IMG/VR virus record: IMGVR_UViG_3300027749_002876
Coordinates: 186,001 to 250,000 of that record
Direction: 5' to 3' (one strand)
DNA: 64,000 nt
In this document: positions 1 to 64,000 of the stretch, piece after piece
Position numbering within the stretch: position 1 is the stretch's first letter
Layout: the number at the start of each line of letters is the position of its first letter
Program-made: the position numbers and the translations under genes
Notes under the pieces: model-generated
The model's input: the letters and a program-made list of their open reading frames with translations, nothing else
Database searches by the model: none
Told to the model about the DNA's origin: nothing

Positions 1-26
1 ACTAGTTAAGAGGTGCCGAAATATTT

Positions 27-1502
27 TTATTTTTCGTCTAAGTAATCTTCATTTAGTCCTAAATCGCTATGAGGGAAAGCTATATAGCTATCGCCGTGCT
101 CATCACCTATTCTAATGACAAATACTCCCGCATCGTCATCCCCGGATTCATTTTGTCCTATTTCCCAGCCCATTGAGTGTAATGTTTGTTGGGCTTGCCT
201 CATTTGTTGCTCAGTACCATTCCACCACATTGCGGCTAACTTACGTAGTATTTCTTCATCAGGCTCTCTATCATCACTGCCGTTAGGGGCAAACTCTGTC
301 AAATCAGTTATACGCATTGGCCCTCTACGTTTGAACTTATTGTTCTCTTGTTCATATGTAGTGGGGTAAGGAATACCTAAGCTCTCATCAACTTCACTGC
401 CTGTAATAGCTTGCAACAAAGCACGTGCAACTACACGATCCTTTTCCTTTTCATCTTCAGGAAGTTGACTATAAGATTGCATAGCTAACTTAGCACGTTT
501 TAATTTCTTCTCATCTGGTGTGGGAGTATCTAACTGTAGTTGGCCTTTATAGTCAGCTGCCGCTGTTACATTCCAACCTTTGTGAATAGCATCACTGATA
601 GCTTCAATATCGGTTACACCTGCATCAATTAGTCGCTTTGCGGCTTTTGCTGATTGCATATTTGCCATCCAACCAAAGTTTGCACCCGGTGTACTACGAC
701 CATAATGGTAGGCGTCATCTAACGCTTTATCGCTGATATGTGCAAGTTGTTCTACTGATAGACTTGCACCCTCTTTTACTTCTCGCGGTTTAATATGATT
801 TATAACTGCTGGGGTTTTCTTCTCAGGAGGAATATATACATGTTGTTTAGGCTGTGTTACTGTTTTTTGGATAGGCACTGATTTTACTACTGGATCAACT
901 TTGATATTCTCTGCTAACTCATTACCCATACCCATGTCTAACATTTTAACAACATTGGCAGCAAGCTTAGGGTTCTTTTGAGTGACTGGATATAAACTCA
1001 TAACCATTGCAGTCTTACGTTTATCATTCAATGTAGGCCAAGCATCACGTATCTCACTTGCACTTGTGATACCAGGACCAAACTCTACTGTAGGTAGATA
1101 TGTAATATATGCATGTTTGCTGAATGGTTGTAACCTTTTAGGTGGCCATGGTTGGAAGTAAGCCGGACTGCCATCTTTCTTCGTCCCACCTGGCTTAGGT
1201 TGTTCATTCTTATCTTTCTCACTACGAACAAAGATTAATACATCTTCGTTAGGATTGTAATGACTTGTGATTTCTTCTGCTTTGAAAGGACTTTTAACTT
1301 GTACAAAGTGTTTGTCAGCAACACCTGCAAGTTTTGCTAGTTTCTCTTTGATACTAAAAGGAAATGGTCTTGTTTTTGTATCATTGGTGGCGGCTACGTA
1401 TACATCAGCATCAGGAAAAGCCTTGATAGCACTTTGATACAGTGAAGCATGTCCTGCGTGAAACGGATGAAAGCCTCCCGGCATGACTACAATTTGTCTC
1501 AT
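27..1502 (-). CDS. HIGH-family (cytidylyltransferase-like) nucleotidyltransferase fused to a RyR-like domain and further small domains; probable head-packaged protein
   Basis: N-terminal PGGFHPFHAGH (HxGH) and SASEIR; central DAIHKGW...SYSQLPEDEKEKDR matches the RyR-repeat pattern; several hydrophobic-x-E sites between modules. Confidence 0.7.
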   Translation of the reverse strand: MRQIVVMPGGFHPFHAGHASLYQSAIKAFPDADVYVAATNDTKTRPFPFSIKEKLAKLAGVADKHFVQVKSPFKAEEITSHYNPNEDVLIFVRSEKDKNEQPKPGGTKKDGSPAYFQPWPPKRLQPFSKHAYITYLPTVEFGPGITSASEIRDAWPTLNDKRKTAMVMSLYPVTQKNPKLAANVVKMLDMGMGNELAENIKVDPVVKSVPIQKTVTQPKQHVYIPPEKKTPAVINHIKPREVKEGASLSVEQLAHISDKALDDAYHYGRSTPGANFGWMANMQSAKAAKRLIDAGVTDIEAISDAIHKGWNVTAAADYKGQLQLDTPTPDEKKLKRAKLAMQSYSQLPEDEKEKDRVVARALLQAITGSEVDESLGIPYPTTYEQENNKFKRRGPMRITDLTEFAPNGSDDREPDEEILRKLAAMWWNGTEQQMRQAQQTLHSMGWEIGQNESGDDDAGVFVIRIGDEHGDSYIAFPHSDLGLNEDYLDEK

Positions 1503-1503
1503 A

Positions 1504-1869
1504 TCAATAACTTAACTTTACGAAATTAACTACACCTTGTGAAAAATCTTCAACTTTGGCTCTCATATAAACATAGCTACCTTCAATGTTAGTATACGTT
1601 GAAGCATTGGAATTTGCATTGCCATCAGCTACTAATTCATATACTTTGAACCAATCATTTTCAGTCGGAGTTGTAGCTAATGTAGCTTGTATAATGATAT
1701 TACCATTAACTTCTGTTAGGTTAATGTTAACAGTTTGCAATGCTCTAGGTGTTATGATATATGATGCGGCTGGTTGTTCATCACCTACTACTGTATAAGC
1801 ATTACCGTTATCTACGGTTGCACTCCATGCAGTTTGTGGCAATAAAATGAGTGTAGTTGTTTGGCTCAT
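1504..1869 (-). CDS. hypothetical beta-rich protein, probably virion structural
   Basis: 121-aa ORF coupled to neighbours; IIIQATL...WF and YVYMRAKV resemble the C-terminal half of 53724..54491. Confidence 0.6.
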   Translation of the reverse strand: MSQTTTLILLPQTAWSATVDNGNAYTVVGDEQPAASYIITPRALQTVNINLTEVNGNIIIQATLATTPTENDWFKVYELVADGNANSNASTYTNIEGSYVYMRAKVEDFSQGVVNFVKLSY

Positions 1870-2033
1870 TATGCTTTTACAACCTCAACAACAACACTGT
1901 CGCCAATTAATTCTTGGGCAACTTGTTCTAAAGCCGTTTCTATTTCAGGACTAGTGATACTAGTACCTGAATCATTGTCTTTTACTATTTTACTAAAAGT
2001 GATTACGATTGATTCTGTTACAATCTTTGCCAT
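1869..2033 (-). CDS. small hypothetical protein, 54 aa (MAKIVTESIVITFSKIVKD...VVVEVVKA), absent from the ORF track
   Basis: ATG at 2033 preceded by GGAG and a late promoter; its TAA overlaps the next ATG (TAATG). Confidence 0.8.
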   Translation of the reverse strand: MAKIVTESIVITFSKIVKDNDSGTSITSPEIETALEQVAQELIGDSVVVEVVKA

Positions 2034-2035
2034 GG

Positions 2036-2065
2036 TAAATACTCCATTTTATTAGAGTATTTATC
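2036..2065 (-). promoter_or_regulatory. late promoter GATAAATA within a 9-bp hairpin that covers the SD
   Basis: TAAATACTC (2036-2044) / GAGTATTTA (2055-2063); promoter at 2058-2065. Confidence 0.7.
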
Positions 2066-2068
2066 ATT

Positions 2069-2800
2069 TTAAACAGCTTCTGGTCGTTTTTCTAATTTAT
2101 AGCGTTTTCCAAGCATATCCCCGTAAATCAATGCTAGATAGCTTAACGTGCTTTCATCATCGTAATCAATAAAATGACTAGCATTACTAAAACGATATCT
2201 CCAACTATGCTGATTTGTGTGAACCGAGCCTTTAGCCCAATGTTTTAGTGCAGGACTAGGGTATAGTGACTTGTTTTTCTTAAACATATCGTTCAGGTCT
2301 ATTGCAAATGTCCCCTCAACTCTCCTAGATTTTAGATAAACTCTAAATTTATGATTAGGATTACGCACAAAATGCTTAATCCCAATAAAGTTAGATATAT
2401 GTGATTGAGTTACATCTATTTCAATGCCTGGCATATAATTTACAATATCTTTTAACTCTTGTAAATCATTACTGAATACCCCTACAGTATTATGTTCAAT
2501 TCTAATTGTAGAATTTTTCTTCTTTTTTAAGTCATTACGCCACTTAAGAAATGATGCTAATATTGCCAAATTCTCACGCACTTCATCCCGTTCATATGAG
2601 ATAGTATTATGACTGTAGCCTACTGCAGGTGCTTCTAATCTATCAACTAATTCCTGAATGTCATGTTTAATGTACCATGTATAACGAACACCTACTAGAT
2701 TAAATCTAGCTCGGTATTCGTATTTGTTATAGTAATGCTGGTCCCGATATTCATAAAAATCAACACCCGGTACGTCTTCAACTGATTTCAATAATCCCAT
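2069..2800 (-). CDS. hypothetical protein
   Basis: 243-aa ORF overlapping the clpA end; C-terminal FIDYDDESTLSYLALIYG loosely resembles the 56-57 kb paralog motif. Confidence 0.7.
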   Translation of the reverse strand: MGLLKSVEDVPGVDFYEYRDQHYYNKYEYRARFNLVGVRYTWYIKHDIQELVDRLEAPAVGYSHNTISYERDEVRENLAILASFLKWRNDLKKKKNSTIRIEHNTVGVFSNDLQELKDIVNYMPGIEIDVTQSHISNFIGIKHFVRNPNHKFRVYLKSRRVEGTFAIDLNDMFKKNKSLYPSPALKHWAKGSVHTNQHSWRYRFSNASHFIDYDDESTLSYLALIYGDMLGKRYKLEKRPEAV

Positions 2801-5051
2801 CTTCGCCTACTCTTGCTGTTGATTTTTGTACAACGTTGTACTCAATACTATCTTCATTCATAACCGCTGTGATAACACTATTCTTAATGCGTTCAAAAAG
2901 AATCTTCTTACTCAATGGTACACGAATCAATTCATCGATCTTACGTGCTAGTGGTCTTGCACCCATCTTCTTATCATAACCCTGTTCAGCTAGATATTCA
3001 ATAACAGGTTCTGATAAGTTTAATGTAATATCGTGCTTGTCCAATAGTGATTCTTTAAGCTGTTCAGTAAACTTAATAACAATTTTCTTAATTGAAAGCA
3101 TGTCAAGTTTGTTAAACTTACATACTAAATCTAAACGATTTCTAAACTCGGGTTTAAAGAATTCTTTCAATGCTTTGTCATCTTCGCCAGTCTTTTCTTG
3201 ACTACCGAAGCCAATGTTGTTTCGTTCACTGTCACTACTACCTAAATTACTTGTTAAGATAATAACACAGTTCTTACAGTTAACTTCTTTACCATTAGAC
3301 CCAGTGACACGACCTTCATCTAACATCTGTAAAAAGATGTTAAAAATATCAGGGTGTGCTTTCTCTACTTCATCAAACAACAAGATACTGTGTGGGTTCT
3401 TGCTCAAGTCATTAACTAATCGTCCGCCACCGACTTGACTATCACCAAAGCCAACATAACCAGGGGGAGGACCAATCAAACTTGATACAGAATGTTTCTC
3501 ACCGTATTCACTCATATCATATTTGAGTAATGTCATGTCGAGGTTTTTACTTAATAACTTAGCCAATTCTGTTTTACCTGTACCTGTTGGGCCTAAGAAT
3601 AAGAAACTTGCTGTAGGCTTAGTTTCACTACCGATGCCTGCAAAACTAACATAGATACGTTCTAATACTTTGTCAATTGTTTCATCCTGACCATACAGTT
3701 TACCCTTGACGTTAACTTCAAGTGTTTGAATAAGATTCATATTATCACCACTAAGTTTGTCAGCAGGTACACCTGTAAAGCGTTCAACCTGTTGAAAAAT
3801 CATATCTTTGGTGATTTGAATTCCCTTATTGCCATCAACACGTTGACGGGCACAAGCCGCATCAAGTAAATCAATACTTTTGTCAGGGTTTTTACGGTCA
3901 TGAATATATCGTAAAGCTGATTCAACTGAGGCAATAACTGCTTCACTTGTAATTTCAACGTCATGGAAGTCATTTAATCGTGTGCTTAATCCAGTAAGAA
4001 TACTAATTGTACTTTCTTTACTTGGCTCATCAATAGAGACACGATAGAATCTACGCATTAATGCACGATCCTTCTCAAACGATTCGTAATATTCTTCCCA
4101 AGTAGTACTGGCGATAACTTTCAATGTACCTTTAGTGATAGCTGGTTTAATTAAGTTAGCAAAGTCAACCGCACCACCATTTGCATTACCACTACCACTC
4201 ATTGTATGAGCCTCATCAATGAATAATATTGCTTTCTTTTTTGTGTTAAGTGCTTCTAATACACCTTTAACTTTTTCTTCAAAGTCACCGCGATATTTAC
4301 TTCCAGCAAGTAGTGAACCTACTTCAAGACTATATACTTCATGTCCAACAATAAATTCAGGACAATCACCTAGTGCAATTGAATTAGCAAGACCTTCAGC
4401 GATAGCAGTTTTACCTACACCCGGATCACCTACCATCAATACATTTGCTTTAAATCGTTTAGCAAGAACATTAATGATTTCATCTAATTCTTTTGTTCTT
4501 CCAATTAGAGGTTCTAATTTATTTTGACGGGCAAGTTCACTTAGATTAGTAGTATATTCTTCTAAGATTTCATCTGCTTGACCTTCACTTAATTTACTGG
4601 TAAATTCAGCACCCTTGTATGTTTTTTGCCAGTGATTTACAAACTCTTGTTTATTGACACCATATTTCAATAAGAAATAATGTGCATGACTATTACCTTC
4701 ACTTGCCATACTTAAGTACAAGTCAATTGTAGTAACTTGTCTACGACCGGTAAATAACACTTGTGTTACACTACGATTCATAACACGTTCTAAACTGTTT
4801 GTTTTACGTGGTTGAACTTGGTCAACTGTAACGTTACTTAGTTCAATTGCATGTAGTCCATCAAGATAGCTAGTTACTTCCTGAACCATTAAATTAACAT
4901 CAGCTCCAAAACTATCCAGACATTTATTAAATGGTGTATGGGTAATTAATGCTAACAATAAATGCTCAACTGTGCAATATTGATGTTTTCTTTCTTTTGC
5001 AAAAGAAATAGCCTGTTCAATAATGTTTTCGATTTCGGGTGAATTGGTCAA
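2778..5051 (-). CDS. clpA: ClpA-like Hsp100 AAA+ unfoldase
   Basis: Clp N-domain (EHLLLAL); Walker A motifs GDPGVGKT and GPTGTGKT; pore loops KYRG and GYVG; IGF loop (NNIGFG); GARPL; no ClpB middle coiled coil; TTG start after AAGGA. Confidence 0.92.
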   Translation of the reverse strand: MTNSPEIENIIEQAISFAKERKHQYCTVEHLLLALITHTPFNKCLDSFGADVNLMVQEVTSYLDGLHAIELSNVTVDQVQPRKTNSLERVMNRSVTQVLFTGRRQVTTIDLYLSMASEGNSHAHYFLLKYGVNKQEFVNHWQKTYKGAEFTSKLSEGQADEILEEYTTNLSELARQNKLEPLIGRTKELDEIINVLAKRFKANVLMVGDPGVGKTAIAEGLANSIALGDCPEFIVGHEVYSLEVGSLLAGSKYRGDFEEKVKGVLEALNTKKKAILFIDEAHTMSGSGNANGGAVDFANLIKPAITKGTLKVIASTTWEEYYESFEKDRALMRRFYRVSIDEPSKESTISILTGLSTRLNDFHDVEITSEAVIASVESALRYIHDRKNPDKSIDLLDAACARQRVDGNKGIQITKDMIFQQVERFTGVPADKLSGDNMNLIQTLEVNVKGKLYGQDETIDKVLERIYVSFAGIGSETKPTASFLFLGPTGTGKTELAKLLSKNLDMTLLKYDMSEYGEKHSVSSLIGPPPGYVGFGDSQVGGGRLVNDLSKNPHSILLFDEVEKAHPDIFNIFLQMLDEGRVTGSNGKEVNCKNCVIILTSNLGSSDSERNNIGFGSQEKTGEDDKALKEFFKPEFRNRLDLVCKFNKLDMLSIKKIVIKFTEQLKESLLDKHDITLNLSEPVIEYLAEQGYDKKMGARPLARKIDELIRVPLSKKILFERIKNSVITAVMNEDSIEYNVVQKSTARVGEDGIIEIS

Positions 5052-5074
5052 AGTTTTGTTTTCCTTTTGTTTAT

Positions 5075-5884
5075 TTACTTAGATTTAGCACGTATAATGC
5101 TATCAGTTATTTCTTTATCAATTATATCAGGTAAAATAGGTTTTATCAATATGATTTGGTCTCCGTAAATTGATGTAGATTGAATTGGCATACCTTCTTT
5201 GGCTATTTTTAAATGCATATGAGGCTGTGTTCTGGGTGGTACTGTAACCATTAATTTTTTACCAGAAAAAGTAGTGAATTCAATATCTGTTCCTACAATC
5301 AAATCTAATACCGATACAGGTTGTGTGCAGTATAAATCATTTCCTCTTCTTTCAAATTTTAAATGATTTTGAATAATAAATTCAACAATTAATATAGCCT
5401 GAGGAATAACATTCTCATAGCGTACCTGTGACCCGTGATTAACACCTTTGGGAATTTCAATAGTAATTGCATGGTTACCATGAGGTGTTTGTAATTGTAA
5501 ATTTTGACTATCACCATGGTATGCTTGTTCTAATGTAATATTAACCTGTGTCCTAAATGCATGTGGAGTGTTTGGACGTCTAGCATTATGTTGTTGAAAC
5601 ATTTGGCCAAACAAATCGTTTATATCATTATTGAAGTTAAAATTAAATCCACCTCCGCCCCCACCCGGAAATCCGAATGGATTACCTTGCGGCATTGGGT
5701 TATCATATTGTTTTCGTTGATTTGGGTCACTAAGAATGCGATATGCTTCTTCTATCTTTTGAAATGTAGCAGTATCACCACCTTTATCAGGGTGATGTTT
5801 ACCTGCTAGTTTTCTATATGCTTTTTTTATATCGTCTGGTGTAGATTTTTTACCTACACCTAGAATTGAGTAATAGTCTGTCAT
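5075..5884 (-). CDS. dnaJ: DnaJ/CbpA-type (class II) co-chaperone
   Basis: J domain DYYSILGV...HPDKGG, G/F-rich linker, C-terminal domain, no zinc finger. Confidence 0.92.
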   Translation of the reverse strand: MTDYYSILGVGKKSTPDDIKKAYRKLAGKHHPDKGGDTATFQKIEEAYRILSDPNQRKQYDNPMPQGNPFGFPGGGGGGFNFNFNNDINDLFGQMFQQHNARRPNTPHAFRTQVNITLEQAYHGDSQNLQLQTPHGNHAITIEIPKGVNHGSQVRYENVIPQAILIVEFIIQNHLKFERRGNDLYCTQPVSVLDLIVGTDIEFTTFSGKKLMVTVPPRTQPHMHLKIAKEGMPIQSTSIYGDQIILIKPILPDIIDKEITDSIIRAKSK

Positions 5885-5891
5885 AATATCA

Positions 5892-5920
5892 AGTATAACA
5901 CAGTTAGTGTGTTAAGTCAA
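5892..5920 (-). promoter_or_regulatory. sigma70-type promoter TTGACT-N17-TATACT, 7 nt before the dnaJ ATG
   Basis: direct motif match; TG one base upstream of -10; no SD. Confidence 0.75.
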
Positions 5921-5926
5921 TATTTA

Positions 5927-6532
5927 TTATGATTTGCCTTCAATTTTTTCTTTTGTTCGCCCATATGCGGCTATACCAAGAACAGCACCCATAGCTATGT
6001 GATAAAGACCAGCACCTTGCAATGTTAATGGTTGCCATTGCATAGTGACACTACCCTTACTCATTGCTTGTAATAAACTCCATAGTATGGGGAATACAAC
6101 AAAGTCCATTGTACAAGTTAACATATAGATCCAACCCATAACTGGACGCCATTTTTTGTTGATCCAATCTGTATTATCATTAGCTACTAATACATCTGCA
6201 CCACTGGCGGCATTTGTTGGAGCGGCTCCTGTGAGTACTGGTTGATTGCTGTTTGATTGATTAATGTTTTGTGTGCTTCCGAATCCTGAACTTGACTGTT
6301 GATTGAAGCCTGGACTTGAAAACGATCCTGATGAACCAAACGAACCACCACCGAAGCCTCCTGTCGAAGGTGAGCCAAATGCTGAACTCCCGCCAAATGA
6401 TGTGTTTGAACCATAACTACTACCTTGAGGAAATTGTTGAATTGACGGATCAGATGCTAGCATCTCATGGTGCTCATCATCTAACGCCATTGGTTGTTCA
6501 AAATTAGTTTTCTTAGGTAATATAGTTTCCAT
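5927..6532 (-). CDS. membrane protein resembling the GTA 3TM holin family, with an FG/S/G-rich N-terminal region
   Basis: WRPVMGWIY...LGIAAYGRTKEK with two clear hydrophobic segments. Confidence 0.6.
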   Translation of the reverse strand: METILPKKTNFEQPMALDDEHHEMLASDPSIQQFPQGSSYGSNTSFGGSSAFGSPSTGGFGGGSFGSSGSFSSPGFNQQSSSGFGSTQNINQSNSNQPVLTGAAPTNAASGADVLVANDNTDWINKKWRPVMGWIYMLTCTMDFVVFPILWSLLQAMSKGSVTMQWQPLTLQGAGLYHIAMGAVLGIAAYGRTKEKIEGKS

Positions 6533-7083
6533 TACAATCCTGCCATTGATTTGAATGCTCTTAAATCAGCATCTTGTTTACCGGAATGTATTGGTTTAAC
6601 ATCTAGTCCTGCTCTATGGCGCATCTCATTTAAATCTTCTTCACGTTCTTCTTCAACACGATAATTATGCGGTGATAAAACTAGTACTTGTTTTAGTACT
6701 TCTTCACTTGGTTCGTATTCTTCGTCATCTACCATGATAGTCCAATCAGTTAATTTCATGTCAGTTAGTGTTTTTAAATCTTCTAACAATTCAATGATAC
6801 GTGCCGGAACACTACTTCTACGATTCATTTCAACAAATACAAGATATCTACCGGGTGACACTTCACCTTCACTAACTTGTGCATCTAATACAAAATCATA
6901 TCCACGTTCAAACCAATCACACAAATCATCGCCGGCTTGTTTGTTTTTAATAGTAAATGCCAATGTAACAATCTCACTATCTTTACCCATATGTGCGGCA
7001 TATTCATCTATCGTAACTTCAGGTAACATTTGACCTTCTAAGTCGTGATAGTCTAACCCTTCATTGATTATAACTTTACTCAT
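6532..7083 (-). CDS. hypothetical protein, probable head-associated (start revised to MSKVIINE)
   Basis: ATG 1 nt after the upstream stop; INE/LNE sites; RHRAGL and KSMAGL motifs. Confidence 0.65.
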   Translation of the reverse strand: MSKVIINEGLDYHDLEGQMLPEVTIDEYAAHMGKDSEIVTLAFTIKNKQAGDDLCDWFERGYDFVLDAQVSEGEVSPGRYLVFVEMNRRSSVPARIIELLEDLKTLTDMKLTDWTIMVDDEEYEPSEEVLKQVLVLSPHNYRVEEEREEDLNEMRHRAGLDVKPIHSGKQDADLRAFKSMAGL

Positions 7084-7084
7084 A

Positions 7085-7711
7085 TTATATTGTTCCCATT
7101 GGAGGAGGTGCATTGGCGTCCATTGGCATATTGCCTGTCATACCGGGCATCTGTTGTTGGTCTTGTCCACCATCTTCACTACCATCACTATCTTCTTCGT
7201 CTAAATCGTCCTCATATGAATTATCTAACTCATTCAAATCAATATTTTGACCAGCTAAATCAATACTACCTTCACGGATATCATCCATGATTTCTTTAGG
7301 CATTTCTATGTAGACTAGCCATACTTGTTTTTTCTGCATTTTTGGATAACGTGTCCCGGGCACATAATCATCAGGATTTTCTACTTCAACCGGAACTTCA
7401 ATCTTAGTTTTTTTCCATTGTATTTTGCAACCTAATTTAACTAAACGTTTAGCCCCACTTGGGTCAGGCATTAGTTTATATGGCCACATGAACATACATC
7501 CCACTGAGTAGCGTTTAACTACCGGGCCTTGAACTAACTCACCTAGCTGCCAGTTTCTGAAGGCATATATATCAGCTTCATCTAAAACACGTTCAAAATC
7601 TAATAATACGGACATAGAACCATTGCTGGTATATATCCCTTTTATGGTGCTAATAATGCTGACATAATCAACATCATCAAAAAAATCGTCGGCGACAGGT
7701 AAAGTACTCAT
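7085..7711 (-). CDS. hypothetical late protein with acidic tail
   Basis: 208-aa ORF; GATAAATA 5 nt upstream of ATG. Confidence 0.7.
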   Translation of the reverse strand: MSTLPVADDFFDDVDYVSIISTIKGIYTSNGSMSVLLDFERVLDEADIYAFRNWQLGELVQGPVVKRYSVGCMFMWPYKLMPDPSGAKRLVKLGCKIQWKKTKIEVPVEVENPDDYVPGTRYPKMQKKQVWLVYIEMPKEIMDDIREGSIDLAGQNIDLNELDNSYEDDLDEEDSDGSEDGGQDQQQMPGMTGNMPMDANAPPPMGTI

Positions 7712-7716
7712 ATATG

Positions 7717-7724
7717 TATTTATC
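7717..7724 (-). promoter_or_regulatory. late promoter GATAAATA, 5 nt before ATG; second copy at 7772-7779
   Basis: T4 TATAAATA-like motif that recurs before many late genes in this window. Confidence 0.75.
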
Positions 7725-7879
7725 TTATTACAATATTATAGATAGATTTCAAAAGTTTGGGAATAGCCTAATATTTATCATTGGAACTTGTGTTAAAAGT
7801 ATGCTACTATGTACGTAAACATTGACCTTAAATAATATTGAGTGTTATGAGAACTCACGCTCTACAAAGGAGAATCAAC

Positions 7880-8662
7880 TTGAGCAAAAGAAAAACTAGC
7901 GCATTAAAGACTACAGACACACGTTTTTTACACAACAAAAAAGAAGGTAAAACATTTTATATAAATGAATCAAAGACGATAGATTTCACACAGGCAACTC
8001 AGAAACCAAGAGTACGTAAACCCGTAGAACTCATCCCAAAATCCATAAATCAAGAAAAATACATATTAGCATTACTTGATGATAAGACAGATATAGTCGT
8101 GGTTTCGGGACCTGCAGGGACAGGGAAAACGTATCTTGCCATGCAAGCCGCTATCAAAGCAATGCGAAACGGTGACTGTGACAGGATTATCTTAACTAGA
8201 CCTGCTGTAGGTGTTGATGATGAAAAACATGGTTTCTTACCGGGCGATATCAATCAAAAGATGGAACCTTGGACTAGACCATTATTAGATGTGTTACGTG
8301 AGTATTATTCAACTAAAGAAATTGCCGATATGCTAGAAGAACAAATAGTGGAGATAGCTCCGTTAGCGTTCTGTAGAGGTCGCAACTTTAAAAACAGTTG
8401 GGTTGTACTTGATGAGGCTCAAAACGCAACCCCAAGCCAGTTAAAAATGATTATGACACGTATCGGGATCGGTAGTAAGATTGTCATCACTGGTGATGTA
8501 GAACAAACAGATAGACGCACGCCTGAGAATGGGCTCCTAGACCTTTTAACAAAGCTAGATGGTGGAAAGGGGGTGATTCCAGGCTTAGCGTCTTGCAAGT
8601 TCGATATGCGTGACATACAACGTCACAAAATTATCGAACACATCCTAAAGATGTACGCATAA
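7880..8662 (+). CDS. phoH: PhoH-family ATPase (likely TTG start at 7880)
   Basis: GPAGTGKT, LTRPAV, GFLPG, RGR, DEAQN, TGD..QTD; AAGGAG just upstream of the TTG. Confidence 0.95.
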   Translation: MSKRKTSALKTTDTRFLHNKKEGKTFYINESKTIDFTQATQKPRVRKPVELIPKSINQEKYILALLDDKTDIVVVSGPAGTGKTYLAMQAAIKAMRNGDCDRIILTRPAVGVDDEKHGFLPGDINQKMEPWTRPLLDVLREYYSTKEIADMLEEQIVEIAPLAFCRGRNFKNSWVVLDEAQNATPSQLKMIMTRIGIGSKIVITGDVEQTDRRTPENGLLDLLTKLDGGKGVIPGLASCKFDMRDIQRHKIIEHILKMYA

Positions 8663-8685
8663 AAATGGGGCTTAGGCCCCATTTT
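8662..8685. terminator. bidirectional intrinsic terminator between convergent genes
   Basis: AAAATGGGGC-TTAG-GCCCCATTTT. Confidence 0.8.
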
Positions 8686-8944
8686 GTTTGGCAGTAATTC
8701 CTGCTTCTTTTTCTAACTGTTCAATAAGATTGGTATATATTTTCTTATAGTATTCATTCATCTTATCAAAATCAGTATCAACTATCTTACCTTCAATTAC
8801 GCACTTTTCTACTTTTTTCTTTGCGTAATCAATAATAACATTGCAGGTTTGTAAGTCTGCTTTTTTAATATTTTTACTTACAGCAACAGACTCATCAATC
8901 TGCCCGCCCGGTCTTCTCATAAATGTAATGAGTAAATATCTCAT
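8672..8944 (-). CDS. hypothetical protein
   Basis: 90 aa; ATGA overlap with the clamp-loader gene. Confidence 0.7.
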   Translation of the reverse strand: MRYLLITFMRRPGGQIDESVAVSKNIKKADLQTCNVIIDYAKKKVEKCVIEGKIVDTDFDKMNEYYKKIYTNLIEQLEKEAGITAKQNGA

Positions 8945-9864
8945 GCCGTCAATTCCGCCAGTGTTGCTGCCAGTGAAATTTCAGGAATCCCTACTAATGG
9001 CAGATTTGCTAAACCATTGCGAATTATAATGATACTTGCGTCTTTCTTCTCTGATGAGTTACCCCACAAGTCTAAGTTATCATACATCCATTTGTAAGTA
9101 TCTTCGACACGTGTAGGGTACATAGCAATGTATTGCATTAGTTGTTGTCTTGCTTCCATAATCTTACCTGCTTTAAACAACTGCGTTGCTTCTAACAATA
9201 GCTCATGTTCACTACTACCCTGTGCTTGTGGCTTCATCAACTTGTTACCACTACTATTAACCTGTAATTGATTTAAACATTTACGCAAATCTGGGTATGT
9301 TGCACGAACATAACTATCTAAATCATCTAAATCAAATTCAACATTCTCAGTAACCAATACTGTAGCGGCTCTTGCGGTGAACTCAGTTTGATCGGTCTTT
9401 GCAATGTGAAATTCATGGCATCGTGATTTTAATGCAGGGATAATTTTATGTTGATAGTTGCATGTGAGAATATATCTTACAGTATCAGCATATGCTTCCA
9501 TATCGTTACGCAATGCCGCTTGTGAAGCTTGTGTTAAGTAATCAGCTTCGTCTAGTAGAACAACCTTGAATTTACCAAACGGCATCGTTTGAACAAAACC
9601 ATTAATCTTATCACGCATATTATCAACACCGTTTTCTCTACTAGCATTGATTTCCAATACGTCATAATCTTCTACTCCAAGTTCGTGTATCAACACTTTT
9701 GCAAGAGTTGTCTTACCAGTACCCGGATCACCACTCAATAGTAAATGCGGTATAGTACCTTCACTTACCCAACCTTCAACTTGTTTCTTTTGTCGTTCAT
9801 TAACAAACACATAATCTTGTACTGTGTTCGGACGATACTTCTCAACCCAAAGTTTGTTCTTCAT
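8941..9864 (-). CDS. gp44: clamp loader AAA+ subunit (gp44/RFC-like)
   Basis: LWVEKYRP, GDPGTGKTT, INAS, DEAD, ALKSRC. Confidence 0.95.
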   Translation of the reverse strand: MKNKLWVEKYRPNTVQDYVFVNERQKKQVEGWVSEGTIPHLLLSGDPGTGKTTLAKVLIHELGVEDYDVLEINASRENGVDNMRDKINGFVQTMPFGKFKVVLLDEADYLTQASQAALRNDMEAYADTVRYILTCNYQHKIIPALKSRCHEFHIAKTDQTEFTARAATVLVTENVEFDLDDLDSYVRATYPDLRKCLNQLQVNSSGNKLMKPQAQGSSEHELLLEATQLFKAGKIMEARQQLMQYIAMYPTRVEDTYKWMYDNLDLWGNSSEKKDASIIIIRNGLANLPLVGIPEISLAATLAELTA

Positions 9865-10154
9865 TTTCTTAACATTTCTAGTGTGATAACGTGTGCGATG
9901 CCCTGACCCAAATCTTGCTCAGAGGGGATGATATGTAATGTGTTATCATGTCTATCAGTTTTTTCATTGTAACTTGAATATTCTAGCACATAACCACCAT
10001 TAGCCATATGTATTGTGAAATTCATACCTCTGCTATCAAGCTGTGACCCTCTAGTGATAGCAAGAGGACCTCTTCTATGAGGTTTTGATTCTACTACCTC
10101 ATTGTCTTGTGGGAATATAAAGTTGTGTAATTTTTGTCTAAACCAGTTTATCAT
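9861..10154 (-). CDS. hypothetical protein
   Basis: 97-aa ORF coupled to neighbours. Confidence 0.7.
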   Translation of the reverse strand: MINWFRQKLHNFIFPQDNEVVESKPHRRGPLAITRGSQLDSRGMNFTIHMANGGYVLEYSSYNEKTDRHDNTLHIIPSEQDLGQGIAHVITLEMLRK

Positions 10155-10520
10155 TTAAAATACCTTGTCGCCCATGGTCTCATCCGTCATTGGTTCGTCA
10201 CTGACCATAAGTATGTCGTTAGGATCAATCTTACGAATAACTCTTTCACCAGTGCCGTCATCTATTTTAATCCCTCTAGTCCAACGACCGTGACTAATTA
10301 GGATATACTGCCCAGCTTTCACGTCCAGTTGTGTTGGACCTACAGCATATACTTGTCCCCAACGTGGGCGAATACCAGCAGACTTCATATCATCATTAGG
10401 TAGTAAGATACCACCATTTGTAATACGTACATCAAACTTCATGTCACTAACAATGATAGTGTCACCTATCGCAGTTAATGATTTGATTTTGTGCGGTGCA
10501 AATGCTAATTTTGTTTCCAT
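10155..10520 (-). CDS. groES: co-chaperonin GroES-like protein
   Basis: DTIIV...TNGGILLP...GQVYAVGP...DILMV. Confidence 0.88.
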   Translation of the reverse strand: METKLAFAPHKIKSLTAIGDTIIVSDMKFDVRITNGGILLPNDDMKSAGIRPRWGQVYAVGPTQLDVKAGQYILISHGRWTRGIKIDDGTGERVIRKIDPNDILMVSDEPMTDETMGDKVF

Positions 10521-10521
10521 A

Positions 10522-10878
10522 TTATTTCTTTGATTCTTTGGCTTTAATTTTTTCTACTTCAATATCATCCTCAATTGATTCTTCTAACTCTAATTCTGCT
10601 ACAGTTAGTTCCTCAACTTTTGGTTGAACTGCTTCTACTTTATGCGGGATTGGTTTAGTTGTAACAGGTCTTTTAACCTGTGCTGATTTATTACCTACAG
10701 TTTTTCCATAAGCTTCATTTACTTTATCAGTAACCGGTCTAATTACTCGACCACTAGAATCAATTGTGTCGCCTCTAGCATTAACGCTCATATTACCAAC
10801 TGCCCTAGTATGCTCGTTTCTTGCAGCCAGTGCTCCCATATCTACTGATTTTCCCATTGCGGATTTATAATTTTTCAT
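10522..10878 (-). CDS. hypothetical protein
   Basis: 118 aa; AGGAG SD. Confidence 0.7.
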   Translation of the reverse strand: MKNYKSAMGKSVDMGALAARNEHTRAVGNMSVNARGDTIDSSGRVIRPVTDKVNEAYGKTVGNKSAQVKRPVTTKPIPHKVEAVQPKVEELTVAELELEESIEDDIEVEKIKAKESKK

Positions 10879-10888
10879 TTTGGTCTCC

Positions 10889-11395
10889 TTATTTTAAAAA
10901 CTCATCTATTGACAAATCATAGTACAAACTATTTATACGATGTATCTCAAGTAAAAACAATACAAAACTTGCTACACTACTACCTCGACCTACACCCCAA
11001 ACAATATTATGTTTACGCATAGTGTCAACCAAATACTTAAGATACTTTAATAGAATAAACATATCACGGTCTTGGAACTTAATTAACTCTTCACCTGCTC
11101 TTTGTAATTCTGCTTCAGTAGTACACTTGTCTAGTACATACTTAGCAATGTCCATATTTAAATATTCAGGTGGCAAGTGCCAAGATGATTGATTAGTGTT
11201 ATCAAATTCCTCTACTGATACTTTTGGGTCAACATACTCAATAAGTTTGGGTATATTTTCCAATTGCAATACATCATTAAAGTTAATAGCTTTCTCTACA
11301 AAAGCATATTTTATTGTACGTAACGGGTCTTGTAGATATAACAAACACAAGTCTGACTCAGTAAAAATAGATTGACCGTAAATATCTGATTTCAT
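10889..11395 (-). CDS. dnaE: DNA polymerase III alpha (DnaE)-like N-terminal palm fragment (start revised to MKSDIYG)
   Basis: QRAGEELIKF...YLVDTMRKHNIVWGVGRGSSVASFVLFLLEIHRINSL matches the DnaE GPGRGS region. Confidence 0.85.
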   Translation of the reverse strand: MKSDIYGQSIFTESDLCLLYLQDPLRTIKYAFVEKAINFNDVLQLENIPKLIEYVDPKVSVEEFDNTNQSSWHLPPEYLNMDIAKYVLDKCTTEAELQRAGEELIKFQDRDMFILLKYLKYLVDTMRKHNIVWGVGRGSSVASFVLFLLEIHRINSLYYDLSIDEFLK

Positions 11396-11401
11396 GTACC
11401 T

Positions 11402-11430
11402 ATTGTAACACAAAACAGATATGAAAACAA
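11402..11430 (-). promoter_or_regulatory. sigma70-type promoter TTGTTT-N17-TACAAT, 6 nt before ATG
   Basis: motif and spacing; no SD. Confidence 0.65.
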
Positions 11431-11443
11431 TATATTTGGATAC

Positions 11444-12040
11444 TTATTTTACCGTATCTAATGTAAAAATAATTTCAGTTGCTTCGGGTTTACATAAGTG
11501 TTTCCAACCCAAATCTAATTCAGCCCATTCATTGTCTTTATGTAATTTGACAATCTTATCTTTTTTGTTTGTTTTTTTGTTATTTGAAATGTTTGAACCA
11601 CTATCATTCCACCAACTAGTTTTGTCATTATATGGTTCAAAATCATCTTCAATGTCTACTAAATATTCAACATCATCACTTAATTGAGATTTAAATGACA
11701 TATGTGTAATGTTAAATTTACCTTCAGTAATAGCATTCATTTTTAGTAATAATGGAATTGCTAATGCTTGGTCATATGGTTCAACTGGAAGCACACATAC
11801 CTTCATTCCCAAATTAGTAAAAGTATCTATAACTTTTTTCTCAGTAGATTGAATAAAAACTGAATTGGTAATACATTCATCAACAAAGTATTTCATTCTT
11901 TCAAGTGCAATAGTTTGTTCATATGGTTCTTCAGTTAGTATATCAACAAACATTGTAAAGGAATACATTCCAATTTGATACTCATCATGTAACCATATTC
12001 CAGCGATGAAATTAAATTCTCGTTTAATTCTAGCGGTCAT
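11444..12040 (-). CDS. hypothetical protein
   Basis: 198 aa; ATGA coupling. Confidence 0.7.
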   Translation of the reverse strand: MTARIKREFNFIAGIWLHDEYQIGMYSFTMFVDILTEEPYEQTIALERMKYFVDECITNSVFIQSTEKKVIDTFTNLGMKVCVLPVEPYDQALAIPLLLKMNAITEGKFNITHMSFKSQLSDDVEYLVDIEDDFEPYNDKTSWWNDSGSNISNNKKTNKKDKIVKLHKDNEWAELDLGWKHLCKPEATEIIFTLDTVK

Positions 12041-12276
12041 TTTTTACCCTCTTTTTCTACACTGATAGATGATTGAATGTTTTGTTTTTTCATTATAGCA
12101 TCCATTTTGATGCCATATTCTTTTTTATAACTATCTAAGACCATGCAAAGCTGATGAATCATGGGTCCATTTTGCATTGAGTATGCAAAGTTAAGTTTTT
12201 TAGTTAAATCCGAAATAGACGTTTGAAGGTCTTCAAGCGACTTATCAGACAGTGATGTAATGAACGGATGTTCCAT
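12037..12276 (-). CDS. hypothetical small helical protein
   Basis: GATAAATA (12282-12289) 5 nt before ATG. Confidence 0.7.
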   Translation of the reverse strand: MEHPFITSLSDKSLEDLQTSISDLTKKLNFAYSMQNGPMIHQLCMVLDSYKKEYGIKMDAIMKKQNIQSSISVEKEGKK

Positions 12277-12311
12277 TCAAATATTTATCTAGTAATAACG
12301 TGTTGAAATTT

Positions 12312-13709
12312 TTATGCGTATGTAGAATTAAGGGTATACCAAATTCCACCTACGTTAGAGGCTGCGCTAGTAGAACAGAAATATTCTACTGCCGCTGAGT
12401 TACCCAGTGTTACTGATACGTTACTTGTTCCACCATTAATGTTAGCACCTGTATTTGGATATACACGTAAGGTATTTGCTGTATTGTTTCGTATGATTAT
12501 ACGATATCCAGCTACAGCAACAGGTAATTTTACACCAGAGTTAACAGGAACAGTAGTTACTATATTAATATTATTTGTTAATAATGTAGCATTTGCTTGT
12601 ACTGTGCCGGCAGCAATGACACTATCATTAGAACTTACTGCTAAGAATCCACCAACAGTTAAATTACCACTGATAGTTTGGTCAGCACTAGATGCGCCAG
12701 CTAATGCAATACTTTTCCATATAGCATTCCCGTTGTAGCTAGTTCCTACCATGTTGCCCGTACCTGCATTAATTGCAAATGTTGAACCGGCTGTACCATC
12801 AAATCCAGTTGCTGAAATTGTTATATTAGAACTATCTGGAATTGATTTAATATAATAAACAGTATTAGCAACAATATTTCCCCAAGTGTTGCCAGTAAAT
12901 ATAATAGGTGCATTTTGTACTAAACTTGTATTAGAACCACAATTTATTAAATTACCTGCGTAAGTTGCAGTAATAGATTTAACCACTGTGGTTGAACTAA
13001 ATGACCCCGTACATACATATACATAATTAGCATTTACTGCTATGTCACCGGCAACATCACCTTGAAAGCCAGTTGGGGCAGGTGTACGTTGTTGTACTTG
13101 TGTAGAAATTCTAGGTCTATTATATGGTTCAATTGTAATATTGTTACCGCAATCTGTTGTACTCAATCTATATTCTAGTTGATTAACACCATACGGTATA
13201 GTAACTGTGGGTACGTTAGCTACATTAGCAAAGTTTTCCAATGTTTCTACACCATAAGTACCTGTCATTGATACTTGTGATGGGAATGAAATAACCGATT
13301 GACTATTTGAAATATTGAGTATTAGTTGTACATTACTTTGTGTGCCGCTTGGCGCCCATCCTGCAAATTGAAGTGTTGTGTTGCCAGAAATACTACCATA
13401 TTGTACATCACCTAAACTAGCATTGATAACAACGGTATTAGAGATGTTATTGCCTAAATTATATGTACTAGCACGGAAACTACGGGTTAGTGCATTGCTA
13501 ATCAATGTGTTAGCCATGTTATTGTTTACAACTGTATTTGCTAATGCGGATTTAACCACGACATTATTTTGCAAATCTGTAATTTCAGTACTAGCTGTAT
13601 TAAGATTAGTTCTTATTGTGGCAAAGTTATCTCTGAACCCTTGGCTGTTATTATTAACTCCGGGTACAGGATAATTTACATTTATTCCATTTGTGTTTAT
13701 TTGACTCAT
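12312..13709 (-). CDS. virion structural protein, tail fibre/baseplate-associated
   Basis: N-terminal YPVPGVNNNSQGFRDNF; N/T/S/G-rich; C-terminal domain shared with 16844..19378. Confidence 0.7.
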   Translation of the reverse strand: MSQINTNGINVNYPVPGVNNNSQGFRDNFATIRTNLNTASTEITDLQNNVVVKSALANTVVNNNMANTLISNALTRSFRASTYNLGNNISNTVVINASLGDVQYGSISGNTTLQFAGWAPSGTQSNVQLILNISNSQSVISFPSQVSMTGTYGVETLENFANVANVPTVTIPYGVNQLEYRLSTTDCGNNITIEPYNRPRISTQVQQRTPAPTGFQGDVAGDIAVNANYVYVCTGSFSSTTVVKSITATYAGNLINCGSNTSLVQNAPIIFTGNTWGNIVANTVYYIKSIPDSSNITISATGFDGTAGSTFAINAGTGNMVGTSYNGNAIWKSIALAGASSADQTISGNLTVGGFLAVSSNDSVIAAGTVQANATLLTNNINIVTTVPVNSGVKLPVAVAGYRIIIRNNTANTLRVYPNTGANINGGTSNVSVTLGNSAAVEYFCSTSAASNVGGIWYTLNSTYA

Positions 13710-13729
13710 ATTAGTTTTCCGTCTAGTAT

Positions 13730-16210
13730 TTAGTATTGAGTTTTATTCGGCAAAATAGTTTTTCTCGGGAATAAAACGTAAAAATCTTCGCTATTTAATG
13801 GGTCAGGCGTAGGGGTCGCACTCGGCAAATCATCCCAACTTGGTGGTATTGTTGCGTTATTATAGTTGTAAGTAGCACTCTTATCCACACTAAATCTATC
13901 AATTTGGAAATTAATTAAATTTAGTGTGTAATCCCAATTATTTTCTATATTAGTTTTGATGATATCAGCAAATCCTGGTTTAGTGTAACATATAACCCAA
14001 GCTTGAGTATATCCCAAAGTACTACCATTACTTTGTTGACTAGTCATCCATAATGGTAACAGTGTACTATTGAATACTTGTCCTACAACTTGTCCTACAC
14101 GATTACGCATATTGTACAAGCTATTTGGATATAACCTTCTTGCATATCCCGGTGTTCTGCTTGTGTAATAGCCTGGTGGCAAGTCTTTATTATAACTTGT
14201 GTATATATCGGTTATGCTTGTGTACCATGGACCTAATCCTAAGTCAATTGGTCTTGGCCAATATATTTGTTGTTGAATACTTACACCTGATGGATTAACT
14301 AAATTGTCAATGACCTCACTGTATACAACTTCATAAATTATGTCACCTGCACTATTTTTTGCTACAGCAGTTTTAAGTTCACCTAAAGTAATATTTCTCC
14401 AATAGTGATTTTGTGTGACAGCTACTAAATATTCTTGTATATCACTGGCATATATTCCATATGCATGTTCATATATAACACTTGTTGCCTTGCCAAAGTA
14501 TTGGTCATTTTCTCTGTATAAACTTTCAGGTGGTATTAATGAATCATTATTTAATAATGATGCTAGTATCTGTCTATCATTAATAGAGGGTGTTGCTTGA
14601 ATATATAATGTATCAGTTGGTTGACTGAATTCTTGTAAAACAGTTATTGTGAATGACTTACTTGATTCCACAGCTGGGTATTCAGTTGAATAGGCTTGCA
14701 CAGTGAAAGAGAATGCAGTTGTTGCACCTTGTTCTAGTAATTCATTTGTAGGTTGATCGGCCACTCTACCTGTAATTTGTCCATTACTAGAAAGAGTTAG
14801 GTTAGGTGGTAGTACTGTATCATTTATTAATCTATAACTTAAAACAACGTCACTTGTTGCTTTAACAAACAATGTACTAATAGTTCCGTTAAATATTTGA
14901 CCTAAGTCAGTGTTACTATCCCATACAACATTACCAGTAATACCTTTTCGTAAATTATAAGTAAAGTTGAAGAAGGGACTTATATATGAGGGGCTATTTG
15001 ATTTATAAACACCTACGCTAAAGTTATAGCTACTTACACCATTACTTGCCAATGCAGGTGTACCTGTAATCCATCCAGTTTGAGTATCCCCGGTCAATTC
15101 ACTGGGCAAACCAGAGAATGCATAAGTTATAGGATTACCATCAAAGTCATATCCTATAATTTTAAATGCAAAGTATTCACCACTTTGAAAGTTTCCCATA
15201 AATGCTGATTGTGACGGGGCCACTGGTGGTAAAATATAATAACCATAGTACGGATCAGTATTGCTTAAATTGTATGTTAATGGTCTGGTATTTAATATTG
15301 TTGGTACTCTAGTATTAGGTGGTTTTCCAGGACCACCTTGAGTAGTAGGGGTGTTTTGATTAACAACAGTTATTGTATAGGAACCTGTATCACCACCCAA
15401 CGGGCTAGTAAGTTCAAGTATAAAACTATAAGTTCTTATTGTTGGTGTACCTGTAGATACTGCAGGTAATGTAACAACCATAGCACCAGAACCCTCAGTT
15501 AATAATAATTGAGATCCGTTTTGTGTTACACTAATCGAAAAGGTAGTTGATGATGGTATTGATTTGATATAATATTGTTGACCACTATTTAAATCACCAA
15601 ATATTGTTCCAGAAAATACAACAGGTCTTCCTACATAAAAACCAATTGTTGAAGTAACTGTAATTAAATTAGTTGAGCTAGATGTCTCTGATGAGTTTGT
15701 TATGACTGACGGAGTAGTTATTGTTACTACTGGTGGTCTAGGATAGCCACGTATATTACCTAATAAATCAATCTCTAAACCAGGTGGCAATGCACCCTCT
15801 TTAACTTGTACAATTACAGGATTACTTGTACTTGGATTAGTGTAGGTAACTGGTAAACTAATCCATAAGCTATCTTGTGTGTTTAATAAGCTACCGTTTG
15901 GAGTAGTGAATTGTGGAATTGCTGAACCGGATATATTTATTGAAAAAGTTCTATCTCTAATATTTCCTAAATTATCTGTAACCCTAACAGTGAATGCACT
16001 TACTGTATTTCTCGTAACTAGTGTTGGTGTACCTGATATTAACCCCATAGTAGATAAACTTAAACCATCAGGCAATGAACCACTTATTACTTGATAAGTT
16101 ATTGATGTTGCAGGACTTACTGGGTCCGCAGACAATTCAAAGGCCATTATTAATAATGCCGGATAACTACCTATAAGTCCTGCGCTTGTGTTCCAAACTG
16201 GTTGTGCCAT
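13730..16210 (-). CDS. virion structural protein with putative Ig-like repeats (baseplate/wedge-like)
   Basis: repeated G.LP.GL.L...G.I.G.P...FT(V/I) pattern. Confidence 0.7.
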   Translation of the reverse strand: MAQPVWNTSAGLIGSYPALLIMAFELSADPVSPATSITYQVISGSLPDGLSLSTMGLISGTPTLVTRNTVSAFTVRVTDNLGNIRDRTFSINISGSAIPQFTTPNGSLLNTQDSLWISLPVTYTNPSTSNPVIVQVKEGALPPGLEIDLLGNIRGYPRPPVVTITTPSVITNSSETSSSTNLITVTSTIGFYVGRPVVFSGTIFGDLNSGQQYYIKSIPSSTTFSISVTQNGSQLLLTEGSGAMVVTLPAVSTGTPTIRTYSFILELTSPLGGDTGSYTITVVNQNTPTTQGGPGKPPNTRVPTILNTRPLTYNLSNTDPYYGYYILPPVAPSQSAFMGNFQSGEYFAFKIIGYDFDGNPITYAFSGLPSELTGDTQTGWITGTPALASNGVSSYNFSVGVYKSNSPSYISPFFNFTYNLRKGITGNVVWDSNTDLGQIFNGTISTLFVKATSDVVLSYRLINDTVLPPNLTLSSNGQITGRVADQPTNELLEQGATTAFSFTVQAYSTEYPAVESSKSFTITVLQEFSQPTDTLYIQATPSINDRQILASLLNNDSLIPPESLYRENDQYFGKATSVIYEHAYGIYASDIQEYLVAVTQNHYWRNITLGELKTAVAKNSAGDIIYEVVYSEVIDNLVNPSGVSIQQQIYWPRPIDLGLGPWYTSITDIYTSYNKDLPPGYYTSRTPGYARRLYPNSLYNMRNRVGQVVGQVFNSTLLPLWMTSQQSNGSTLGYTQAWVICYTKPGFADIIKTNIENNWDYTLNLINFQIDRFSVDKSATYNYNNATIPPSWDDLPSATPTPDPLNSEDFYVLFPRKTILPNKTQY

Positions 16211-16211
16211 G

Positions 16212-16832
16212 TTATGCGCCTAAATATTCTAATGCAATATGATAGTGATGTTCTCTATCAGCTAATCCAATAGTACCGCCATTGATACGTTTTGTTAATG
16301 TTACAAAATCATCTCTATCACAATATTGATTTAGTTTGTTGTTATCCCAGAACCAACCAGCGCTGGCAACAGCACCATTGGGTGTTTCTAAATATCTTAC
16401 AGTATCTTCAATACTCATATCTAATGCTTCAGCAAACTTTGTATAGTTATCACGACCGGTCAATTGTATTAATCCGCGACCTCTAAATCTAAATCCATCG
16501 CCACTTGCTTCGTCACCGTTCTTCATACGATTAGCATATACACGATTAGCAATCATCTCTGGCTTGCGTTCATATGGTTTAGCAATATCTTCTGTAGGGA
16601 AATATTTTTTAAACGTTCCCACTAATCCTTTTGCACTGTAGTTTAAGTTTTCAATGACAGCATTAAAGCCACCGCTTTCATGTGCTACTTGTGCTAGAAA
16701 ACCTGCAACACGTTTGGGATTCTCAAACATTTCGTAGTATTCTGCTACAGTGTTTAGTGGCTCAACATAACCCTCTAGTATAGAGCGTGTTGTTTTTGTA
16801 CACATTGCTGTTAATAATTCTATTGTTACCAT
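16212..16832 (-). CDS. glycoside hydrolase family 19 endolysin
   Basis: FLAQVAHESGG, ENLNYS, FRGRGLIQLTGRDNY, SAGWFW, TKRINGG. Confidence 0.93.
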   Translation of the reverse strand: MVTIELLTAMCTKTTRSILEGYVEPLNTVAEYYEMFENPKRVAGFLAQVAHESGGFNAVIENLNYSAKGLVGTFKKYFPTEDIAKPYERKPEMIANRVYANRMKNGDEASGDGFRFRGRGLIQLTGRDNYTKFAEALDMSIEDTVRYLETPNGAVASAGWFWDNNKLNQYCDRDDFVTLTKRINGGTIGLADREHHYHIALEYLGA

Positions 16833-16843
16833 GTTTTACCTTT

Positions 16844-19378
16844 TTATACGTACACCGCTGTTAGAGTATACCATTGTGTTCCGGTTAATGTAATATATTG
16901 TAGTGTTCCGGCAGCTGGATGAGAATAACTAGCGTTAGTTGACAATGAGTTAATTACACCACCTGATGCTGGATATACTAACAAACTATTTGCACTAGAG
17001 TTTGTGATAGTAATAGACATACCAGCAACCCCGTTTGGCAACACAACACCTTGACCAGAAGAAACAGTTGAGACTTGATTAAACTCTTTAGTTAATATTG
17101 TACCATCACCCTGAGTAGAACCTGCGGCTAATATACCTGTACCAACCGAACGAATATGATAGTTAGTAGCAATAATATTAGCACTGGTTATATTGCCTGA
17201 CGCAGATAGTGAAGTCAGTGTACCAACACTTGTTATGTTAGGTTGAGCGTTAGTATATACTGTACCTGCAACTAATGCATTGCCTACTTGACCTGAAACA
17301 TTAGCACCGGCAAGACCAGTCAGTGCTTGTCCATTACCTATAATATTGCCAACATTAACATTACCCGTTGTAGTTATTGTATTACTACCATAGCTAGATA
17401 AGAAGGTTGCTACATTACTGTTAGAATACATTGTAGGTGTGGATGCAAATACGCCATTACCATATAATATATTACTTGCATTACCGTCTTTATTAATAGA
17501 TGCAATGTTACCAACACCAACTACATTTGCAAGTGCTACACTATTAGCTGATGCGGCTACTGTTGCACTAGATGCAAGACCTGTAAGTGCTCCTGTAAAT
17601 AATGTAGCAGACATATTACCTGCACTAATATTGCCAGTGACTGCTAAACTTGTTAGTGTACCTGTACTTGTAATGTTTGGTTGAGCCGCTGTTGTTACTG
17701 TACCTGCAGTTGCTGCCGTTATTCCGATCAATTGACTACCATTACCAAAATACACATTAGCAGTCATATTACCTAGTGTAGAAATATTAGCATTAACATT
17801 GTTTAATACAATATTAGAATCTGAATTTAAATTACCACTTAATGCTAGACTTGATAATGTACCCACTGCAGTGATGTTTGACTGTAACCCTGTTGTTAAT
17901 GTACCTGCTATATATGCACCAGTTATATTACCAGTGGCAGATAGATTGCCTGTAATATCTAATTGAGGATCATTGAATTTAATATTAGCACTAGCATCTA
18001 TACCATTAGCACCACTGCTTAATAAGATTGAATTAGCTGTACCAGGTATAACTTGTGTAATAACTGACACAAATGTTAAATTACCAGCTCCATCGTTTTG
18101 TAAATATCCAGCTGACCCTGTAATTTTAACATTGCCAACATTACCTAAATTACTATTACCATTTACTGATAATGAAGTTAGTGTACCTAAACTTGTAATG
18201 TTGGGCTGTGCATTAGTTGTTACAGTACCTGCTGTAGTTGCGCTAGTTGCCGCACCACTGAGTGCACCAGTGAATGTTGTTGCAGATACATTGCCTGCAT
18301 TGATATTACCACTAGCATTTAGTGTACCTGCAATATTTGCACCAGTGGTTGTAACAACTAATACATTAGCAACACCTGCAACACTCGTAATTACATTACC
18401 ACTAATACCAACAATATCAACGTTACTTGTACCATTTGAAATACTACCAACGGTGATATCACCTGCGCTCAATAATCCTGTGACAGAAAGATTACCTAAT
18501 GTAGTGTTACCGCCGGCGCTCAATGTACCAGTAGTTGCTAAATTACCACCAGTTATTGTATCGGTAGCAGTTATTATACCTGTACCAACGTTACCAATGT
18601 TTGCATTACCTGATACTGATAAACTTGTTAATGTACCTGTACTTGTAATATTAGGTTGTGCATTAGTTGTCACAGTACCGGCTGTATTCGCACTAGATAC
18701 AGTACCAGAAACATTTGCGCCTGCTATACTAAGATTAGTTAAATTGCTACCATCACCTTTAAGGTATTGTGCTTCTATAATCCCGGCATTAGCATATATG
18801 TTTCCTGCAATAATATTGCCCGATACTGATAGTGAAGCTAGTGTACCCAAACTTGTAATATTAGCTTGTGCATTTTGCGACACAGTGCCAGCCACATTAG
18901 CAACATTTGCAGTACTTGAAGTTATATTAGTTAATTGACTACCATCACCTATGAAATAATTTGCAACTACTGCATTTCCTAAACTAGCATTTAGACTAGT
19001 TAAATTACCGCCGGCTGATATATTACCTGATGTAACAAGATTAGAGATTGATAAAGTATTGGGAATTTCAACGTATAGTGTTTGACTGAAATTAGTATAA
19101 ATTGCAGAATTTGTTACTGGGTTGGGAGTTGTTCCTACTCTTAGTGTTACTGAGCTAATTGAAATTGAAGCAACATTGGCTTCAACAATAACATTACCGG
19201 TAGGAGAATTTACTGTTATGCCTCGTCCTGCTGTACGATTGATGGATAATACAGCGGCATTTGCAGTTGAAGAATAAACTTCATCAAAATTCTCTTGTAC
19301 TTTTTGAAAAGCTGTTCGTATAGCATCTGCTGACGGATCATCAGGAAACGTTCCGAAATCTATATTTTGTTGGCTCAT
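16844..19378 (-). CDS. long tail-fibre-like protein with AQPNITSxGTLxSL repeats
   Basis: N-terminal DFGTFPDD..ADAIRTAFQKV; about 6 copies of Q.NIT..GTL.SL. Confidence 0.75.
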   Translation of the reverse strand: MSQQNIDFGTFPDDPSADAIRTAFQKVQENFDEVYSSTANAAVLSINRTAGRGITVNSPTGNVIVEANVASISISSVTLRVGTTPNPVTNSAIYTNFSQTLYVEIPNTLSISNLVTSGNISAGGNLTSLNASLGNAVVANYFIGDGSQLTNITSSTANVANVAGTVSQNAQANITSLGTLASLSVSGNIIAGNIYANAGIIEAQYLKGDGSNLTNLSIAGANVSGTVSSANTAGTVTTNAQPNITSTGTLTSLSVSGNANIGNVGTGIITATDTITGGNLATTGTLSAGGNTTLGNLSVTGLLSAGDITVGSISNGTSNVDIVGISGNVITSVAGVANVLVVTTTGANIAGTLNASGNINAGNVSATTFTGALSGAATSATTAGTVTTNAQPNITSLGTLTSLSVNGNSNLGNVGNVKITGSAGYLQNDGAGNLTFVSVITQVIPGTANSILLSSGANGIDASANIKFNDPQLDITGNLSATGNITGAYIAGTLTTGLQSNITAVGTLSSLALSGNLNSDSNIVLNNVNANISTLGNMTANVYFGNGSQLIGITAATAGTVTTAAQPNITSTGTLTSLAVTGNISAGNMSATLFTGALTGLASSATVAASANSVALANVVGVGNIASINKDGNASNILYGNGVFASTPTMYSNSNVATFLSSYGSNTITTTGNVNVGNIIGNGQALTGLAGANVSGQVGNALVAGTVYTNAQPNITSVGTLTSLSASGNITSANIIATNYHIRSVGTGILAAGSTQGDGTILTKEFNQVSTVSSGQGVVLPNGVAGMSITITNSSANSLLVYPASGGVINSLSTNASYSHPAAGTLQYITLTGTQWYTLTAVYV

Positions 19379-19431
19379 ATCTATTTTACCTTATTTAGTA
19401 TTTATCGTTATTAATAAAACGGGTGCCCAAA

Positions 19432-19459
19432 AAAATACCCGACTAGTGCCGGGTATTTT
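19432..19459 (-). terminator. intrinsic terminator
   Basis: 10-bp inverted repeat AAAATACCCG / CGGGTATTTT with T-run on the minus strand; late promoter follows at 19399-19406. Confidence 0.8.
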
Positions 19460-19472
19460 ATAGTAATGTATA

Positions 19473-21815
19473 TTACTTAATGCCTGCTAGCTTTTTCCAA
19501 GCCGCTACGCTATTGCTAGATTCGTTGATATCTGTAGTACCCTTTGATACTGTACGATTTAATTGACTTGCTACAACAGGGATAGTTGTTTGACCAGTTG
19601 ATTTACGTTTGTTTAAACCACCACTGATAACATTCATCATAAAGTCAATGTCAGTTTCGAAGGATGTATCTGTACCGTTTTTACCAGCATCATTGGCCCA
19701 TTCGTCTATCTTCTTCTTGTCTTTCTTGTCATCATACTCAATGTCTTTTTTGACTTTCTTGCCAGCTTCTTCTGCTTTGTCGTCATCTTTACCTTTATGG
19801 TCTTCATCATATTCGATATCTTTGGCGACTTTCTTAGCGGCTTTTTCAGCTTTGTCATCTTTCTCACTAGTAGATTCTTCTGACAACATTGCTAATTTTT
19901 TGTAAAGATTAAAGAAACTTGATTCTGACATTGTTTCGCATTTGCAAGGTTTGCAATCACATTTCTTACAAGTGCCTTCCTCTAATTCTTCTTTACCGGC
20001 TTCTTCACCAGTTTCATCTTCAGCTTCATTCATTGATGCTTTCATTTCTTCTTCTGCATCACCGGCTTCAATACCTGCGTTTGCTACAGGAGATGCTTCG
20101 CTACCTTCATCAATGTCATCACTTGGGTTATATGCGGCTGCGGCTGCATTTGCGGCATCAACATCAGCATCTTCTGCGTCAACTTCTGCGGCACCACTGT
20201 CTGGAGGATTATCTTCAGCCATTTGATAAGTCATTTCATCTTCTGATTCAACTTCATCAACCATTTCTGTATCTTTACTACAAGAATGTCCTGCTTCCAT
20301 CATACCACCGCATGCTTCACATGTTTCTTCATCGTGTGAATGTGCATCTCCGCCACCAATGCCTGATAGTTTCTTCATCAAATTCATCATACCATCATGG
20401 TCATCAACTACTTCAATTGCGGCACCACCTGCGCCAATTTCAGCTGGTTCACCACCATTATCTACTGTCATTGGCTCTGCGTGTGACATTCCAGAACTAT
20501 CATCTCCACCAAATAGTCCTAGACCTGCTGATTTGATAACACTTAATAGTTGGTCAGCTTCACCGTCCTGTGCTGAAACACTTACTGAATCAGGACTACC
20601 TTGTTGACCTTTGCTAATAGATACAGTCATACCTTCAGTAACTTCACTATCTTCTAGTAAAGCATTCAATTGCTTTTCTAATGCTTCAAAAGCGAATGCA
20701 TCATTCTTTACAAACTCTTTACCACCAAGACTGAATTTACTTCCTTTTGGTGTGTTCTTTGCGGCCCAGCTGAATGGACTTTCTTCAATATCTGCTTCAC
20801 CTAGTTGACCTTCTTCAGCACCGTAGCCAGCCATTGTGCCTACTACATCAGCACCGGATTCTGTTTCACCAACATAACCTTGAATTGGTACTTGACCGTA
20901 ACACTCATCTAGGCCTTCTTTGTAACCTTCATGGTAGCAACGTCCTTCTTCTAAGTCATCGTAGTTCTTGCCACAGTGTGCGTGACCACGTAGACCGTGT
21001 GCTTTACCTTCTGCACGTGCGGCTTGTAATCTTTGATCCATACCTTCTTTAACTTTCTTTTTCTTCAAATCGTTCTTACCCTTACCATCTTCTGCGTAGT
21101 CAGGGATACCATTCTTGTTAGCATCTGGCTTTTTAGCTTTCTTAGCTTCTAATGTTAATGGGCTTGCCAATGCATCACGTGGAGGCTGATCTGCTTCTTT
21201 GATTTTCTTCATCTGTGCACCTGCAATTTTTGTTGCGGCTTCTTTACCATACTTAGGTGTTAGCTTACGCACTAATGCGTCAAAACCTGTAGTAGCATTG
21301 TTGTGCTTGCCAATGTCGCCCTCTTTCATTTCTTCATCACCACCAAGCTTAAGCGTACCTTTTTCGGAGGCGGCTTTAATTGTGTTAGCAGTTGCCGCAT
21401 CAGCAGTGCCCATTGGCTTACCATCTGCGCCAATAATTTGACTTGCACCTGGCATTGGCTTAACAGTAATACCCATTTCATTCAATGGTGCGTACATTTG
21501 CTCAAGATATTCTTTGATACTATGCTTTTTAGTTTTCTTTTTGTCGTGTTTAGGTAATTTAACATCTTTACCTTTAGTTACGCCAAACGCACTAAAGTCA
21601 TACTTCTTATCTTCACCTGATGTAGATGTAGCTTTCTTAGGACGGCCCTTGCCTTTTTTCTCGGCAGTTTTGTCTTTGATTTTATTGCCATCTTCATCTT
21701 CATCGTCTTTACGACCGTAACCACCTGGCTCAGCAGTGTGCTTTAAGCCAGTTTTAGTTTTCTCTGTTGCTTCGTTCAACTGGTCTAGTTGTGATAATAA
21801 ACTTTTGAAATTCAT
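19473..21815 (-). CDS. large acidic/basic low-complexity protein, probable prohead core or internal protein
   Basis: 780 aa; about 20 hydrophobic-x-E sites; KKLSGI, KKLAML, KKLAGI motifs. Confidence 0.6.
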   Translation of the reverse strand: MNFKSLLSQLDQLNEATEKTKTGLKHTAEPGGYGRKDDEDEDGNKIKDKTAEKKGKGRPKKATSTSGEDKKYDFSAFGVTKGKDVKLPKHDKKKTKKHSIKEYLEQMYAPLNEMGITVKPMPGASQIIGADGKPMGTADAATANTIKAASEKGTLKLGGDEEMKEGDIGKHNNATTGFDALVRKLTPKYGKEAATKIAGAQMKKIKEADQPPRDALASPLTLEAKKAKKPDANKNGIPDYAEDGKGKNDLKKKKVKEGMDQRLQAARAEGKAHGLRGHAHCGKNYDDLEEGRCYHEGYKEGLDECYGQVPIQGYVGETESGADVVGTMAGYGAEEGQLGEADIEESPFSWAAKNTPKGSKFSLGGKEFVKNDAFAFEALEKQLNALLEDSEVTEGMTVSISKGQQGSPDSVSVSAQDGEADQLLSVIKSAGLGLFGGDDSSGMSHAEPMTVDNGGEPAEIGAGGAAIEVVDDHDGMMNLMKKLSGIGGGDAHSHDEETCEACGGMMEAGHSCSKDTEMVDEVESEDEMTYQMAEDNPPDSGAAEVDAEDADVDAANAAAAAYNPSDDIDEGSEASPVANAGIEAGDAEEEMKASMNEAEDETGEEAGKEELEEGTCKKCDCKPCKCETMSESSFFNLYKKLAMLSEESTSEKDDKAEKAAKKVAKDIEYDEDHKGKDDDKAEEAGKKVKKDIEYDDKKDKKKIDEWANDAGKNGTDTSFETDIDFMMNVISGGLNKRKSTGQTTIPVVASQLNRTVSKGTTDINESSNSVAAWKKLAGIK

Positions 21816-21827
21816 TTTATATTCCTT

Positions 21828-22457
21828 TTATTTAGATGCTCTTGCACCAGTTGCTGGCAACGGTGGACGTTTTATTGTACTCATTGGGCTTTTCTCACCC
21901 ATCTGTTTGTCATCCAAGTATGGCTTGAATGGATCGAATGCGTCAGGTGTTTTTGTTCCTGCATAAGGAATATCAATCTCTGAATCCTTCATTTGGTCTT
22001 TAATACTCTTTAAGTATGAATCACCATAATTTTTACTAGCTTCTTTAGCGCCAGGCTGTTCTTCTAATTCAGTATGTAATAACAATGGATTATGACTCAT
22101 TTCATTGGCATAACCTACTTGTTCATTATCAATGCTGTCATTAAAATCAGTTCCAACAACACGAACCATATCAACTTGATAACCCAATAGTTGTGCAATC
22201 TGTTGAATCATTGGCTCTGTCGCTGGATAGCGAAAATCTGCTTTGATAATAGTGATAGACTGATTACTCAAGTTAGGAAATCCATATGGATTCTTTTGAA
22301 TAGGAGTCTTTACTGGATCACTAATTCTGATAGGATCGAATTTATTAAGATTGTACTTAAACAAATCTATAAAATTCTTATCCACATCGCCAGCAATTTT
22401 GATAGTGTAATTGTATGTATGTACACTTTCTGTTATATAATGTTTGAGGCTTTTCAT
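21828..22457 (-). CDS. hypothetical head-associated protein
   Basis: N-terminus MKSLKHYITE resembles the T4 capsid-targeting sequence; late promoter at 22477-22484. Confidence 0.6.
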   Translation of the reverse strand: MKSLKHYITESVHTYNYTIKIAGDVDKNFIDLFKYNLNKFDPIRISDPVKTPIQKNPYGFPNLSNQSITIIKADFRYPATEPMIQQIAQLLGYQVDMVRVVGTDFNDSIDNEQVGYANEMSHNPLLLHTELEEQPGAKEASKNYGDSYLKSIKDQMKDSEIDIPYAGTKTPDAFDPFKPYLDDKQMGEKSPMSTIKRPPLPATGARASK

Positions 22458-22482
22458 TTCTTATTCCTGTATTCTGTATTTA

Positions 22483-22968
22483 TCATTTATTATCTGTTTT
22501 TGATGCCGACAACATCTTCAGCAATGCATTACGGTCTAAACTTTTTCCTTCACCTAATGGGGTAGCATTTATTTCTTCTTCTTTACCCGCAGTTTTTTGG
22601 TCTAGTTGTGCTTTTTTAAGCTGTAAATCAAGCATTTTAAGCTTCTTGTTGATTTTGGCTGTCTTTGACGTAATTGCGTGACCTAAAAAACTACTGGCAC
22701 TGTTAAAGATTTCACTAGCAAAACGACTATCAACTTGCATACCTAAGTCCATTAAATCTTTATAGCTATCGGTTGCTAATCTAGCAAGCTCGTCCATTTC
22801 AGTATCGCTTGCTTCTAGTCCTCTAACTTGAGGCAATGCGGCTTCAATTTTATCTAATGCTTCTGCTGTATCAGTTGTGATTTCTTCCATAGTTTCAGGC
22901 AAGGAAATAGTAATACCCCTATCATTATTTTCTGGAAGCTCAAATAAATCTTCTAATTTTTTGGTCAT
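22483..22968 (-). CDS. probable terminase small subunit (gp16-like)
   Basis: helical protein; SRFASEIF and C-terminal LDRNALLKML loosely parallel gp16 patterns; next to gp4; late promoter 4 nt upstream. Confidence 0.5.
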   Translation of the reverse strand: MTKKLEDLFELPENNDRGITISLPETMEEITTDTAEALDKIEAALPQVRGLEASDTEMDELARLATDSYKDLMDLGMQVDSRFASEIFNSASSFLGHAITSKTAKINKKLKMLDLQLKKAQLDQKTAGKEEEINATPLGEGKSLDRNALLKMLSASKTDNK

Positions 22969-22979
22969 ACAGTATTTAT

Positions 22980-23417
22980 TTACCTTCCCTTACCCTGATG
23001 AAAAAGGTCATCTTCTGTTATAACTCTAAAGGTGTAACCATGTTGTTTACAGAAAGCCATAGCTGACTGCCATTTAGCGTGATTGATTGCTACAACCATA
23101 CGGTCTTTGGCACTTGCAACTTTGCTTTCAATTAAGCTTTGTTTCTTGGGTTTAATTTCTACTACTTCAGCTATTTGTTTGCCGTACTTGTTTTGATAAA
23201 CTACAAAGAAGTCAGGTATATATATGGTTGGCTTACCTGTAAATGGATGACGATACGGTACACTAAATGATTCACTAGCCCAATATAATACACTTTTATT
23301 ACTATCACAGAATGTCATAAATGTAAGTTCCCAACCACTGCGATATCTAGGTGCATGTTTACCTATATATTTTTTTGGGTTCTTGGGTGTGAATAAACCC
23401 TGTGCATACTTAGCCAT
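22980..23417 (-). CDS. gp4: head completion nuclease (T4 gp4-like, TnsA-type)
   Basis: PKNPKKYIG...YRSGWE...WASE...YIPDF...EIKPKKQ...NHAKW...FRVITE. Confidence 0.9.
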   Translation of the reverse strand: MAKYAQGLFTPKNPKKYIGKHAPRYRSGWELTFMTFCDSNKSVLYWASESFSVPYRHPFTGKPTIYIPDFFVVYQNKYGKQIAEVVEIKPKKQSLIESKVASAKDRMVVAINHAKWQSAMAFCKQHGYTFRVITEDDLFHQGKGR

Positions 23418-23779
23418 TACAGAACTATATTTCTAGCAACAGGTTGATTAGGTTGTGGAATTGTACCTATACCGTACAATGATGTTTTACTTTTAAAAGT
23501 GTTAAGATAGTATGTAATAACAGTATTCATTTCTAGTTTGTTATTAAGACCTTTGATATAGTTTAATAATTCCAATACTGATATTTGAGTTTGTTGTGAG
23601 ATTCTAAATAAGTTTGCTGTAAAATTGTTAGCTATTTGTTTAGTATCACATACTGATACAAAATACCCATGAACAATGTCATACTCATCACCGTTGACTA
23701 CTAAGTCAAATGAGTAAAAGTCATCAAATATTCTTACTGTCGAATCAAGTTGAGTTCGTGCGTCAAGTATTCTAGCCAT
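23417..23779 (-). CDS. hypothetical late protein
   Basis: 120 aa; GGAG SD; TATAAATA upstream. Confidence 0.7.
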   Translation of the reverse strand: MARILDARTQLDSTVRIFDDFYSFDLVVNGDEYDIVHGYFVSVCDTKQIANNFTANLFRISQQTQISVLELLNYIKGLNNKLEMNTVITYYLNTFKSKTSLYGIGTIPQPNQPVARNIVL

Positions 23780-23808
23780 GTATAAATCTCCTAAAAGTAT
23801 TTATACAT
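23778..23808 (-). promoter_or_regulatory. late promoter TATAAATA (23798-23805) within a 10-bp hairpin that covers the start codon
   Basis: ATGTATAAAT (23778-23787) / ATTTATACAT (23799-23808). Confidence 0.7.
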
Positions 23809-25011
23809 TTAACCTTGCTTGCCAGCAGATGTTGGACCAATCTGCTGTGGTGATGATAGTGCACCGATTGTTGGTGCACCTGCACTAGCTTTACCTGCAG
23901 GAGTAACACCGTAGCCTGGATAGTAAGTAGTACCTCTAACACTACCAGGTAATGCCTGTTGAGTCGCTTGTGTAAGTATTCCAGTAATATCTGACTTTGC
24001 AACTTGTTTTAAGTTTGTATTTTTAAATGTGTTATATGCAGTACCGGCAGTTCTGGCTGCACTTAGGAATCTTCCATTTGACAAATCAGATAATATACCA
24101 CCTGCACTGTCTACCAAACCACCTTGACCTAAGATAGTTTGATTAGATCCAAGGCGCGCTATAGGACTTAGTGTTCTATCATAATTTGAATCTGTACCAA
24201 ATCCTGGTACTGTGTTGCTTGGAGCTTTACCATCTAGTTTGCCTTCAGCATATTTTACAGTTTCATAATCAATAGTCATACTGTTTGTCATTGTGCCATT
24301 ACCTGCACTATAGTCATATGTGTCGTGGCTAAATCTAGTAAGAATAGGATTAATCAATGTATATGATACAAAACTATGCTGATTAAAACCGTATACTTGT
24401 ATGTTTTTGAAAAAAGGAATTTTACTATTTCCTATTGAAGAATTCAATGTAGTCTGTGATGGGGTTGATGTATCACCTATATATCCCCAATCTTCATCAC
24501 CTGTTATTGAATCCTTATATAAATTTCTACTATTATAATCTGAGGCTAAGTTTAGAGGTTCACTACTAGGTAACTGCGGGCCTACAGGACCTGTTGTAGT
24601 GAGAACAGGTTTATTTGCATCTTTGTAATAATATGTGTAGTAATTATACCACATGTTACGTATGCTATTTCCGTTATCATCATGGAATGTAATATCTATT
24701 GGATCATATTTTATTTTTGTTTGAACAATACGTTTACGATTATATTGATTCATTATATGTGTATCAAAACTATATGAAGGTAGTTTAACTGTTTTTACTG
24801 TTAGACCAAAGTTTGTTCCAGTGGACAATCCAACTGCATAAACAGCTGGATTTATTTCAAAATATACATGGAATAGAAACTTAAGCTTAGGTGCATATTG
24901 ATATGCATTAGGTCTAAATGTTTTTGCCGCGTGAGTGTAATCACGCAGGTATTCATTTCCAAAAAAACCTGCGGCAGTATCTTTAAGTAAATTTTGAAAG
25001 AATCCTGCCAT
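23809..25011 (-). CDS. tail tube-like baseplate-tube junction protein (gp48/gp54-like)
   Basis: KTVKLPS...YNRK...YDPIDITFHDD...TIDYE tube-fold pattern; directly downstream of the tube gene. Confidence 0.65.
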   Translation of the reverse strand: MAGFFQNLLKDTAAGFFGNEYLRDYTHAAKTFRPNAYQYAPKLKFLFHVYFEINPAVYAVGLSTGTNFGLTVKTVKLPSYSFDTHIMNQYNRKRIVQTKIKYDPIDITFHDDNGNSIRNMWYNYYTYYYKDANKPVLTTTGPVGPQLPSSEPLNLASDYNSRNLYKDSITGDEDWGYIGDTSTPSQTTLNSSIGNSKIPFFKNIQVYGFNQHSFVSYTLINPILTRFSHDTYDYSAGNGTMTNSMTIDYETVKYAEGKLDGKAPSNTVPGFGTDSNYDRTLSPIARLGSNQTILGQGGLVDSAGGILSDLSNGRFLSAARTAGTAYNTFKNTNLKQVAKSDITGILTQATQQALPGSVRGTTYYPGYGVTPAGKASAGAPTIGALSSPQQIGPTSAGKQG

Positions 25012-25032
25012 TTATAAGGCCTTTGTAGTCAA

Positions 25033-25668
25033 TTAACCTTGACCAGAACCAATACCGGTTACAGTTGAACCACCCAAGATTCTGCCAATGTTTGTACCAA
25101 TGCCACTTGTTAACGGAGACTGGACTGCGTTATCGTAACGAATTGTCAATGCAATAGTTGCGATTTCGTTTGATCCATAATTCAATGAACCATAGTTAGC
25201 TGTTTTTAGATAACAGCCATAGCATTCCCAAGTTTCTAATACTTGAGGAACAGCAGTACCATTACCACCGTCTAATACTTCAATGTTTGTTTGAAACTTA
25301 TAATCTTGACCAGTTGCGGCTGAAGCTTGTTCAACCATGTCTAATTGTTTCTGTACTTGTTGACCAACTAATTTAGAAACACTACCTTGAGCATCATCTC
25401 TAACATTAATTGTCAATTCATTCCAACTATGTTTACCTGCCAAATACAATGTTGAGTTGTAAATAGGTATAGTAATTTCTTCAAAACTGATTTGTGGTCT
25501 GTTAAGGTCTATTACTTGTTTAGTCAACTCAATAGTTGCTCCAGTACCGAAACTCAAAAAGTTAACTCTGAAACGGTATTGTAATTTGGGCATCAACAAG
25601 CCCTGGTTTCCACCAGCGTTGTCTGACGCTACTGTCATGTTGAACAATGATTGTGAGGCTGTTGCCAT
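25033..25668 (-). CDS. gp19: tail tube protein
   Basis: PKLQYRFRV...YLAGKHSW...WECYGC...LTIRYDNA; downstream of the sheath; late promoter at 25689-25696. Confidence 0.88.
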   Translation of the reverse strand: MATASQSLFNMTVASDNAGGNQGLLMPKLQYRFRVNFLSFGTGATIELTKQVIDLNRPQISFEEITIPIYNSTLYLAGKHSWNELTINVRDDAQGSVSKLVGQQVQKQLDMVEQASAATGQDYKFQTNIEVLDGGNGTAVPQVLETWECYGCYLKTANYGSLNYGSNEIATIALTIRYDNAVQSPLTSGIGTNIGRILGGSTVTGIGSGQG

Positions 25669-25704
25669 TTTTTAATCTCCTGTATACTTATTTATCTTTA
25701 ACAT

Positions 25705-25728
25705 TGAATACCCCTTTCAGGGTATTCA
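25705..25728 (-). promoter_or_regulatory. stem-loop after the sheath stop (3' stabiliser or weak terminator)
   Basis: TGAATACCC / GGGTATTCA 9-bp inverted repeat without a clear U-tract. Confidence 0.55.
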
Positions 25729-28700
25729 TTATGCTGTTGCTTGTATCTCACCTGTGTTTAGAACACGTACCGGGATGTAAATGAATTCAGCCGCTTTTAC
25801 TGGCTCAATTGCAACGTCAACCCATAATTCGTTTCTATCAATTCTTGCTGGTGTGTTGTTTTGGTCATCACATTGTACAAGATAATCATAGATACCACGT
25901 TTAGCTACCAAATCAACCATCAATGTTTGAACAACACCCGCAATTTGATTACGTGTTAATGCATCATTTGGCTCAAATACAAACGGTCTTGCTGCCAATG
26001 TTAATTGACGGCGTATGTAATTGACTAATCGTGCAACGTTTGTTCTATCTAATGCACTTTGACTATTATAGCTATTCTTGTTACCATAATTCAATAATCC
26101 TATACCAGTAAAGAATACTAGAGGATTGATGAAGTTAATATATAACACATCACGAATACCCAAACGTGTCTTGATCGCTACAAACTCACCGGTAGTACGA
26201 TCCAAGTAACCAATGTTCAATGCATTGTCAATGTTACCTCTACGTGTACCAGCTGCCGCTAACCAAGGATAAGCAATGTTATCATTACGTAAGAATGTTC
26301 GTAACATCATATGACTTGCTGGAACAACAACTTCATTACCATTCAAATCATTTGTAATTCCACTTGGATAGAATAGACCTAAATATGTATTACGTGTAAC
26401 TAATCCTGCTTCACCTGTAGATACAGCACCTGCATCGTTGTTAGCCCAGGCTTGAATTTCAGTCGCACCATCAACTAACCCTAATGGTGTATCACCGATA
26501 ATATAACCTGTCTCACCACGATCAGCATTCAATACAACCATGTTAGGTTGTAGTTCTGGATAGTTAGGTGTAGCTAATAAATTGAAGTAATTATCTTCAT
26601 CTCGTATATCCGTGTTCGTATCAATTGCTGAACGCAATGATTGAACAACCATAGCACGTTGTGCTTGACGACCCATATATGGACTACCGTCTGCTTTATT
26701 TCCACTAACTGTTACCCATGCATCTGTTTGTGTAGGCAATGTTTCGTCTGGGAAACTTGCGTTATTAAAATAGTTTACACGGAATTGTTTAACGTTATAA
26801 CCTGAACGTCTTGTGTTAAACAACAGCATACCTTGTGGATATAGTGCTGGATTAGGAGCATCTAAATCTAAGTAGTTGCTTGTTAACAAACTTTTGATTG
26901 TTGGTATAGGATCATCAACTGGACTTGTTGTACCATTTGTTGCCCAACGTGCATCTAAGAATGTAACACCTGTTGAACTTACTTGGTCTGTATTATTAAT
27001 CAAAATCCATTGAGCTACACCACCAACCAATTCCCAACGACTGATTACTGGATATACTTCTAAATTACTTGTATCAATCCATAAATCACCGTAACTTAGT
27101 GCATCGCCTGTACTTTGTGTAGTTGGCTTTGATGCAGATATAATCGGACCATTGATATCAGTTGTGTTTGATCCAGATGATGCTGGTGCACCAGTTGTAT
27201 CATAACTAGTATTTCTATAACCAATCCAAGCACCACCTTTTTGTACCATTATATCAACTTGGTCAACTACACTGTAGAACCAATTTGTATTATTTGCCGG
27301 TGCAACTGCAGGGGCACTATCATTACTGGTATAATAGAAATCAATCCAATTACTTAGTTGGGTTCTAAATCCAATAGCAGGTAAACCACTCTCATAAGTA
27401 ACTGCGGTAACTGGGCCAGTTGCTCCTCCACCTGAAATAGTAGCAACAATCACAGTTAAATCATTAACACTAGCTACTCCACCTAAACTTGAACCAGAAA
27501 CAGTAATTGTATCACCTATAGCATATCCGCTACCTCCGCTAGTTACACCATCACCATTTAAGAAATATGTACCAGGAACAGCTTTAACAGTTAATGTAGC
27601 GCCAGATCCAGATCCAGATGTAGAATTTTGCGGGGCTGTTGAGAATATAGCAAAACTATTAGGACCATACTTAACATTAGGCTGTGCATTTATTACAAAA
27701 CCGGCCTCAACTATAGCTCCATTTGATACACCAATACCGTCGAATGAACTATTTACAGTGTCATCTAATATAATTTCACCACCCTCAGTATGTTCTAATT
27801 GAATAGATCCTTCAGTTGTTACTGATGCCATTGTATAAGGAATTCCGGCTGCTGCCCAAGCTGTTACAAAATCAGTAGCATCACTATTGTCAGGAATAGT
27901 CACATTATAAGCAACACTTAAAGTAGTACTTCCGGGCACACTCACATAAACATTCATATAATATGGCCCAGCATTAAACATTGGTTCTGTATTATCACCT
28001 ACCACAATAGTAGCACCAATTGCGGCACGCTCCCAAATGTACAACGGAGAACTTGGCCATGATCCATCAAATCCATATTGTGCATATATACTGCCTGCGG
28101 GTATTGCTTTACCTCCGGTTGCATCAAGCACGTTAGTAACAGTCCAATCGCTAGTTGCTAATGTTACTGTTTTGTTAATCCAACTTGCTGTTGCTGAATT
28201 ATATCTAGACATAGAAGGTTGTAAACCATTACCAGCGGAACCTACTTTAATCCATACTGCTCCAGTTGGTTGTGGTTGAGATTGACTTGAAGTCCATAAT
28301 GGCATTTGAGCACTAGTCCCGTATTTAATAATAGGTTGATTAAATCTACTAGCTACAATACCCAAGTCAGACAATACACCATCAGTTGATGAAAGGGTAA
28401 TATAAGGTGAACTTGATGGTAAGAATTGATTTGAAAATATGCATAATTTACCATCACGTACTTCGGATGATAAAGAAGTCCAACCTAAATCATTAATTGC
28501 AGTAGCAACACCTTCAACTGTGGCATCTGCCGGAACAGTAATTGTTGCTGTATATAATCCACTCATGCTAATATTAAAAGTGTCACCGACACTTAATGAA
28601 GGGTTAGAATTTGAACCTTGAACACACGGAGTATCTAATCTCCAACCAGTTGTTCCTAACGAAACCCATTCATTTAATGTTGTTTTATAGAAATACGTTT

Positions 28701-29304
28701 TATTATTAAGGTCGTTTGGTGCACCATCGACAGCCATTGCATTTACTGCATAATCACCAATATTTCCTATACTATTTAATGGTATTCCATAAGCTAAATC
28801 CATAGAATCAGTAATAACTATAGGTTGCTGTAATACAAATCTACCAGTAGTTGCATTAAATTCATATATTCCCCATGTGCTTGTTGTAGTATCTAACCAA
28901 TATGTTCCATTGTCTGGATTACCAACTGGACGACCTGTTTGACCAACTAGACTAGCTAGGTCAATCTCACAACGTAGTACGTAGCAACGATTTGTAACTC
29001 CTAGTAATGAATAAGCGGCTAACAAACCATATTCGTTAAGTTCATATCCTTGAATAGGTGTACCATTTGTCGTTGTATAGAAGAACGGTGTACCATATAA
29101 GTTTACTAAATCACGTTGACTTGTTACTTGATATAATTTATTTGCATTAGCGGCTGTAGTTGCTACTGCTACCCCTGTTCCAGTTGCATTTGCTTTATTT
29201 TGAGCAGTTGCTAATAGAACTATTGGGACTGAATTGGTTGGGGCTGGTAAATATTGACTTTCATCAGTAATCGTTACCTGTACGCCAGGAGAAGTTAATG
29301 CCAT
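25729..29304 (-). CDS. gp18: contractile tail sheath protein with large insertions
   Basis: MALTSPGV.V...DES; C-terminal PWLAAAG.RRG, INP, ALDRTNVARL, FVFEPND, IEPVKAAEFI; late promoter at 29358-29365. Confidence 0.95.
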   Translation of the reverse strand: MALTSPGVQVTITDESQYLPAPTNSVPIVLLATAQNKANATGTGVAVATTAANANKLYQVTSQRDLVNLYGTPFFYTTTNGTPIQGYELNEYGLLAAYSLLGVTNRCYVLRCEIDLASLVGQTGRPVGNPDNGTYWLDTTTSTWGIYEFNATTGRFVLQQPIVITDSMDLAYGIPLNSIGNIGDYAVNAMAVDGAPNDLNNKTYFYKTTLNEWVSLGTTGWRLDTPCVQGSNSNPSLSVGDTFNISMSGLYTATITVPADATVEGVATAINDLGWTSLSSEVRDGKLCIFSNQFLPSSSPYITLSSTDGVLSDLGIVASRFNQPIIKYGTSAQMPLWTSSQSQPQPTGAVWIKVGSAGNGLQPSMSRYNSATASWINKTVTLATSDWTVTNVLDATGGKAIPAGSIYAQYGFDGSWPSSPLYIWERAAIGATIVVGDNTEPMFNAGPYYMNVYVSVPGSTTLSVAYNVTIPDNSDATDFVTAWAAAGIPYTMASVTTEGSIQLEHTEGGEIILDDTVNSSFDGIGVSNGAIVEAGFVINAQPNVKYGPNSFAIFSTAPQNSTSGSGSGATLTVKAVPGTYFLNGDGVTSGGSGYAIGDTITVSGSSLGGVASVNDLTVIVATISGGGATGPVTAVTYESGLPAIGFRTQLSNWIDFYYTSNDSAPAVAPANNTNWFYSVVDQVDIMVQKGGAWIGYRNTSYDTTGAPASSGSNTTDINGPIISASKPTTQSTGDALSYGDLWIDTSNLEVYPVISRWELVGGVAQWILINNTDQVSSTGVTFLDARWATNGTTSPVDDPIPTIKSLLTSNYLDLDAPNPALYPQGMLLFNTRRSGYNVKQFRVNYFNNASFPDETLPTQTDAWVTVSGNKADGSPYMGRQAQRAMVVQSLRSAIDTNTDIRDEDNYFNLLATPNYPELQPNMVVLNADRGETGYIIGDTPLGLVDGATEIQAWANNDAGAVSTGEAGLVTRNTYLGLFYPSGITNDLNGNEVVVPASHMMLRTFLRNDNIAYPWLAAAGTRRGNIDNALNIGYLDRTTGEFVAIKTRLGIRDVLYINFINPLVFFTGIGLLNYGNKNSYNSQSALDRTNVARLVNYIRRQLTLAARPFVFEPNDALTRNQIAGVVQTLMVDLVAKRGIYDYLVQCDDQNNTPARIDRNELWVDVAIEPVKAAEFIYIPVRVLNTGEIQATA

Positions 29305-29432
29305 TTTATTTTTCCTTTATGTAAAATTATGAGGTTTACTACCTTTTTGCATACTATTATTTATCTAATATCTTTAAAAAAACATAACTACTATGCTGTT
29401 TTGTGCCTTCGAAGGTTCCTGATAAATATATC

Positions 29433-29780
29433 ATGCTTAGACCTATATGCAAAACATGCGGAAAGAATCACTGTGCTGTGAATTATATCCGTGAGGGTAT
29501 TACACACTATCGCAGTGGATGTGATGAATGTGGACGTAAGAAAAAGAAGTTAAAGCCTAGAAAGGCTAACTGGACTAAGAGTGGTTATAAGAAAAAAGCC
29601 ACATGTGATTTGTGTGGCTTTAAGAGTTTGTTTCCTGCGCAAATGACAGTATATCACATTGACGGTAATTTAGAGAATATTGCTCTTACTAATTTACGAA
29701 CTGTTTGCTTATGCTGTATTGAGGTTGTTAAACGCAAGGAAGTAACTTGGCGTCGAGGTGATTTACAGGTTGACCACTGA
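29433..29780 (+). CDS. Cys-rich zinc-binding HNH-like protein (start revised to MLRPICK)
   Basis: three CxxC pairs plus YHIDGN...NLRTVCLCC; GATAAATA at 29421-29428. Confidence 0.7.
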   Translation: MLRPICKTCGKNHCAVNYIREGITHYRSGCDECGRKKKKLKPRKANWTKSGYKKKATCDLCGFKSLFPAQMTVYHIDGNLENIALTNLRTVCLCCIEVVKRKEVTWRRGDLQVDH

Positions 29781-30404
29781 GTTGACTTGTTTATGCAGTT
29801 CATCTATTGAACCATTGTTGTCGATATAATAATCATATAACAATCCTACACTACTATACTCACTAGCATGAACACTATAGTTACCTAATTCTACCATAGC
29901 TTTTAGTCTTTGTTCGCTACCTTCAGGTTCATTGTTATAGTCTACTGCCGAACTATACCAAACTGGACGTTCACCCCTGCTTACACGCATTGTAATGCCG
30001 CCTACACTTTTAATAGAATTAACTTCATTAACAAAACGACAATCTGTAATAACAATGTTTTCATCAGTCTGGCGTAACTTATTCTCTACACTTGCTACCC
30101 AAATATCAGTATGAAAGTTATTACGACACACTTCTGTTCCCCAGTATTGTAATACCCATCTTGGAGTAATATTCATACCCAATCGTTCACTCCACCATTC
30201 ATCACGTTGTTCGCGCCAAGCTCTACTGGTTTTAGTTGAACCCTCTAGATATTCTCTATTCCAACCAAAGACGGCTGCTACAGCGTCTTTTAAACTTGCC
30301 GCAAAACTAACACGCTTGAACCCGTGAAATGTGCAAAGATAGTCAGCAATCGTATCTTTCCCGCTCGAAATTAGCCCGGTTACACCAATAATTTTATTTT
30401 TCAT
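29763..30404 (-). CDS. deoxynucleoside monophosphate kinase (gp1-like)
   Basis: GLISSGKDT P-loop, SFAASLKD, PRWVLQYWGTE, TDCRF.NE, HASE. Confidence 0.9.
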   Translation of the reverse strand: MKNKIIGVTGLISSGKDTIADYLCTFHGFKRVSFAASLKDAVAAVFGWNREYLEGSTKTSRAWREQRDEWWSERLGMNITPRWVLQYWGTEVCRNNFHTDIWVASVENKLRQTDENIVITDCRFVNEVNSIKSVGGITMRVSRGERPVWYSSAVDYNNEPEGSEQRLKAMVELGNYSVHASEYSSVGLLYDYYIDNNGSIDELHKQVNSVVNL

Positions 30405-30410
30405 AAACTA

Positions 30411-30439
30411 AGTTTATCACATACTAATAGTAAAGTCAA
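30411..30439 (-). promoter_or_regulatory. sigma70-type promoter TTGACT-N17-TAAACT, 6 nt before ATG
   Basis: motif and spacing; no SD. Confidence 0.65.
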
Positions 30440-31272
30440 TTAGTATTTGCCCTATTATAATCCTCAAACAATTCTTCTATTGTTTTGTGACACTTAGCAC
30501 CCTTACTTGAATTTTCTATTTTTGGAATTAATCTTAGATTAGTCCAATGACCAATAACTTCTACAGAGATATTATTTTTGAATCCCTCGCTGATACTATA
30601 AATGTGGTCTAAATGTAATTGATTACTTCTTTCTAATTTATTTGGATTGATATCATAAAAATGTTCATACCAGTTTTTATTAGTAATCAATTTGACAGCG
30701 TTGTAATATTCTTCTACTAGAGTTCTATCTTTGGGATTGAGTGATTGCCATTCTTTGTTTCTATCTGAAAGTTTTTGTTTGATAGTAGGATGTTTGGATG
30801 GATTATCAACTCCGTACTTTTCCATCCAAGTTTTTCTTGCCGCCGCAAGGCTGGCTTTGTAGTCTCTATTGCGTTCATTCCATGGTTTATGATTACCTTC
30901 AATAAATCCAATTGAGAATTTTTTATTTGCTTGCATAGACTTATCGGGATCTTTTTGCCTCCAGTGATTCCCGGTAGTTGCTTTACTAACTATTTCTCCT
31001 ATTGCAGTATTTTTTATAGCTACAGATGAAAATTTGCGATAGGCTTTTTCATTCCATCTTAGAGGTTTTGCAGTAATCGGGCACACCTCAATAGAATATC
31101 GTTCGTTAAGTATATGCCATACTCGTTGTTTTGGTTTAGCATTAGGTGGTAGGAACGATGTAGCCTCTAAAATGTCAGACCATAATTCAGGGTGGGTTTT
31201 ACTCAAATATCTGGTTACAGATTTATTACAACTTGTATCTTCAGCAATAATGGTTGCAAGTATGTTTCTCAT
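30436..31272 (-). mobile_element. free-standing HNH homing endonuclease gene
   Basis: C-terminal HLDHIYS...IGHWTNLRLIPKIENSSKG; EKYGVDNPSK repeat-type motif; lies between gp13 and dNMP kinase. Confidence 0.8.
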
Positions 31273-31310
31273 ACTTGTATTTATGCCTTATCCTTATACT
31301 CATGTAAGAA

Positions 31311-32108
31311 TTAACCGGTGACCCAGGTCAGGGGTTGCGAATAGTCCACATATCGTTTCAACTCATCAATAAGTTGTTCCATTGCGGCTTTGCCTTCAGC
31401 TTTCATGGCTGTGCCGTTTAATGTTGTACCACCACCTGGGCCTGCAATAGTTCCAAACTTCTCACGTGCTTCACCAATGGTCAGTTTAAGATTAGCTAAT
31501 ATAAAGTCACCAATCCATACACCAGCACCCGGGTCTTGTAGTAATACTTCTTCTGGTCTTTGAACGTCTGCCCAAATAAGAACACGCTCACCACTACCTT
31601 TTGGATCACGCACAATACGTATAACTTTTGTTACTGGATCAAATGTGTAGATTACATATCCACCAAACATACGTGCGGCTAGTTCAACATAACCAGCATA
31701 GAAGTCATATGTTGCCATACCACCTGCATAGTTATAGTTGAGTAAATAAGTGTTTAATATAGCACTACTGAATGGATCAAAACTACTAGAACTTGGACCA
31801 GTTTCTAATCCAACTGTTCTGCGATAGATACAACGAACATTGATAAACTCTTGTGGAAGTGTGTAAATATCAACATTTTTTACAATCGTCATTAGTGTGT
31901 ATGATTCTGCCGTAGCATTTTGCGCTCTTTGACGATATACTTTAATTGCGTAGTTATATGCCGCTTCGTAGTGTTGAGGATCTAACTCTAGGTCAATGAT
32001 GCCATCACCCAATCTATAACGTAGATTACTGAATAATGCTTGTTTTAATTCATCCAGTGTTAGTCCAGATGGTGTAGAAAGCGGGTTAGCTGTTGCAGAT
32101 ATAGTCAT
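31311..32108 (-). CDS. gp13: neck protein (gp13-like)
   Basis: RLGDGIIDLELD...GEAREKF..IAGPGGGTTLNG..MKAEG. Confidence 0.85.
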   Translation of the reverse strand: MTISATANPLSTPSGLTLDELKQALFSNLRYRLGDGIIDLELDPQHYEAAYNYAIKVYRQRAQNATAESYTLMTIVKNVDIYTLPQEFINVRCIYRRTVGLETGPSSSSFDPFSSAILNTYLLNYNYAGGMATYDFYAGYVELAARMFGGYVIYTFDPVTKVIRIVRDPKGSGERVLIWADVQRPEEVLLQDPGAGVWIGDFILANLKLTIGEAREKFGTIAGPGGGTTLNGTAMKAEGKAAMEQLIDELKRYVDYSQPLTWVTG

Positions 32109-32110
32109 GG

Positions 32111-32143
32111 TAGTTTCCTGATATTGTATTTATCAGGAAACTA
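32111..32143 (-). promoter_or_regulatory. late promoter (32127-32134) within a perfect 13-bp hairpin that covers the gp13 SD
   Basis: TAGTTTCCTGATA / TATCAGGAAACTA. Confidence 0.8.
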
Positions 32144-32158
32144 TAGTCTTATAACCTA

Positions 32159-33112
32159 TTAGGCGTAACCATACCCTGCGGCGCCTAGATAACTTCTAGC
32201 AGTACCAACTCCTGTGGTATTTGTGGCAACAACACCTGCATTACTTACTAAATTGGTTATTGATGTTGCTGATCCGGTATCTCCATATCCAAATATAGCT
32301 TTATCAGCACCATAAATTGCGGCTGCTAGACCGGTTCTGGCAGTACCAACACCTGTAGTGTCACTGGCAATAGTACCGGTATTACTTACTAGATTAGTTA
32401 TTGCAGTAACTCCAATAGTACCACCATATCCATATCCAAATATAGCTGTATCAGTACCGTAGCCGGTTGCCGCCATATAACCTCTAGCAGTACCAACACA
32501 AGTAGTATTACTAGCAACTACTCCCGTATTGCTTACTAAGTTGATCGTTGACACTTGTGTACCACTGGAATTTTCACCAAATGCAAACATAGCTTTATCT
32601 GTTCCATATCCTACCGCCGCAATTTGATTCCTAGCAGTACCGGAACTCCCTACATCAGTAGCAACTACGCCCGTATTTGACACTAAGTTAGTCATCGATG
32701 CTCGGCTAGAATTATTAATCCATCCAAATCCAAATATAGCTTTATCTGTTCCATAACTTGCGGCTGCTAATCCATTTCTAGCAGTGCCTACACCAGTAGT
32801 ATCTGTAGCAACTACACCAGTATTTGATACTAGATTAGTTACTGCTGTTACAGCCACTGCTGGATAAACTGATCCAACATCACCGTATCCAAATATACCT
32901 TTGTCAGTACCATAAGTAGCGGCGGCTAAACTATTTCTAGCAGTGCCTACACCAGTAGTATCTGTAGCAACTACACCAGTATTTGATACTAGATTGGTCA
33001 TTGATACTAAAGTAGTTGAATAACCATATCCAAATATTGCCTTGCTTGAGGGGGGAGGTTGCTTTGTTACACTTACCCCGGCTCCAAATGAAATTCCTGC
33101 TCCAATATCCAT
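32159..33112 (-). CDS. six-repeat Kelch-like beta-propeller protein, paralog 2
   Basis: 6 x KAIFGYG-[variable]-TNLVSNTGVVATDTTGVGTAR-xx-LAAAGYGTD; own late promoter at 33132-33139 and AAGGA SD. Confidence 0.75.
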   Translation of the reverse strand: MDIGAGISFGAGVSVTKQPPPSSKAIFGYGYSTTLVSMTNLVSNTGVVATDTTGVGTARNSLAAATYGTDKGIFGYGDVGSVYPAVAVTAVTNLVSNTGVVATDTTGVGTARNGLAAASYGTDKAIFGFGWINNSSRASMTNLVSNTGVVATDVGSSGTARNQIAAVGYGTDKAMFAFGENSSGTQVSTINLVSNTGVVASNTTCVGTARGYMAATGYGTDTAIFGYGYGGTIGVTAITNLVSNTGTIASDTTGVGTARTGLAAAIYGADKAIFGYGDTGSATSITNLVSNAGVVATNTTGVGTARSYLGAAGYGYA

Positions 33113-33163
33113 AATATATCTTCCTTTATATTATTTATCAGGAAACTATAGTGTTGTAACCTA

Positions 33164-34108
33164 TTACACGGAACCATAACTTGCGGATGCGAGCCAACCT
33201 CTGGTAGTACCTACACCTGTAGTATCGGTAGCTACAACTCCTGTGTTTGATACTAGGTTGGTCATTGATAACTTAGTATTGGTAACATTTTGACCATATC
33301 CAAATATAGCCTTATCGGTACCATAACCTGCGGCTGCTAATGAATATCTAGCAGTGCCAACACCGGTAGTATCACTAGCAATAGTACCTGTATTACTTAC
33401 TAGATTAGTTATTGCTGTTACATCCCCGGATACTGTACCAAAACCAAATCCAAAAATAGCTTTATCAGTGCCGTAGCCTGCGGCTGCTAATGCATACCTA
33501 CTAGTACCGACACCTATCACATCATTACCAACTACACCTGTATTTGAAACTAGATTGGTGATTGAGTTTGGACCACCACCTGTTCCATATGAAAAAATAG
33601 CTTTATCAGTACCGTATCCTGCGGCTGCTAACGCATATCTAGCAGTGCCAACACCTGTTACATCATTACCAACTACACCTGTATTTGAAACTAGGTTAGT
33701 TAGTGAATAAGTTGTTGCTCCGATTCCATATCCAAATATAGCTTTATCAGTTCCATAGCCTGCGGCTGCTAACGAATATCTAGCAGTGCCAACACCCGTA
33801 GTATCTGTAGCAACTACACCTGCATTTGATACTAGATTGGTCACCGATACTGCCGCAAATGACCCATCTCGCCCAAATCCAAATATAGCTTTATCAGTAC
33901 CATAACCTGCGGCTGCAAGTTGTTGTCTAGCAGTGCCAACACCCGTAGTATCTGTAGCAACTACACCTGTGTTTGATACTAAGTTAGTTATCGAAATTTG
34001 TGTACCGGAATTATTAGTACCATATCCAAAAATTGCTTTATATGAGGGTGGGGGTTGTGGAGTTACACTTACTCCACCGCCAAATGAAATTCCTGCTCCA
34101 ATATCCAT
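33164..34108 (-). CDS. six-repeat Kelch-like beta-propeller protein, paralog 1
   Basis: same six-repeat architecture; own late promoter at 34128-34135. Confidence 0.75.
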   Translation of the reverse strand: MDIGAGISFGGGVSVTPQPPPSYKAIFGYGTNNSGTQISITNLVSNTGVVATDTTGVGTARQQLAAAGYGTDKAIFGFGRDGSFAAVSVTNLVSNAGVVATDTTGVGTARYSLAAAGYGTDKAIFGYGIGATTYSLTNLVSNTGVVGNDVTGVGTARYALAAAGYGTDKAIFSYGTGGGPNSITNLVSNTGVVGNDVIGVGTSRYALAAAGYGTDKAIFGFGFGTVSGDVTAITNLVSNTGTIASDTTGVGTARYSLAAAGYGTDKAIFGYGQNVTNTKLSMTNLVSNTGVVATDTTGVGTTRGWLASASYGSV

Positions 34109-34133
34109 AATATATCTTCCTTTATATTATTTA

Positions 34134-34583
34134 TCAGAGATCGCCCTCTTTTCGATTTTCACTATAAAATGCGTCAAAACTGCCACCGGGATAGCGACTT
34201 TCTAACTTCTTAACATTCTCAGCAATCACTTCATTTGGATCTAAATTCAATGCTCTACAAGCATTAATCCAATACCAAATTACATCTCCTAACTCACGTT
34301 TCATATGATAAACATTCTCATCTGTTAGTGCTTTTCCCTGAAAGAAAATCTTTTTGGGAATCTCAATAAACTCTCCAGACTCTGCGGCTAAACCCAAACA
34401 AGCGGTTAACAATAATGGAATATTAACATCTGGACCATGCTTTGTTAATCCATCATTTAAATCTATTTCACAATTACTATCTAATCGGTCTAGAGTGTCC
34501 ATAAATGTAGTCAAGTCATTACTTGGTTTACTTGTTACAGCCTTTACAAATTCACTATATTTGTTTAAATCAATGTTACTCAT
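34134..34583 (-). CDS. mazG: MazG-like nucleotide pyrophosphohydrolase
   Basis: GLAAESGEFIEIPKK...RELGDVIWY...NVKKLESRY. Confidence 0.9.
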   Translation of the reverse strand: MSNIDLNKYSEFVKAVTSKPSNDLTTFMDTLDRLDSNCEIDLNDGLTKHGPDVNIPLLLTACLGLAAESGEFIEIPKKIFFQGKALTDENVYHMKRELGDVIWYWINACRALNLDPNEVIAENVKKLESRYPGGSFDAFYSENRKEGDL

Positions 34584-35749
34584 TAAAATGCTTTCAGTAT
34601 AATCATGTTCTCATTAAAGCGTCCATTGGGTGCTGTAGCAACTGCTTTAATATCTTTAAAATACTTACGTGCCGCAGGCTTACTACCCATTACTTCTTTA
34701 ATCTGCTCAGCCGGTTTACGTAATGTCTTAACTTCACTTTGTGCGGTATCAAATCCGAGCAATGTATTACCTTTAACAGTAAATGCTTTACTGTAATCAT
34801 CAGCAATGTAATGATGTAACTTACGTTTTGCACTATCATAAATCCAAGCCTCACTAGCTCCATGTAATTTGATCGGACTAATGCTTGCCAAATCAAGTTT
34901 GCTTGCAGTATCTTTAAATACTTTTTGATATTTCAATTTAGCTACAATTTTCTCAACAGGCACAGCTTTACGTGCCCTAGGAGCTTTAGCGGCTTTCTTA
35001 ACACTAATGTAACTGTTCAAATCATTGATAACCAATTCAATGAACTTAACAATGTTCTTAACTTGCGTTTTAGTTAAATGGTCGTAACCTTGCACTAGTT
35101 GTGCATCGGTACCTTTGAGTAACTCCTCAAACTCATTTTGTTTCTTTTTCCATACTTCAGTTAAAATACTGATATGTTGTGGCATCACATTCTTTTTAGC
35201 GACTTCATCCATAGGACGTAGTGTGTGCTTTGTAGGTGCACCAGATGTAATGAACTCATCAAACAATCCTTCAAGTTCACCACCAGCTTCACGTGCTTTG
35301 TCACGCAAAATTTCCTGAATGTTGGGTCGTGATGGTGCCTCAACTTCAACTTTTTCTTCTTCCGGTTTGTGTACTAACTTTAGCAAACGATTGATTTCGT
35401 TTTCAAGTGTTAGTTCCTCATGCTCGGTTAATGATAGTCCACGCAATTGCATACGTGCTAACCAGCACAATGTTAGTAAGAATTCATTTTCATGTATCTT
35501 ACGCATAATCTTAGCATCAGTAGGACGTTTATTGTATTCCAAATATTGGGACAATAATTCTTTAGCGTCTTTCTTACCATAAAAACGATGATACCAAGTA
35601 AAACTACGCATCAATGCGACTCTACGTTTATCCTCATCTGGTTGTAGTACAAATAAGGGTTCATCCCCATAATGTTGTACATCTGCATCCCGAGGATTCA
35701 ATGCTTTAACTAGACTATGGTCCTCTGTATTACGCTTACGTGTTGCCAT
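34583..35749 (-). CDS. hypothetical early protein (start revised to MATRKR)
   Basis: AGGAG SD and a consensus sigma70 promoter upstream; C-terminal KTLRKP...NGRFNE. Confidence 0.75.
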   Translation of the reverse strand: MATRKRNTEDHSLVKALNPRDADVQHYGDEPLFVLQPDEDKRRVALMRSFTWYHRFYGKKDAKELLSQYLEYNKRPTDAKIMRKIHENEFLLTLCWLARMQLRGLSLTEHEELTLENEINRLLKLVHKPEEEKVEVEAPSRPNIQEILRDKAREAGGELEGLFDEFITSGAPTKHTLRPMDEVAKKNVMPQHISILTEVWKKKQNEFEELLKGTDAQLVQGYDHLTKTQVKNIVKFIELVINDLNSYISVKKAAKAPRARKAVPVEKIVAKLKYQKVFKDTASKLDLASISPIKLHGASEAWIYDSAKRKLHHYIADDYSKAFTVKGNTLLGFDTAQSEVKTLRKPAEQIKEVMGSKPAARKYFKDIKAVATAPNGRFNENMIILKAF

Positions 35750-35776
35750 TAGGCACTCCTTTGTATTGATTTTATT

Positions 35777-35805
35777 ATTATAACATAACCCATATTTATT
35801 GTCAA
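35777..35805 (-). promoter_or_regulatory. consensus sigma70 promoter TTGACA-N17-TATAAT
   Basis: exact consensus; divergent from the + strand late promoter at 35833-35840. Confidence 0.85.
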
Positions 35806-35845
35806 CCTTAGGATTCAAGCGTAGGACATTGCGATAAATACTATT

Positions 35846-37540
35846 ATGCCAAAACTGTCACTATACCGCCCAAATAAACAAAATGATTATCGTTTCTTCG
35901 ATAGGACAATATCCGAAGAATTACGTGTTGGCGGCACGGATTTATACATTCACAAGTATTTAGGTCCAACTAATCAAGGACCTAGTATTGATTATACTCA
36001 ACCAGAATATGATAGTTTAAATCCTACTAATATTCAGGATCTATTATTCCTAGAGAATAGAGATAGAACATACGATCCAAACATTTATAGATTACGTGGT
36101 CACTATAATGTACAGAATTTAGACTTTGATTTAAGTCAATTTGGTTTATTTTTAAATAACGATATTATCTTTATCAATGTACATTATAATGATATGATTG
36201 ATATTGTTGGTCGCAAGTTAATGGTGGGTGATGTATTAGAATTACCTCACTTATTAGATTATAATCCATTAAAAGAAACTATCCCAGTAGCATTAAAAAG
36301 ATTTTATAGTATTACTGATGCTAACTTTTCCAGTGAAGGATTTAGTCAAACATGGTATCCACATATGTGGCGTATTAAATGTGAACCATTAGTTGACAGT
36401 GAAGAATTTAGTCAAATATTAGCTGAACCAATTAACCAAGATAACTATTTAGGATTATGGGATAAAGATAAAACATATCCACCGGGTTATGTTATTACAT
36501 TTGGTGATAAGAATTATGTCAGTAAAATAGAAGTACCTATTGGCATTATGCCACCAAATCCAACATATTGGGAGTTAGATACGGCATCAAATCTTAAAGA
36601 TATTCTCGCTACTTATAATAAGAATATTGCAATTAATAATGCGGCATTGGAAGAGGCTAAACGTCTTGTACCTAAATCAGGATATGATAATAATAATTTA
36701 TATATTGTGCCTACATATGGTGTATTTGAAACTGATACACAATTATCAGGTAAATATAATCAACCTGCACCACCTGTTAATGTTATAATATCAAACTTTG
36801 GTCCGCCTACTGCTACTGTACAAATGATGCGTTCTTCACAATATAGAAACGCTAGCCCAGTATTACGTATACCTGCTAATTCAGTAAAAACAATTTGGGA
36901 TATGACACATGAAGGCGGTGCAATAGAACCTAGTGCAACGTTGTCATTACGATCAATGACCATTAAACCTACATTAACTGACACTGGTTCAGGTGCAGTA
37001 TCAGGTGATATTGTATTGACACTTGATAGTATTGGCGTCATTACAGGACCATATGGTACAGCAGATAATACATATGCAACGGCTGACCAGAATCCAGAAT
37101 TACCAGGATTTACCGATGAGATAACACCAGACATGGACTTTAGAGCAGATTGTGATCCACGATTCCAATTCATTGCACGTAGTAGTCCAAGAAGTTTTGG
37201 ATATACAACAGGTTACTTAGATGGTACAGGTGAAGCTCCAAATGGATTCCCAACAGGTGCTGGCATTAGTTTCCCGCAAAATCCTCAAGTAGGAGATTAT
37301 TTCTTACGTATAGATTATTTGCCACAATTACTATATCGTTGGGATGGTCAATTGTGGATAAGAATTTCACAAAATGTAAGAACAGATACCGGTATGACTA
37401 CAGGAGATTTGTCACAACAATCTAGCTTCATAAATAATAGCAATGTAACAGTATTAACTGATGGCACAACTACTACACAGAAACAGGCATTGAGTACAAT
37501 ACTTACAATTGCACCAGACACGATACCACCACAACCTTAA
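35846..37540 (+). CDS. neck/head-closure protein (gp14-like) with extensions
   Basis: upstream of gp15; LSQFGLFL..D and GDVLELP pattern; WDKDKTYPPGYVI...PPNPTYW insert; GATAAATA 5 nt before ATG. Confidence 0.65.
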   Translation: MPKLSLYRPNKQNDYRFFDRTISEELRVGGTDLYIHKYLGPTNQGPSIDYTQPEYDSLNPTNIQDLLFLENRDRTYDPNIYRLRGHYNVQNLDFDLSQFGLFLNNDIIFINVHYNDMIDIVGRKLMVGDVLELPHLLDYNPLKETIPVALKRFYSITDANFSSEGFSQTWYPHMWRIKCEPLVDSEEFSQILAEPINQDNYLGLWDKDKTYPPGYVITFGDKNYVSKIEVPIGIMPPNPTYWELDTASNLKDILATYNKNIAINNAALEEAKRLVPKSGYDNNNLYIVPTYGVFETDTQLSGKYNQPAPPVNVIISNFGPPTATVQMMRSSQYRNASPVLRIPANSVKTIWDMTHEGGAIEPSATLSLRSMTIKPTLTDTGSGAVSGDIVLTLDSIGVITGPYGTADNTYATADQNPELPGFTDEITPDMDFRADCDPRFQFIARSSPRSFGYTTGYLDGTGEAPNGFPTGAGISFPQNPQVGDYFLRIDYLPQLLYRWDGQLWIRISQNVRTDTGMTTGDLSQQSSFINNSNVTVLTDGTTTTQKQALSTILTIAPDTIPPQP

Positions 37541-37549
37541 AGAATATAT

Positions 37550-38926
37550 ATGGCAGCTTTCTTCTATGATAATCAGGTACGCAGATTTTTAATTCAATTT
37601 GCGAAAATTTTTTCCAATTGGGAAGTTACCAAAGGTAAAGATCCTGCAGGTAATGAGATATTTGTTCGTGTTCCTATTATGTATGGTGATAGTAGTAGAC
37701 AAGCTAGCACTATCATAGCTAATAACAGTGCAAGTAATTTGCCGAGTGCACCACTGATGACTTATTATATCAGTGGATTAGAATACGATCAAAAACGTAC
37801 ACAGGACCCTACGTTCATTGATAAGATACAAGTTCGTCAACGTGCATACAATAATGACACACAAAATTATGAGCAAGTACAGGGGCAAGCATTTACAGTT
37901 GAAAGATTAATGCCCGTACCTTATACATTAAGAATAACAGTTGATTTATGGACTACTAATTATCAACAGAAATTGGAATTAGTTGAACAATTAGGCACAT
38001 TGTTTAATCCATCATTAGAAATACAAAGTACTGATAACTTCATTGATTGGACAAGTTTAAGTGTTGTATATCAAGATGGTATAACATTTACCAGTCGCAG
38101 TATACCACAGGGTACAGGTAATCCTATTGATGTATTAAGTTGGAAATTTTATATGCCCATCTGGTTAAGCAATGCCGCTAAACTTAAAAAGATGGGTGTT
38201 ATCGAAAAAGTTATTGCCAGTATCTTTAAAGGTCAAGCACTACAAGATATACAAGATGATGATTTGTTATTGGGTACTCGACAAAAGATTACACCATATG
38301 GATACAAACTATTGTTGATAGGTAATAGACTTCAACTATTACCTGCTGATGAAGCATTTTATCCAAGCAATGAAAGTTTAGAATACCCTCCTCCACCTGA
38401 CACAAGTTTATATTGGAGTAGTTTATTAAATGTATATGGAACATTACGTCCGGGTATCAGTCAAATATGGTTACAAAATCCATTTATGACCACTGATATC
38501 GTAGGTACTATTGTTCCTGATCCATTAGATGATAGATTATTAATATATGATATCGATGCCGACACCCTGCCACAAAACACATTGGATCCTGTAGACAGTG
38601 TAATTAATCCAACAGTCACAGGACCAAACGCAGGGTTGCCTAGTCCTATTAACGGGCGTAGATATCTTATTGTAGAAGATATTGGTAGTCCAGACAATAC
38701 TACCATAGCTTGGGGAAATTTAGTAGCCAATGCAAATGATATCATTGAATATGATGGTACATCAAGTGAATGGTTTGTATCATTTGATAGTCAACTGGCT
38801 ACTACCATTGAATATGTAACTAACCTTACTACTGCCTTACAATATAGATTTGATTATATCAACAACGTATGGATGAAATCATTTGAAGGCTGGTACGACC
38901 AGGGATCGTATTCAATTGTGATTTAA
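37550..38926 (+). CDS. gp15: tail terminator / sheath stabiliser (gp15-like)
   Basis: FFYDNQVRRFLIQF...VPIMYG...MPVPY.L...LELVEQL..LFNP. Confidence 0.85.
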   Translation: MAAFFYDNQVRRFLIQFAKIFSNWEVTKGKDPAGNEIFVRVPIMYGDSSRQASTIIANNSASNLPSAPLMTYYISGLEYDQKRTQDPTFIDKIQVRQRAYNNDTQNYEQVQGQAFTVERLMPVPYTLRITVDLWTTNYQQKLELVEQLGTLFNPSLEIQSTDNFIDWTSLSVVYQDGITFTSRSIPQGTGNPIDVLSWKFYMPIWLSNAAKLKKMGVIEKVIASIFKGQALQDIQDDDLLLGTRQKITPYGYKLLLIGNRLQLLPADEAFYPSNESLEYPPPPDTSLYWSSLLNVYGTLRPGISQIWLQNPFMTTDIVGTIVPDPLDDRLLIYDIDADTLPQNTLDPVDSVINPTVTGPNAGLPSPINGRRYLIVEDIGSPDNTTIAWGNLVANANDIIEYDGTSSEWFVSFDSQLATTIEYVTNLTTALQYRFDYINNVWMKSFEGWYDQGSYSIVI

Positions 38927-39742
38927 TATAACTTCCCATCCAGCTAATGATTTAGTTTGCTTTCTAACCAAATTAGATGCTTGTGCATATTGTATACCCA
39001 ATGTCCTGAGAAATAATGTCATTTCATAACAGGTTTCTTGTTTTATTTCTCCGGTAATCTTATTACGAAAGGTGAATGTCTCTTTAATTGCCCTAGCATT
39101 GTTCAACCCTGAATTTTTTTCTTTGTTAATTTTCATTACTTTGGGCCTACTGTTTATTTCAATACTTATTCTACTTCTTTTTTCTTTTATTTCAGGAAGT
39201 TGATTTGTAATTGCAAGTGATTTTTTTCTTTTATCTATTGCATCCTGACTGAATGCTTTAATGAGCCTATTATGTTTTTTAACAGGATCGGCCTCTCTTT
39301 TTAGAGCAGCCATTCTACGTTTTTCTTTTGTTTCTGACAATAAATCTGTATTTTTTCTTTTTTCTTTTGCGGCTGAAAGATTAATAGCTTTTTTCATATT
39401 TTCATTTCTTTTTATTGACACTGCAGGATCACTATAATTAATACCTTTACTATTTTTCTTATTAAGGTAATCATTGCGCTTAGCGGCATTAAGTCTATCT
39501 AATACTCTTTTTTCCCAGTTCAACGCTTCATTAATTCTATTTTCATTAGTGAATGTATTTCTTATTTCTATAATACTAGGTACACCATTTTCTTTAACAT
39601 AAGCGTTAACGTAATCACTGGATGTAAAATATGTTACGAATAGATCGGATGGGTGACAGTTTTTTGCGTATCTAACCCCATAATATTTCATTCCAGTAGA
39701 CCACTCTAGATAATAGGTATATGGTACATTATAATATTGCAT
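38912..39742 (-). mobile_element. free-standing GIY-YIG (Seg-like) homing endonuclease gene
   Basis: YTYYLEWSTGMKYYGVR...ALNWEKRVL...YLNK; basic helical linker; opposite orientation to the host operon; late promoter at 39759-39766. Confidence 0.8.
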
Positions 39743-39832
39743 GATTGATCCTTTTATATATTTATCATTAAGGTGATTATTCTATAAAAAGTAATTATTC
39801 TATCGTCATCTAATACTGTGATAAATCATAGT

Positions 39833-40249
39833 ATGAGTAATATTTCTGCAGGTGTCTTTTTTTATTCCGGTACTACTAACCGTTTCTTATATCTATTAAG
39901 AAATGATAATAGAAACCCGGGTAACTGGGGAATACCTGGTGGTAAGATAGAAAGTGATGAAACATTACTTGAAGGACTACAACGTGAATGTATGGAAGAA
40001 ATAAATTACTTTCCAAATCATGCTAAACTTGTGCCCATTCAAAAGTTTGTAAATAATACATTTACCTATCATACATTTTTTTGTAAAGTGTCAGAAGAAT
40101 TTACACCTATATTAAATGAAGAACATTGCGGTTATGCATGGGTAGGTGAGAAACAATATCCTAAACCATTACATCCGGGATTATTCAATACTGTTAATTT
40201 TGATATTGTTCAATCTAAGTTAAATGCACTTACAAAAAAAGAGACCTAA
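39833..40249 (+). CDS. NUDIX hydrolase (start revised to MSNISAG)
   Basis: WGIPGGKIESDETLLEGLQRECMEE Nudix box; GATAAATC 5 nt before ATG. Confidence 0.9.
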   Translation: MSNISAGVFFYSGTTNRFLYLLRNDNRNPGNWGIPGGKIESDETLLEGLQRECMEEINYFPNHAKLVPIQKFVNNTFTYHTFFCKVSEEFTPILNEEHCGYAWVGEKQYPKPLHPGLFNTVNFDIVQSKLNALTKKET

Positions 40250-40260
40250 GTCTCTTTTTT
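40234..40260. terminator. bidirectional intrinsic terminator
   Basis: A7-GAGAC-CTAA-GTCTC-T6 between convergent genes. Confidence 0.8.
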
Positions 40261-40571
40261 TATTTTAGCAATTTTGCTATCGTATCGAATCCCAGTGATC
40301 CTATTACAACACCAGCACCCATCATCATCCAGCGCCATTTTTCAAGTGCAGAAACTTTGTCAGACATAGACTTATGGGCGTTAGCACTAGCTTCTTTCAT
40401 TTCTTTTAGAAGCTGGTGTGTATCTTCGTTATTCTTCGCCATACAAACATTAACATCTTTGATATCAGCTTTGATTTCACTGATATCATTTGTGATGTTT
40501 TGTACTTGTACTTGAAGAACTGCGATTTCCGTTTCAGTCTTTGGCATTTTAATAGTTCTACCAGTTACCAT
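40260..40571 (-). CDS. coiled-coil protein with C-terminal transmembrane helix (XhlA/holin-like)
   Basis: heptad region followed by WRWMMMGAGVVIGSLGF. Confidence 0.6.
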   Translation of the reverse strand: MVTGRTIKMPKTETEIAVLQVQVQNITNDISEIKADIKDVNVCMAKNNEDTHQLLKEMKEASANAHKSMSDKVSALEKWRWMMMGAGVVIGSLGFDTIAKLLK

Positions 40572-40573
40572 GA

Positions 40574-41962
40574 TTAAGCACTAGCAATAACTACGATTGG
40601 GTTAGGCTGACCTTCATATGTATTAGCGGCGTATGCTGTATTGAATGTAGCGATAACATCAGGATTAACACTATTAACAACAGCAGTACCTGTACCAGTA
40701 CCTGTAGCTGTAGCAATAAATGTAACACCTGTCATATTACTTGCTGAACCACATAATGTCCAATTTGTCGTACCAGTACTATAAATTGTATACACTGTAC
40801 CTACACTTAATGAACCGGCTGCAACTTGCGTTGGGAACACTTCAGTGTTGTAATCATTAACACTTGAAACATATGCTGTAGCAGAGGCTGCATCAGTAGA
40901 CAATATATTCATTGTATTTGGTGTCAATGCTGTGTTAGCAACATTGGCTGTATAGCATTGTGCAATTAAACCAGTTGTACCACCTTGTACTAGATACTTT
41001 GTCTTACCTTTTTGACGTAAGATGAAACCAGCTTCGTCATTTGCATATACAAAAGATGTGCCTGCATAATTTGCAGTAGAATTTGCAGCCAACACAGTAA
41101 CGTCAATAGTAGCATTTGCCGCTGTTGTGCCGGTAGTAACTGCTTTCTGTGGACCATATTGTGAGGTTGAAACAGTAAATGCAGATGCGTTAGCAATAGC
41201 ATCAACAAAGTATGTTGAACCTGCAATTAATCCGCCGGTAGTTGTATCAAACACAACTGGTGCACCCACAAACAATGTTTGTGCGTTTCCTGAAGTGCGA
41301 ATAACGTTACCTGTAGCATTTGTGTTAGCAACAGCAACAGTAATATAACCTGTATTTGTATCAACAAAACCAACATTAATTGGTGTTGTCTGACCTGGAA
41401 TACCAGTTGGTTGAAGAATTTGAACTGCTGATCCAACTGATAATGTATTTGCAAAATCAGTGCCGGCACCGTAGACATTCAAATTAGCTGTGTCACCATA
41501 GATGATACCTGTACCAGAGATACCAATAGCTACTTGTGGTAGAACTTGTGATCCAACGATAGCTGTGTTACCACCAACTACACCATATGTGTTAGCGTTG
41601 TTTGACGGAAAGCCTGCACCACCTTCTGGGTTGTTGAAATATGCATCAACAACTTCAAATGATGCTTTAACAGTGCCACCAGTTGAATTAGACAATGAAG
41701 CCATTACACGTGGTTGAACACTTAGTTGTGTCGTTGAAACACTGAATGTAGTGTTTGATAGTATAGTATCAACATAATATAATGTGTTGGTTACTAAACC
41801 ACTAATGGCACCTGCGACTACAAATGACATACCAGATGCTATGCCAACAGTTGGACTAGTTGTTAGATTTCCACCTGAGATTGTAACGATACTGCCTGTT
41901 GTTGCTGTATCAGTGATTGTTAAGACTGCTTGAGCCTTTGCGATTTTTAGAGGACGTCCCAT
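40574..41962 (-). CDS. virion structural protein (MGRPLK...)
   Basis: T/A/G/N-rich; two GL....YYV..I....F.VST modules; ILRQKGKTKYLV; AAGGA SD. Confidence 0.7.
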   Translation of the reverse strand: MGRPLKIAKAQAVLTITDTATTGSIVTISGGNLTTSPTVGIASGMSFVVAGAISGLVTNTLYYVDTILSNTTFSVSTTQLSVQPRVMASLSNSTGGTVKASFEVVDAYFNNPEGGAGFPSNNANTYGVVGGNTAIVGSQVLPQVAIGISGTGIIYGDTANLNVYGAGTDFANTLSVGSAVQILQPTGIPGQTTPINVGFVDTNTGYITVAVANTNATGNVIRTSGNAQTLFVGAPVVFDTTTGGLIAGSTYFVDAIANASAFTVSTSQYGPQKAVTTGTTAANATIDVTVLAANSTANYAGTSFVYANDEAGFILRQKGKTKYLVQGGTTGLIAQCYTANVANTALTPNTMNILSTDAASATAYVSSVNDYNTEVFPTQVAAGSLSVGTVYTIYSTGTTNWTLCGSASNMTGVTFIATATGTGTGTAVVNSVNPDVIATFNTAYAANTYEGQPNPIVVIASA

Positions 41963-41983
41963 TTGTTTTTCCTTTGATAAAAT

Positions 41984-42039
41984 TAGCGGGTTCTAGCCGC
42001 TACGCAGTGGGTAACTGCATAAACTCTCAGAATGAGAGT
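41984..42039 (-). ncRNA. candidate structured 5' leader RNA with three abutting hairpins
   Basis: ACUCUCA-UUC-UGAGAGU; UAUGCAGU-UACCC-ACUGCGUA (one U.G pair); UAGCGG-CUAGAAC-CCGCUA; lies between the late promoter at 42048-42055 and the SD. Confidence 0.6.
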
Positions 42040-42069
42040 GTATGATGTATTTATCAAATAAGGGTAAAA

Positions 42070-42621
42070 TTAACCAGTAAAGCTACCAGTTGGGCTGGTG
42101 TAACCACTTGTTCCTGTATTAGGATGAGGTGCGCCCAATTCAGTTATAGTAAACAATGTATTAGCTCCCGCTGTGGTTAGATAAGAAACAATGTTTCCTT
42201 GTCCAACTATGATACTGTTATTAACTGTGTTAGGAGGAATCAACTCACTATTTGCAGTAGCTATCGTATAAGGAACTCCGTAAGGATTGTATCTTGCAGT
42301 TGTGTTAGCAATGGCAACTGCGGAATTTGCAGTCAATGTTAAACTTGTGTTATTTGCAATGGCTGCTACAATACCTACATTTGCGCCTGTTGTATTACCA
42401 ATCCAACTACCAACAGCTAATTCAGTACTGAATGATGTACCTGCTCCGGTAACTGTTGCACTATTAGTTGCACAAGTTACATTTCCAGTCAATGCAACGT
42501 TTGGGAAGCTTGTGGTAAACTGAATACCTACATTAGATGTAGCTATTCTAATTTTATCTGTCGCAATATTTGCGGAAGCTGCCGCTGTTGCGCTGTTTGC
42601 TGTATATGCGTATGATGCCAT
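42070..42621 (-). CDS. virion structural protein
   Basis: 183 aa, A/T/N-rich; VTGAGTSF.TEL.VG module; AATAAATA upstream. Confidence 0.65.
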   Translation of the reverse strand: MASYAYTANSATAAASANIATDKIRIATSNVGIQFTTSFPNVALTGNVTCATNSATVTGAGTSFSTELAVGSWIGNTTGANVGIVAAIANNTSLTLTANSAVAIANTTARYNPYGVPYTIATANSELIPPNTVNNSIIVGQGNIVSYLTTAGANTLFTITELGAPHPNTGTSGYTSPTGSFTG

Positions 42622-42647
42622 TTTAAATTCCTATATCTTATTTATTC

Positions 42648-44657
42648 TTATAGTCTGCCTACGGCGACCTCTATTATACCTTCACCGTCAAAGTTTTCTA
42701 ATGCTTTGCCGATAACTGTTCCCATTTGTGGTGATGCACTATGTTTAGCATAACCATCACCAGCTGACACTAACATGTCACCTTTACTTATTGTTCCACG
42801 AACTTTAGTTGGCACACGACCTTGTAATGCAAGTGCTACAATATGTTCACCTTTGCATTTCATATTCATTACATATGCTGGATCAGTAGAAACAACACCG
42901 GCTACTTTGTTAGTTCCATCTTCAGCTAATGTTACTTCTTTATCACCACCAAATGCTAGTACTGTGCCAGGTTTATATTTTTTATCTGCTTCGTAATATT
43001 CTGCTAAGTCAGCATATGTTGCACTAAGTCTTGATCCTGCACTCAAACTGAAGTTACCAGTTATAGTACCTACTGTAGTATTTGCTCCGGTTGTTAAGAC
43101 TGTAGTAATAATATTACCTGCAGTTATGTTACCTGTTGTAGATATAGTATTACTTCCATATGAGTTCAATAATGTAACAACATTACTATCACCGTATGTT
43201 CCATTACCTCCACCTGTAGCGGCTGCAAATACACCATTACCATATAATACATTACTAGAATTACCATCTTTATTAATAGTAGCAATATTTCCTATACCAC
43301 TAACATTTGCTACAGCTACACTGTTGGCTATATTAGCGTAAGCTACTGTACCTGATACATTGGCACCCGGAATAGAAGTTAATCCAGTTGCGGCTCCATA
43401 ATATGTGCCTGTTATATTTGCACCAGTAATGTTTCCACTTGATGACAATGATGTAAGAGTACCTACACTTGTAATATTAGGTTGAGCATTGGTTGTAACA
43501 GTACCTGCAGTTGACGAATTACCTGTTACATTGCCTGTAATATTAGCAACAAGGTCTCCGGAAATAGAAACACTTGTTGTATTGGCACTAATTGTTTGTG
43601 TGCCTATATAGATAGTACTATTAGCCAAATACAAATCATTAAATCTATTTGTATTATTACCTAAATTATATGTTATGTTTGCATTAGGTATAATATTACC
43701 TGCAACAACAAGACCAGATAGTGTACCTACGCTTGTAATATTTGGTTGTGATCCGGTTGTTAATGATCCGGCAATGGTAGTTGCACTGAAATTACCTGTC
43801 AATGTTACAATATTTCCATTTGTGATTGTAAAGTTAGCAGAACCATTTAAAATACCATTATTATTATATTGTAGTGTATTAGCAGAACCACCTGGATTGG
43901 CTACTCCACTACCAGTAATAGAAGTTGCAATAGCGTTTGGACTGTTAGTGTAACTTAAGCCAGTACCAACTGAATTTGCTGTTAAATCTATATCAGTGAA
44001 TAATGAAACGTTACCTGATGTTGGATAATCATTTGCCAACTTGGTATAAAAAGTACGACTGTTAACAATAGCATTAGCGTTACTATTGGCACCTGAGTTA
44101 GACCCAGATACGCCTGAAATAGTAATTTTTGTACTATTTGTGTATGGTGTGGTGTTTGCAACGGTCATCACAATTGGAGTAGCATTTGATAGTGCTACAA
44201 TATTTGTGTACAGAGTACCTTTAGTTGTCCAATTTAAATTACCTTGACCATCAGTTTCTAATATATATCCAGTTGCACCACCACCAATTTTAACATTAGA
44301 AATAGTGCCTAAATGTATGGGTATACCTTCATATTCAGCAGTGTTGTCAGGGCTCTCGGCATTTCCACCAGTATTAATCCACGAATTAGTATTGATATCA
44401 TATGCTAATATTTGACCGGGCAGTACATTAGTAATGTTAACATTACTACCATTACTACCTTCAACTTGACTAAAACTAATAGTTGAATAAGAAGTAAGTA
44501 CTTCAACATTTTCAACATTGGTTACTGCTACGTTGCTAGCACCTATAAACAATTGTTTAGCATCATTAGCCCAACCGAATTGAGCCTCATCAAGCTGTGG
44601 CAGGTCTACAAGATTGCCTGAACGTTGTTGTATCTTCGAGATTTGGATGATTGCCAT
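42648..44657 (-). CDS. tail fibre/spike protein with C-terminal intramolecular-chaperone-like domain
   Basis: N-terminal ISKIQQRSG..LPQL...FGWA.D..LFIG; QPNITSVGTL repeats; C-terminal ADLAEYY...GRVPTKV.G...KGD.LV...VIGKALE. Confidence 0.78.
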   Translation of the reverse strand: MAIIQISKIQQRSGNLVDLPQLDEAQFGWANDAKQLFIGASNVAVTNVENVEVLTSYSTISFSQVEGSNGSNVNITNVLPGQILAYDINTNSWINTGGNAESPDNTAEYEGIPIHLGTISNVKIGGGATGYILETDGQGNLNWTTKGTLYTNIVALSNATPIVMTVANTTPYTNSTKITISGVSGSNSGANSNANAIVNSRTFYTKLANDYPTSGNVSLFTDIDLTANSVGTGLSYTNSPNAIATSITGSGVANPGGSANTLQYNNNGILNGSANFTITNGNIVTLTGNFSATTIAGSLTTGSQPNITSVGTLSGLVVAGNIIPNANITYNLGNNTNRFNDLYLANSTIYIGTQTISANTTSVSISGDLVANITGNVTGNSSTAGTVTTNAQPNITSVGTLTSLSSSGNITGANITGTYYGAATGLTSIPGANVSGTVAYANIANSVAVANVSGIGNIATINKDGNSSNVLYGNGVFAAATGGGNGTYGDSNVVTLLNSYGSNTISTTGNITAGNIITTVLTTGANTTVGTITGNFSLSAGSRLSATYADLAEYYEADKKYKPGTVLAFGGDKEVTLAEDGTNKVAGVVSTDPAYVMNMKCKGEHIVALALQGRVPTKVRGTISKGDMLVSAGDGYAKHSASPQMGTVIGKALENFDGEGIIEVAVGRL

Positions 44658-44692
44658 AAGTGTGATTCTTTACAGATTTACACTTATTTATC
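44656..44692 (-). promoter_or_regulatory. late promoter (44685-44692) overlapping an 8-bp hairpin that covers the start codon
   Basis: ATAAGTGT (44656-44663) / ACACTTAT (44680-44687). Confidence 0.65.
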
Positions 44693-44700
44693 TTAAATCA

Positions 44701-45387
44701 TTATAAGAACTTCATGTAATATTGTTCAACACGACTGAACCAAATGTCAGTGTATTTGTCAAATTCAGTACCTTCTAGGATGAATTCCTGATATAGATTG
44801 TCAGCAGAACACATGAAAATGACACCCTTACGTATCTTTGTACCGTGTACTTCATTGTGGGCATTTGCATAAGCGGCTAATTGAACAAAGTAATCATCAA
44901 TCCACTCACGTTTTTTAGGCTTGTTTGTTTGCTTGTGATCCATAATAGATTCACTACCATCATGAATACCTGCTAAGTCTGTCGTCCCTGCATAAATCTT
45001 CGGATAATACAACGGAACTTCTGTACCCCAATATTCACTGCATTTAACAAGACCTTGATTAATGATTGATTGGGCCATCTGATGGCTTTGCAAGCTATAC
45101 GGATTGCTTCCGGGCTCATTGAGTACTCCTGTCTTAATATAATCTTCTAGCCACTTGTGCATTCGTGTACCACGACCTGCGGCTTCTGTTGTGATTTCTT
45201 GTGCTTTTTGAACGCCAACTCGTTTACGCCAATTATTAAGTGCTTGTTTAGATTCTTCACTTTTAGTAGCATCTAGTATTGTAGTAACACTGGGAAGTTT
45301 CTCACCATCGGGTGTAGCGTATTTGCGTGACCCGTTTATTGTTTCTCTAAGTAAAGGAACATAATTATATTTGTTTGGAATGTACAT
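44701..45387 (-). CDS. PD-(D/E)XK exonuclease
   Basis: LPSVTTIL, RGTRMH, AGTTD...IMDHKQ, QLAAYA. Confidence 0.88.
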   Translation of the reverse strand: MYIPNKYNYVPLLRETINGSRKYATPDGEKLPSVTTILDATKSEESKQALNNWRKRVGVQKAQEITTEAAGRGTRMHKWLEDYIKTGVLNEPGSNPYSLQSHQMAQSIINQGLVKCSEYWGTEVPLYYPKIYAGTTDLAGIHDGSESIMDHKQTNKPKKREWIDDYFVQLAAYANAHNEVHGTKIRKGVIFMCSADNLYQEFILEGTEFDKYTDIWFSRVEQYYMKFL

Positions 45388-45393
45388 TAGACT

Positions 45394-45422
45394 ATTATAA
45401 TATATTTTATAATTTAATGCAA
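45394..45422 (-). promoter_or_regulatory. sigma70-type promoter TTGCAT-N17-TATAAT, 6 nt before ATG
   Basis: motif and spacing; no SD. Confidence 0.7.
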
Positions 45423-45431
45423 GAGTTTAGG

Positions 45432-45758
45432 TTAAACTCTAAAACTCTCTCCACACCCGCATCGGTCACGCTCGTTCGGGTTGGTGAACTCAAAACCCTC
45501 ATTTAACCCATTACGCACATAATCTACGACCATGTTCTTTAAATACACATCATGTTTTTTATCTACTAAAATAATAAAACTTGGTTGTGCATAATTTATT
45601 ATTGATTCATCATATTTGTATTCATCAACATATTCTAATACATAAGCAAGACCAGAGCACCCGGTCGTTTTTACACCTATACGAATACCAAGGCCTTTAC
45701 CTCGTTTTGATATTATTTGTTGAATTTTGTTTGATGCTTTTTCTGTTAAGCTTATCAT
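45432..45758 (-). CDS. iscA: A-type Fe-S cluster carrier (IscA/HesB)
   Basis: TTGCSGLAY and C-terminal CGCGESF. Confidence 0.95.
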   Translation of the reverse strand: MISLTEKASNKIQQIISKRGKGLGIRIGVKTTGCSGLAYVLEYVDEYKYDESIINYAQPSFIILVDKKHDVYLKNMVVDYVRNGLNEGFEFTNPNERDRCGCGESFRV

Positions 45759-46084
45759 TGCGGTTGTTGCATTGCATTTTGAGCCATCTGTGCTACTATT
45801 TTTTGATTCTCATCGGGCTGTGCTGCCGGAGCAGGCTCATTGCCTTTAAAAATAACATTGTCACCCTGAATGTTTGCTATGCTCTTGTTTAGTGGAGCTT
45901 TCTTAATCATATCATACAAATCAGATTTGTCAATAACTATATCATTGTCTCTATAATATTGCAATAATTCTGGAACTGTCCAATCACTATGTACTTCTCC
46001 GGAGTCAATCTCACTCTTTAGTTGACTAGTACTTGCAACCAGTCTAACTAATAGAGGACTGCCTTCAAATTCATACAATCGCAT
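45755..46084 (-). CDS. hypothetical late protein
   Basis: 109 aa; N-terminus MRLYEF. Confidence 0.7.
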   Translation of the reverse strand: MRLYEFEGSPLLVRLVASTSQLKSEIDSGEVHSDWTVPELLQYYRDNDIVIDKSDLYDMIKKAPLNKSIANIQGDNVIFKGNEPAPAAQPDENQKIVAQMAQNAMQQPQ

Positions 46085-46086
46085 GG

Positions 46087-46800
46087 TTATCTCTTAGGAC
46101 GACCTGCACCGCCTAGAGGTTCTTCTTCTGGAGTTTCAAGGTCAACGTTCATTTCTTCTTCACCGCCACCGGGTAGTGGTTCTTCCATGCCAACGTCAGT
46201 ATTCATCTCGCCACCGGGTGCAGGAACACCCATATCACCGCCTGCATCAAAAGCTTCAGCACCTCCTTGACCAGTAATACCGTTCAATGCTGTTTTTAAT
46301 GTTGCTTGACTTTGTGTCAATGCGGCTTGTAATGAAGTCAATGCTTCAGATACTTGTTGATTAAATGTCTCACTTTCGTTAACACCAATCTCAGATTGAA
46401 CCGAATCAGTTAATGCCGGTAATTCTTTTACCAACATATCACTAACTTCTTCAACCATTTTTTGTACTTGGTCTACCAAGTCTTGTGCAGCCAAAACTAC
46501 TTGTGACTTTTCAACTTCTTCATTTTCTACAACAATACGTGGTTTACGTAAGCTGATTTCAGCAAAATGCTTACTCAATGCTTGTTCCATAAACACAAGT
46601 TTTAGATATGAAGAATTCTGCTGGCTTTCATAGAAATCGTTAGATTTCTTTGTTTCGCTCATTAGGCCACGAACTCTTGTAAGCATATCTCTTGCTTGAG
46701 CATAAGACATTTTACGAACATTAAACGGAACGTTATAATGCTCTTTTAACGCTTTAGTGGCGTTTTCGATTGGGTTTTTGTCAAAATCAGTTAATTTCAT
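46087..46800 (-). CDS. probable prohead core/scaffold-like protein
   Basis: long acidic coiled coil; P/G/E-rich tail; late promoter at 46827-46834. Confidence 0.5.
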   Translation of the reverse strand: MKLTDFDKNPIENATKALKEHYNVPFNVRKMSYAQARDMLTRVRGLMSETKKSNDFYESQQNSSYLKLVFMEQALSKHFAEISLRKPRIVVENEEVEKSQVVLAAQDLVDQVQKMVEEVSDMLVKELPALTDSVQSEIGVNESETFNQQVSEALTSLQAALTQSQATLKTALNGITGQGGAEAFDAGGDMGVPAPGGEMNTDVGMEEPLPGGGEEEMNVDLETPEEEPLGGAGRPKR

Positions 46801-46849
46801 AGTTGTATTCCAAGACTAATATAAAGTATTTATCTTTTTTCATTTATTG

Positions 46850-47332
46850 TTAGGATTTTAAGCCAAATCTTTTCTGTTGCCAAGCATATGAATTTGCTAT
46901 ATATTTGTTCAATTCATCACTCATAGATTTTTTTTGAAATTTATCTTCATTCAATTTAGCAAGATAGATTAGTTTATCCTCTGTTTTTTTAGCTTTTTTA
47001 AACAATTTAGAATGAATAGAAATGTGTACTTCTACACTACTTAAATACATATCCAAATCAATTACTCGATTTGCTAGTTGATACTTTCCTATTTTGTCCA
47101 ATACACACCAACATACTGCGTTTTTCATACTAAAAAAAGAATTAACATCATCTCCGTTATTTAATGATACTGTTATGTTATTTACATCTTTCTTTTTAAT
47201 ATGATACTTGTTAAACAAACTGTATGTACCATCGGTATCTTGGAAGATGACAACATCTTGTAATTTGGCAAATTCTGATGTTGATATCATGTTGTCCAAT
47301 TTTCTATCAATCTTTGCAATATCAACTTTCAT
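46850..47332 (-). CDS. hypothetical protein
   Basis: 160-aa ORF in operon. Confidence 0.65.
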   Translation of the reverse strand: MKVDIAKIDRKLDNMISTSEFAKLQDVVIFQDTDGTYSLFNKYHIKKKDVNNITVSLNNGDDVNSFFSMKNAVCWCVLDKIGKYQLANRVIDLDMYLSSVEVHISIHSKLFKKAKKTEDKLIYLAKLNEDKFQKKSMSDELNKYIANSYAWQQKRFGLKS

Positions 47333-47783
47333 TGTTTACCACCTTAAAGTAAATGTTTCGTAATTCGTCAGATGTATCTAAAAATCCAGGAAGTTTAGAC
47401 CATGCTGTGTCAGTTTTAATCATAGGAACACTATCACAATCTGAATACAATGATCCTAATTCTGTTATCCCATCATCAAATACACTAGGATGCTGTATCT
47501 CAAAATCAAATGTCCAACATATATATTCTTCATTATCATGTTGTTCAAACAAGAATCCAAAATTATCAAACTCATCAAATTTAATGTTTATTTGTTTAGG
47601 ATAATTTAGTATCTCGGGTTGACTACGTAATGATATAGCCTGTAATATAGTATCAAAATTACATTGTGTGTTACGTTTATGTAACCAAATGTTTTCATCC
47701 TCATCAAGTGCAGGTTTATTCCTGTTAACAGTACCAGTCTGTGTAATATCAAATAACGTATAACAACTTAATGTGAAACTCAT
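47322..47783 (-). CDS. hypothetical late protein (start revised to MSFTLS)
   Basis: CTAAATA 5 nt before ATG. Confidence 0.7.
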   Translation of the reverse strand: MSFTLSCYTLFDITQTGTVNRNKPALDEDENIWLHKRNTQCNFDTILQAISLRSQPEILNYPKQINIKFDEFDNFGFLFEQHDNEEYICWTFDFEIQHPSVFDDGITELGSLYSDCDSVPMIKTDTAWSKLPGFLDTSDELRNIYFKVVNNES

Positions 47784-47799
47784 ACATGTATTTAGAGGC

Positions 47800-47829
47800 A
47801 AAAAAAATCCGAGAATAAATCTCGGATTT
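47800..47829 (-). terminator. intrinsic terminator
   Basis: AAATCCGAGA / TCTCGGATTT with T-run on the minus strand. Confidence 0.85.
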
Positions 47830-47849
47830 CTTTGAAGTTAAACTTCTAA

Positions 47850-48272
47850 TTAGCTTGCGCTTGTAGCTGTAGAAGCTAGGCGGAAACCAACGTTAGTAAC
47901 AACAGCGCCACTTAGGTCATAACCATTAACTGTACCTAAAGCACGAACTTGTGTTTGTAGTGCAGCCGCAGTGTATGCGCCAACTGGGTAAACAGCAACA
48001 GACATGTTAGTTGTGTTTGAAGTAGCTTGAACAGCGTACATCATAACTGTTGATAACTGCTCAATTGAAACCATAACTTGTGCAACCATCTCGTCAACAC
48101 CTAATTGGTCTGTAGGAGCTGCACCTAGATCGAAACCAAAGAAGTCCATTGCTGGACCGATAAAGTTTGTAGTTGTGCCGTTAGCCGCAGTATTTGGTGC
48201 TACTGGGCCGTTTTGTACGTCCATTGCGAATACTGGTTGTGCATCGCCGTGTGTTCTTGTAAATTGTGCCAT
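47850..48272 (-). CDS. small virion protein, possibly capsid decoration
   Basis: own late promoter (48318-48325), 5' hairpin TGAATC/GATTCA, AAGGA SD and terminator. Confidence 0.55.
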   Translation of the reverse strand: MAQFTRTHGDAQPVFAMDVQNGPVAPNTAANGTTTNFIGPAMDFFGFDLGAAPTDQLGVDEMVAQVMVSIEQLSTVMMYAVQATSNTTNMSVAVYPVGAYTAAALQTQVRALGTVNGYDLSGAVVTNVGFRLASTATSAS

Positions 48273-48354
48273 GATAAAAATCCTTTAAAAGTTTTGAATC
48301 ATATAGATTCATACACTTATTTATGCCTGGCAATGAAAAAAGTTGGTTTTGGGC

Positions 48355-49506
48355 TTATCTTCCAGCAAGATTTTGACGACTAAAGCCCATTCTATCTACA
48401 AATTTAAGCCCGTGACTTACAAAACCCTCTTGAGTTTGTGTGCCATTATCTAAATAACCTTTGACAGGGGCTGTCATTGCGGCTTTATTAAGCTGATCCA
48501 CAATGTTCATTTTGAGATTATAGATGGCTACCCATATAGTAAATGCACCCACTACTCCATTTTTGTTAACTTCTAAATGCTGATTAATCTTCTCACGCAT
48601 CTTATCAGTCATTGGTCTTGACTGAACATACTCAATAAATCCTGCATACAAATCATTCAAGTCACCCGCTACAATACGCTTATTAATATATGTAGTAAAT
48701 AATTGATTGAATGTATTTCTAGCCTGGGGCGCAGTGGTCATTAATTGCTCTACTGCTTCTCCATATTTTTGTATAGTTGCTTGTGCTTTTTTAAATAATG
48801 TTGAATTAATTTTCAAGTTAGGTGTGATTGGCATTTTAGCAGGCAATATAGCTACATCACTGTTATTCTTAAGATTACCAATAGTTCCATCTAATGGGGA
48901 TGATTGGTCGGTTGTTAATGCGGTCGGTGGAATAAATCCGTGTACTACAATACCAGAATTTTTACCATCTAAAAATTTACCCAAGTCGCTGTTTGCATCT
49001 ACTGTATATGTAATACCTTTAGGGTTTGCTTTGAATGTGTATAGCCCGTTCTTTTCTGCTAATGGTTTACTGAATAACAAATCACCCCAATAATAACCCT
49101 TGCTTCTATCGGACTTCTCTAAGCCAGGCCATATCTGTGCAATTAACTGATGCAAATCTGAACGATTTACTCCACGTGCCATATCATACTGAGCAAACTG
49201 TTCCGGGCTGAATACTTGACGACCACTACCATCTTTCTTGTTGAACATATGTTTGTCTAATATAGTGAACTTACCATTACTGTTACGTCCAAATATCAAT
49301 GCAGGGTAACCATCCCATTTGATTGTTACTTTTTCTGGATTAGCTACTGTATCGGCCATTGCTTGTATGGCTTGATTAGCACCCTGTGTGCCACGCAAAA
49401 ATATCAAATCTTCAGGATGATCTAAGTGACCCTTATCTTCGGCTATGACATTGGTGATATTATCTACTTTATTTCTAAGTAGTGCTAATGCTTCGGATAG
49501 ATTCAT
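48355..49506 (-). CDS. ligase/capping-enzyme superfamily nucleotidyltransferase-like protein (DUF6267-like)
   Basis: TIKWDG (KxDG motif I), WGDLLF, QEGFV, LKFVDR. Confidence 0.6.
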   Translation of the reverse strand: MNLSEALALLRNKVDNITNVIAEDKGHLDHPEDLIFLRGTQGANQAIQAMADTVANPEKVTIKWDGYPALIFGRNSNGKFTILDKHMFNKKDGSGRQVFSPEQFAQYDMARGVNRSDLHQLIAQIWPGLEKSDRSKGYYWGDLLFSKPLAEKNGLYTFKANPKGITYTVDANSDLGKFLDGKNSGIVVHGFIPPTALTTDQSSPLDGTIGNLKNNSDVAILPAKMPITPNLKINSTLFKKAQATIQKYGEAVEQLMTTAPQARNTFNQLFTTYINKRIVAGDLNDLYAGFIEYVQSRPMTDKMREKINQHLEVNKNGVVGAFTIWVAIYNLKMNIVDQLNKAAMTAPVKGYLDNGTQTQEGFVSHGLKFVDRMGFSRQNLAGR

Positions 49507-51006
49507 TTACAGCTTGCCTTGCTTTTTTAACATGTCTAACATTTTAGCATCGTCAGGATTGTTCGGATCTAATTTATTACCACCAACCGATAGGTCAGAA
49601 CTGCTTGCTAATTCTTTTTGTAGGGCTGCCAATATTTTTTGTTTGTTTGCAGGAGTCAAATCTTTTAATAAACCCTGAATCTGTTGATATGCTGTTTTAG
49701 TTTTTTGACCTGATGCATTATTGGATGTAGTGTTAGGTGCAGTTGTATTAGGTGGAGTTGTATTATTAGGTGGAGTTGTATTATTAGGTGGAGTATTTTT
49801 TGGTTGTTCTTCAGCTTGAGCATGTTGTACAGCCCATGCCAAATCAGCTAATTTAGGTAATACTGATTTACCTTTATCTTTATTATAAGTTTGTTCTAGC
49901 TCTTTAGCCAATTCTTTTAATCTAGAAACTACTGCCCTATCACTTATAGTGACACCCTTCATAAACTGTGTGAAGAAGTTAGTGATATATTGACTAATAG
50001 ATTGTTTAGACCTTGAAGCTTCAGATAAGATATTTTCAAACAAAAAGTTTAGTTTATCAAATTTAGAATCTTCAGCAACCCTATCACCACCTAAGTTTTG
50101 AGCCATCTGTCCAAATGCATTTTTTCCTGAATTTTTAAGTCTGGAATTGCGCTTAAACTGATTTTCAGGTTTTGTAACAGGTTCCATAATATCTGCTTGT
50201 TTTTTCTGTCTGACATTAGCCGCACTTTTATTAAACTGATCTGCAGGTAATTTACTCATTGGAGACATTTGGTCTTGAGCAGTTTGTGTTGCACTTGTTT
50301 GTTTCTGTTGTCTTGTACTAGTAGCTGTTTTATTAAACTGGTCTGCAGGTAATTTACTCATTGGAGACATTTGGTCTTGAGCGTTCTGAGTAGCAACACC
50401 CTGTTTTTGTTGTCTTGTACTAGTAGCTGTTTTATTGAATTGGTCTGTAGGTAGCTTACTGAATTGACCATTCTGAGACATTTGGTCTTGAGCTACACCG
50501 GCTGCGGCAGCTTGTTTTTCTTGTCTGATTTGCTCTGGAGATTTTTTAGTAGTTGCCAACTGATTAGCCATCTGACCAAAAGCATTTGCTCCTGTTTCTG
50601 GAGATTGTTTAGGAGTTGTTAACTGATTAGCCATCTGACCAAAAGCATTTGCTCCTGCTGTAGGTGCACCTGCAGGTGTCGTAACTGGTGTCGTAACTGG
50701 TGTAACTTTTGGATTAGCAATAGGAGTATTAACTTTTGTTGTTACAGGCTTAGTTACGGCAGAAGAATTACCGGAAGTGTTAAGGTCAATCAATCCACTA
50801 CTAATGCCACTTTGTAATCCACTATACGCACGACTGGTGAAATTCTTAATGAATTCATCTTTAACCATCTGGTCTTGTGTACTTAATACATTCTTGCGAC
50901 CCAATGAGCCTAATCCAGTTCTAAGAGCGGCGGATCCATAATCGCCTATAAATGAGCTTAGGTCTATTTCATTTAGTTTGGGTTTTTTAAATTCAGTCAG
51001 CTTCAC
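49507..51006 (-). CDS. low-complexity repeat protein, probable head-internal
   Basis: MKLTEF...LNE start; internal Q/T/A-rich repeats. Confidence 0.65.
   Translation of the reverse strand: MKLTEFKKPKLNEIDLSSFIGDYGSAALRTGLGSLGRKNVLSTQDQMVKDEFIKNFTSRAYSGLQSGISSGLIDLNTSGNSSAVTKPVTTKVNTPIANPKVTPVTTPVTTPAGAPTAGANAFGQMANQLTTPKQSPETGANAFGQMANQLATTKKSPEQIRQEKQAAAAGVAQDQMSQNGQFSKLPTDQFNKTATSTRQQKQGVATQNAQDQMSPMSKLPADQFNKTATSTRQQKQTSATQTAQDQMSPMSKLPADQFNKSAANVRQKKQADIMEPVTKPENQFKRNSRLKNSGKNAFGQMAQNLGGDRVAEDSKFDKLNFLFENILSEASRSKQSISQYITNFFTQFMKGVTISDRAVVSRLKELAKELEQTYNKDKGKSVLPKLADLAWAVQHAQAEEQPKNTPPNNTTPPNNTTPPNTTAPNTTSNNASGQKTKTAYQQIQGLLKDLTPANKQKILAALQKELASSSDLSVGGNKLDPNNPDDAKMLDMLKKQGKL
50195..50655 (-). 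repeat. intragenic repeats: about 3 x 102-111 bp (QDQMS..SKLP.DQFNK) and 2 x GANAFGQMANQL
   Basis: near-identical DNA copies; an additional 18-bp PPNNTT tandem near 49745-49796; boundaries approximate. Confidence 0.85.
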
Positions 51007-51241
51007 GGTTTTTCCTTAATGATTTGGAAAACTTTGCCTGATCCTTGCTCTTTATAGCACCTAACAGTTTACGCTCTAAAATGGCGGCTTGTTCAGGACT
51101 ATAGTTACGATTAATCATCTCTATTAGATTAATAGCACTTGTGATAATATTGTGGCCACGACTCTCAATAATGTGGGTCGTGTCCCTATTATTACCAATA
51201 GCTTCTAATTCCTCTAGTAGACTGCGAGTTTGTTTTTGCAT
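50993..51241 (-). CDS. hypothetical late protein
   Basis: 82 aa; late promoter at 51258-51265; AGGA SD. Confidence 0.75.
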   Translation of the reverse strand: MQKQTRSLLEELEAIGNNRDTTHIIESRGHNIITSAINLIEMINRNYSPEQAAILERKLLGAIKSKDQAKFSKSLRKNREAD

Positions 51242-51249
51242 ATTAGTTT

Positions 51250-51275
51250 CCTAATAGTATTTATCTACTCTTAGG
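51250..51275 (-). promoter_or_regulatory. late promoter in the loop of a hairpin overlapping the SD
   Basis: minus strand CCTAA-G-AGTA-GATAAA-TACT-A-TTAGG. Confidence 0.6.
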
Positions 51276-51277
51276 TT

Positions 51278-52720
51278 TTATTTCTTTAAACTATTAAGCA
51301 TTGCCTTCAATTTTGACCCCTGCACATCTGCTATAATACGCTTGTTTTCAGGCTCAAGTATCTCTCCTGTAGCTTGGTCTATGATAGGTTCAGTTGATAA
51401 TAACACAGATTGTGGCTTTAAGCTACTCATAATATCATTAGCACTGGGTTTGGGAGTATAACTATTCTCATTGTCAGGATCGCTATCGCTGATACGCATT
51501 GTCTCAATATCATAATCTAAGTCAATCTTTTGACCTACACCAGTTGAACTACGTGACTTCATACACTGAATTTGATACTTTCCACGCTCTCGCATACTGC
51601 GACTTGTAAAGATACCAAACACGTTATCTGCTGTATTAATCTTACTGATACCACCAGCAATATGACTATGGTCAAACTCAATCTCATCAACTGCACTACG
51701 ATTTAACTGACTTGCAGTAACCATCAATATGCCTAATTCTTTTGCTAAGTTACGCAATTCTTCTGCTACATACTTGTCTTTGATAAACTGGTCGTTAGGA
51801 TTAACTTTAACAGAAACTGGCATAACCAAATCTAAGTAGTCAACCATTACAAAGTCAATCTTAATACCTGTTTGAATTTGTACTTCTTTTAAATAAGCAC
51901 GAATGTCATTTACGTTACTTTGTGCAGGTAATCCTTTAACACGATACTGCCCAGACTTCTTTCCGACCATCTTAACTTTAAGACTAGTAGTATCAATGTC
52001 TTTACGAATTGCTTTAGTTCCCATCATAGTCAACATAGCATCTGTTCTTAATGATGTTAGTTCTTCACTCAGTTCTAGTGTTACATATACACCACTCATT
52101 CCCTGTTTCAACCAGTTCAAAGCAATATTCATCATAACCAAACTTTTACCTGAACCACTGCCACCTGCAAAGATGTTGAGTTCACCACGACTAAATCCAC
52201 CATATAAGATACGATCCATTTGTGGCCAGCCTGTACTTACTTGTCCACCATTGTTAAAGTATTTGTTGATACGTGCTGCCGGGTCATAGAAGTAATCAGT
52301 TCCCATGTCTTTTTGTAAACTAATTTGTACCGCATCTTTAATCAATTTCTCAACAGGATCAAAGTCACCCTTCTCAAGTAAGTCTGCCGCTTTAAGAATA
52401 GCACGTTCTAATTCTTGTCGTTTAGTAAATGATTCAAACTCATCCAAGAACCAATCAAATTGATTAGGACTGAAGTTGGGTATAATATCAATGTCTTGCC
52501 CTGTAATAGCTTTGATTTGTGCAGGATCGGGCAAAATACTATATTTTGTTGAATGCTCTTTGTACAAATTTGCAACCGGGCGCAATGACCTATCAAAATT
52601 ATCACTGTTCAATATGTTCATAACTCTGGTATAGAGTTCTGCTTCAGTAATCATTATACGCAAAAATATCTTTTGCACTTCTATACCATACTCTTTTTTA
52701 TTTTCGTAATCTTTTTTCAA
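51278..52720 (-). CDS. gp41: replicative DnaB-family helicase (gp41-like); start uncertain
   Basis: GGSGSGKS, TLEL, VDYLD, TASQLNR, KSRSS. Confidence 0.92.
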   Translation of the reverse strand: MKKDYENKKEYGIEVQKIFLRIMITEAELYTRVMNILNSDNFDRSLRPVANLYKEHSTKYSILPDPAQIKAITGQDIDIIPNFSPNQFDWFLDEFESFTKRQELERAILKAADLLEKGDFDPVEKLIKDAVQISLQKDMGTDYFYDPAARINKYFNNGGQVSTGWPQMDRILYGGFSRGELNIFAGGSGSGKSLVMMNIALNWLKQGMSGVYVTLELSEELTSLRTDAMLTMMGTKAIRKDIDTTSLKVKMVGKKSGQYRVKGLPAQSNVNDIRAYLKEVQIQTGIKIDFVMVDYLDLVMPVSVKVNPNDQFIKDKYVAEELRNLAKELGILMVTASQLNRSAVDEIEFDHSHIAGGISKINTADNVFGIFTSRSMRERGKYQIQCMKSRSSTGVGQKIDLDYDIETMRISDSDPDNENSYTPKPSANDIMSSLKPQSVLLSTEPIIDQATGEILEPENKRIIADVQGSKLKAMLNSLKK

Positions 52721-53675
52721 TTTTTTTCCTTTGTAGTTCTATTTTGATTTTGCTTGCCGTTGCACTACTCAATATACTGAGCAATGTAGGCAACTTACCA
52801 TACTTAACTACCGCGTCATTCACATCTTTAACATCATCTTCCCAATTGGGAATACTAATACTATAACCTAATTCTAATGCTCTATCACATGTTTCTAAAC
52901 CAGTTTCATCTCTATCGGGAATAAAAATAATTTGTTTATTTAATTGTGCTAGTAATTGTACTTGAGTATCATTGATTGTATTATGTGTTAACGCACAAGC
53001 ATTTAAACTTAATGCATCAAAAATACCTTCAACTAACAAACATACTTCCCAATTAGGTTTCTGAAAGTCATAACCAAATACATAGCCAGGTTGTTGCTCG
53101 TTAATATATTTTGGGATTTTGTTATCTAAGAATCTACTTGTATGACCTACAATTTTGTTCTTGTAAGTATAGGGGATAATAATTCTGTTTGACTGTCTGC
53201 CAGTGTCATTAGGTGTAACTAAGAACGGGTAGTCATTATAATTTATCAGTCTTGCAGACAAGTAATCAACGTATACTTTGTGTAATGGATTACTTACATC
53301 TAATATTTCAGCTTCAGGGAGTTTATGTTCTTCAAATTTTATTTTTGTTTTTTGTTTCTTAAGATGAGCAAAATCTAACAGATCCCTATATTGCAGACTT
53401 TCTAAACTCCATCGTTGAATTTGAATATCATCTATACCACACCATTTTAATAAACTTTTAGTAATCTCACTAATTTGTTTACCTAAGGTGAACCCACATT
53501 TAAACCCACAATTGAAACAGGCATATGACCAGTTTTCTCCGTCTTTTTTAACACCACCTCTACCTCTAGTGTCAGATTTGTGCCCACGATGATGACAGCA
53601 TATAGCATTAAAGCTATGCCATCCACCTTGTGTTATTTTTTTCTTTCCGGGAATTACTGACAGTATATCAAACAT
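52698..53675 (-). CDS. gp61: DNA primase (gp61-like)
   Basis: N-terminal zinc ribbon (CC...CFNC), RIIIP, TOPRIM EGIFD, DRDETG, KDVND. Confidence 0.88.
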   Translation of the reverse strand: MFDILSVIPGKKKITQGGWHSFNAICCHHRGHKSDTRGRGGVKKDGENWSYACFNCGFKCGFTLGKQISEITKSLLKWCGIDDIQIQRWSLESLQYRDLLDFAHLKKQKTKIKFEEHKLPEAEILDVSNPLHKVYVDYLSARLINYNDYPFLVTPNDTGRQSNRIIIPYTYKNKIVGHTSRFLDNKIPKYINEQQPGYVFGYDFQKPNWEVCLLVEGIFDALSLNACALTHNTINDTQVQLLAQLNKQIIFIPDRDETGLETCDRALELGYSISIPNWEDDVKDVNDAVVKYGKLPTLLSILSSATASKIKIELQRKKIEKRLRK

Positions 53676-53681
53676 CTATGT

Positions 53682-53710
53682 AGTATAACATATCTGTCAC
53701 AGATAAACAA
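53682..53710 (-). promoter_or_regulatory. sigma70-type promoter TTGTTT-N17-TATACT, 6 nt before the primase ATG
   Basis: motif and spacing; spacer contains the inverted repeat TATCTGT-C-ACAGATA (53691-53705). Confidence 0.65.
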
Positions 53711-53723
53711 CAGTTTAGGTTGA

Positions 53724-54491
53724 TTATCTTGACAAAATATTGGTTACTGCCCCGTTATTACTTTCAAATTGCATTCTAATATACGGGTGATAACCTTGAA
53801 CCACGTATCCTATTGTATCAGTTTCAGCAGTATAAGTATCGGTTAATATGGGATACCAATCACCGTCTACAATAGTAGAACCTTCAATAACAATATTGCC
53901 ATAGAAGTCACTATATTGTGCTTGTAGTGTTAATATAGGACTATCATTTGTATCTATAACACTGGTATAATATGTTAGGTCACTATCACTATTACCTTCA
54001 GGGTTAGTATTTGGGAATACTTGTCCAGTAGGAATACTGATTGGCATTGAAGGAATAAAGCTAGGTAATACACTGTTAACAATATTCATATCGCCGCGGG
54101 CACCTGCATTGCTATCAACAAATACAGGATAGTCAAACTCTCCTACAGGAATTTCTAATGAGTAATAACATTTTTGTGCGTCAATACCTGCAAGGTCTGC
54201 TGGATTTAAAAATAATGCGGCAATACCGGTTGCAGGTAATTGTAGTGTTAATGCTTTTTGTAATAGGACCACGTTACCTTCATAATTGATAATTCTACAG
54301 GTTATTGATTTACCAGTAATATCTACGGGTTTTTGTTCTTGGTTTAAGAACTGAAACTGAATCTGGTTGTCTACACCCTTATTAAGAGTTAGAGGTTTGG
54401 CATACTGAGGCATATAGCTCCTTGGGGAAAATCCTGTTAAAAGTATAACGATTTGTCTTTGTGTATAGACGAAAACTTGAGTTGAGTACAT
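53724..54491 (-). CDS. virion structural protein (start revised to MYSTQV)
   Basis: GATAAATA 5 nt before ATG; beta-rich; KGVDN.IQFQFLNQEQKPVD. Confidence 0.6.
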   Translation of the reverse strand: MYSTQVFVYTQRQIVILLTGFSPRSYMPQYAKPLTLNKGVDNQIQFQFLNQEQKPVDITGKSITCRIINYEGNVVLLQKALTLQLPATGIAALFLNPADLAGIDAQKCYYSLEIPVGEFDYPVFVDSNAGARGDMNIVNSVLPSFIPSMPISIPTGQVFPNTNPEGNSDSDLTYYTSVIDTNDSPILTLQAQYSDFYGNIVIEGSTIVDGDWYPILTDTYTAETDTIGYVVQGYHPYIRMQFESNNGAVTNILSR

Positions 54492-54558
54492 AATGATATT
54501 TATCAAAATATATTGCCAGGCATTCCTGTGATAAATATTTCGGTCAATAATTATAATA

Positions 54559-54939
54559 ATGATTCAAAACGAATTTTTTAACAAACTATCTCAAAATCAC
54601 CCGTTCATAACCATATGTTCATACGCCAACCAAGATTATGTTGGAATAGTACAAAATAGAGATGATATAGTCACCACTATATATGACTATGGAGCTATTA
54701 TTGATAATATAGCTAGAGAAAAATTCTTAGAATTAGGTGATATTTGGTGGTGGGAAAGTAATAGACTTATCCCTATTAACCTGTTCTTAAAAGACGAATG
54801 GACTATCTTTAAACCATATCTTAGAACATTCAATAACAAAAGCTTAACAGTCATACACGGCCCAACGTGTAGTATGTCTGAACTAAACAAACGTAGAAGT
54901 AAACGCCGTAGTATTACCCTTGTTAAACGGATTTTGTAA
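54559..54939 (+). CDS. hypothetical late protein
   Basis: 126 aa; GATAAATA at 54530-54537. Confidence 0.75.
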   Translation: MIQNEFFNKLSQNHPFITICSYANQDYVGIVQNRDDIVTTIYDYGAIIDNIAREKFLELGDIWWWESNRLIPINLFLKDEWTIFKPYLRTFNNKSLTVIHGPTCSMSELNKRRSKRRSITLVKRIL

Positions 54940-55495
54940 GTAAGTTCATATGTACTACTACTAGTTGGCTATAGGATAAGCTGTGACTTTTTTTGAAACT
55001 ATACCCATCGTCTCCTTTGTCCCAGATAGTCATACTGACTTCTTTCCAACTCTTACCAATTAAATGTCTTTTAGCTGGGCGAATCAATGCTAAAAACATT
55101 GCTAATCTAGGAATACTATCAATAGGTTCAGGCATTTTTTTAATAGATTGATAATGATTTCCTAAATGAATTAGTTTCTCAACAAATTCTCTGTCATTTA
55201 ACTTAGACCAATCAGGGTCTGCCATCAATTCAACTAAATGTTTTTCATTTTGTACTTGTGAGTATACATGAACATTCAATAAATCTAATTTAAAATATCC
55301 ACGACTTTCTGCCACAACATAATCAATTGCTGCCATATCATTTACAGGATCATAAGGAATATCAGTAACATATACACCAGTAGCATGTTTACGCATAGGT
55401 TTAGCATTACGCATAGCGGCAGGCGTGTGTTTAATAAGTTGTAATAACTTGTCTCTATCACCAAAATCAATGTCAATGTCTGATTCTATTCTCAT
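54923..55495 (-). CDS. dnaE: DnaE-like minimal catalytic fragment
   Basis: DIDIDF, HATGVYV, YFKLDLL, LALIRP, GYSFKKSH..Y in canonical order within 190 aa. Confidence 0.85.
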   Translation of the reverse strand: MRIESDIDIDFGDRDKLLQLIKHTPAAMRNAKPMRKHATGVYVTDIPYDPVNDMAAIDYVVAESRGYFKLDLLNVHVYSQVQNEKHLVELMADPDWSKLNDREFVEKLIHLGNHYQSIKKMPEPIDSIPRLAMFLALIRPAKRHLIGKSWKEVSMTIWDKGDDGYSFKKSHSLSYSQLVVVHMNLLTKSV

Positions 55496-56046
55496 CTTGG
55501 AGGTGCTACCAATTCTGCTTTCATTAATTTAGTATACGCTTTTTGTACAACAATAGCTTGTCTTTCGGCATCTTCTACTGCTTTGTGACTAGTCACGTGA
55601 CCACCGTCTTTAAGACTTACGCCGGTTATCTCGTACAAGGTACGTGTATCTCTAACGGTGTAGAAAGGCCAAGGGATTCGCATTTCAAGGTTTCGCCAGG
55701 CCGACTCTGCCACAACCACATCGAATGATGCACCGTTACTCCAAACAGCACGGCGATTCCAACAAAACTTATAAAGTATTTCCATACATTCTCTAAACGG
55801 AATTCTGCCGTGTTCTCCCATAGCCTCTTCAAGTGCTGCCGGGCTTTGCTCACTCCACCATCGTAATGTATCTTCATTTATACTCCTATTATAAATTTCT
55901 GTTTGTTCTTCAATCGTTGGTCGTAACTCTAATCTTTCAACAACACCACTACCTTTAGGATCAAATCTTACTGCGCCAATGGTTAGTATAACACAATCAG
56001 GACTTGTGTCAAGTGTTTCCATATCAATCATTATATCTTGTGCCAT
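55492..56046 (-). CDS. DEDDh 3'-5' exonuclease
   Basis: IDMETL, WSNGASFD, RDTRT, HKAVEDA. Confidence 0.88.
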   Translation of the reverse strand: MAQDIMIDMETLDTSPDCVILTIGAVRFDPKGSGVVERLELRPTIEEQTEIYNRSINEDTLRWWSEQSPAALEEAMGEHGRIPFRECMEILYKFCWNRRAVWSNGASFDVVVAESAWRNLEMRIPWPFYTVRDTRTLYEITGVSLKDGGHVTSHKAVEDAERQAIVVQKAYTKLMKAELVAPPR

Positions 56047-56047
56047 A

Positions 56048-56398
56048 TTATGCCTGTAATGTTTTCCAAATATATTTCTTCTCTAAGTAATCTTGTAGCT
56101 TCAATGCTTCATCTTCACTATTGAATGCCACACCTTTAATCTCATACATATCTTCTAGGTATCTAGCATATTCTCCATTAATGTCTTGTGCCCAAGTGTT
56201 TAATGTAATCCACATAATATCAAGTTCGTCTTTTACAATCGACATGCTAATACCAACTTCATCACTACCGATATCTTCAAATAGTACATCTAACAGTTTT
56301 TTCTTAATAGCAAACGTTTGAATGTTACCCCATTTAGGCCATGATACTAGGAATTTACCTTTTTGTAAAGAGGTTATGGGAAAAGGTTTATTGTTCAT
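56048..56398 (-). CDS. hypothetical protein (possible divergent array member)
   Basis: VAFNSEDEA motif; ATGA coupling. Confidence 0.65.
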   Translation of the reverse strand: MNNKPFPITSLQKGKFLVSWPKWGNIQTFAIKKKLLDVLFEDIGSDEVGISMSIVKDELDIMWITLNTWAQDINGEYARYLEDMYEIKGVAFNSEDEALKLQDYLEKKYIWKTLQA

Positions 56399-56661
56399 TG
56401 GAATTTTAATAAAAATATTAGGTACTTCTTTTCGTCAACAATCTCATAACCATCTGTTATATTACCATTAACTATGTTCATCTTTAAGCCATATTGTCCA
56501 GTAAGATAATCTTCAAAATCATATGCGTCAAACTCTTTGTTCTGTGCCATATATTCTTTACGAACTTTCTTCAATGCTTCCCAATAGTTCCAACGATTTC
56601 TACGTTGGTCTATACTTGGATCATCGTCATCGTAGTCCTGTATGTGAGGTATTGATGCCAT
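56395..56661 (-). CDS. small hypothetical protein, 'LRW'-type family (start revised to MASIPH)
   Basis: ends EIVDEKKYLIFLLKFQ; TGATG overlap. Confidence 0.7.
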   Translation of the reverse strand: MASIPHIQDYDDDDPSIDQRRNRWNYWEALKKVRKEYMAQNKEFDAYDFEDYLTGQYGLKMNIVNGNITDGYEIVDEKKYLIFLLKFQ

Positions 56662-56897
56662 CAACTCCACCTTAACGTGAACAAAATGTAATCTTTTTCA
56701 TATCTAAACTTGAAACTGATTAGGTCATCGTCAGTTATACCCCATCTACAATGTCTTTCGTGTTTACCAATATTGGTTTCTAACCATTTAACTATTTCGT
56801 TATATTTGTCAAGATGTTTAGCATGTACTGAACATTCATGCCAACCGGGTTTGGTGTTTTCCCATCCAGCATCATAGTCATAATGTTCATATATCAT
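56661..56897 (-). CDS. small hypothetical protein, 'LRW' family (start likely MIYEHY)
   Basis: ends FKFRYEKDYILFTLRWS; ATGA overlap. Confidence 0.7.
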   Translation of the reverse strand: MIYEHYDYDAGWENTKPGWHECSVHAKHLDKYNEIVKWLETNIGKHERHCRWGITDDDLISFKFRYEKDYILFTLRWS

Positions 56898-57106
56898 TGC
56901 CATCTCAGCGAAAACCAAAAAGCATCTTTTTCATTTCTAAAATGCCAGCTATAACTTTTAGGATCATCTCTTCCTACCCAAAAACATGTCCAATTGCCTG
57001 TCTTTCTACCAACAGCAAACCATCGTTCTCCTATGTTATCTCTGCACCATTCTTCTACTTCGTATCCAAGTTTCTTAGTAATTACAGTGTATGGCAATTC
57101 TTTCAT
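56894..57106 (-). CDS. small hypothetical protein, 'LRW' family (start revised to MKELPY)
   Basis: ends WHFRNEKDAFWFSLRWQ; ATGA overlap. Confidence 0.7.
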   Translation of the reverse strand: MKELPYTVITKKLGYEVEEWCRDNIGERWFAVGRKTGNWTCFWVGRDDPKSYSWHFRNEKDAFWFSLRWQ

Positions 57107-57321
57107 CCCCACCTCAACATAAAATAACTTGCATTACTATCATTGTAAAAAGTAAAAACTGTATGTTGTTCCATAATAGGTTCAGAACTAAAATCATCCC
57201 ACATTTCTTTGTAATAAGCAAAGTCAAAATCAACTCCTTGAACCCAACCCATTTTTCTTACCTCTGATACTATATCTAAAACTCTAGTTACGTTTATTTC
57301 CTTGATAATTATATTAGCCAC
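57103..57321 (-). CDS. small hypothetical protein, 'LRW' family
   Basis: ends FTFYNDSNASYFMLRWG; GTG start. Confidence 0.7.
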   Translation of the reverse strand: MANIIIKEINVTRVLDIVSEVRKMGWVQGVDFDFAYYKEMWDDFSSEPIMEQHTVFTFYNDSNASYFMLRWG

Positions 57322-57511
57322 AGATCAACTCAAATAATATAGCATCACGCTCATCCTTAAAGTAAAAATCCATATAATCTTCAGTCACATGTGTTTCATA
57401 TTTGTCTCCGGGTAAACCAAACTTTTCTACCGCTATTGCACAAGTTTCATTCCATATAGGATGTTTGTGATGTGTTTGCCATGTTATACGAACTCTAGTA
57501 CCCGCCGGCAT
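57314..57511 (-). CDS. small hypothetical protein, 'LRW'-type family
   Basis: ends FYFKDERDAILFELICG. Confidence 0.7.
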   Translation of the reverse strand: MPAGTRVRITWQTHHKHPIWNETCAIAVEKFGLPGDKYETHVTEDYMDFYFKDERDAILFELICG

Positions 57512-58217
57512 TCAATAATTCCTTAACTTGTTTCACATTATCTGTTTCACGGTTAAACTTAATCTTCCATAGTTCTGGATTAATATAATCAATGACCATC
57601 TTTACATGTGATTCATTTAAACTATCTAAGAACTTTACACCACTGTCACTTTGATATAACATCCATGGACTAATCTTACCATTGGTAATACTATGACATA
57701 TCTTGTTAATATTACCATAACACAAATAGTCTTTAGCTAGTATCCCTTCTTTTTCTGCTAAATCTATGGTAGTTTGGACACTACGTGCAATCGCATCAAA
57801 CGGATCTTCACTACGTAAATACTCAATTAAATATTTTGTATATACAGTATCAGTTGCCCATGTGTCAACTTTAATTTGATTCTTTAATAACCAATCTACA
57901 TATCTACTAACGTTGATTGCATTAATGTTTGCACAATGACTACCAAACTTAACAAAGGCTGTATAATAAGCACTGCGAATAAATTCTTCGTATGTTTTTG
58001 CTTTTTTAGTTGAAGTATTCTTCTTATAAAATTGTATCCAAGCTTGAAACCCAATACGATTACCCTGCAATTCTTTGTTCATCCAACGTTGTTTATTTTC
58101 ACATAGGTGTTTAGCCATAGTAGATTCACGTAGGAACTCTCTATTGCAAAAATCACAACCATACTTGATTGTGTTATCAGTTGCCTCTGTCTTTTTCGTA
58201 TTGAGTGATATCTTCAT
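57495..58217 (-). CDS. hypothetical protein with N-terminal zinc-finger-like motif
   Basis: YGCDFCNREFLRESTMAKHLC. Confidence 0.7.
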   Translation of the reverse strand: MKISLNTKKTEATDNTIKYGCDFCNREFLRESTMAKHLCENKQRWMNKELQGNRIGFQAWIQFYKKNTSTKKAKTYEEFIRSAYYTAFVKFGSHCANINAINVSRYVDWLLKNQIKVDTWATDTVYTKYLIEYLRSEDPFDAIARSVQTTIDLAEKEGILAKDYLCYGNINKICHSITNGKISPWMLYQSDSGVKFLDSLNESHVKMVIDYINPELWKIKFNRETDNVKQVKELLNAGGY

Positions 58218-58770
58218 CTGTAACCGTTTGACTTAATACTTCTATATCTGCTATTTTTAAATGGGGATATATTTCTGCAAGATGCATTTTCTTTCTTTGC
58301 TCTTGCACGAATGCTTTTGAATATTCTGTTAAATCTTCACTACTTGCTTTAGGATAAATCTTTGTAAAATATTCTTTTATTTCTTTTACTTGTGCAGGTT
58401 CTTTTAATAAACTTACACGTTCTTTGATTTGCGGTAACCATTGATGATATTGTTTACCTAATCCGGGACTAGCCGCACATAACATGTACCATTGTAGTTT
58501 AGGATGCTTACTAACACTTTCATTAAAGAAGTATTTGTTAGCATTGTATTCTGTACTCATCACATAATAACCTGCAATATCTCCTGAACCTTTCACGTAG
58601 CTTAACCACTTGATTAACATGAATGGCACAAACTTGCGCTGTTGTTCAGGGGTCAGTCTATCGTAATAACCATAATCTTTCTTGTCTAGTGCCGCAATGG
58701 CTTCGAACAAGTTAAAATCTTGATTCTCTAACTTTTCATCAGTAGGGATAATCTTTTTTGTTGCCATCAA
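58177..58770 (-). CDS. probable clamp loader small subunit (gp62-like)
   Basis: FVPFMLIKWLS...N...KLQW...HQWL pattern and size. Confidence 0.6.
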   Translation of the reverse strand: MMATKKIIPTDEKLENQDFNLFEAIAALDKKDYGYYDRLTPEQQRKFVPFMLIKWLSYVKGSGDIAGYYVMSTEYNANKYFFNESVSKHPKLQWYMLCAASPGLGKQYHQWLPQIKERVSLLKEPAQVKEIKEYFTKIYPKASSEDLTEYSKAFVQEQRKKMHLAEIYPHLKIADIEVLSQTVTDEDITQYEKDRGN

Positions 58771-59267
58771 AAAGCCTGACTATAATCCACAATCTCACAG
58801 TTACGACTAATTTCTTTTACAAAGTAAACACATCTAGGCTTAGGACCATCATCTAATGGTACACACAAAAATTGTCCGTTCTTTAATCGAGGTGCATACC
58901 ATGTTACATCGTGATATATATCTACAATCTCAATTGAAACAAAACTTGGACTAAAACTAGTTAGTGGATTAAACTCAAACGCATTGAACCCTCTATCATT
59001 GATACTTGTTAACGGTAATGTTTCTAAGTCCCCGTGTTCTTGTTCACCAATTAGTATTTGCCAATCAATAGGCATCTTAATAGTGCTATCACCAATCTTT
59101 AATACAAGTGCAGGACTATTAAATGATTCTAAAAAGATAAGTGGTATGTAATGATAGTCTACGTTTTGTGGATTACTATTGTCTAGTATGGCAAATCGAA
59201 GGTCATCAATTTCGTCCGGGAGTGTTTCTAAGTTATAGAATTCGTTTTCTAGTGTGAGTATACGCAT
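58767..59267 (-). CDS. hypothetical beta-rich protein, possibly a degenerate Hint fold
   Basis: 166 aa; own consensus promoter. Confidence 0.65.
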   Translation of the reverse strand: MRILTLENEFYNLETLPDEIDDLRFAILDNSNPQNVDYHYIPLIFLESFNSPALVLKIGDSTIKMPIDWQILIGEQEHGDLETLPLTSINDRGFNAFEFNPLTSFSPSFVSIEIVDIYHDVTWYAPRLKNGQFLCVPLDDGPKPRCVYFVKEISRNCEIVDYSQAF

Positions 59268-59273
59268 TTTGTT

Positions 59274-59302
59274 ATTATAACACTTTCTTATCTGTATGTC
59301 AA
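59274..59302 (-). promoter_or_regulatory. consensus sigma70 promoter TTGACA-N17-TATAAT, 6 nt before ATG
   Basis: exact consensus; no SD. Confidence 0.85.
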
Positions 59303-60739
59303 CTTTTCTAAGTCAAACGGGTAGTTTGCTTCTTTATAAAAAGCCTTACGTTGGGTTAAATGTCTTTTGGCAAACTTACAACTGCTTGTTACATCCCAAA
59401 TTTGTACAAAGTCTTTATCTTCTGCTTTACGAATGCCTCGACCGATGCTTTGGATAACACGGACGAAGGATTTTCCAGGTTCAATGAGAACCAGATTAAA
59501 AATCCTAGGTATGTTGATACCAACAGCGGCGACACCATAAGTCGCAACAATAATTTTATTTGTACTGGTTGCAATTTCATCATATTCTTCTTTCCTTTCA
59601 ACCATATTAGTAGCACCACTCACAAATACACTATCGGGTAATCTACTAACAATTTCTTTACCTGCATTAACTCTATCAACTAGAATCAATACATTGCCTG
59701 TTTCTTTAATCTTTAATATTAGTTGTGCAATAGCATCTAGTCTATTTGTATCCTCAAGCAAGTGTTTCAACTCACTTTGGTAATTACTAAACTCTACATC
59801 ATCTTTTAATTGAACAATATTAACGTGACATTGTGCTAGTACACCTTGATCCTGTAACTCACTTGCACTTAGTTTACTGATAACAGGACCTAAACTAACA
59901 AACAATGATTGTGCTTCAAACTTAGCTTTAGGGATAGTTCCGGTCAATCCCCAGCGAATCGGAACCTTAGCAAAGGCCCCAGTCAGTAATGTCTTTAGTG
60001 CATCTGCTTTGGCCATGTGAACCTCATCTACCATGACACAAACAACACCTTCAATGAAGTCCATAATATCTGCTTCACCTGCTTTTGTTTTCTTAAGCAT
60101 ATTGTTAAGACTCTGCCAAGTACAAATAGTATGTGTTTTATTGTACTCTTTGCGATCACCAAAGTATACACCAACATCTAATCCAAGATTAATGTAATCT
60201 GCTTCTGTTTGTGTTACTAAACTCTTGTTCGGAACGATAACAATACTACGACCATATTGTTCTATACTATAACTTAGTGCGGCAGTCATCAATGTTTTAC
60301 CCGCACCTGTAGCAATCTCTTGTAGTGATTGCGGGTTCTTTAGAAAGTTATTAACAATAGTAATTTGATAATCACGTAGCTCTACGGGGGTGCCTTCTTT
60401 GGGATGACCTTTAGGCCAGTTCTTATGAGCGAACGTTGATTCGGACACTTCAGCGAATTCAAAGGTTGTTGTATAATCCCTAGTATCATCCAACTCAATA
60501 TCATATCCTGCTCTGTCTAATACGGGAAGTATTTCTTCCAATAGATTAATATATGTACTACCAGCAAGACTGAAATAACTTACTTTGCCATTCCATCTTC
60601 CTAGTCGTACTGCAGGTAGATATCGTGCACCGGGAACTTCATACTCAAACATTTTCATTAGTGCTTTACGCTCTGCTAATTCAAGACCTTCTATCTTTAC
60701 ATTAACTTCATCTTTAACGATTATTTTACATTGTTTCAT
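59288..60739 (-). CDS. uvsW: SF2 DNA helicase UvsW
   Basis: LRDYQ, ATGAGKT, DEVH, GLTGT, QSIGRGIR. Confidence 0.92.
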   Translation of the reverse strand: MKQCKIIVKDEVNVKIEGLELAERKALMKMFEYEVPGARYLPAVRLGRWNGKVSYFSLAGSTYINLLEEILPVLDRAGYDIELDDTRDYTTTFEFAEVSESTFAHKNWPKGHPKEGTPVELRDYQITIVNNFLKNPQSLQEIATGAGKTLMTAALSYSIEQYGRSIVIVPNKSLVTQTEADYINLGLDVGVYFGDRKEYNKTHTICTWQSLNNMLKKTKAGEADIMDFIEGVVCVMVDEVHMAKADALKTLLTGAFAKVPIRWGLTGTIPKAKFEAQSLFVSLGPVISKLSASELQDQGVLAQCHVNIVQLKDDVEFSNYQSELKHLLEDTNRLDAIAQLILKIKETGNVLILVDRVNAGKEIVSRLPDSVFVSGATNMVERKEEYDEIATSTNKIIVATYGVAAVGINIPRIFNLVLIEPGKSFVRVIQSIGRGIRKAEDKDFVQIWDVTSSCKFAKRHLTQRKAFYKEANYPFDLEKLTYR

Positions 60740-61764
60740 TTAATTCCCAAATTTACAGGTTCCGAATTTACACATTTTATAATTTTAAATAGATTTGTAG
60801 GAATATCCATAAACCCGTAATTTCTATATTGTATCATAACAGGTTTCTCATATGATTTCAAGTTAGATTGGTCTCTTATTATATCAATGTTCAATTTATT
60901 TAACAAGTTATCCGAATGTTCCCCTAACAAAAACAATTGTTTAGAACTAATTTTTGATGATTCTGTTATACCATCGCAACCCAATTCACTTAACCATTTA
61001 ACAGCAATATCCAAATCTCTAATCTCAAATTCACTTTGAAAATTAATAGCAAGATTTACTTTTAGCGGATCTTCAATATTAGAAAAATGTTCTACAACCG
61101 AATCACTGATATAAATTCCATATTGAACGTAATCCGATATCATTCGTAAATCATTGGTTAAAGTAATATCTTTAATATTGTTATACAGAACTTCATTCAA
61201 TGCGGCTACATAGTAATAACCGTTATTATAAACAAGTGTTGGTTCCCAATATTTAACTGATTCATAATCACTAAGAACATCAATAATTTCTTTAGTAATA
61301 GGACAATAATCTATTGTAGTAAAATAATCTGCACTTAAGGACACTAGTGATTTTAGTGTAGAAGGTCCGTACTCCATTTCATATTGTCTTTTATCTTTAT
61401 GCCATTCCATTGAATATACAGGATTCTTTTTTAGTGCAGTTAAAAAACTTTTACTGAAAGGAGATTTGAATATGATTTTATCCTTTATTACACTAATAGA
61501 TGCATTTGTATATTGTGGAGAACTTTCTATCATATTGCATTTCCATGGCAATAATAATACATCATCAACATTAAGTTTGTGTTGAATAAACTGTTTTCGA
61601 TATTTAAATGATATCTTTCTAAAAAGAGAGTCCTGATTTGATGTGATTGTATTATTTCTAATAATTAATGTAGTTAAGTTATTAACAAATTGTAGGTCAT
61701 ACCTGCTTAGTCTAATATTGACAAGCATAAAGGTCGCAACATCTTCAAGTGTTTTTAAATCCAT
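60736..61764 (-). CDS. hypothetical protein
   Basis: 342 aa; ATGA coupling to uvsW. Confidence 0.7.
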   Translation of the reverse strand: MDLKTLEDVATFMLVNIRLSRYDLQFVNNLTTLIIRNNTITSNQDSLFRKISFKYRKQFIQHKLNVDDVLLLPWKCNMIESSPQYTNASISVIKDKIIFKSPFSKSFLTALKKNPVYSMEWHKDKRQYEMEYGPSTLKSLVSLSADYFTTIDYCPITKEIIDVLSDYESVKYWEPTLVYNNGYYYVAALNEVLYNNIKDITLTNDLRMISDYVQYGIYISDSVVEHFSNIEDPLKVNLAINFQSEFEIRDLDIAVKWLSELGCDGITESSKISSKQLFLLGEHSDNLLNKLNIDIIRDQSNLKSYEKPVMIQYRNYGFMDIPTNLFKIIKCVNSEPVNLGIK

Positions 61765-61779
61765 TTACTATCCTAAGGT

Positions 61780-61805
61780 AAAAAAAAGGGGAACCGAAGT
61801 TCCCC
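61780..61805 (-). terminator. intrinsic terminator with UUCG tetraloop
   Basis: minus strand GGGGAAC-TTCG-GTTCCCC-T8. Confidence 0.92.
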
Positions 61806-61824
61806 AAAAGTTCTATTAAACAAT

Positions 61825-62853
61825 TTACACAGACTTCATACATGTAGTACGTGCAAGATTCTTCCAGTTGCCGGGGCTAATCTTTACTAAGTCAGCAATC
61901 TTCAAGCACATACGCAAGGACACTTCACGCAATTTCGTATGATTGTCCCACATAAAGTCAATCACAATTTGTGATTGTTCTTCATTAAAATCATAGTCTT
62001 TGAACAAACCACCATCAGCATCACGATGGACCTGCTTGATACGCAACATCTTATCACGATCACCATCAATAGTCAGGTCCAGAAAGTGACAACGTGATTG
62101 CAATGCTTCTAAGTGATCCTGTAATTTCTTAGACTTCAAGTTGCCGAATTTCAAGTTAGTGATAAAGATAGCACTACCATTGAAGTTGAAAGTATTCGGG
62201 ATACCTTCTTCACGCAACAAACGTGAATCACTGTTCCAGCAAATTCTACGTGTCTTACCTGAATCAAGTGCGGCCTTCAAAATGTTCAAACTCAAGTCAT
62301 CAGTAAAAACACTATCACAATCATCAAAAATTAACACATTCTTTGTGTCAGAATATTTGTACAGTTGACTATACAAACCCAATGCTGTCATCGCACCTTT
62401 CACAATTTGAAAGCGAACTTTCTTACCTGCAAGCTTGTCAAACATACTTGCTTTTTCCATTTGTGTCTCAACACCATAACTTTTGCCGACACCGGGCGGG
62501 CCTGAAACAATCATAGCACGGATATCACCATTGATACAAGCACGTGACATTTCATCAAGGACCTCGAAACGAGTAGCAATACGGTCCATTGCTTCTGTTT
62601 CAGTTTCTTTCACAACTTCTTTTGCAAATTTTACTGTATTTTCTATCACATTATCTCCATTCAAAAATTCAATTTGATTAATATTATCAACAAGTACCTT
62701 AACTGCAGGGATATTGATTGCGAATTGACCGTCATTTTTTACAGTCACATAACTACCTTTTTTACTTGTCTGAAAACCCTTGACTAGTGTAAACTCAGTA
62801 TTGACTACTGCTTGTTTACGATAAGAGCCAGAGAGAATGCGAATAGTAGACAT
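61825..62853 (-). CDS. AAA+ family ATPase
   Basis: SGPPGVGKS, LIFDDCD, FITN, ALQSRC. Confidence 0.85.
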   Translation of the reverse strand: MSTIRILSGSYRKQAVVNTEFTLVKGFQTSKKGSYVTVKNDGQFAINIPAVKVLVDNINQIEFLNGDNVIENTVKFAKEVVKETETEAMDRIATRFEVLDEMSRACINGDIRAMIVSGPPGVGKSYGVETQMEKASMFDKLAGKKVRFQIVKGAMTALGLYSQLYKYSDTKNVLIFDDCDSVFTDDLSLNILKAALDSGKTRRICWNSDSRLLREEGIPNTFNFNGSAIFITNLKFGNLKSKKLQDHLEALQSRCHFLDLTIDGDRDKMLRIKQVHRDADGGLFKDYDFNEEQSQIVIDFMWDNHTKLREVSLRMCLKIADLVKISPGNWKNLARTTCMKSV

Positions 62854-62884
62854 TTGTTTCCTTTATTTCAGTGTCAATACAAGT

Positions 62885-62913
62885 ATTGTATCACGTTATC
62901 CATTTATTGTCAA
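62885..62913 (-). promoter_or_regulatory. early sigma70 promoter TTGACA-N17-TACAAT
   Basis: shares AAATTTGACAATAAATGG with the next two promoters. Confidence 0.85.
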
Positions 62914-62923
62914 ATTTTGTGCC

Positions 62924-63301
62924 TTATGCGGCCTTACGAAAATACATATAAGGCAAGCCCAATGTATAGCACAAGTACTCATCATCGCTTTGAGTATCCT
63001 CAGCTTCGTGGATCCAGCGCATTGCTGTTGTACGGTCCTTAGCACCAGCATCAACCAATGACTGAATCCGTTGCTCAAAAACAACAGTTGCAGTAGCTTC
63101 TGCCTCTTTGCGGGCCTTATCTTCGGCTTCAATAGCTACACCAAGTCCTTCAAACTCAGCTTCAAACTGTTCCAAAGTCCAAGTTGAAGTGTCAACACCG
63201 CGAGGGCGAACACCGTAAGCGTCCTTGTACATATCCCAGTAAAGTTCCCGGGCTTGTTCCAATTGTGTCAACTCTTCCCAAGATTTAAATTCTGTAGTCA
63301 T
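62924..63301 (-). CDS. hypothetical early protein
   Basis: YWDMYKDAYGVRPRG; GAGGA SD; own promoter. Confidence 0.8.
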   Translation of the reverse strand: MTTEFKSWEELTQLEQARELYWDMYKDAYGVRPRGVDTSTWTLEQFEAEFEGLGVAIEAEDKARKEAEATATVVFEQRIQSLVDAGAKDRTTAMRWIHEAEDTQSDDEYLCYTLGLPYMYFRKAA

Positions 63302-63334
63302 TTTGTAGTCCTCTTCTTTACTGTCTAAGATTCT

Positions 63335-63363
63335 ATTATAGCAGAAAGCCCATTTATTGTCAA
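63335..63363 (-). promoter_or_regulatory. early sigma70 promoter TTGACA-N17-TATAAT
   Basis: exact consensus with extended TG. Confidence 0.9.
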
Positions 63364-63572
63364 ATTTTGGCTATCAAACTAGCATGAATTTCATTCATTT
63401 CCGACTGTTCTACGTAGAAATCGGACCTAGGATCATAGTACTGGCCTTCACTGTTGTCATAATACAACACTCTTCCGGAGAAATTGAACGGGCCTTCTAG
63501 TCCGTTTCTAGGACCATATTTGGTACGCATTTCATCCATCTGATACTTGTCAGCAACAACACGATATCCCAT
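63360..63572 (-). CDS. hypothetical early protein
   Basis: GLEGPF...LYYD..EGQYYDP; own promoter and SD. Confidence 0.8.
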   Translation of the reverse strand: MGYRVVADKYQMDEMRTKYGPRNGLEGPFNFSGRVLYYDNSEGQYYDPRSDFYVEQSEMNEIHASLIAKI

Positions 63573-63599
63573 AAATCCCTTTCAACTGAATAAGACTCT

Positions 63600-63628
63600 A
63601 TTATATAGCCAAATCCATTTATTGTCAA
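63600..63628 (-). promoter_or_regulatory. early sigma70 promoter TTGACA-N17-TATAAT
   Basis: exact consensus. Confidence 0.9.
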
Positions 63629-63630
63629 AT

Positions 63631-63999
63631 TTAACCTATTGTGATATCTTCCATACCGGCAGCCCTCAAGCGAACAATATGACCTAACATAAAATTCTTA
63701 GATTCTAAGGCCTTCATAATACCAAGCCAACGATTTCTAAGTAATGCAATTTCATTAATCAATACTTCCATATCAATTACTTCATCTTCACCTTCAGCAT
63801 ACTTTTCAGCATCACGGCTTGTCAATGCTCTATTATATGCTTCTAAATACTTTTGAAAATGTTTTCGGCGAATTTTACGTAATTGGATATTGAGATAATT
63901 CAATACGGCTTCTATCTCTTGTAGTTGATTAAATCTATGCTCAGTAACTCCGGGTATTGCGGCAATGTTCTTTTCAACATTGCCATATACCTTTACTTC
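63631..63999 (-). CDS. uvsY: recombination mediator UvsY (5' end beyond the window)
   Basis: frame open to the window edge (EVKVYGNVEK...); KY..GEDEV...LGIMKALESKNFML..IVRLR..G. Confidence 0.75.
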   Translation of the reverse strand, partial: EVKVYGNVEKNIAAIPGVTEHRFNQLQEIEAVLNYLNIQLRKIRRKHFQKYLEAYNRALTSRDAEKYAEGEDEVIDMEVLINEIALLRNRWLGIMKALESKNFMLGHIVRLRAAGMEDITIG

Positions 64000-64000
64000 T

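What the first reader, a model, noticed from the sequence alone, without database searches (positions are those of the whole stretch)
41963..42055. Three-hairpin structured leader on a virion gene
This unusually long late leader (about 80 nt) is GC-rich and almost fully paired: three abutting stems of 7, 8 and 6 bp with loops UUC, UACCC and CUAGAAC, ending about 10 nt before the SD. A U.G pair works only on the coding strand. There is no U-tract, so it is not a terminator. I cannot assign it to a known RNA family. Inference: a protein-binding operator, processing signal or small RNA.
Basis: partly seen in the sequence, partly recalled or inferred. Interest (0 to 1): 0.62.

Follow-up and report, generated by a model that had tools for sequence, protein, structure and literature searches.

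The report
Freshwater-2 RNA: phage late-gene leader
The three hairpins are real and conserved, but they are a copy of an already catalogued orphan RNA motif (Rfam freshwater-2), which here turns out to be the 5' leader of a late virion-protein mRNA in a giant T4-like lake phage.

Summary
On the minus strand, window 42039-41986 folds into three abutting hairpins (z = -5.2 against shuffles).

- The window belongs to a roughly 525-kb T4-like jumbo phage.
- The motif lies between a T4-type late promoter box (GATAAATA, 42055-42048) and the SD/ATG of a 462-aa protein.
- That protein belongs to a family that almost always starts MGRP. A homolog in Pseudomonas phage PA5oct is a mass-spectrometry-confirmed virion protein.
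- There is one copy per genome in the five large phage genomes searched, and essentially none in cellular genomes.
- All three stems covary. Five H2 base pairs (including a U.G wobble), the H2 loop CCCA and the H3 loop UAGAAC are conserved in sequence.
- Cultured relatives keep the promoter and the MGRP start but lack the leader.

Best reading: a gene-specific post-transcriptional control element that probably binds a factor. The function is untested. Interest is moderate.

The parts
42048..42055 (-). T4-type late promoter box GATAAATA. The predicted transcription start is about 42042, the 6th nt after the box (inferred from the T4 rule).
   Evidence: TAAATA is invariant upstream of H1 in 64/64 diverse instances and present in 192/194 unique leaders. 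In the window, 24/26 gene-strand boxes are intergenic, 16-27 nt before starts. A T4 gp55 homolog is in the full 524-kb genome.
42023..42039 (-). Hairpin H1 (ACUCUCA / UUC / UGAGAGU). Its sequence varies between homologs but pairing is kept.
   Evidence: In one search, 5 of 6 pairs show compensatory changes and 98.9% of cells are paired. The H1 segment folds better than shuffles in 181/192 leaders.
42001..42021 (-). Hairpin H2 (UAUGCAG / UUACCCA / CUGCGUA) with the invariant U42019.G42003 wobble. The loop ends in CCCA.
   Evidence: 5 of 7 pairs are invariant and one pair switches GC/AU/UA. The loop ends CCC[AG] in 145/189 leaders. In one small clade H2 is replaced by an unrelated hairpin.
41986..42000 (-). 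Hairpin H3 (GCGG / CUAGAAC / CCGC). The loop NUAGAAC is nearly invariant and the stem covaries freely.
   Evidence: all 4 pairs show compensatory changes. Loop counts are CUAGAAC 134, AUAGAAC 34, UUAGAAC 13, GUAGAAC 6.
41975..41985 (-). A/U-rich single-stranded linker (UAAUUUUAUCA). With H3 it scores as a weak terminator-like site in this clade only.
   Evidence: Linker length varies from 1 to 18 nt across the family and its sequence is not conserved.
41960..41974 (-). Shine-Dalgarno AAGGA (41974-41970), an A-rich spacer and the ATG (41962-41960). These are the last 15 positions of the Rfam model.
   Evidence: Rfam alignment, model positions 1-84 = window 42039-41960.
40574..41962 (-). Downstream gene: 462-aa protein of the 'MGRP' family, probably a virion structural protein.
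   Evidence: No Pfam or PHROG match. Residues 309-371 match the profile of short family members (hhalign 93%, E 3e-7). PA5oct EST35_0383, annotated 'structural protein, ESI-MS/MS', matches the same profile (97.6%, E 5e-12).
40260..40571 (-). 103-aa ORF starting 2 nt after the MGRP gene. It has only weak family matches, among them faint holin and hemolysin PHROG hits. It is probably co-transcribed behind the leader (inferred).

Best explanation
Shown:
- The element is a copy of the Rfam family freshwater-2 (RF02980).
- It lies in a roughly 525-kb T4-like jumbo phage from lake water.
- It is the structured 5' leader between a T4-type late promoter box and the ribosome-binding site of one gene, which encodes a virion-type protein of the 'MGRP' family.

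Inferred mechanism:
- Late transcription starts about 6 nt after the GATAAATA box, so the mRNA begins 2-3 nt before H1.
- H1 caps the 5' end.
- H2 and H3 abut with no spacer. They are conserved in sequence and not only in pairing: the U.G wobble, the CCCA loop and the UAGAAC loop.
- Together H2 and H3 would form a recognition platform for a trans-acting macromolecule, either a phage or host protein or the ribosome.
- That partner would set translation and/or stability of this single late mRNA.

The identity and the cis-leader role are well supported. The factor-binding step is the most likely but untested part, at roughly 0.4 on its own.
For: Identity:
- Rfam match of 70.3 bits against GA 49.9, full model, E 1e-8.

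Structure:
- z = -5.2.
- Covariation on 55 protein-ascertained homologs: 96% of cells paired against 78.6% shuffled, score 0.389 against 0.080, 0/500 shuffles as high.
- All three helices are supported in the window's clade, with H1 showing 5/6 compensatory pairs.

Promoter:
- The TAAATA box is present in 192/194 leaders.
- Boxes in the window show strong positional bias.
- A gp55 homolog is in the full genome.
- 66/184 leaders have a terminator-like hairpin just upstream of the box, which makes the gene its own late transcription unit.

Gene specificity:
- 116/121 pattern hits are followed by a protein starting MGRP, and 4 more by near variants.
- By my reading of the listed upstream sequences, all 77 protein-ascertained loci with enough upstream DNA carry the leader directly or on the upstream tandem paralog.
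- There is exactly one copy in each of five phage genomes of 180-525 kb.

Sequence constraint beyond pairing:
- H2 has 5/7 invariant pairs including U.G, while H1 and H3 stems drift freely.

Phage-only distribution:
- Of 33 pattern hits in 185,579 species genomes, 32 are unstructured chance hits.
- The one real hit is on a contig of a MAG that carries T4-type gp23 genes, one of them on the contig with the motif.
Against: - No transcript 5' end was measured. The only RNA data are metatranscriptome contigs, which cannot show starts, and two of them bridge the promoter box.
- No binding partner was identified. A T4 RegA homolog was not found.
- The predicted SD and AUG are only moderately open, with median unpaired probabilities of 0.59 and 0.45. 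No conserved alternative pairing suggests a switch.
- Homologous genes in cultured phages (PA5oct, Atu_ph07, Phosso) keep the late box and the MGRP start but have short leaders without the motif. The element is therefore dispensable for the gene as such.
- One clade replaced H2 with an unrelated hairpin.
Confidence: 0.72

Rival explanations
1. Passive leader. The hairpins act without any specific partner, as a 5'-terminal stabiliser against 5'-end-dependent RNases and as an insulator that keeps the strong A-rich RBS unpaired. This would boost output of a protein needed in many copies.
For: - H1 begins 2-3 nt after the predicted start in the window's clade.
- The SD and spacer are strong and conserved.
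- In T4-like genomes the gene sits right after the major capsid gene gp23, which fits a high-copy head protein.
- 5'-end dependence of RNase E and its role in T4 mRNA decay are established (PMC3014915).
Against: - A passive stabiliser does not need an invariant stem sequence, a fixed U.G wobble or fixed loops across proteins that are only 20-30% identical.
- It would be expected on other abundant late genes too, yet there is one copy per genome.
- In another clade up to about 7 unpaired nt precede H1.
Confidence: 0.25
2. Autogenous operator. Unassembled MGRP protein binds H2/H3 of its own leader and represses translation, like T4 gp32 or ribosomal-protein feedback.
For: - The RNA is almost exclusively linked to this one protein family and is single-copy.
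- The protein core is predicted as small SH3/Tudor-like beta-barrels with basic motifs, folds that often bind nucleic acids.
- In tandem paralog pairs one leader serves both genes.
Against: - The fold matches are weak (Z <= 5.3, Foldseek E > 0.1).
- Leaderless homologs keep the same conserved protein motifs, so no residue set tracks the RNA.
- No binding test is possible with these tools.
Confidence: 0.15
3. Small-molecule riboswitch controlling translation of the late gene.
For: - Highly conserved nucleotides in loops and one stem.
- A 5' UTR location directly before an RBS.
- A subgroup carries an anti-SD-like CU[UAC]CU in the linker.
Against: - Three independent hairpins without a multi-helix junction or internal-loop pocket.
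- The linker to the SD varies from 1 to 18 nt and usually has no expression platform.
- There is no metabolic gene association.
Confidence: 0.04
4. Terminator, attenuator or RNase processing site for read-through transcripts from the upstream fibre-like genes.
For: - In this window H3 plus AUUUUAU is flagged as terminator-like.
- The linker is A/U-rich and single-stranded.
- RNA contigs bridge the promoter box.
Against: - The U run and the A/U linker are not conserved outside the window's clade.
- The scan expects 1.7 such sites by chance in this region.
- Stems of 7 bp or less are too short for RNase III.
- Where real terminators occur they lie upstream of the promoter box, not in the motif.
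Confidence: 0.05
5. Independent small RNA, or a DNA-level signal such as a hairpin in single-stranded DNA or a protein site on duplex DNA.
For: - Metatranscriptome contigs pile up on the leader (bin 41964-42047 is highest in run X3).
Against: - The pile-up is expected because the leader is shared by many related phages.
- The Rfam model and every homolog continue into the SD and ATG.
- The invariant U.G wobble and other G.U pairs work only on the mRNA strand.
Confidence: 0.03

Closest known systems
Rfam RF02980, freshwater-2 RNA motif (from Weinberg et al. 2017, NAR 45:10811, PMC5737381)
   Same: Everything that defines the family: three hairpins, the conserved UUAUGC...GCGUA stem, the UAGAAC loop, and the SD and ATG inside the model. 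It also has a freshwater metagenomic source and a downstream gene without a known domain. The match is full length and above the gathering score.
   Different: Nothing structural. The paper's main text does not discuss the motif, and I could not read its supplement. From my memory of the public description, no classified organism and no gene function were assigned.
T4 translational operators in 5' leaders (gene 32 pseudoknot with gp32 autoregulation; gp43 and RegA operators)
   Same: T4-like phage, a gene-specific structured 5' UTR, and one site per genome. Autogenous control of gene 32 translation is described in PMC3014915.
   Different: Those are early or middle replication genes whose products are known nucleic-acid binders. 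Here the gene is late and virion-type, there is no pseudoknot, no binder is known, and no RegA homolog was detected.
5'-terminal stabiliser hairpins of highly expressed mRNAs (E. coli ompA leader, T7 gene 10 leader; recalled from general knowledge)
   Same: A hairpin within a few nt of the predicted 5' end of an mRNA with a strong RBS.
   Different: Such stabilisers need only pairing. Freshwater-2 also has sequence-invariant stem and loop positions and is restricted to one gene per genome.
RNA-phage coat protein operator hairpins (MS2, Qbeta, PP7; recalled)
   Same: A short hairpin with sequence-specific loop positions next to an RBS, linked to a virion protein.
   Different: There the coat protein represses the replicase gene in an RNA genome. 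Here the context is a dsDNA phage mRNA, and binding by the virion protein is only a hypothesis.
HK022 put RNA (promoter-proximal stem-loops that modify RNA polymerase; recalled)
   Same: Tandem stem-loops at the very start of a phage transcript.
   Different: put promotes read-through of terminators in long operons. Here the unit is short (the gene plus one 103-aa ORF) and the element abuts the RBS.

Membership tests
Rfam RF02980 freshwater-2 | Covariance-model score at or above the curated gathering score, over the whole model | tested here: met
   70.3 bits against 49.9, model positions 1-84 of 84, E 1.1e-8 for the window. The same hit appears in the full record.
Rfam RF02980 freshwater-2 | Three consecutive hairpins supported by covariation | tested here: met
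   H1 has 5/6 and H3 4/4 pairs with compensatory changes. H2 has 1-2 covarying pairs and the rest are invariant. 96-99% of cells are paired.
Rfam RF02980 freshwater-2 | Conserved primary sequence UUAUGC / GCGUA and loop UAGAAC | tested here: met
   Present in the window and kept in protein-ascertained homologs.
Rfam RF02980 freshwater-2 | Position immediately upstream of a protein-coding gene (cis-regulatory type), with SD and ATG in the model | tested here: met
   Model positions 70-84 align to AAGGA...ATG of the ORF at 40574-41962.
Rfam RF02980 freshwater-2 | Freshwater or aquatic metagenomic provenance | tested here: met
   The record is a JGI metagenome contig. Runs that hold near-identical words are labelled lake water or freshwater. 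Habitat labels of the IMG/VR contigs themselves were not available.
T4-type late promoter | TATAAATA-like -10 box without a -35, upstream of late (virion) genes, in a phage encoding a gp55-type sigma factor | tested here: met
   GATAAATA at 42055-42048. There are 24/26 gene-strand boxes in intergenic DNA before structural genes. A gp55 homolog is in the 524-kb genome at E 4e-5. The transcription start itself was not measured.
Intrinsic terminator | G+C-rich hairpin followed directly by a U tract, conserved at that position | tested here: not met
   H3 plus AUUUUAU is flagged in this window, but 1.7 such sites are expected by chance, and the U run is absent from most family members.
tRNA / tRNA-like element | Cloverleaf recognised by a tRNA finder | tested here: not met
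   ARAGORN finds none in the window. The closing stem of the apparent four-way fold is not conserved.
Riboswitch | Conserved ligand pocket (junction or internal loop) coupled to an alternative-pairing expression platform | tested here: inconclusive
   There is no junction. The linker varies from 1 to 18 nt. An anti-SD-like element is present only in a 45-sequence subgroup. Ligand binding is not testable here.
Autoregulatory protein operator | Specific binding of the encoded (or another) protein to the leader | not testable with these tools
   Only indirect evidence: single copy, gene-specific, sequence-constrained loops.

The most novel reading that the evidence does not exclude
Freshwater-2 is an operator through which a high-copy virion protein of T4-like lake phages controls its own translation (or is controlled by a dedicated phage factor). 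That would be a dsDNA-phage counterpart of coat-protein/operator or ribosomal-protein feedback, added to a gene that cultured relatives express without it.
Probability: 0.2. Interest if true: 0.6.

Novelty: already known. Interest (0 to 1): 0.36.

Why it matters
As a structure, the element is already in Rfam, so it is not a discovery. Its value is context. As far as I could find, freshwater-2 is an orphan motif with no organism, no gene function and no mechanism attached.

It sits directly behind a late promoter and in front of one specific virion-protein family. Cultured relatives (PA5oct, Atu_ph07, Phosso) carry the gene without the leader.

That turns an untestable metagenomic motif into concrete experiments: leader-reporter fusions, binding tests with the MGRP protein, and comparison of leader-bearing and leaderless homologs. 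It would also be one of the few structured regulatory leaders known on a late structural gene of a tailed phage.

Tried and rejected
- Literature. A full-text search for 'freshwater-2' returned only unrelated water-chemistry papers. The source paper's main text does not discuss the motif and its supplements are not held.
- tRNA-like cloverleaf. ARAGORN found none. The outer stem pairs the promoter box with the linker and is no better than shuffles across 177 leaders, at -1.21 against -1.12 kcal/mol. Rejected.
- uORF from the AUG inside H2. The H2 loop length varies from 5 to 10 nt, so the downstream UAG is not kept in frame, and no SD precedes it (read). Rejected.
- Pairing of the H2 loop CCCA with the start region AUGGG. 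It is possible in most members, but AUGGG is fixed by the Met-Gly codons, so it cannot covary. 44/189 loops lack CCC[AG]. Left open as a lead only.
- T4 RegA as the trans factor. UUAUG resembles its recalled target. No homolog was found in five motif-bearing genomes or in three leaderless phages, using a single-sequence search of low sensitivity.
- Family assignment of the downstream protein. Pfam and PHROGs gave nothing for the window protein, and short members gave only one marginal PHROG hit (E 0.008). tblastn of the 462-aa protein against cultured phages gave no match. PDB fold searches gave only weak Tudor/SH3-like similarity. The Atlas feature search's top matches were viral hypothetical proteins; two low-ranked rows (score 0.88) carried Pfam names.
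- The search for related loci with the 44-member alignment failed for lack of a conserved stretch. It was replaced by a 13-member alignment.
- Metatranscriptomes. Only assembled contigs were available, so no 5' ends, strand or expression level could be read. Two contigs from different studies break at about 42022, the H1/H2 boundary. I attribute this to assembly branching where the variable H1 meets the conserved H2, not to a real RNA end.
- Pattern scan of cellular genomes. 32 of 33 hits lacked pairing, promoter box and MGRP start. This serves as a negative control for the pattern.

Full report
**The observation**

The genes around the finding are on the minus strand. The flagged stretch is the 107-nt gap between a 183-aa ORF (42070-42621) and a 462-aa ORF beginning MGRPLK (40574-41962). 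Folded as RNA, the minus strand gives three adjacent hairpins. The MFE is -28.3 kcal/mol against -13.0 +/- 2.9 for dinucleotide shuffles (z = -5.2, none of 200 as good). The plus strand folds less well, z = -3.8.

| Element | Coordinates (minus strand) |
|---|---|
| H1 | 42039-42023 |
| H2 | 42021-42001, with a U42019.G42003 wobble |
| H3 | 42000-41986 |
| A/U linker | 41985-41975 |
| SD AAGGA | 41974-41970 |
| ATG | 41962-41960 |

- H2 at 8 bp and H3 at 6 bp compete for the same UA.
- The region is 41% G+C.
- A short U run follows H3, and the simple scan calls it terminator-like.

**What it is**

Infernal against Rfam finds one family above threshold in the whole 64-kb window. It is RF02980, freshwater-2 RNA, at 42039-41960 on the minus strand. 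The score is 70.3 bits against a gathering score of 49.9, covering model positions 1-84 of 84.

The motif comes from Weinberg et al. 2017 (PMC5737381). Its main text does not discuss this motif and the supplement is not held. From memory, the public description says it occurs only in aquatic metagenomes, upstream of genes without known domains.

**Whose genome**

- The window is part of a 91-kb IMG/VR virus record.
- The same gene at 100% identity lies on a 524,565-bp contig rated 100% complete.
- The window encodes a T4-type tail sheath and tube, gp13 and gp15 neck proteins, a Lon-like protease, and a DnaB helicase and primase.
- The full genome has a T4-type gp23 capsid gene and a gp55 late sigma homolog.
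- The sheath is closest to the jumbo phages Phosso, Atu_ph07 and PA5oct, at about 46% identity.

**Promoter context**

Aligning 64 diverse instances shows an invariant TAAATA box upstream of H1. 192 of 194 unique leaders have it.

In the window, 26 of 30 ATAAATA sites are on the gene strand. Of those, 24 are intergenic although 87% of that strand is coding. They usually lie 16-27 nt before a start codon. This is the signature of T4-type late promoters; the TATAAATA -10 box is established knowledge.

The box here (42054-42048) is 85 nt from the ATG, so the leader is exceptional in this genome. By the T4 rule the transcript would start near 42042, 2-3 nt before H1 (inferred). In 66 of 184 homologs a terminator-like hairpin with a T run lies just upstream of the box, which makes the gene its own late unit.

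**Conservation and covariation**

Essentially all are true instances with paired H2 and H3, an SD and an ATG.

To avoid circularity I also collected loci through the downstream protein:
- Among relatives of the window's protein, 33 of 38 unique upstream regions have the strict motif.
- Five have H2 replaced by an unrelated hairpin but keep H1 and H3.
- One lacks the promoter and H1.
- Among short family members, by my reading of the listed sequences, all 77 loci with enough upstream DNA have the leader directly or on an upstream tandem paralog.

On 55 protein-ascertained sequences, 96% of cells pair against 78.6% in shuffles. The covariation score is 0.389 against 0.080, with 0 of 500 shuffles as high, and slid controls collapse. 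In the window's clade H1 has 5 of 6 pairs with compensatory changes.

H1 and H3 stems drift freely. H2 keeps 5 of 7 pairs invariant, including the U.G wobble. The H2 loop ends in CCC[AG] in 145 of 189 leaders. The H3 loop is NUAGAAC in 187 of 192 leaders. The outer stem that RNAfold adds in the window is not conserved.

**The gene behind it**

- 116 of 121 instances are followed by a protein starting MGRP. The arginine codon switches between CGN and AGA, so this is protein-level conservation.
- Lengths run from 116 to 468 aa, around a shared core (I[VI]xQ[KR]Gxx[KR][FY]).
- No Pfam or PHROG family fits.
- A model of a 128-aa member (pLDDT 81.5) is all-beta. It gives only weak Tudor/SH3-like matches.
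- BFVD and tblastn link it to uncharacterised proteins of Atu_ph07, Phosso and PA5oct. The PA5oct homolog is annotated as a structural protein found by ESI-MS/MS.
- Profile comparisons tie both that protein and residues 309-371 of the window's protein to the family.
- In five T4-like contigs the gene follows the portal, protease, scaffold and gp23 head module. In the jumbo phage it sits about 128 kb from gp23, next to fibre-like genes.
- The three cultured homologs keep the TAAATA box and the MGRP start but have short leaders and no motif. The leader is therefore an add-on, and the MGRP start does not depend on it.

**Distribution**

There is exactly one copy in each of five phage genomes of 180-525 kb. 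In one genome per 185,579 prokaryotic species, the pattern gave 33 hits. Of these, 32 have no pairing, no box and no MGRP start. The one real hit is in a Haliscomenobacter MAG. Two of that MAG's contigs encode gp23, one of them the contig with the motif, so it is probably a binned phage.

Lake metatranscriptomes from four studies contain pieces of the gene and leader. They are available only as assembled contigs, so no starts or expression levels can be read.

**How it most likely works**

Shown:
- A conserved, strand-specific three-hairpin RNA.
- It is placed between a late promoter box and a strong RBS.
- It is single-copy and tied to one virion-protein family.

Inferred:
- H1 caps the 5' end.
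- H2 and H3 abut and are constrained in sequence. They would serve as a recognition surface for a protein or the ribosome that tunes translation or stability of this mRNA.

A purely passive stabiliser does not explain the sequence constraint or the one-gene rule. A riboswitch lacks a pocket and a general expression platform; the linker varies from 1 to 18 nt, and only a 45-member subgroup has an anti-SD-like element. A terminator is not a family feature. No partner was identified, and a RegA homolog was not found.

**Verdict**

The feature is real, but it is an already catalogued RNA family. The added value is context that makes its function testable. Interest is moderate.

Noticed in passing
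whole window; L123 (IMGVR_UViG_3300027749_002876, 524,565 bp): The window belongs to a T4-like jumbo phage of about 525 kb (CheckV 100% for the long contig). It has T4-type gp23, gp13, gp15 and gp55 homologs. Its sheath is about 46% identical to those of Sinorhizobium phage Phosso, Agrobacterium phage Atu_ph07 and Pseudomonas phage PA5oct.
   Followed up: partly
window, minus strand, e.g. 44685-44691, 42639-42645, 29358-29364, 25689-25695: ATAAATA late-promoter boxes precede nearly every structural gene. 24 of 26 on the gene strand are intergenic, mostly 16-27 nt before the ATG.
   Followed up: yes
L142, L144, L163, L169, L199 (upstream of the MGRP gene): In one small clade of close relatives H2 is replaced by a hairpin of unrelated sequence (stem GUAAUGA, loop UAAC). 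H1 and the H3 loop UAGAAC are kept. This looks like a natural swap experiment on H2.
   Followed up: partly
L280:952-1860, L293:951-1860, L285:978-1875: Some phages carry two tandem MGRP paralogs. The first has the leader. In L280 and L293 it ends in an acidic tail (DDDDF[TD][ED]DA), and the second gene follows within about 10 nt with no leader of its own. In L285 the second gene has a late box with a short leader.
   Followed up: partly
45 unique leaders, e.g. L010, L019, L036, L073 (between H3 and the SD): A subgroup has a conserved extra element AU[CAU]GGAC[U][UAC]CU in the linker. Its CU[UAC]CU can pair with the SD, at -3.13 against -1.65 kcal/mol for shuffles. In some members UUCUA could instead pair with the H3 loop UAGAA, which suggests a possible switch in that subgroup only.
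   Followed up: partly
e.g. L002, L018, L055, L215 (between the TAAATA box and H1): One clade has a conserved UGUCAGAUAG stretch starting at the predicted +1, before H1. Its role is unexplained.
   Followed up: no
L323 (NZ_JBBAKG010000003.1, Haliscomenobacter sp. MAG, 148-kb contig) and a second contig of the same MAG: The only real motif hit in cellular genome collections is on a MAG contig. Two contigs of that MAG encode T4-type gp23, one of them the contig with the motif. This is either mis-binned phage DNA or a hint that Haliscomenobacter is a host.
   Followed up: partly
L208 (Atu_ph07 333384-341680): The leaderless MGRP homolog of Atu_ph07 (470 aa) sits inside a dense array of 14 tRNA genes, with a homing endonuclease next to it.
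   Followed up: no
L203:9400-10000, L295:9716-9919, L296:9580-9813, L297:3823-4325: In T4-like contigs, a 350-650-nt interval lies between gp23 and the MGRP gene. It holds small ORFs of 43-128 aa, one with a NifU_N domain, ahead of the leader.
   Followed up: no
window 42648-44657 (-) and 42070-42621 (-): The two genes upstream of the leader look like fibre proteins. They hit tail-fibre PHROGs, and the 669-aa one has a weak C-terminal Peptidase_G2 / intramolecular-chaperone-type match.
   Followed up: no
window 41964-42047, run X3: Summed contig depth in a lake metatranscriptome is highest on the leader bin. This most likely arises because many related phages share the conserved H2-H3 core. 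Contigs from two studies break at the H1/H2 boundary for the same reason.
   Followed up: partly

What the first reader, a model, noticed from the sequence alone, without database searches (positions are those of the whole stretch)
54923..56046. Thumb-less DnaE core coupled to a DEDDh exonuclease
In the 190-aa fragment DIDIDF is only about 27 residues from HATGVYV, whereas cellular DnaE has over 100 residues (the thumb) between them. The fingers are also condensed, and the clamp-binding and OB regions are absent. The three catalytic Asp equivalents (DID and KLD) are retained. The gene is ATGA-coupled to a 3'-5' exonuclease. Inference: a low-processivity enzyme for priming, gap filling or end modification rather than the replicase.
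Basis: partly seen in the sequence, partly recalled or inferred. Interest (0 to 1): 0.6.

Follow-up and report, generated by a model that had tools for sequence, protein, structure and literature searches.

The report
Split mini DNA polymerase III, jumbo phage
This gene encodes the catalytic half of a two-piece, stripped-down bacterial-type DNA polymerase that one group of giant phages carries beside its main polymerase; the family was described by computer analysis in 2021, so this copy is a new member, not a discovery.

Summary
ORF 54923-55495(-) encodes 190 aa that carry the DnaE palm and finger motifs with the thumb deleted. Motif spacing is 31 residues here against 110 in E. coli DnaE. 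Its start codon overlaps the stop codon of a DEDDh exonuclease gene in ATGA.

The AlphaFold model (pLDDT 91.6) matches only C-family polymerases (Z up to 9.1, 181-187 of 190 residues aligned). D6, D8, D10 and D71 are invariant in 132 homologues.

The other half of the palm (GRGS NTP-binding unit) is a separate 174-aa gene 44 kb away (10889-11413, -). It co-occurs with the C-fragment in 15 of 15 complete relatives. The two halves are predicted to bind (ipSAE 0.90, best control 0.01).

This is the "minimal split Pol III alpha" of group 2.2 jumbo phages (Iyer et al. 2021). All six complete or near-complete relatives tested also carry a family B polymerase; the one scanned has its own exonuclease domain. 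No PHP or HhH gene, and no finger match outside the C-fragment gene, was found in five complete relatives. The enzyme is therefore an accessory polymerase, not the replicase.

The exonuclease linkage holds only in this clade: 73 of 80 close loci, 0 of 55 distant loci. The neighbour kept everywhere is a convergent 126-aa ORF of unknown function. The enzyme's role remains inferred.

The parts
54923..55495 (-). C-terminal subunit of the split minimal Pol III alpha (190 aa). It holds the Mg-binding Asp residues D6 and D8 (plus D10) and D71, a thumb-less palm half and condensed fingers (motifs RP at 139-140 and KKSH at 168-171).
   Evidence: phrog_11778, E 6.8e-56. AF2 model pLDDT 91.6. VIA-align Z 5.8-9.1 to DnaE and PolC over 181-187 of 190 residues for 12 of the 13 top entries (175 for the other); next unrelated hit Z 3.0. 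Invariant residues in 132 homologues. Motif spacing against E. coli DnaE.
10889..11413 (-). N-terminal (NTP-binding) subunit of the same polymerase. It is 174 aa from the TTG start; relatives start at the ATG at 11395, giving 168 aa. It carries the invariant WGxGRGSS motif and ends at DEFLK, the equivalent of E. coli ERFLN 389-393.
   Evidence: PF07733 positions 20-94 of 260, 34.5 bits against a cut-off of 23.9. phrog_11127. The profile hits Taq alpha 379-455 and E. coli alpha 322-393. Present in 15 of 15 complete records that carry the C-fragment. Predicted complex with the C-fragment: ipSAE 0.90 against best control 0.01.
55492..56046 (-). DEDDh 3'-5' exonuclease (184 aa, Rv2179c-like). Its stop codon overlaps the C-fragment start codon (ATGA). 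The linkage is specific to this clade and a physical partnership is unproven.
   Evidence: PF16473, E 2.5e-31. phrog_255. Junction sequence. Adjacency statistics. Family distribution. Nearest solved chain is 8kel, 'Exodeoxyribonuclease', E 0.0017.
54559..54939 (+). Convergent 126-aa ORF (phrog_11637) whose 3' end overlaps the C-fragment gene by 17 nt. It is the neighbour conserved across the whole family. The model shows a small beta-barrel with a helical insert and a basic C-terminal tail. It is a candidate accessory or DNA-binding partner; its function is unknown.
   Evidence: phrog_11637, E 8.9e-31. Found just downstream of the C-fragment, on the opposite strand, in 52 of 55 distant loci; an opposite-strand ORF of matching size holds the same position in three isolates. 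AF2 pLDDT 85.3. Only weak fold matches: Z <= 4.4, Sm/SH3-like. No Pfam family.
52698..53675 (-). Toprim DNA primase. Part of the conserved synteny block downstream of the C-fragment (context only).
   Evidence: PF13155 and phrog_47. Same gene order in Phosso, Atu_ph07 and Turkey3.
51278..52720 (-). DnaB-like replicative helicase in the same synteny block (context only).
   Evidence: PF03796, E 2.3e-19; phrog_19, E 3.4e-68.

Best explanation
The 190-aa gene product is the C-terminal subunit of the phage-specific 'minimal split DNA polymerase III alpha' of group 2.2 (Rak2/121Q/PA5oct/Atu_ph07-like) jumbo phages. It provides the metal-binding Asp strand(s), the rest of the Pol-beta-like palm without the thumb, and a shortened finger module.

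The missing first half of the palm, with the GRGS NTP-binding loop, is a separate 174-aa protein encoded 44 kb away. The split falls in the loop between the ERFLN helix and the DxD strand. There is no room for an intein, so the two chains most likely assemble non-covalently by completing one beta-sheet (inferred from the predicted complex).

The enzyme lacks thumb, PHP, clamp-binding, HhH and OB parts, and these phages carry a T4-like family B polymerase. It is therefore most likely a distributive, accessory, templated DNA polymerase. Plausible jobs are extending primers at the primase-helicase, next to whose genes it is always encoded, or filling gaps in repair and recombination. It is not the replicase.

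In this clade a DexA/Rv2179c-like DEDDh exonuclease gene has come to lie directly upstream and may act with it, but that link is not part of the family's conserved design.

Shown: identity, fold, conserved catalytic residues, the split, co-occurrence with the N-fragment and with PolB. Inferred: assembly, templated activity, accessory role.
For: - Family and fold. The top 13 VIA-align hits are all C-family polymerases, Z 5.8-9.1. They span E. coli alpha 397-779, Taq 459-836 and Mtb 416-806.
- D6, D8, D10, H37, G40, K69, D71, R139, P140, K142, F167 and H171 are invariant in 132 homologues down to 34% identity.
- The N-fragment is found and matches PF07733 and DnaE 322-393.
- Co-occurrence of the two fragments: 15 of 15 complete IMG/VR records; 94 and 95 phage records with nearly the same breakdown by host genus.
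- Predicted N+C complex: ipSAE 0.90 in three runs against best control 0.01. At least 99% of contacts agree between runs and partner pLDDT is at least 86. That mark was reached by 58 of 80 solved complexes and 2 of 110 mismatched pairs. C residues 9-11 touch N residues 139-140.
- PolB is present in Phosso, Atu_ph07, Turkey3, G001, G002 and G003. The G002 PolB has its own exonuclease domain.
- Each genome tested has only one PF07733 hit. Five complete relatives have no PHP or HHH_6 match, and the only finger-domain matches are sub-threshold and lie inside the C-fragment gene itself.
- The synteny C-fragment / phrog_11637 / virion protein / primase / DnaB is conserved.
- Prior description in PMC7824862. 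Earlier notes of a 'truncated Pol III alpha' in CBB and Atu_ph07.
Against: - There is no biochemical or genetic evidence anywhere in the library searched.
- Pfam does not recognise the C-fragment. Sequence-profile and Foldseek statistics against solved DnaE are weak: E 0.073 and E 8.8e-3.
- The complex score may partly reflect the model's memory of single-chain DnaE structures (caveat printed).
- The window's own 91-kb record is only about 22% complete and has no PolB hit. PolB is therefore inferred from relatives, among them a 524-kb record whose C-fragment is 100% identical.
- The accessory role rests on missing domains and gene neighbourhood only.
Confidence: 0.75

Rival explanations
1. Polymerase-proofreader core. 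The mini polymerase and the upstream DEDDh exonuclease form an obligate alpha-epsilon-like complex, made in equal amounts through the ATGA overlap. The exonuclease edits the mini polymerase's errors.
For: - ATGA overlap.
- The exonuclease lies upstream of the C-fragment in 73 of 80 close loci; in most of these the two genes abut or lie within 12 nt.
- G001 and G002 have this exonuclease as their only stand-alone DEDD exonuclease hit and no DnaQ-type (PF00929) gene.
- PolB has its own exonuclease domain and does not need this one.
- Rak2-like phages keep a different DnaQ-like gene about 5 kb upstream of the C-fragment.
Against: - The exonuclease is absent within 3 kb in 55 of 55 more distant loci and is not adjacent in Phosso, Atu_ph07 or Turkey3.
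- In some close loci extra DNA of 311-931 nt is inserted between the two genes.
- G007 (200 kb) and G023 (480 kb, complete) have the polymerase and no PF16473 hit.
- The exonuclease family is found in 506 phage records, and the best 60 listed are all phages under 80 kb; the C-fragment search matched only 95 records, of which the 40 listed are nearly all over 280 kb.
- The PHP domain that docks epsilon in E. coli (recalled) is missing.
- The nearest solved relative is a 227-aa 'Exodeoxyribonuclease' (8kel). From memory this is T4 DexA-like, a salvage nuclease.
Confidence: 0.25
2. The protein is not a templated DNA polymerase. The reduced Pol-beta-like nucleotidyltransferase adds nucleotides without a template (end modification, tailing) or makes a nucleotide signal.
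For: - Loss of thumb, HhH, OB and clamp contacts removes most of the DNA duplex grip.
- C-family palms belong to the Pol-beta-like nucleotidyltransferase superfamily (established knowledge).
Against: - The finger motifs shared with DnaE (RP, K/N-K-S-H) are invariant or nearly so. In DnaE these lie in the finger domain that handles the incoming dNTP and the template (recalled).
- The whole 190 aa superposes on the palm and fingers of replicative enzymes.
- The gene always sits in the replication module.
Confidence: 0.1
3. The gene is a decaying remnant of a captured host dnaE (a pseudogene fragment) with no function.
For: - It is very short compared with the 1160-aa DnaE.
- The CBB authors called the companion N-fragment 'truncated'.
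Against: - Intact ORFs occur in at least 7996 protein clusters and 95 phage records.
- The catalytic residues are invariant at 34% overall identity.
- The model is confident and compact.
- The partner gene strictly co-occurs.
- The fragment ends fall precisely at a loop.
Confidence: 0.02
4. It is the phage's main replicase. Processivity is supplied in trans by the clamp and other subunits.
For: - A clamp loader gene lies 1 kb from the N-fragment.
- Primase and helicase genes lie beside the C-fragment.
Against: - A T4-like PolB with its own proofreading domain is present in every complete or near-complete relative tested.
- No clamp-binding, HhH or OB module was detected.
Confidence: 0.05

Closest known systems
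Minimal split DNA polymerase III alpha of group 2.2 jumbo phages (Iyer, Anantharaman, Krishnan, Burroughs & Aravind, Viruses 2021; PMC7824862)
   Same: - Two stand-alone proteins from distant genes: an N-terminal NTP-binding unit and a C-terminal Mg- and template-binding unit.
- No other Pol III domains.
- Accompanied by a family B polymerase.
- Same phage group: hits to Rak2, 121Q, PA5oct, Atu_ph07, CBB and Phosso at 32-49% identity.
   Different: - This copy belongs to an uncultivated clade; there is no megablast match to any deposited phage.
- In this clade a Rv2179c/DexA-like exonuclease gene abuts the C-unit and no DnaQ-type gene was found.
- I did not find the conserved convergent 126-aa neighbour mentioned in the parts of that paper I read.
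Bacterial DnaE (Pol III alpha; E. coli 2hnh, Taq 3e0d/2hpi, M. tuberculosis 5lew) and PolC (9qpc)
   Same: - Pol-beta-like palm with Asp residues matching D401, D403 and D555.
- GRGS loop, RP and (N/K)KSH finger motifs.
- Structural superposition at Z 5.8-9.1 over the whole 190 aa.
   Different: - Split into two chains.
- No PHP domain, no thumb (79 residues fewer), fingers about 90 residues shorter.
- Nothing after the KSH helix: no beta-binding, HhH, OB or tau-binding parts.
- Together about 360 aa against 1160 aa.
E. coli alpha-epsilon polymerase-proofreader core
   Same: A C-family polymerase gene next to a DEDDh 3'-5' exonuclease gene in this clade.
   Different: - The exonuclease is PF16473, not DnaQ/PF00929. 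BLASTP against the Turkey3 epsilon-like protein gives E 33.
- The PHP docking domain is absent.
- The linkage is not conserved outside this clade.
Cyanobacterial split-intein DnaE (dnaE-n / dnaE-c), recalled from memory
   Same: A C-family polymerase encoded by two distant genes.
   Different: - There are no intein sequences. The N-fragment ends at the ERFLN equivalent and the C-fragment starts 5 residues before the DxD strand, leaving no room.
- The split site differs: before the DxD strand here, before the NKSH motif there.
- Assembly must be non-covalent.
B. subtilis DnaE / eukaryotic Pol alpha as primer-extending second polymerases (functional analogy, recalled)
   Same: A second polymerase beside the main replicase, with its gene linked to the primase and helicase genes.
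   Different: There is no evidence here for RNA-primer extension. This is analogy only.

Membership tests
Split minimal Pol III alpha of group 2.2 jumbo phages (PMC7824862) | C-terminal unit with the Mg-chelating Asp residues and a template-binding (finger) subdomain | tested here: met
   D6, D8, D10 and D71 are invariant. The model superposes on DnaE palm and fingers. phrog_11778.
Split minimal Pol III alpha of group 2.2 jumbo phages (PMC7824862) | Separate N-terminal NTP-binding unit encoded by a distant gene | tested here: met
   10889-11413(-), 44 kb away. PF07733 above its cut-off. Present in 15 of 15 complete records.
Split minimal Pol III alpha of group 2.2 jumbo phages (PMC7824862) | No other Pol III alpha domains in the genome | tested here: met
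   One PF07733 hit per genome in three relatives. No PHP or HHH_6 match in five complete relatives, and the only finger matches are sub-threshold and lie inside the C-fragment gene. The limit is HMM sensitivity.
Split minimal Pol III alpha of group 2.2 jumbo phages (PMC7824862) | Co-occurs with a family B DNA polymerase and a T4-like replisome | tested here: met
   PolB is present in six relatives, including a 524-kb record whose C-fragment is 100% identical. The window has a clamp loader, UvsW helicase, primase and DnaB. The window's own 91-kb fragment has no PolB hit.
Bacterial replicative DnaE/PolC | Single polypeptide with an N-terminal PHP domain | tested here: not met
   Two genes. No PF02811 hit in five complete relatives.
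Bacterial replicative DnaE/PolC | Thumb domain between the DxD strand and the HAGG strand | tested here: not met
   31 residues against 110 in E. coli. The model shows only one helix and one strand there.
Bacterial replicative DnaE/PolC | Clamp-binding, HhH and OB C-terminal modules | tested here: not met
   The protein ends 19 residues after KKSH. No PF14579 hit.
Bacterial replicative DnaE/PolC | Catalytic Asp triad in a Pol-beta-like palm | tested here: met
alpha-epsilon type polymerase-proofreader pair | Conserved association of the polymerase with a DnaQ-family exonuclease that docks on the PHP domain | tested here: not met
   The exonuclease is PF16473, not PF00929. Adjacency holds only in the close clade. 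PHP is absent. Binding itself was not tested.
Split-intein DnaE | Intein halves at the split ends | tested here: not met
   The fragment ends abut DnaE positions 393 and 397 with no extra sequence.

The most novel reading that the evidence does not exclude
The mini polymerase may be a multi-subunit primer-extension enzyme of the phage primosome. In this reading the N and C fragments form the catalytic core. The universally linked convergent 126-aa protein (small beta-barrel plus basic tail) supplies in trans the DNA grip that the deleted thumb and HhH modules gave. In this clade the abutting DEDDh exonuclease serves as a trans proofreader. The complex would extend primers and hand off to PolB, a phage counterpart of Pol alpha or of B. 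subtilis DnaE.
Probability: 0.12. Interest if true: 0.7.

Novelty: new member of a known kind. Interest (0 to 1): 0.35.

Why it matters
At about 360 residues in two chains, this is, as far as I know, the smallest predicted C-family polymerase. Iyer et al. proposed it as a model of the ancestral Pol III catalytic module.

It is very abundant in metagenomes (at least 7996 clusters at 90% identity), yet I found no experimental work on it in the library searched.

This analysis adds a few points to what was published:
- a confident fold model and a residue-level map onto DnaE;
- a predicted N+C interface that passes its controls;
- evidence that the missing domains are not encoded elsewhere;
- the finding that exonuclease linkage is clade-specific, while a 126-aa convergent gene is the conserved neighbour.

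These points give a concrete set of proteins to co-express and assay. The basic finding itself is already in the literature.

Tried and rejected
- Megablast of 54000-58000 against deposited phages gave no match.
- Pfam on the C-fragment gave nothing at E <= 1.
- The HMM profile of the C-fragment against PDB sequences gave only marginal DnaE hits (E 0.073).
- Foldseek E-values were weak (best 8.8e-3), although the top 11 hits were all Pol III alpha. VIA-align was needed for a clear answer.
- The promoter and terminator scan of 54300-58400 was no better than shuffled sequence.
- The 126-aa neighbour has no Pfam family, no Atlas feature hit and only weak Sm/SH3-like fold matches. I leave its function open.
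- The PA5oct omics paper has no statement on these genes in its main text.
There is therefore no expression evidence, and read laying was not used.
- Complex prediction was busy at the first try, then ran. Its single job went to the N+C pair. The exonuclease-polymerase and 126-aa-polymerase pairs could not be tested.
- The large representative search (search of protein representatives) was not used, because the word search and family scans already settled the family.
- Rejected readings: pseudogene remnant, main replicase, split intein. Reasons are given under the rival explanations and the membership tests.
Full report
**Context.** The window is bases 8903-72902 of a 91-kb IMG/VR viral record that CheckV rates about 22% complete. 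GC content is about 36%. Around the finding lie the genes of a T4-like replication module:
- DnaB-like helicase, 51278-52720
- Toprim primase, 52698-53675
- UvsW-like helicase, 59288-60739
- clamp loader, 8941-9864

No deposited phage is similar at the DNA level. The proteins place the phage among the Rak2/121Q/PA5oct/Atu_ph07/Phosso jumbo phages.

**Observation.** ORF 54923-55495(-) encodes 190 aa. I mapped its motifs against E. coli K-12 DnaE, translated from L176.

| Motif (phage / E. coli) | Phage position | E. coli position |
|---|---|---|
| DIDIDF / DFDVDF | 6 | 401 |
| HATG / HAGG | 37 | 511 |
| KLD / KFD | 69 | 553 |
| IRPA / FRPG | 138 | 638 |
| KKSH / NKSH | 168 | 757 |
| protein end | 190 | 1160 |

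- D6, D8 and D71 therefore correspond to catalytic D401, D403 and D555.
- The segment between the DxD strand and the HAGG strand is 79 residues shorter, which is the size of the thumb.
- The RP-to-KSH stretch is about 90 residues shorter.
- Everything after the KSH helix is missing.
- The start codon overlaps the stop codon of the upstream gene as ATGA.
- The upstream gene (55492-56046) is an Rv2179c-like exonuclease (PF16473, E 2.5e-31). Its sequence shows D8, E10, D109, H154 and D159.

**Fold and conservation.** The C-fragment matches phrog_11778 'DNA polymerase' at E 6.8e-56.
- I took 132 homologues from IMG/VR loci, spanning 34-100% identity. D6, D8, D10, H37, G40, K69, D71, R139, P140, K142, F167 and H171 are invariant in all of them.
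- An AlphaFold2 model built on 34 diverse sequences has pLDDT 91.6 and pTM 0.82.
- Foldseek's top 11 PDB hits are all Pol III alpha, but with weak statistics.
- VIA-align gives Z 5.8-9.1 for 13 C-family polymerase entries, with 181-187 of 190 residues aligned in 12 of them. These span E. coli alpha 397-779, Taq 459-836, M. tuberculosis 416-806 and PolC 970-1299. The next unrelated hit has Z 3.0.

**The other half.** A six-frame Pfam search of the whole record found one PF07733 match. It is at window 10889-11413(-), 44 kb away.
- This 174-aa protein (phrog_11127) carries an invariant WGxGRGSS motif and ends with DEFLK.
- Its profile aligns with Taq alpha 379-455 and E. coli alpha 322-393.
- The structural alignment of the C-fragment starts at E. 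coli residue 397.
- The break therefore lies in the loop between the ERFLN helix and the DxD strand. No residues are left over for an intein.
- The two genes co-occur in 15 of 15 IMG/VR records that are at least 90% complete.
- They are found in 94 and 95 phage records, with nearly the same breakdown by host genus.
- A predicted complex of the two chains scores ipSAE 0.90 in three runs, against 0.01 for the best of three controls. At least 99% of contacts agree between runs and partner pLDDT is at least 86. That mark was reached by 58 of 80 solved complexes and 2 of 110 mismatched pairs.
- C residues 9-11 touch N residues 139-140. This is what continuation of one palm sheet would look like.
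- The score may owe something to the model's memory of single-chain DnaE structures.

**Already known.** Iyer et al. (Viruses 2021, PMC7824862) describe exactly this. They report a phage-specific minimal Pol III alpha in group 2.2 jumbo phages. [quoted passage not shown] They suggest it could help synthesise one strand or act in repair. Earlier genome papers had noted a 'truncated Pol III alpha' in CBB and Atu_ph07. I found no experimental study.

**Is it the replicase, and are the missing parts elsewhere?**
- PF00136 (family B polymerase) hits occur in Phosso, Atu_ph07 and Turkey3.
- They also occur in G001 (524 kb, C-fragment 100% identical), G002 (352 kb) and G003.
- The G002 PolB has its own exonuclease domain (PF03104, E 1.3e-22).
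- Each genome tested has a single PF07733 hit.
- Five complete relatives have no PHP and no HHH_6 match. The only finger-domain matches are sub-threshold and lie inside the C-fragment gene itself.
- 'Not the replicase' is supported. It is inferred from relatives, because the window's own record is a fragment without a PolB hit.

**The exonuclease.**
- Among 80 loci whose C-fragment is 70-100% identical, 73 have the exonuclease upstream. In most of these the two genes abut or lie within 12 nt. In the rest, 311-931 nt are inserted between them. Four loci have 4 kb of upstream sequence and no exonuclease.
- Among 55 loci at 34-58% identity, none has it within 3 kb.
- It is not adjacent in Phosso, Atu_ph07 or Turkey3.
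- The exonuclease family occurs in 506 phage records. The best 60 listed are all phages under 80 kb, whereas the C-fragment search matched only 95 records, of which the 40 listed are nearly all over 280 kb.
- Rak2-like genomes instead keep a DnaQ-type (PF00929) gene about 5 kb upstream of the C-fragment. They also have a weak PF16473 hit about 8 kb from the N-fragment.
- G001 and G002 have only the abutting PF16473 gene. G023 has neither type. G007 (200 kb) has the polymerase but no PF16473 hit.
- The nearest solved relative is a 227-aa 'Exodeoxyribonuclease', 8kel, at E 0.0017.
- A functional pairing in this clade is possible. It is not a property of the family, and I could not test binding.

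**A better-conserved neighbour.** The 126-aa ORF 54559-54939(+) (phrog_11637) converges on the C-fragment gene and overlaps its 3' end by 17 nt.
- A homologue lies just downstream of the C-fragment, on the opposite strand, in 52 of 55 distant loci. In the three isolates an opposite-strand ORF of matching size holds the same position.
- Its model (pLDDT 85.3) is a small beta-barrel with a helical insert and a basic C-terminal tail.
- Fold matches are weak: Z <= 4.4, of Sm/SH3/Hfq type.
- It has no Pfam family.
- It may be a partner of the polymerase, or it may simply be part of the conserved block C-fragment / this ORF / virion protein / primase / DnaB.

**Distribution.**
- At least 7996 clusters at 90% identity match the C-fragment.
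- Among one genome for each of 185,579 prokaryotic species, only nine loci match. All nine are on MAG contigs. This is consistent with a family restricted to phages.

**Verdict.** The finding is real and accurately described. It is a new member of a family that has already been published. The most likely mechanism is a non-covalent two-chain, thumb-less C-family polymerase that acts as a distributive helper of PolB at the primosome or in repair. The exonuclease coupling is a local feature of this clade. The role is inferred, not shown.

Noticed in passing
window 54559-54939 (+): A convergent 126-aa ORF (phrog_11637) overlaps the 3' end of the C-fragment gene by 17 nt. A homologue lies just downstream on the opposite strand in 52 of 55 distant loci. 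The model shows a small beta-barrel, a helical insert and a basic tail. No family or fold assignment was possible.
   Followed up: partly
window 56395-57511 (-): Five tandem small ORFs (65-91 aa) lie upstream of the exonuclease. They share a C-terminal motif of the form F-x-x-(E/D)-(K/R)-D-x-x-x-F-x-L-(R/K)-(W/F). The relative L005 has about 25 small ORFs in the same place. This looks like an expanding array of small paralogues of unknown function.
   Followed up: partly
window 49507-51006 (-): A 499-aa low-complexity protein has internal repeats (QDQMS...KLP(A/T)DQFNK(T/S)A..., PPNNTT runs), seen in the translation. In relatives the ORF in this position differs in length and is absent in L007.
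   Followed up: no
window 10155-10520 (-): A GroES/Cpn10-like gene (PF00166, E 1e-5; phrog_931 'head morphogenesis') lies two genes from the N-fragment. The clamp loader is at 8941-9864.
   Followed up: no
G001 (IMGVR_UViG_3300027749_002876, 524,565 bp): This record has a C-fragment 100% identical to the window's. It carries two family B polymerase frames (917 aa and 1117 aa) at opposite ends of the contig. It could be a real second polymerase or a chimeric or concatenated assembly.
   Followed up: no
Rak2-like records G009-G021: A weak PF16473-like exonuclease hit lies about 8-9 kb from the N-fragment gene. A DnaQ-type PF00929 gene lies about 5 kb upstream of the C-fragment gene. Each polymerase half thus has a DEDD exonuclease gene within 5-9 kb in that clade.
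   Followed up: partly
window 53724-54506 (-): A 260-aa protein annotated in relatives as a virion structural or tail fibre protein (phrog_1084) sits inside the replication block between the polymerase gene and the primase. It holds this position in all relatives examined.
   Followed up: no

What the first reader, a model, noticed from the sequence alone, without database searches (positions are those of the whole stretch)
56048..57511. Tandem array of small divergent paralogs whose conserved end can double as the next gene's SD
Five or six ORFs of 65-116 aa share only a terminal F.F..E.DA..F.L(R/K)(W/F)-like motif: FKDERDAILFEL, FYNDSNASYFMLRW, FRNEKDAFWFSLRW, FRYEKDYILFTLRW, IVDEKKYLIFLLKF. 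All overlap by ATGA, TGATG or a few nt. In two junctions the L-R-W codons read GAGGTGG or AAGGTGGAG just before the next ATG. Inference: a self-coupling, expandable family with a common fold and variable surfaces, such as anti-defence or host-takeover adaptors. It sits inside the replication operon.
Basis: partly seen in the sequence, partly recalled or inferred. Interest (0 to 1): 0.6.

Follow-up and report, generated by a model that had tools for sequence, protein, structure and literature searches.

The report
Expandable small-protein cassette array in phage
A giant freshwater phage carries, inside its DNA-replication operon, a row of small genes from one large unnamed protein family; their conserved last codons also spell the ribosome-binding site of the next gene, related phages hold 3 to 19 such genes at the same spot, and what the proteins do is still unknown.

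Summary
Six small minus-strand genes fill 56048-57511 between a 240-aa gene and a 3'-5' exonuclease, and their junctions are as described. Four of them (65, 72, 70 and 80 aa) are homologous by leave-one-cluster-out profile tests. The 88-aa gene is a probable divergent member. The 116-aa gene is not a detectable member.

They share a roughly 50-residue C-terminal domain, not only a tail. It is absent from Pfam, NCBIfam and PHROGs and has no solved relative. It matches 3195 protein clusters in a 1.8-billion-protein library, and the structure-library matches I could check are viral.

The window is a fragment of a freshwater jumbo phage. In 66 related loci the same slot shows 22 gene orders. It holds 3 to about 19 family genes, plus occasional enzymes. 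The 70-aa gene is a precise cassette gained or lost exactly at the stop/start overlap.

The Leu-Arg-Trp end is written TTG AGG TGG NNA TGA. AGG is used in 11 of 14 Arg ends in one relative, against 5.7% genome-wide. This gives the next gene a GAGGTGG Shine-Dalgarno site.

Function is untested. Early-expressed, fast-turnover binding modules for host or defence factors is the best guess.

The parts
57314..57511 (-). s65: family member of 65 aa (cluster c4), first gene of the array. Its last residues have drifted from L-R-W in this lineage.
   Evidence: Leave-one-out profile E 2e-5, best orthologue 1.6e-9. Present in 52 of 66 related loci. Some orthologues still end in L-R-W-G.
57103..57321 (-). 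s72a: divergent family member of 72 aa (cluster c0), GTG start. It ends TTG AGG TGG GGA TGA.
   Evidence: Leave-one-out E 7.5e-4, above all shuffled and genomic decoys. Present in 63 of 66 loci. Its end GAGGTGGGGATGA is kept whatever gene follows: c1, c5, c15, c16 or c24.
57109..57115 (-). GAGGTGG inside the Leu-Arg-Trp codons of s72a. Probable Shine-Dalgarno site for s72b, whose ATG at 57106-57104 overlaps the TGA stop.
   Evidence: Read from the sequence. It is the only GAGGTG on the coding strand of the 91-kb genome that is followed by an ATG within 12 nt. Conserved in relatives.
56894..57106 (-). s72b: family member of 70 aa from ATG 57106 (cluster c15). An accessory cassette.
   Evidence: Leave-one-out E 3e-8. 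Among the 66 loci it is found only in the window and two identical contigs; there is also an orthologue in L076. It is cleanly absent in L023 and replaced by cluster c5 in L012, with the same junctions on both sides.
56661..56903 (-). s85: family member of 80 aa from ATG 56903, or 78 aa from 56897 (cluster c1). It ends TTA AGG TGG AGT TGA.
   Evidence: Leave-one-out E 2e-10. There are 23 orthologue clusters in metagenomes. AF2 model has pLDDT 70.6 and a strand-helix-strand-strand-helix order.
56665..56673 (-). AAGGTGGAG inside the Leu-Arg-Trp-Ser codons of s85. Probable Shine-Dalgarno site for s91 (ATG 56661-56659, TGATG overlap).
   Evidence: Read from the sequence. In 17 of 18 orthologue junction variants the Arg codon stays AGG while neighbouring synonymous sites vary. 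The s91 start keeps an RGGTGGA-like element whichever family gene precedes it.
56395..56661 (-). s91: 88 aa from ATG 56661 (cluster c2). Probable divergent member and the most conserved small gene of the slot.
   Evidence: hhalign against the family profile gives P 1.7e-4, probability 50%, in register over both halves of the domain. A paralogue in the L076 array links to it at E 2e-5. HMM tests are not significant. Median identity among relatives is 91%.
56048..56398 (-). s116: conserved 116-aa neighbour (cluster c3). Not a detectable family member.
   Evidence: HMM E 0.03-1.2. hhalign probability 0.5%. AF2 model with pLDDT 79 is a larger alpha/beta domain with no significant fold match. Present in 58 of 66 loci.
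59274..59302 (-). Perfect sigma-70-type promoter (TTGACA, 17 nt, TG-TATAAT) in the 20-nt gap after the helicase gene. Likely start of the transcript that carries the array.
   Evidence: 12 of 12 consensus match. No intergenic gap or strong terminator lies between it and the array. Function as a promoter is inferred.
57495..58217 (-). 240-aa gene (phrog_11058, unknown function). Upstream anchor of the variable slot.
   Evidence: PHROG E 1.6e-58. Used as the anchor in 66 loci.
55492..56046 (-). Rv2179c-like 3'-5' exonuclease of 184 aa. Downstream anchor of the variable slot.
   Evidence: Pfam PF16473 E 2.5e-31 and phrog_255 exonuclease. There are 419 related stretches in IMG/VR.

Best explanation
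The region is a hyperplastic slot inside the early replication operon of a freshwater jumbo phage with a T4-type core. The slot is filled by cassettes of one large, so far unnamed family of small phage proteins. Each cassette encodes a variable N-terminal part plus a C-terminal domain of about 50 residues, and the protein ends at L-R-W plus one residue.

In this phage lineage the last codons are written TTG AGG TGG NNA TGA. Every cassette therefore carries, in its own coding end, a GAGGTGG Shine-Dalgarno site and an ATGA stop/start overlap for whatever gene comes next. The genes are thus translated as a coupled chain without intergenic DNA.

The 3' ends are similar over about 50 nt and recur every 200-700 nt. 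Cassettes are gained, lost and swapped exactly at these junctions, which lets the array grow or shrink (3 to about 19 members) without breaking expression.

Shown here: the family, the domain, the junction anatomy, the codon bias, the cassette-precise polymorphism and the copy-number range.

Inferred:
- The SD-like strings work in the unknown host.
- Recombination between the repeated ends is the mechanism of gain and loss.
- The proteins are early-expressed, non-enzymatic binding modules with a conserved aromatic core and variable surface that act on host or defence factors. I give that functional reading about 0.35.
For: Family and domain:
- Leave-one-cluster-out HMM tests support four members; iterative recruitment pulled in no genomic decoy.
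- The 115-sequence alignment has near-invariant W, G, W, F, D, F, L, W.
- 3195 clusters match at E <= 0.001, and in about 140 of the 150 listed the domain ends at the C-terminus.
- The AF2 model is a strand-helix-strand-strand-helix.
- BFVD matches are all uncharacterised phage proteins.

Slot variability:
- 66 loci, slot length 1.2-4.3 kb, 22 gene orders.
- 16 profile matches, or 19 genes by motif, lie in one array in L076.
- s72b is a clean indel relative to L023 and is swapped for c5 in L012, with identical junctions.
- Same-cluster duplicates are only 32-44% identical, so these are old cassettes that get reshuffled.

Coupling:
- AGG is 5.7% of Arg codons genome-wide, but 2 of 3 at this position here (P 0.0095) and 11 of 14 in L076 (P 7e-12). 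In L076 it is always preceded by TTG and mostly followed by NNATGA.
- The Arg codon is frozen while neighbouring synonymous sites vary.
- 35% of the phage's genes have an SD core upstream, against 6.5% background.
- Intragenic SD motifs matter for reinitiation at ATGA and TGATG overlaps (PMC6728339).

Repeated ends:
- 13 copies of a 50-nt gene-end repeat in L076.
- A 49-nt pair at 71% identity in the window.

Early operon:
- A perfect sigma-70 promoter at 59302-59274.
- Replication genes on both sides.
Against: - There is no expression or translation data. No RNA run holds the region, and the host and its anti-SD are unknown.
- Several junctions lack an SD. The s91 to s116 junction has none. 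Ends that precede the c1 gene use AGA or CGA. So coupling does not always need the motif.
- Recombination at the repeated ends is inferred from breakpoints only. The same pattern could arise from selection keeping only in-frame, coupled products.
- Five genes (c4, c0, c1, c2, c3) are present in 52-63 of 66 loci, and c2 is 91% conserved. That looks more like core function than an arms race.
- The fold match is generic: best Z 6.2 to an ACT domain, within the tool's stated background. It gives no functional clue.
Confidence: 0.7

Rival explanations
1. The small proteins are fixed accessory subunits of the phage replication machinery. They would be clamp, helicase or exonuclease partners, co-translated with it in set ratios. 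The variation among relatives would be mostly neutral.
For: The genes lie between helicase, exonuclease, polymerase piece, primase and DnaB genes. Five slot genes are near-universal in this phage group, and s91 is 91% conserved. Tightly coupled overlapping pairs often encode complex subunits (title of PMC10666635).
Against: The number of family genes in the slot ranges from 3 to about 19. Unrelated enzymes (ROK, radical SAM, glycosyltransferase) drop into the same slot. Family members are also scattered elsewhere: 8 in the 524-kb relative and 34 in Phosso, many of them next to tRNA and other non-replication genes.
Confidence: 0.2
2. The shared tail is convergent. Selection for an SD plus overlap at the DNA level forces unrelated small genes to end in Leu-Arg-Trp, so there is no true protein family.
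For: TTGAGGTGG is an almost ideal SD, and the codon bias shows DNA-level selection.
Against: Similarity extends over about 50 residues, including the distant W-C-x-x-x-F-G helix and a central Trp. Phosso members keep F-K-L-R-W written CTC CGC TGG and similar, often without an overlapping downstream gene. Leave-one-out profiles find the members at E down to 2e-10.
Confidence: 0.04
3. The GAGGTGG strings are incidental or serve something other than translation initiation. Examples would be a recombination hotspot, or a ribosome pause at a rare AGG codon before termination.
For: The repeated ends do coincide with cassette breakpoints. AGG is a rare codon here. Phosso carries a tRNA-Arg(CCU) gene directly beside a family member.
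Against: Spacing to the next ATG is 5-8 nt from the GAGG core, the range typical of SD sites. The s91 start keeps an RGGTGGA element even when a different family gene precedes it. That ties the motif to the downstream start rather than to the upstream protein.
Confidence: 0.1
4. The array is ordinary tandem duplication and divergence in place. Differences among relatives would reflect only differential loss, with no cassette exchange.
For: All members are in one orientation at one locus, and the paralogues are ancient.
Against: Gene order differs: c5 lies before c1 in some loci and after it in others. c15 and c5 occupy the same position with identical flanks. Loci with at least 93% identical exonuclease differ in cassette content. 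All of this needs insertion or exchange as well as loss.
Confidence: 0.15

Closest known systems
Hyperplastic regions of T4-type phages, shuffled through PeSL regulatory cassettes (Arbiol et al. 2010, PMC2839356; Comeau et al. 2014, PMC4122927)
   Same: Clusters of small, mostly unknown, non-essential genes sit between conserved core genes of T4-type genomes. Insertions, deletions and replacements fall at repeated boundary elements that also carry expression signals.
   Different: PeSLs are intergenic sigma-70 promoters plus stem-loop terminators. Here there is no intergenic DNA. The boundary element lies inside the coding end (Leu-Arg-Trp codons, stop and start) and is a translational signal, not a transcriptional one. 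The cassettes belong to a single protein family. No stem-loops or promoters lie between cassettes.
Translational coupling at ATGA and TGATG overlaps with an SD inside the upstream gene (Huber et al. 2019, PMC6728339)
   Same: The junction types are the same, and an intragenic SD lies upstream of the downstream start.
   Different: Here the SD coincides with the most conserved residues of a gene family and is repeated at each unit of an array. It behaves as a portable part of a cassette rather than a feature of one gene pair.
Lineage-specific expansions of small domains in jumbo phages, for example about 35 zinc-ribbon copies in Bacillus phage G (Iyer et al. 2021, PMC7824862)
   Same: A small domain is multiplied to tens of copies in giant phage genomes, with function guessed only.
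   Different: This is a different domain. A term search of that survey for expansions, paralogues and Atu_ph07 brought up no such family. Here the copies form one tightly coupled array whose size varies among close relatives.
Integron gene-cassette arrays
   Same: A single upstream promoter precedes a row of promoterless cassettes of variable number and order.
   Different: No integrase is seen nearby, and no attC-like inverted repeats were found. The cassettes overlap instead of being separated by recombination sites.
ACT, RRM or ferredoxin-like alpha/beta sandwich folds
   Same: The predicted strand-helix-strand-strand-helix order superposes on an ACT domain (5v0s_B: Z 6.2, rmsd 1.9 A over 54 residues).
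   Different: The Z score is within the background the tool reports for models without relatives. The last strand of the classic fold is missing. There is no sequence or ligand-site similarity.

Membership tests
Unnamed 'WC-FG ...
   s85 E 2e-10, s72b 3e-8, s65 2e-5, s72a 7.5e-4. Best shuffled sequence 0.01-0.04.
Unnamed 'WC-FG ...
   HMM E 0.2-1.8. hhalign gives P 1.7e-4, probability 50%, in register. There is a paralogue link through L076 gene 5.
Unnamed 'WC-FG ...
   HMM E 0.03-1.2. hhalign probability 0.5%. The predicted domain is different and larger.
Unnamed 'WC-FG ...
   True for s72a, s72b and s85, and for about 140 of the 150 best library hits. s65 has lost the Arg-Trp in this lineage, but some of its orthologues keep it.
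PeSL-type cassettes of T4 hyperplastic regions | Intergenic sigma-70 promoter plus stem-loop terminator between cassettes | tested here: not met
   The genes overlap or abut. There is no terminator-like hairpin or strong promoter between cassettes.
Integron cassette array | attC-type imperfect inverted repeats at cassette ends, and an integrase | tested here: not met
   No such inverted repeats in 55900-57700. No integrase among the neighbours scanned.
Any curated protein family (Pfam-A, NCBIfam, PHROGs v4) or solved structure | Match of any of 26 to 115 family members to a library model or a PDB sequence | tested here: not met
   Nothing beyond chance-level or N-terminal-extension hits.
Anti-defence or host-takeover proteins | Demonstrated inhibition or binding of a host or defence factor | not testable with these tools
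   The evidence is circumstantial only: small size, probable early promoter, high turnover.

The most novel reading that the evidence does not exclude
The conserved coding end (about 50 nt, finishing TTG AGG TGG NNA TGA) is a self-contained 'plug' with three roles. It closes the protein fold. It supplies the ribosome-binding site and restart point for the next gene. It also serves as the homology patch for recombinase-free gain, loss and exchange of cassettes. On this reading, jumbo phages keep an integron-like, freely expandable library of one binding-domain family, whose members are diversified counter-measures against host defences or host takeover factors.
Probability: 0.25. Interest if true: 0.75.

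Novelty: new variant of a known kind. Interest (0 to 1): 0.6.

Why it matters
It defines a large family of small phage proteins that the standard libraries do not hold: thousands of sequence clusters, and tens of copies in some jumbo phages.

It also shows a compact way to build an expandable gene array. The expression signal for the next gene is written into the conserved last codons of the previous one, so units can be added or removed without intergenic DNA.

Two things become directly testable. The first is how hyperplastic regions turn over when no PeSL-like elements are present. The second is what this family does. Two cultured carriers exist for that work: Sinorhizobium phage Phosso and Agrobacterium phage Atu_ph07.

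If the members prove to be anti-defence or takeover factors, the profile would flag many candidates at once.

Tried and rejected
- **DNA search of the phage collection.** blastn of the region found nothing.
- **tblastn with library members.** Two consensus-like library members found nothing in 50,697 phage records. Short divergent queries are the likely cause, because the profile does find Phosso and Atu_ph07.
- **T4-like cyanophages.** I recalled this motif from T4-like cyanophages, but that was not borne out. The profile found no match in T4, P-SSM2 or E. coli phage PBECO4 at E <= 0.01.
- **Fold searches of the s85 model.** Foldseek against the PDB gave a best E of 0.37. The exhaustive aligner gave a best Z of 6.2 to an ACT domain, within background. 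The ESM Atlas gave only viral hypothetical clusters and one DnaJ-fused bacterial cluster, which I did not pursue.
- **s116 model.** No meaningful match in BFVD or the PDB.
- **Atlas feature search for s91.** It returned only its own kind.
- **N-terminal extensions as captured gene pieces.** I tested whether the extensions of clusters c5 and c17 are pieces of other phage genes. There was no match in the 524-kb and 352-kb relatives.
- **Homing endonucleases as the cause of the hotspot.** The larger inserts are ROK, radical-SAM and glycosyltransferase genes, not nucleases.
- **Read laying.** It used contigs only. It confirms that the exact array occurs in runs of several freshwater studies but says nothing about RNA. 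A single 1613-nt 'skip' joint was seen at low likeness in one contig and was not trusted.
- **Complex prediction.** No job was sent, because I make no specific binding claim.
Full report
**What is there**

On the minus strand, six small ORFs fill the whole space between a 240-aa gene (57495-58217, phrog_11058) and an Rv2179c-like 3'-5' exonuclease (55492-56046):
- s65: 57314-57511.
- s72a: 57103-57321.
- s72b: 56894-57112.
- s85: 56661-56918.
- s91: 56395-56670.
- s116: 56048-56398.

The quoted C-terminal strings and the junctions are exact. From orthologues and overlaps the likely starts are:
- s72a: GTG at 57321.
- s72b: ATG at 57106 (ATGA overlap).
- s85: ATG at 56903 or 56897.
- s91: ATG at 56661 (TGATG overlap).
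- s116: ATG at 56398 (ATGA overlap).

GAGGTGG lies at 57109-57115 and AAGGTGGAG at 56665-56673. Their (G)AGG cores sit 5 and 8 nt before the next ATG.

**Setting**

The window belongs to a 91-kb viral record that CheckV rates as 22% complete. A 524-kb IMG/VR contig rated complete carries the identical array. The UvsW-like helicase at 59288-60739 is closest to jumbo phages: Phosso at 56%, Atu_ph07 at 51%, and E. coli phages of about 350 kb at 49%.

The neighbours are replication genes:
- helicase;
- exonuclease;
- a DNA-polymerase piece at 54923-55495;
- primase at 52698-53675;
- DnaB-like helicase at 51278-52720.

A perfect sigma-70-type promoter lies at 59302-59274 on the minus strand. No gap or strong terminator lies between it and the array. 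The exact sequence occurs in freshwater metagenomes from several studies. No RNA run holds it.

**Is the similarity real?**

By pairwise comparison only s72b and s85 are significant. Pfam and PHROGs give nothing for any of the six.

I fetched related loci through an s85 orthologue and through the exonuclease. In 66 of them both anchors are present. I clustered the genes lying between the anchors.

An iterative profile search was started from the s85 orthologues. It successively drew in the clusters of s65, s72b and s72a and about ten further clusters. It drew in no decoy from the 840 six-frame ORFs of the genome.

A cleaner test left out the tested gene and all its orthologues (Z = 1000). The results were:
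- s85: E 2e-10.
- s72b: E 3e-8.
- s65: E 2e-5.
- s72a: E 7.5e-4.
- The best of 1150 shuffled sequences reached E 0.01-0.04.
- s91 (E 0.2-1.8) and s116 (E 0.03-1.2) were not significant.

Profile-profile comparison places s91 in register over the whole domain (P 1.7e-4, probability 50%). A paralogue in a related array links to s91 at E 2e-5. s116 gets a probability of 0.5%.

The tally is therefore four members, one probable member and one non-member. A fifth clear-looking member lies outside the window at G000:C1:87845-88108 on the minus strand.

**The domain**

The alignments (A1 with 26 sequences, A2 with 115) show a C-terminal unit of about 50 residues. It has a helix with W-C/L-x-x-x-F/I-G, a conserved Trp, a strand F-x-F, and a final helix D-x-x-x-F-x-L-R-W followed by one residue. 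W, G, W, F, D, F, L and W are each at least 90% conserved.

AlphaFold2 with A1 gives a strand-helix-strand-strand-helix model with pLDDT 70.6. The conserved residues are mostly aromatic, so I infer that they form the core and that the surfaces vary.

Fold searches gave:
- Foldseek finds no solved relative (best E 0.37).
- The exhaustive aligner's best match is an ACT domain at Z 6.2, within the stated background.
- BFVD and the ESM Atlas return only uncharacterised proteins of uncultured tailed phages.

None of 115 members matches Pfam, NCBIfam or PHROGs beyond chance. No PDB sequence matches.

A profile search of 1.84 billion representative proteins finds 3195 clusters at E <= 0.001. The 150 best listed are 58-161 aa long, and in most of them the domain ends at the C-terminus. 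The clusters I looked up are named 'hypothetical protein' or carry no name at all.

Copy numbers in whole genomes or contigs:
- Sinorhizobium phage Phosso has 34 copies, several of them in tandem groups, and Atu_ph07 has 4. Every CDS in the Phosso stretches I inspected is annotated as hypothetical.
- The 524-kb relative has 8.
- A 352-kb relative has 18.
- T4, P-SSM2 and PBECO4 have none at E <= 0.01.

**An expandable slot**

Among the 66 loci, whose exonuclease is 62-100% identical to the window's (median 88%), the slot measures 1.2 to 4.3 kb and shows 22 gene orders.

A backbone of s65, s72a, s85, s91 and s116 types occurs in 52-63 of the 66 loci. Other family clusters come and go. So do a ROK-family gene, radical-SAM genes and a small glycosyltransferase.

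In the 352-kb relative (L076), 24 small genes precede the exonuclease. Nineteen carry the motif, and 16 match the profile at E <= 0.01.

s72b is a cassette. It is cleanly absent from L023 and replaced by another family gene in L012. The same sequence lies at both junctions, GAGGTGGGGATGA upstream and AGATGGCAATGATAT downstream.

Members of one cluster within one array are only 32-44% identical. The cassettes are therefore old, and the differences reflect gain, loss and reordering rather than fresh duplication.

At the DNA level the gene ends form a dispersed direct repeat. L076 has 13 copies of 50 nt at 60-70% identity. The window has a 49-nt pair at 71% identity.

**The coding end as Shine-Dalgarno site**

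AGG makes up 5.7% of Arg codons in this genome, and TTG makes up 20% of Leu codons.

At the Arg of the L-R-W end:
- The window uses AGG in 2 of 3 cases (P 0.0095).
- L076 uses it in 11 of 14 cases (P 7e-12). There it is always preceded by TTG and mostly followed by NNA TGA with the next ATG in the overlap.

Among s85 orthologues the Arg codon stays AGG in 17 of 18 junction variants, while neighbouring synonymous sites vary. The s72a end is kept whichever of five different genes follows it. The s91 start keeps an RGGTGGA element whichever family gene precedes it.

About a third of the phage's genes have an SD core upstream, against 6.5% in random windows. Published work shows that such intragenic SD motifs usually matter for reinitiation at ATGA and TGATG overlaps (PMC6728339).

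The protein motif does not depend on this. In Phosso the same residues are written CTC CGC TGG and similar, often without an overlapping downstream gene. The SD role is therefore a secondary use of a structurally constrained end, made possible by choosing AGG and TTG.

Not every junction uses it. The s91 to s116 junction has no SD. Ends that precede the s85-type gene mostly use AGA or CGA.

**Interpretation**

The best-supported picture is a hyperplastic slot in a probably early replication operon. It is filled with cassettes of one small-protein family that bring their own translational coupling signal.

It resembles the PeSL-bounded cassettes of T4-type hyperplastic regions (PMC2839356, PMC4122927). 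The difference is that the boundary element here is coding and translational, and the cassettes are paralogues.

It also resembles the lineage-specific expansions noted in jumbo phages (PMC7824862). A term search of that survey brought up no such family.

Function remains open. Small size, probable early expression, an aromatic core with variable remainder, multiplicity and fast turnover fit binding modules aimed at host or defence factors. I put this at about 0.35. The near-universal backbone genes, and s91's conservation, leave room for a replication-linked role (about 0.2).

Nothing here tests expression, binding or recombination directly. The experiments and computations listed under next steps would do so.

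Noticed in passing
whole window; G000:C1: The 91-kb record is rated only 22% complete by CheckV. An identical copy of the region lies in a 524-kb contig rated complete, and relatives measure 180-352 kb. The source is therefore a freshwater jumbo phage whose helicase is nearest to Phosso and Atu_ph07.
   Followed up: partly
G000:C1:87845-88108 (minus strand), outside the window; L087:14943-15206: A further family member of 88 aa, ending in L-K-W-S, lies far from the array. The 524-kb relative has three more dispersed copies, near 80.6, 456.7 and 497.0 kb.
   Followed up: partly
window 63600-63628, 63335-63363, 59274-59302, 62885-62913 (minus strand): There are three perfect and one 11-of-12 sigma-70 consensus promoters within 4.4 kb, all pointing with the genes. 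This suggests an early region read by the host polymerase.
   Followed up: no
window 54923-55495 and 55492-56046 (minus strand): The exonuclease and a 190-aa 'DNA polymerase' piece (phrog_11778) are separate overlapping genes. PBECO4 annotates a separate 'DNA polymerase exonuclease subunit' beside its helicase, so the polymerase appears to be split in this phage group.
   Followed up: no
L012:5165-6016, L016:1567-3087, L066:368-1624, L039:4088-4744: In relatives the same slot also takes up larger genes: a ROK-family protein, B12-binding radical-SAM enzymes and a small DXD glycosyltransferase. The slot is a general accessory-gene hotspot, not only a home for the family.
   Followed up: partly
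library proteins P0081, P0146, P0063, P0069: Two family members carry an N-terminal stretch resembling the N-terminal region of the T4 gp23 major capsid protein (Pfam Gp23, E 3e-4). Two others hold two family domains in tandem.
   Followed up: no
L096:822-1190 (Sinorhizobium phage Phosso 2821-3189): A tRNA-Arg(CCU) gene, which reads AGG, lies directly upstream of the best-scoring Phosso family member. The window and the rest of its 91-kb record hold no tRNA gene.
   Followed up: no
window 56890-57210: Metagenome contigs identical to the window repeatedly end near 56931-56942 and 57086-57206, close to the two junctions of the s72b cassette. This is as expected if co-existing strains differ there.
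   Followed up: no
window 54559-54939 (plus strand): A lone opposite-strand gene of 126 aa (phrog_11637) is kept, at the same size and orientation, in all related loci examined, just beyond the polymerase piece.
   Followed up: no
L001:6466-6969: A more distant relative carries a peptide deformylase gene a little downstream of the slot.
   Followed up: no
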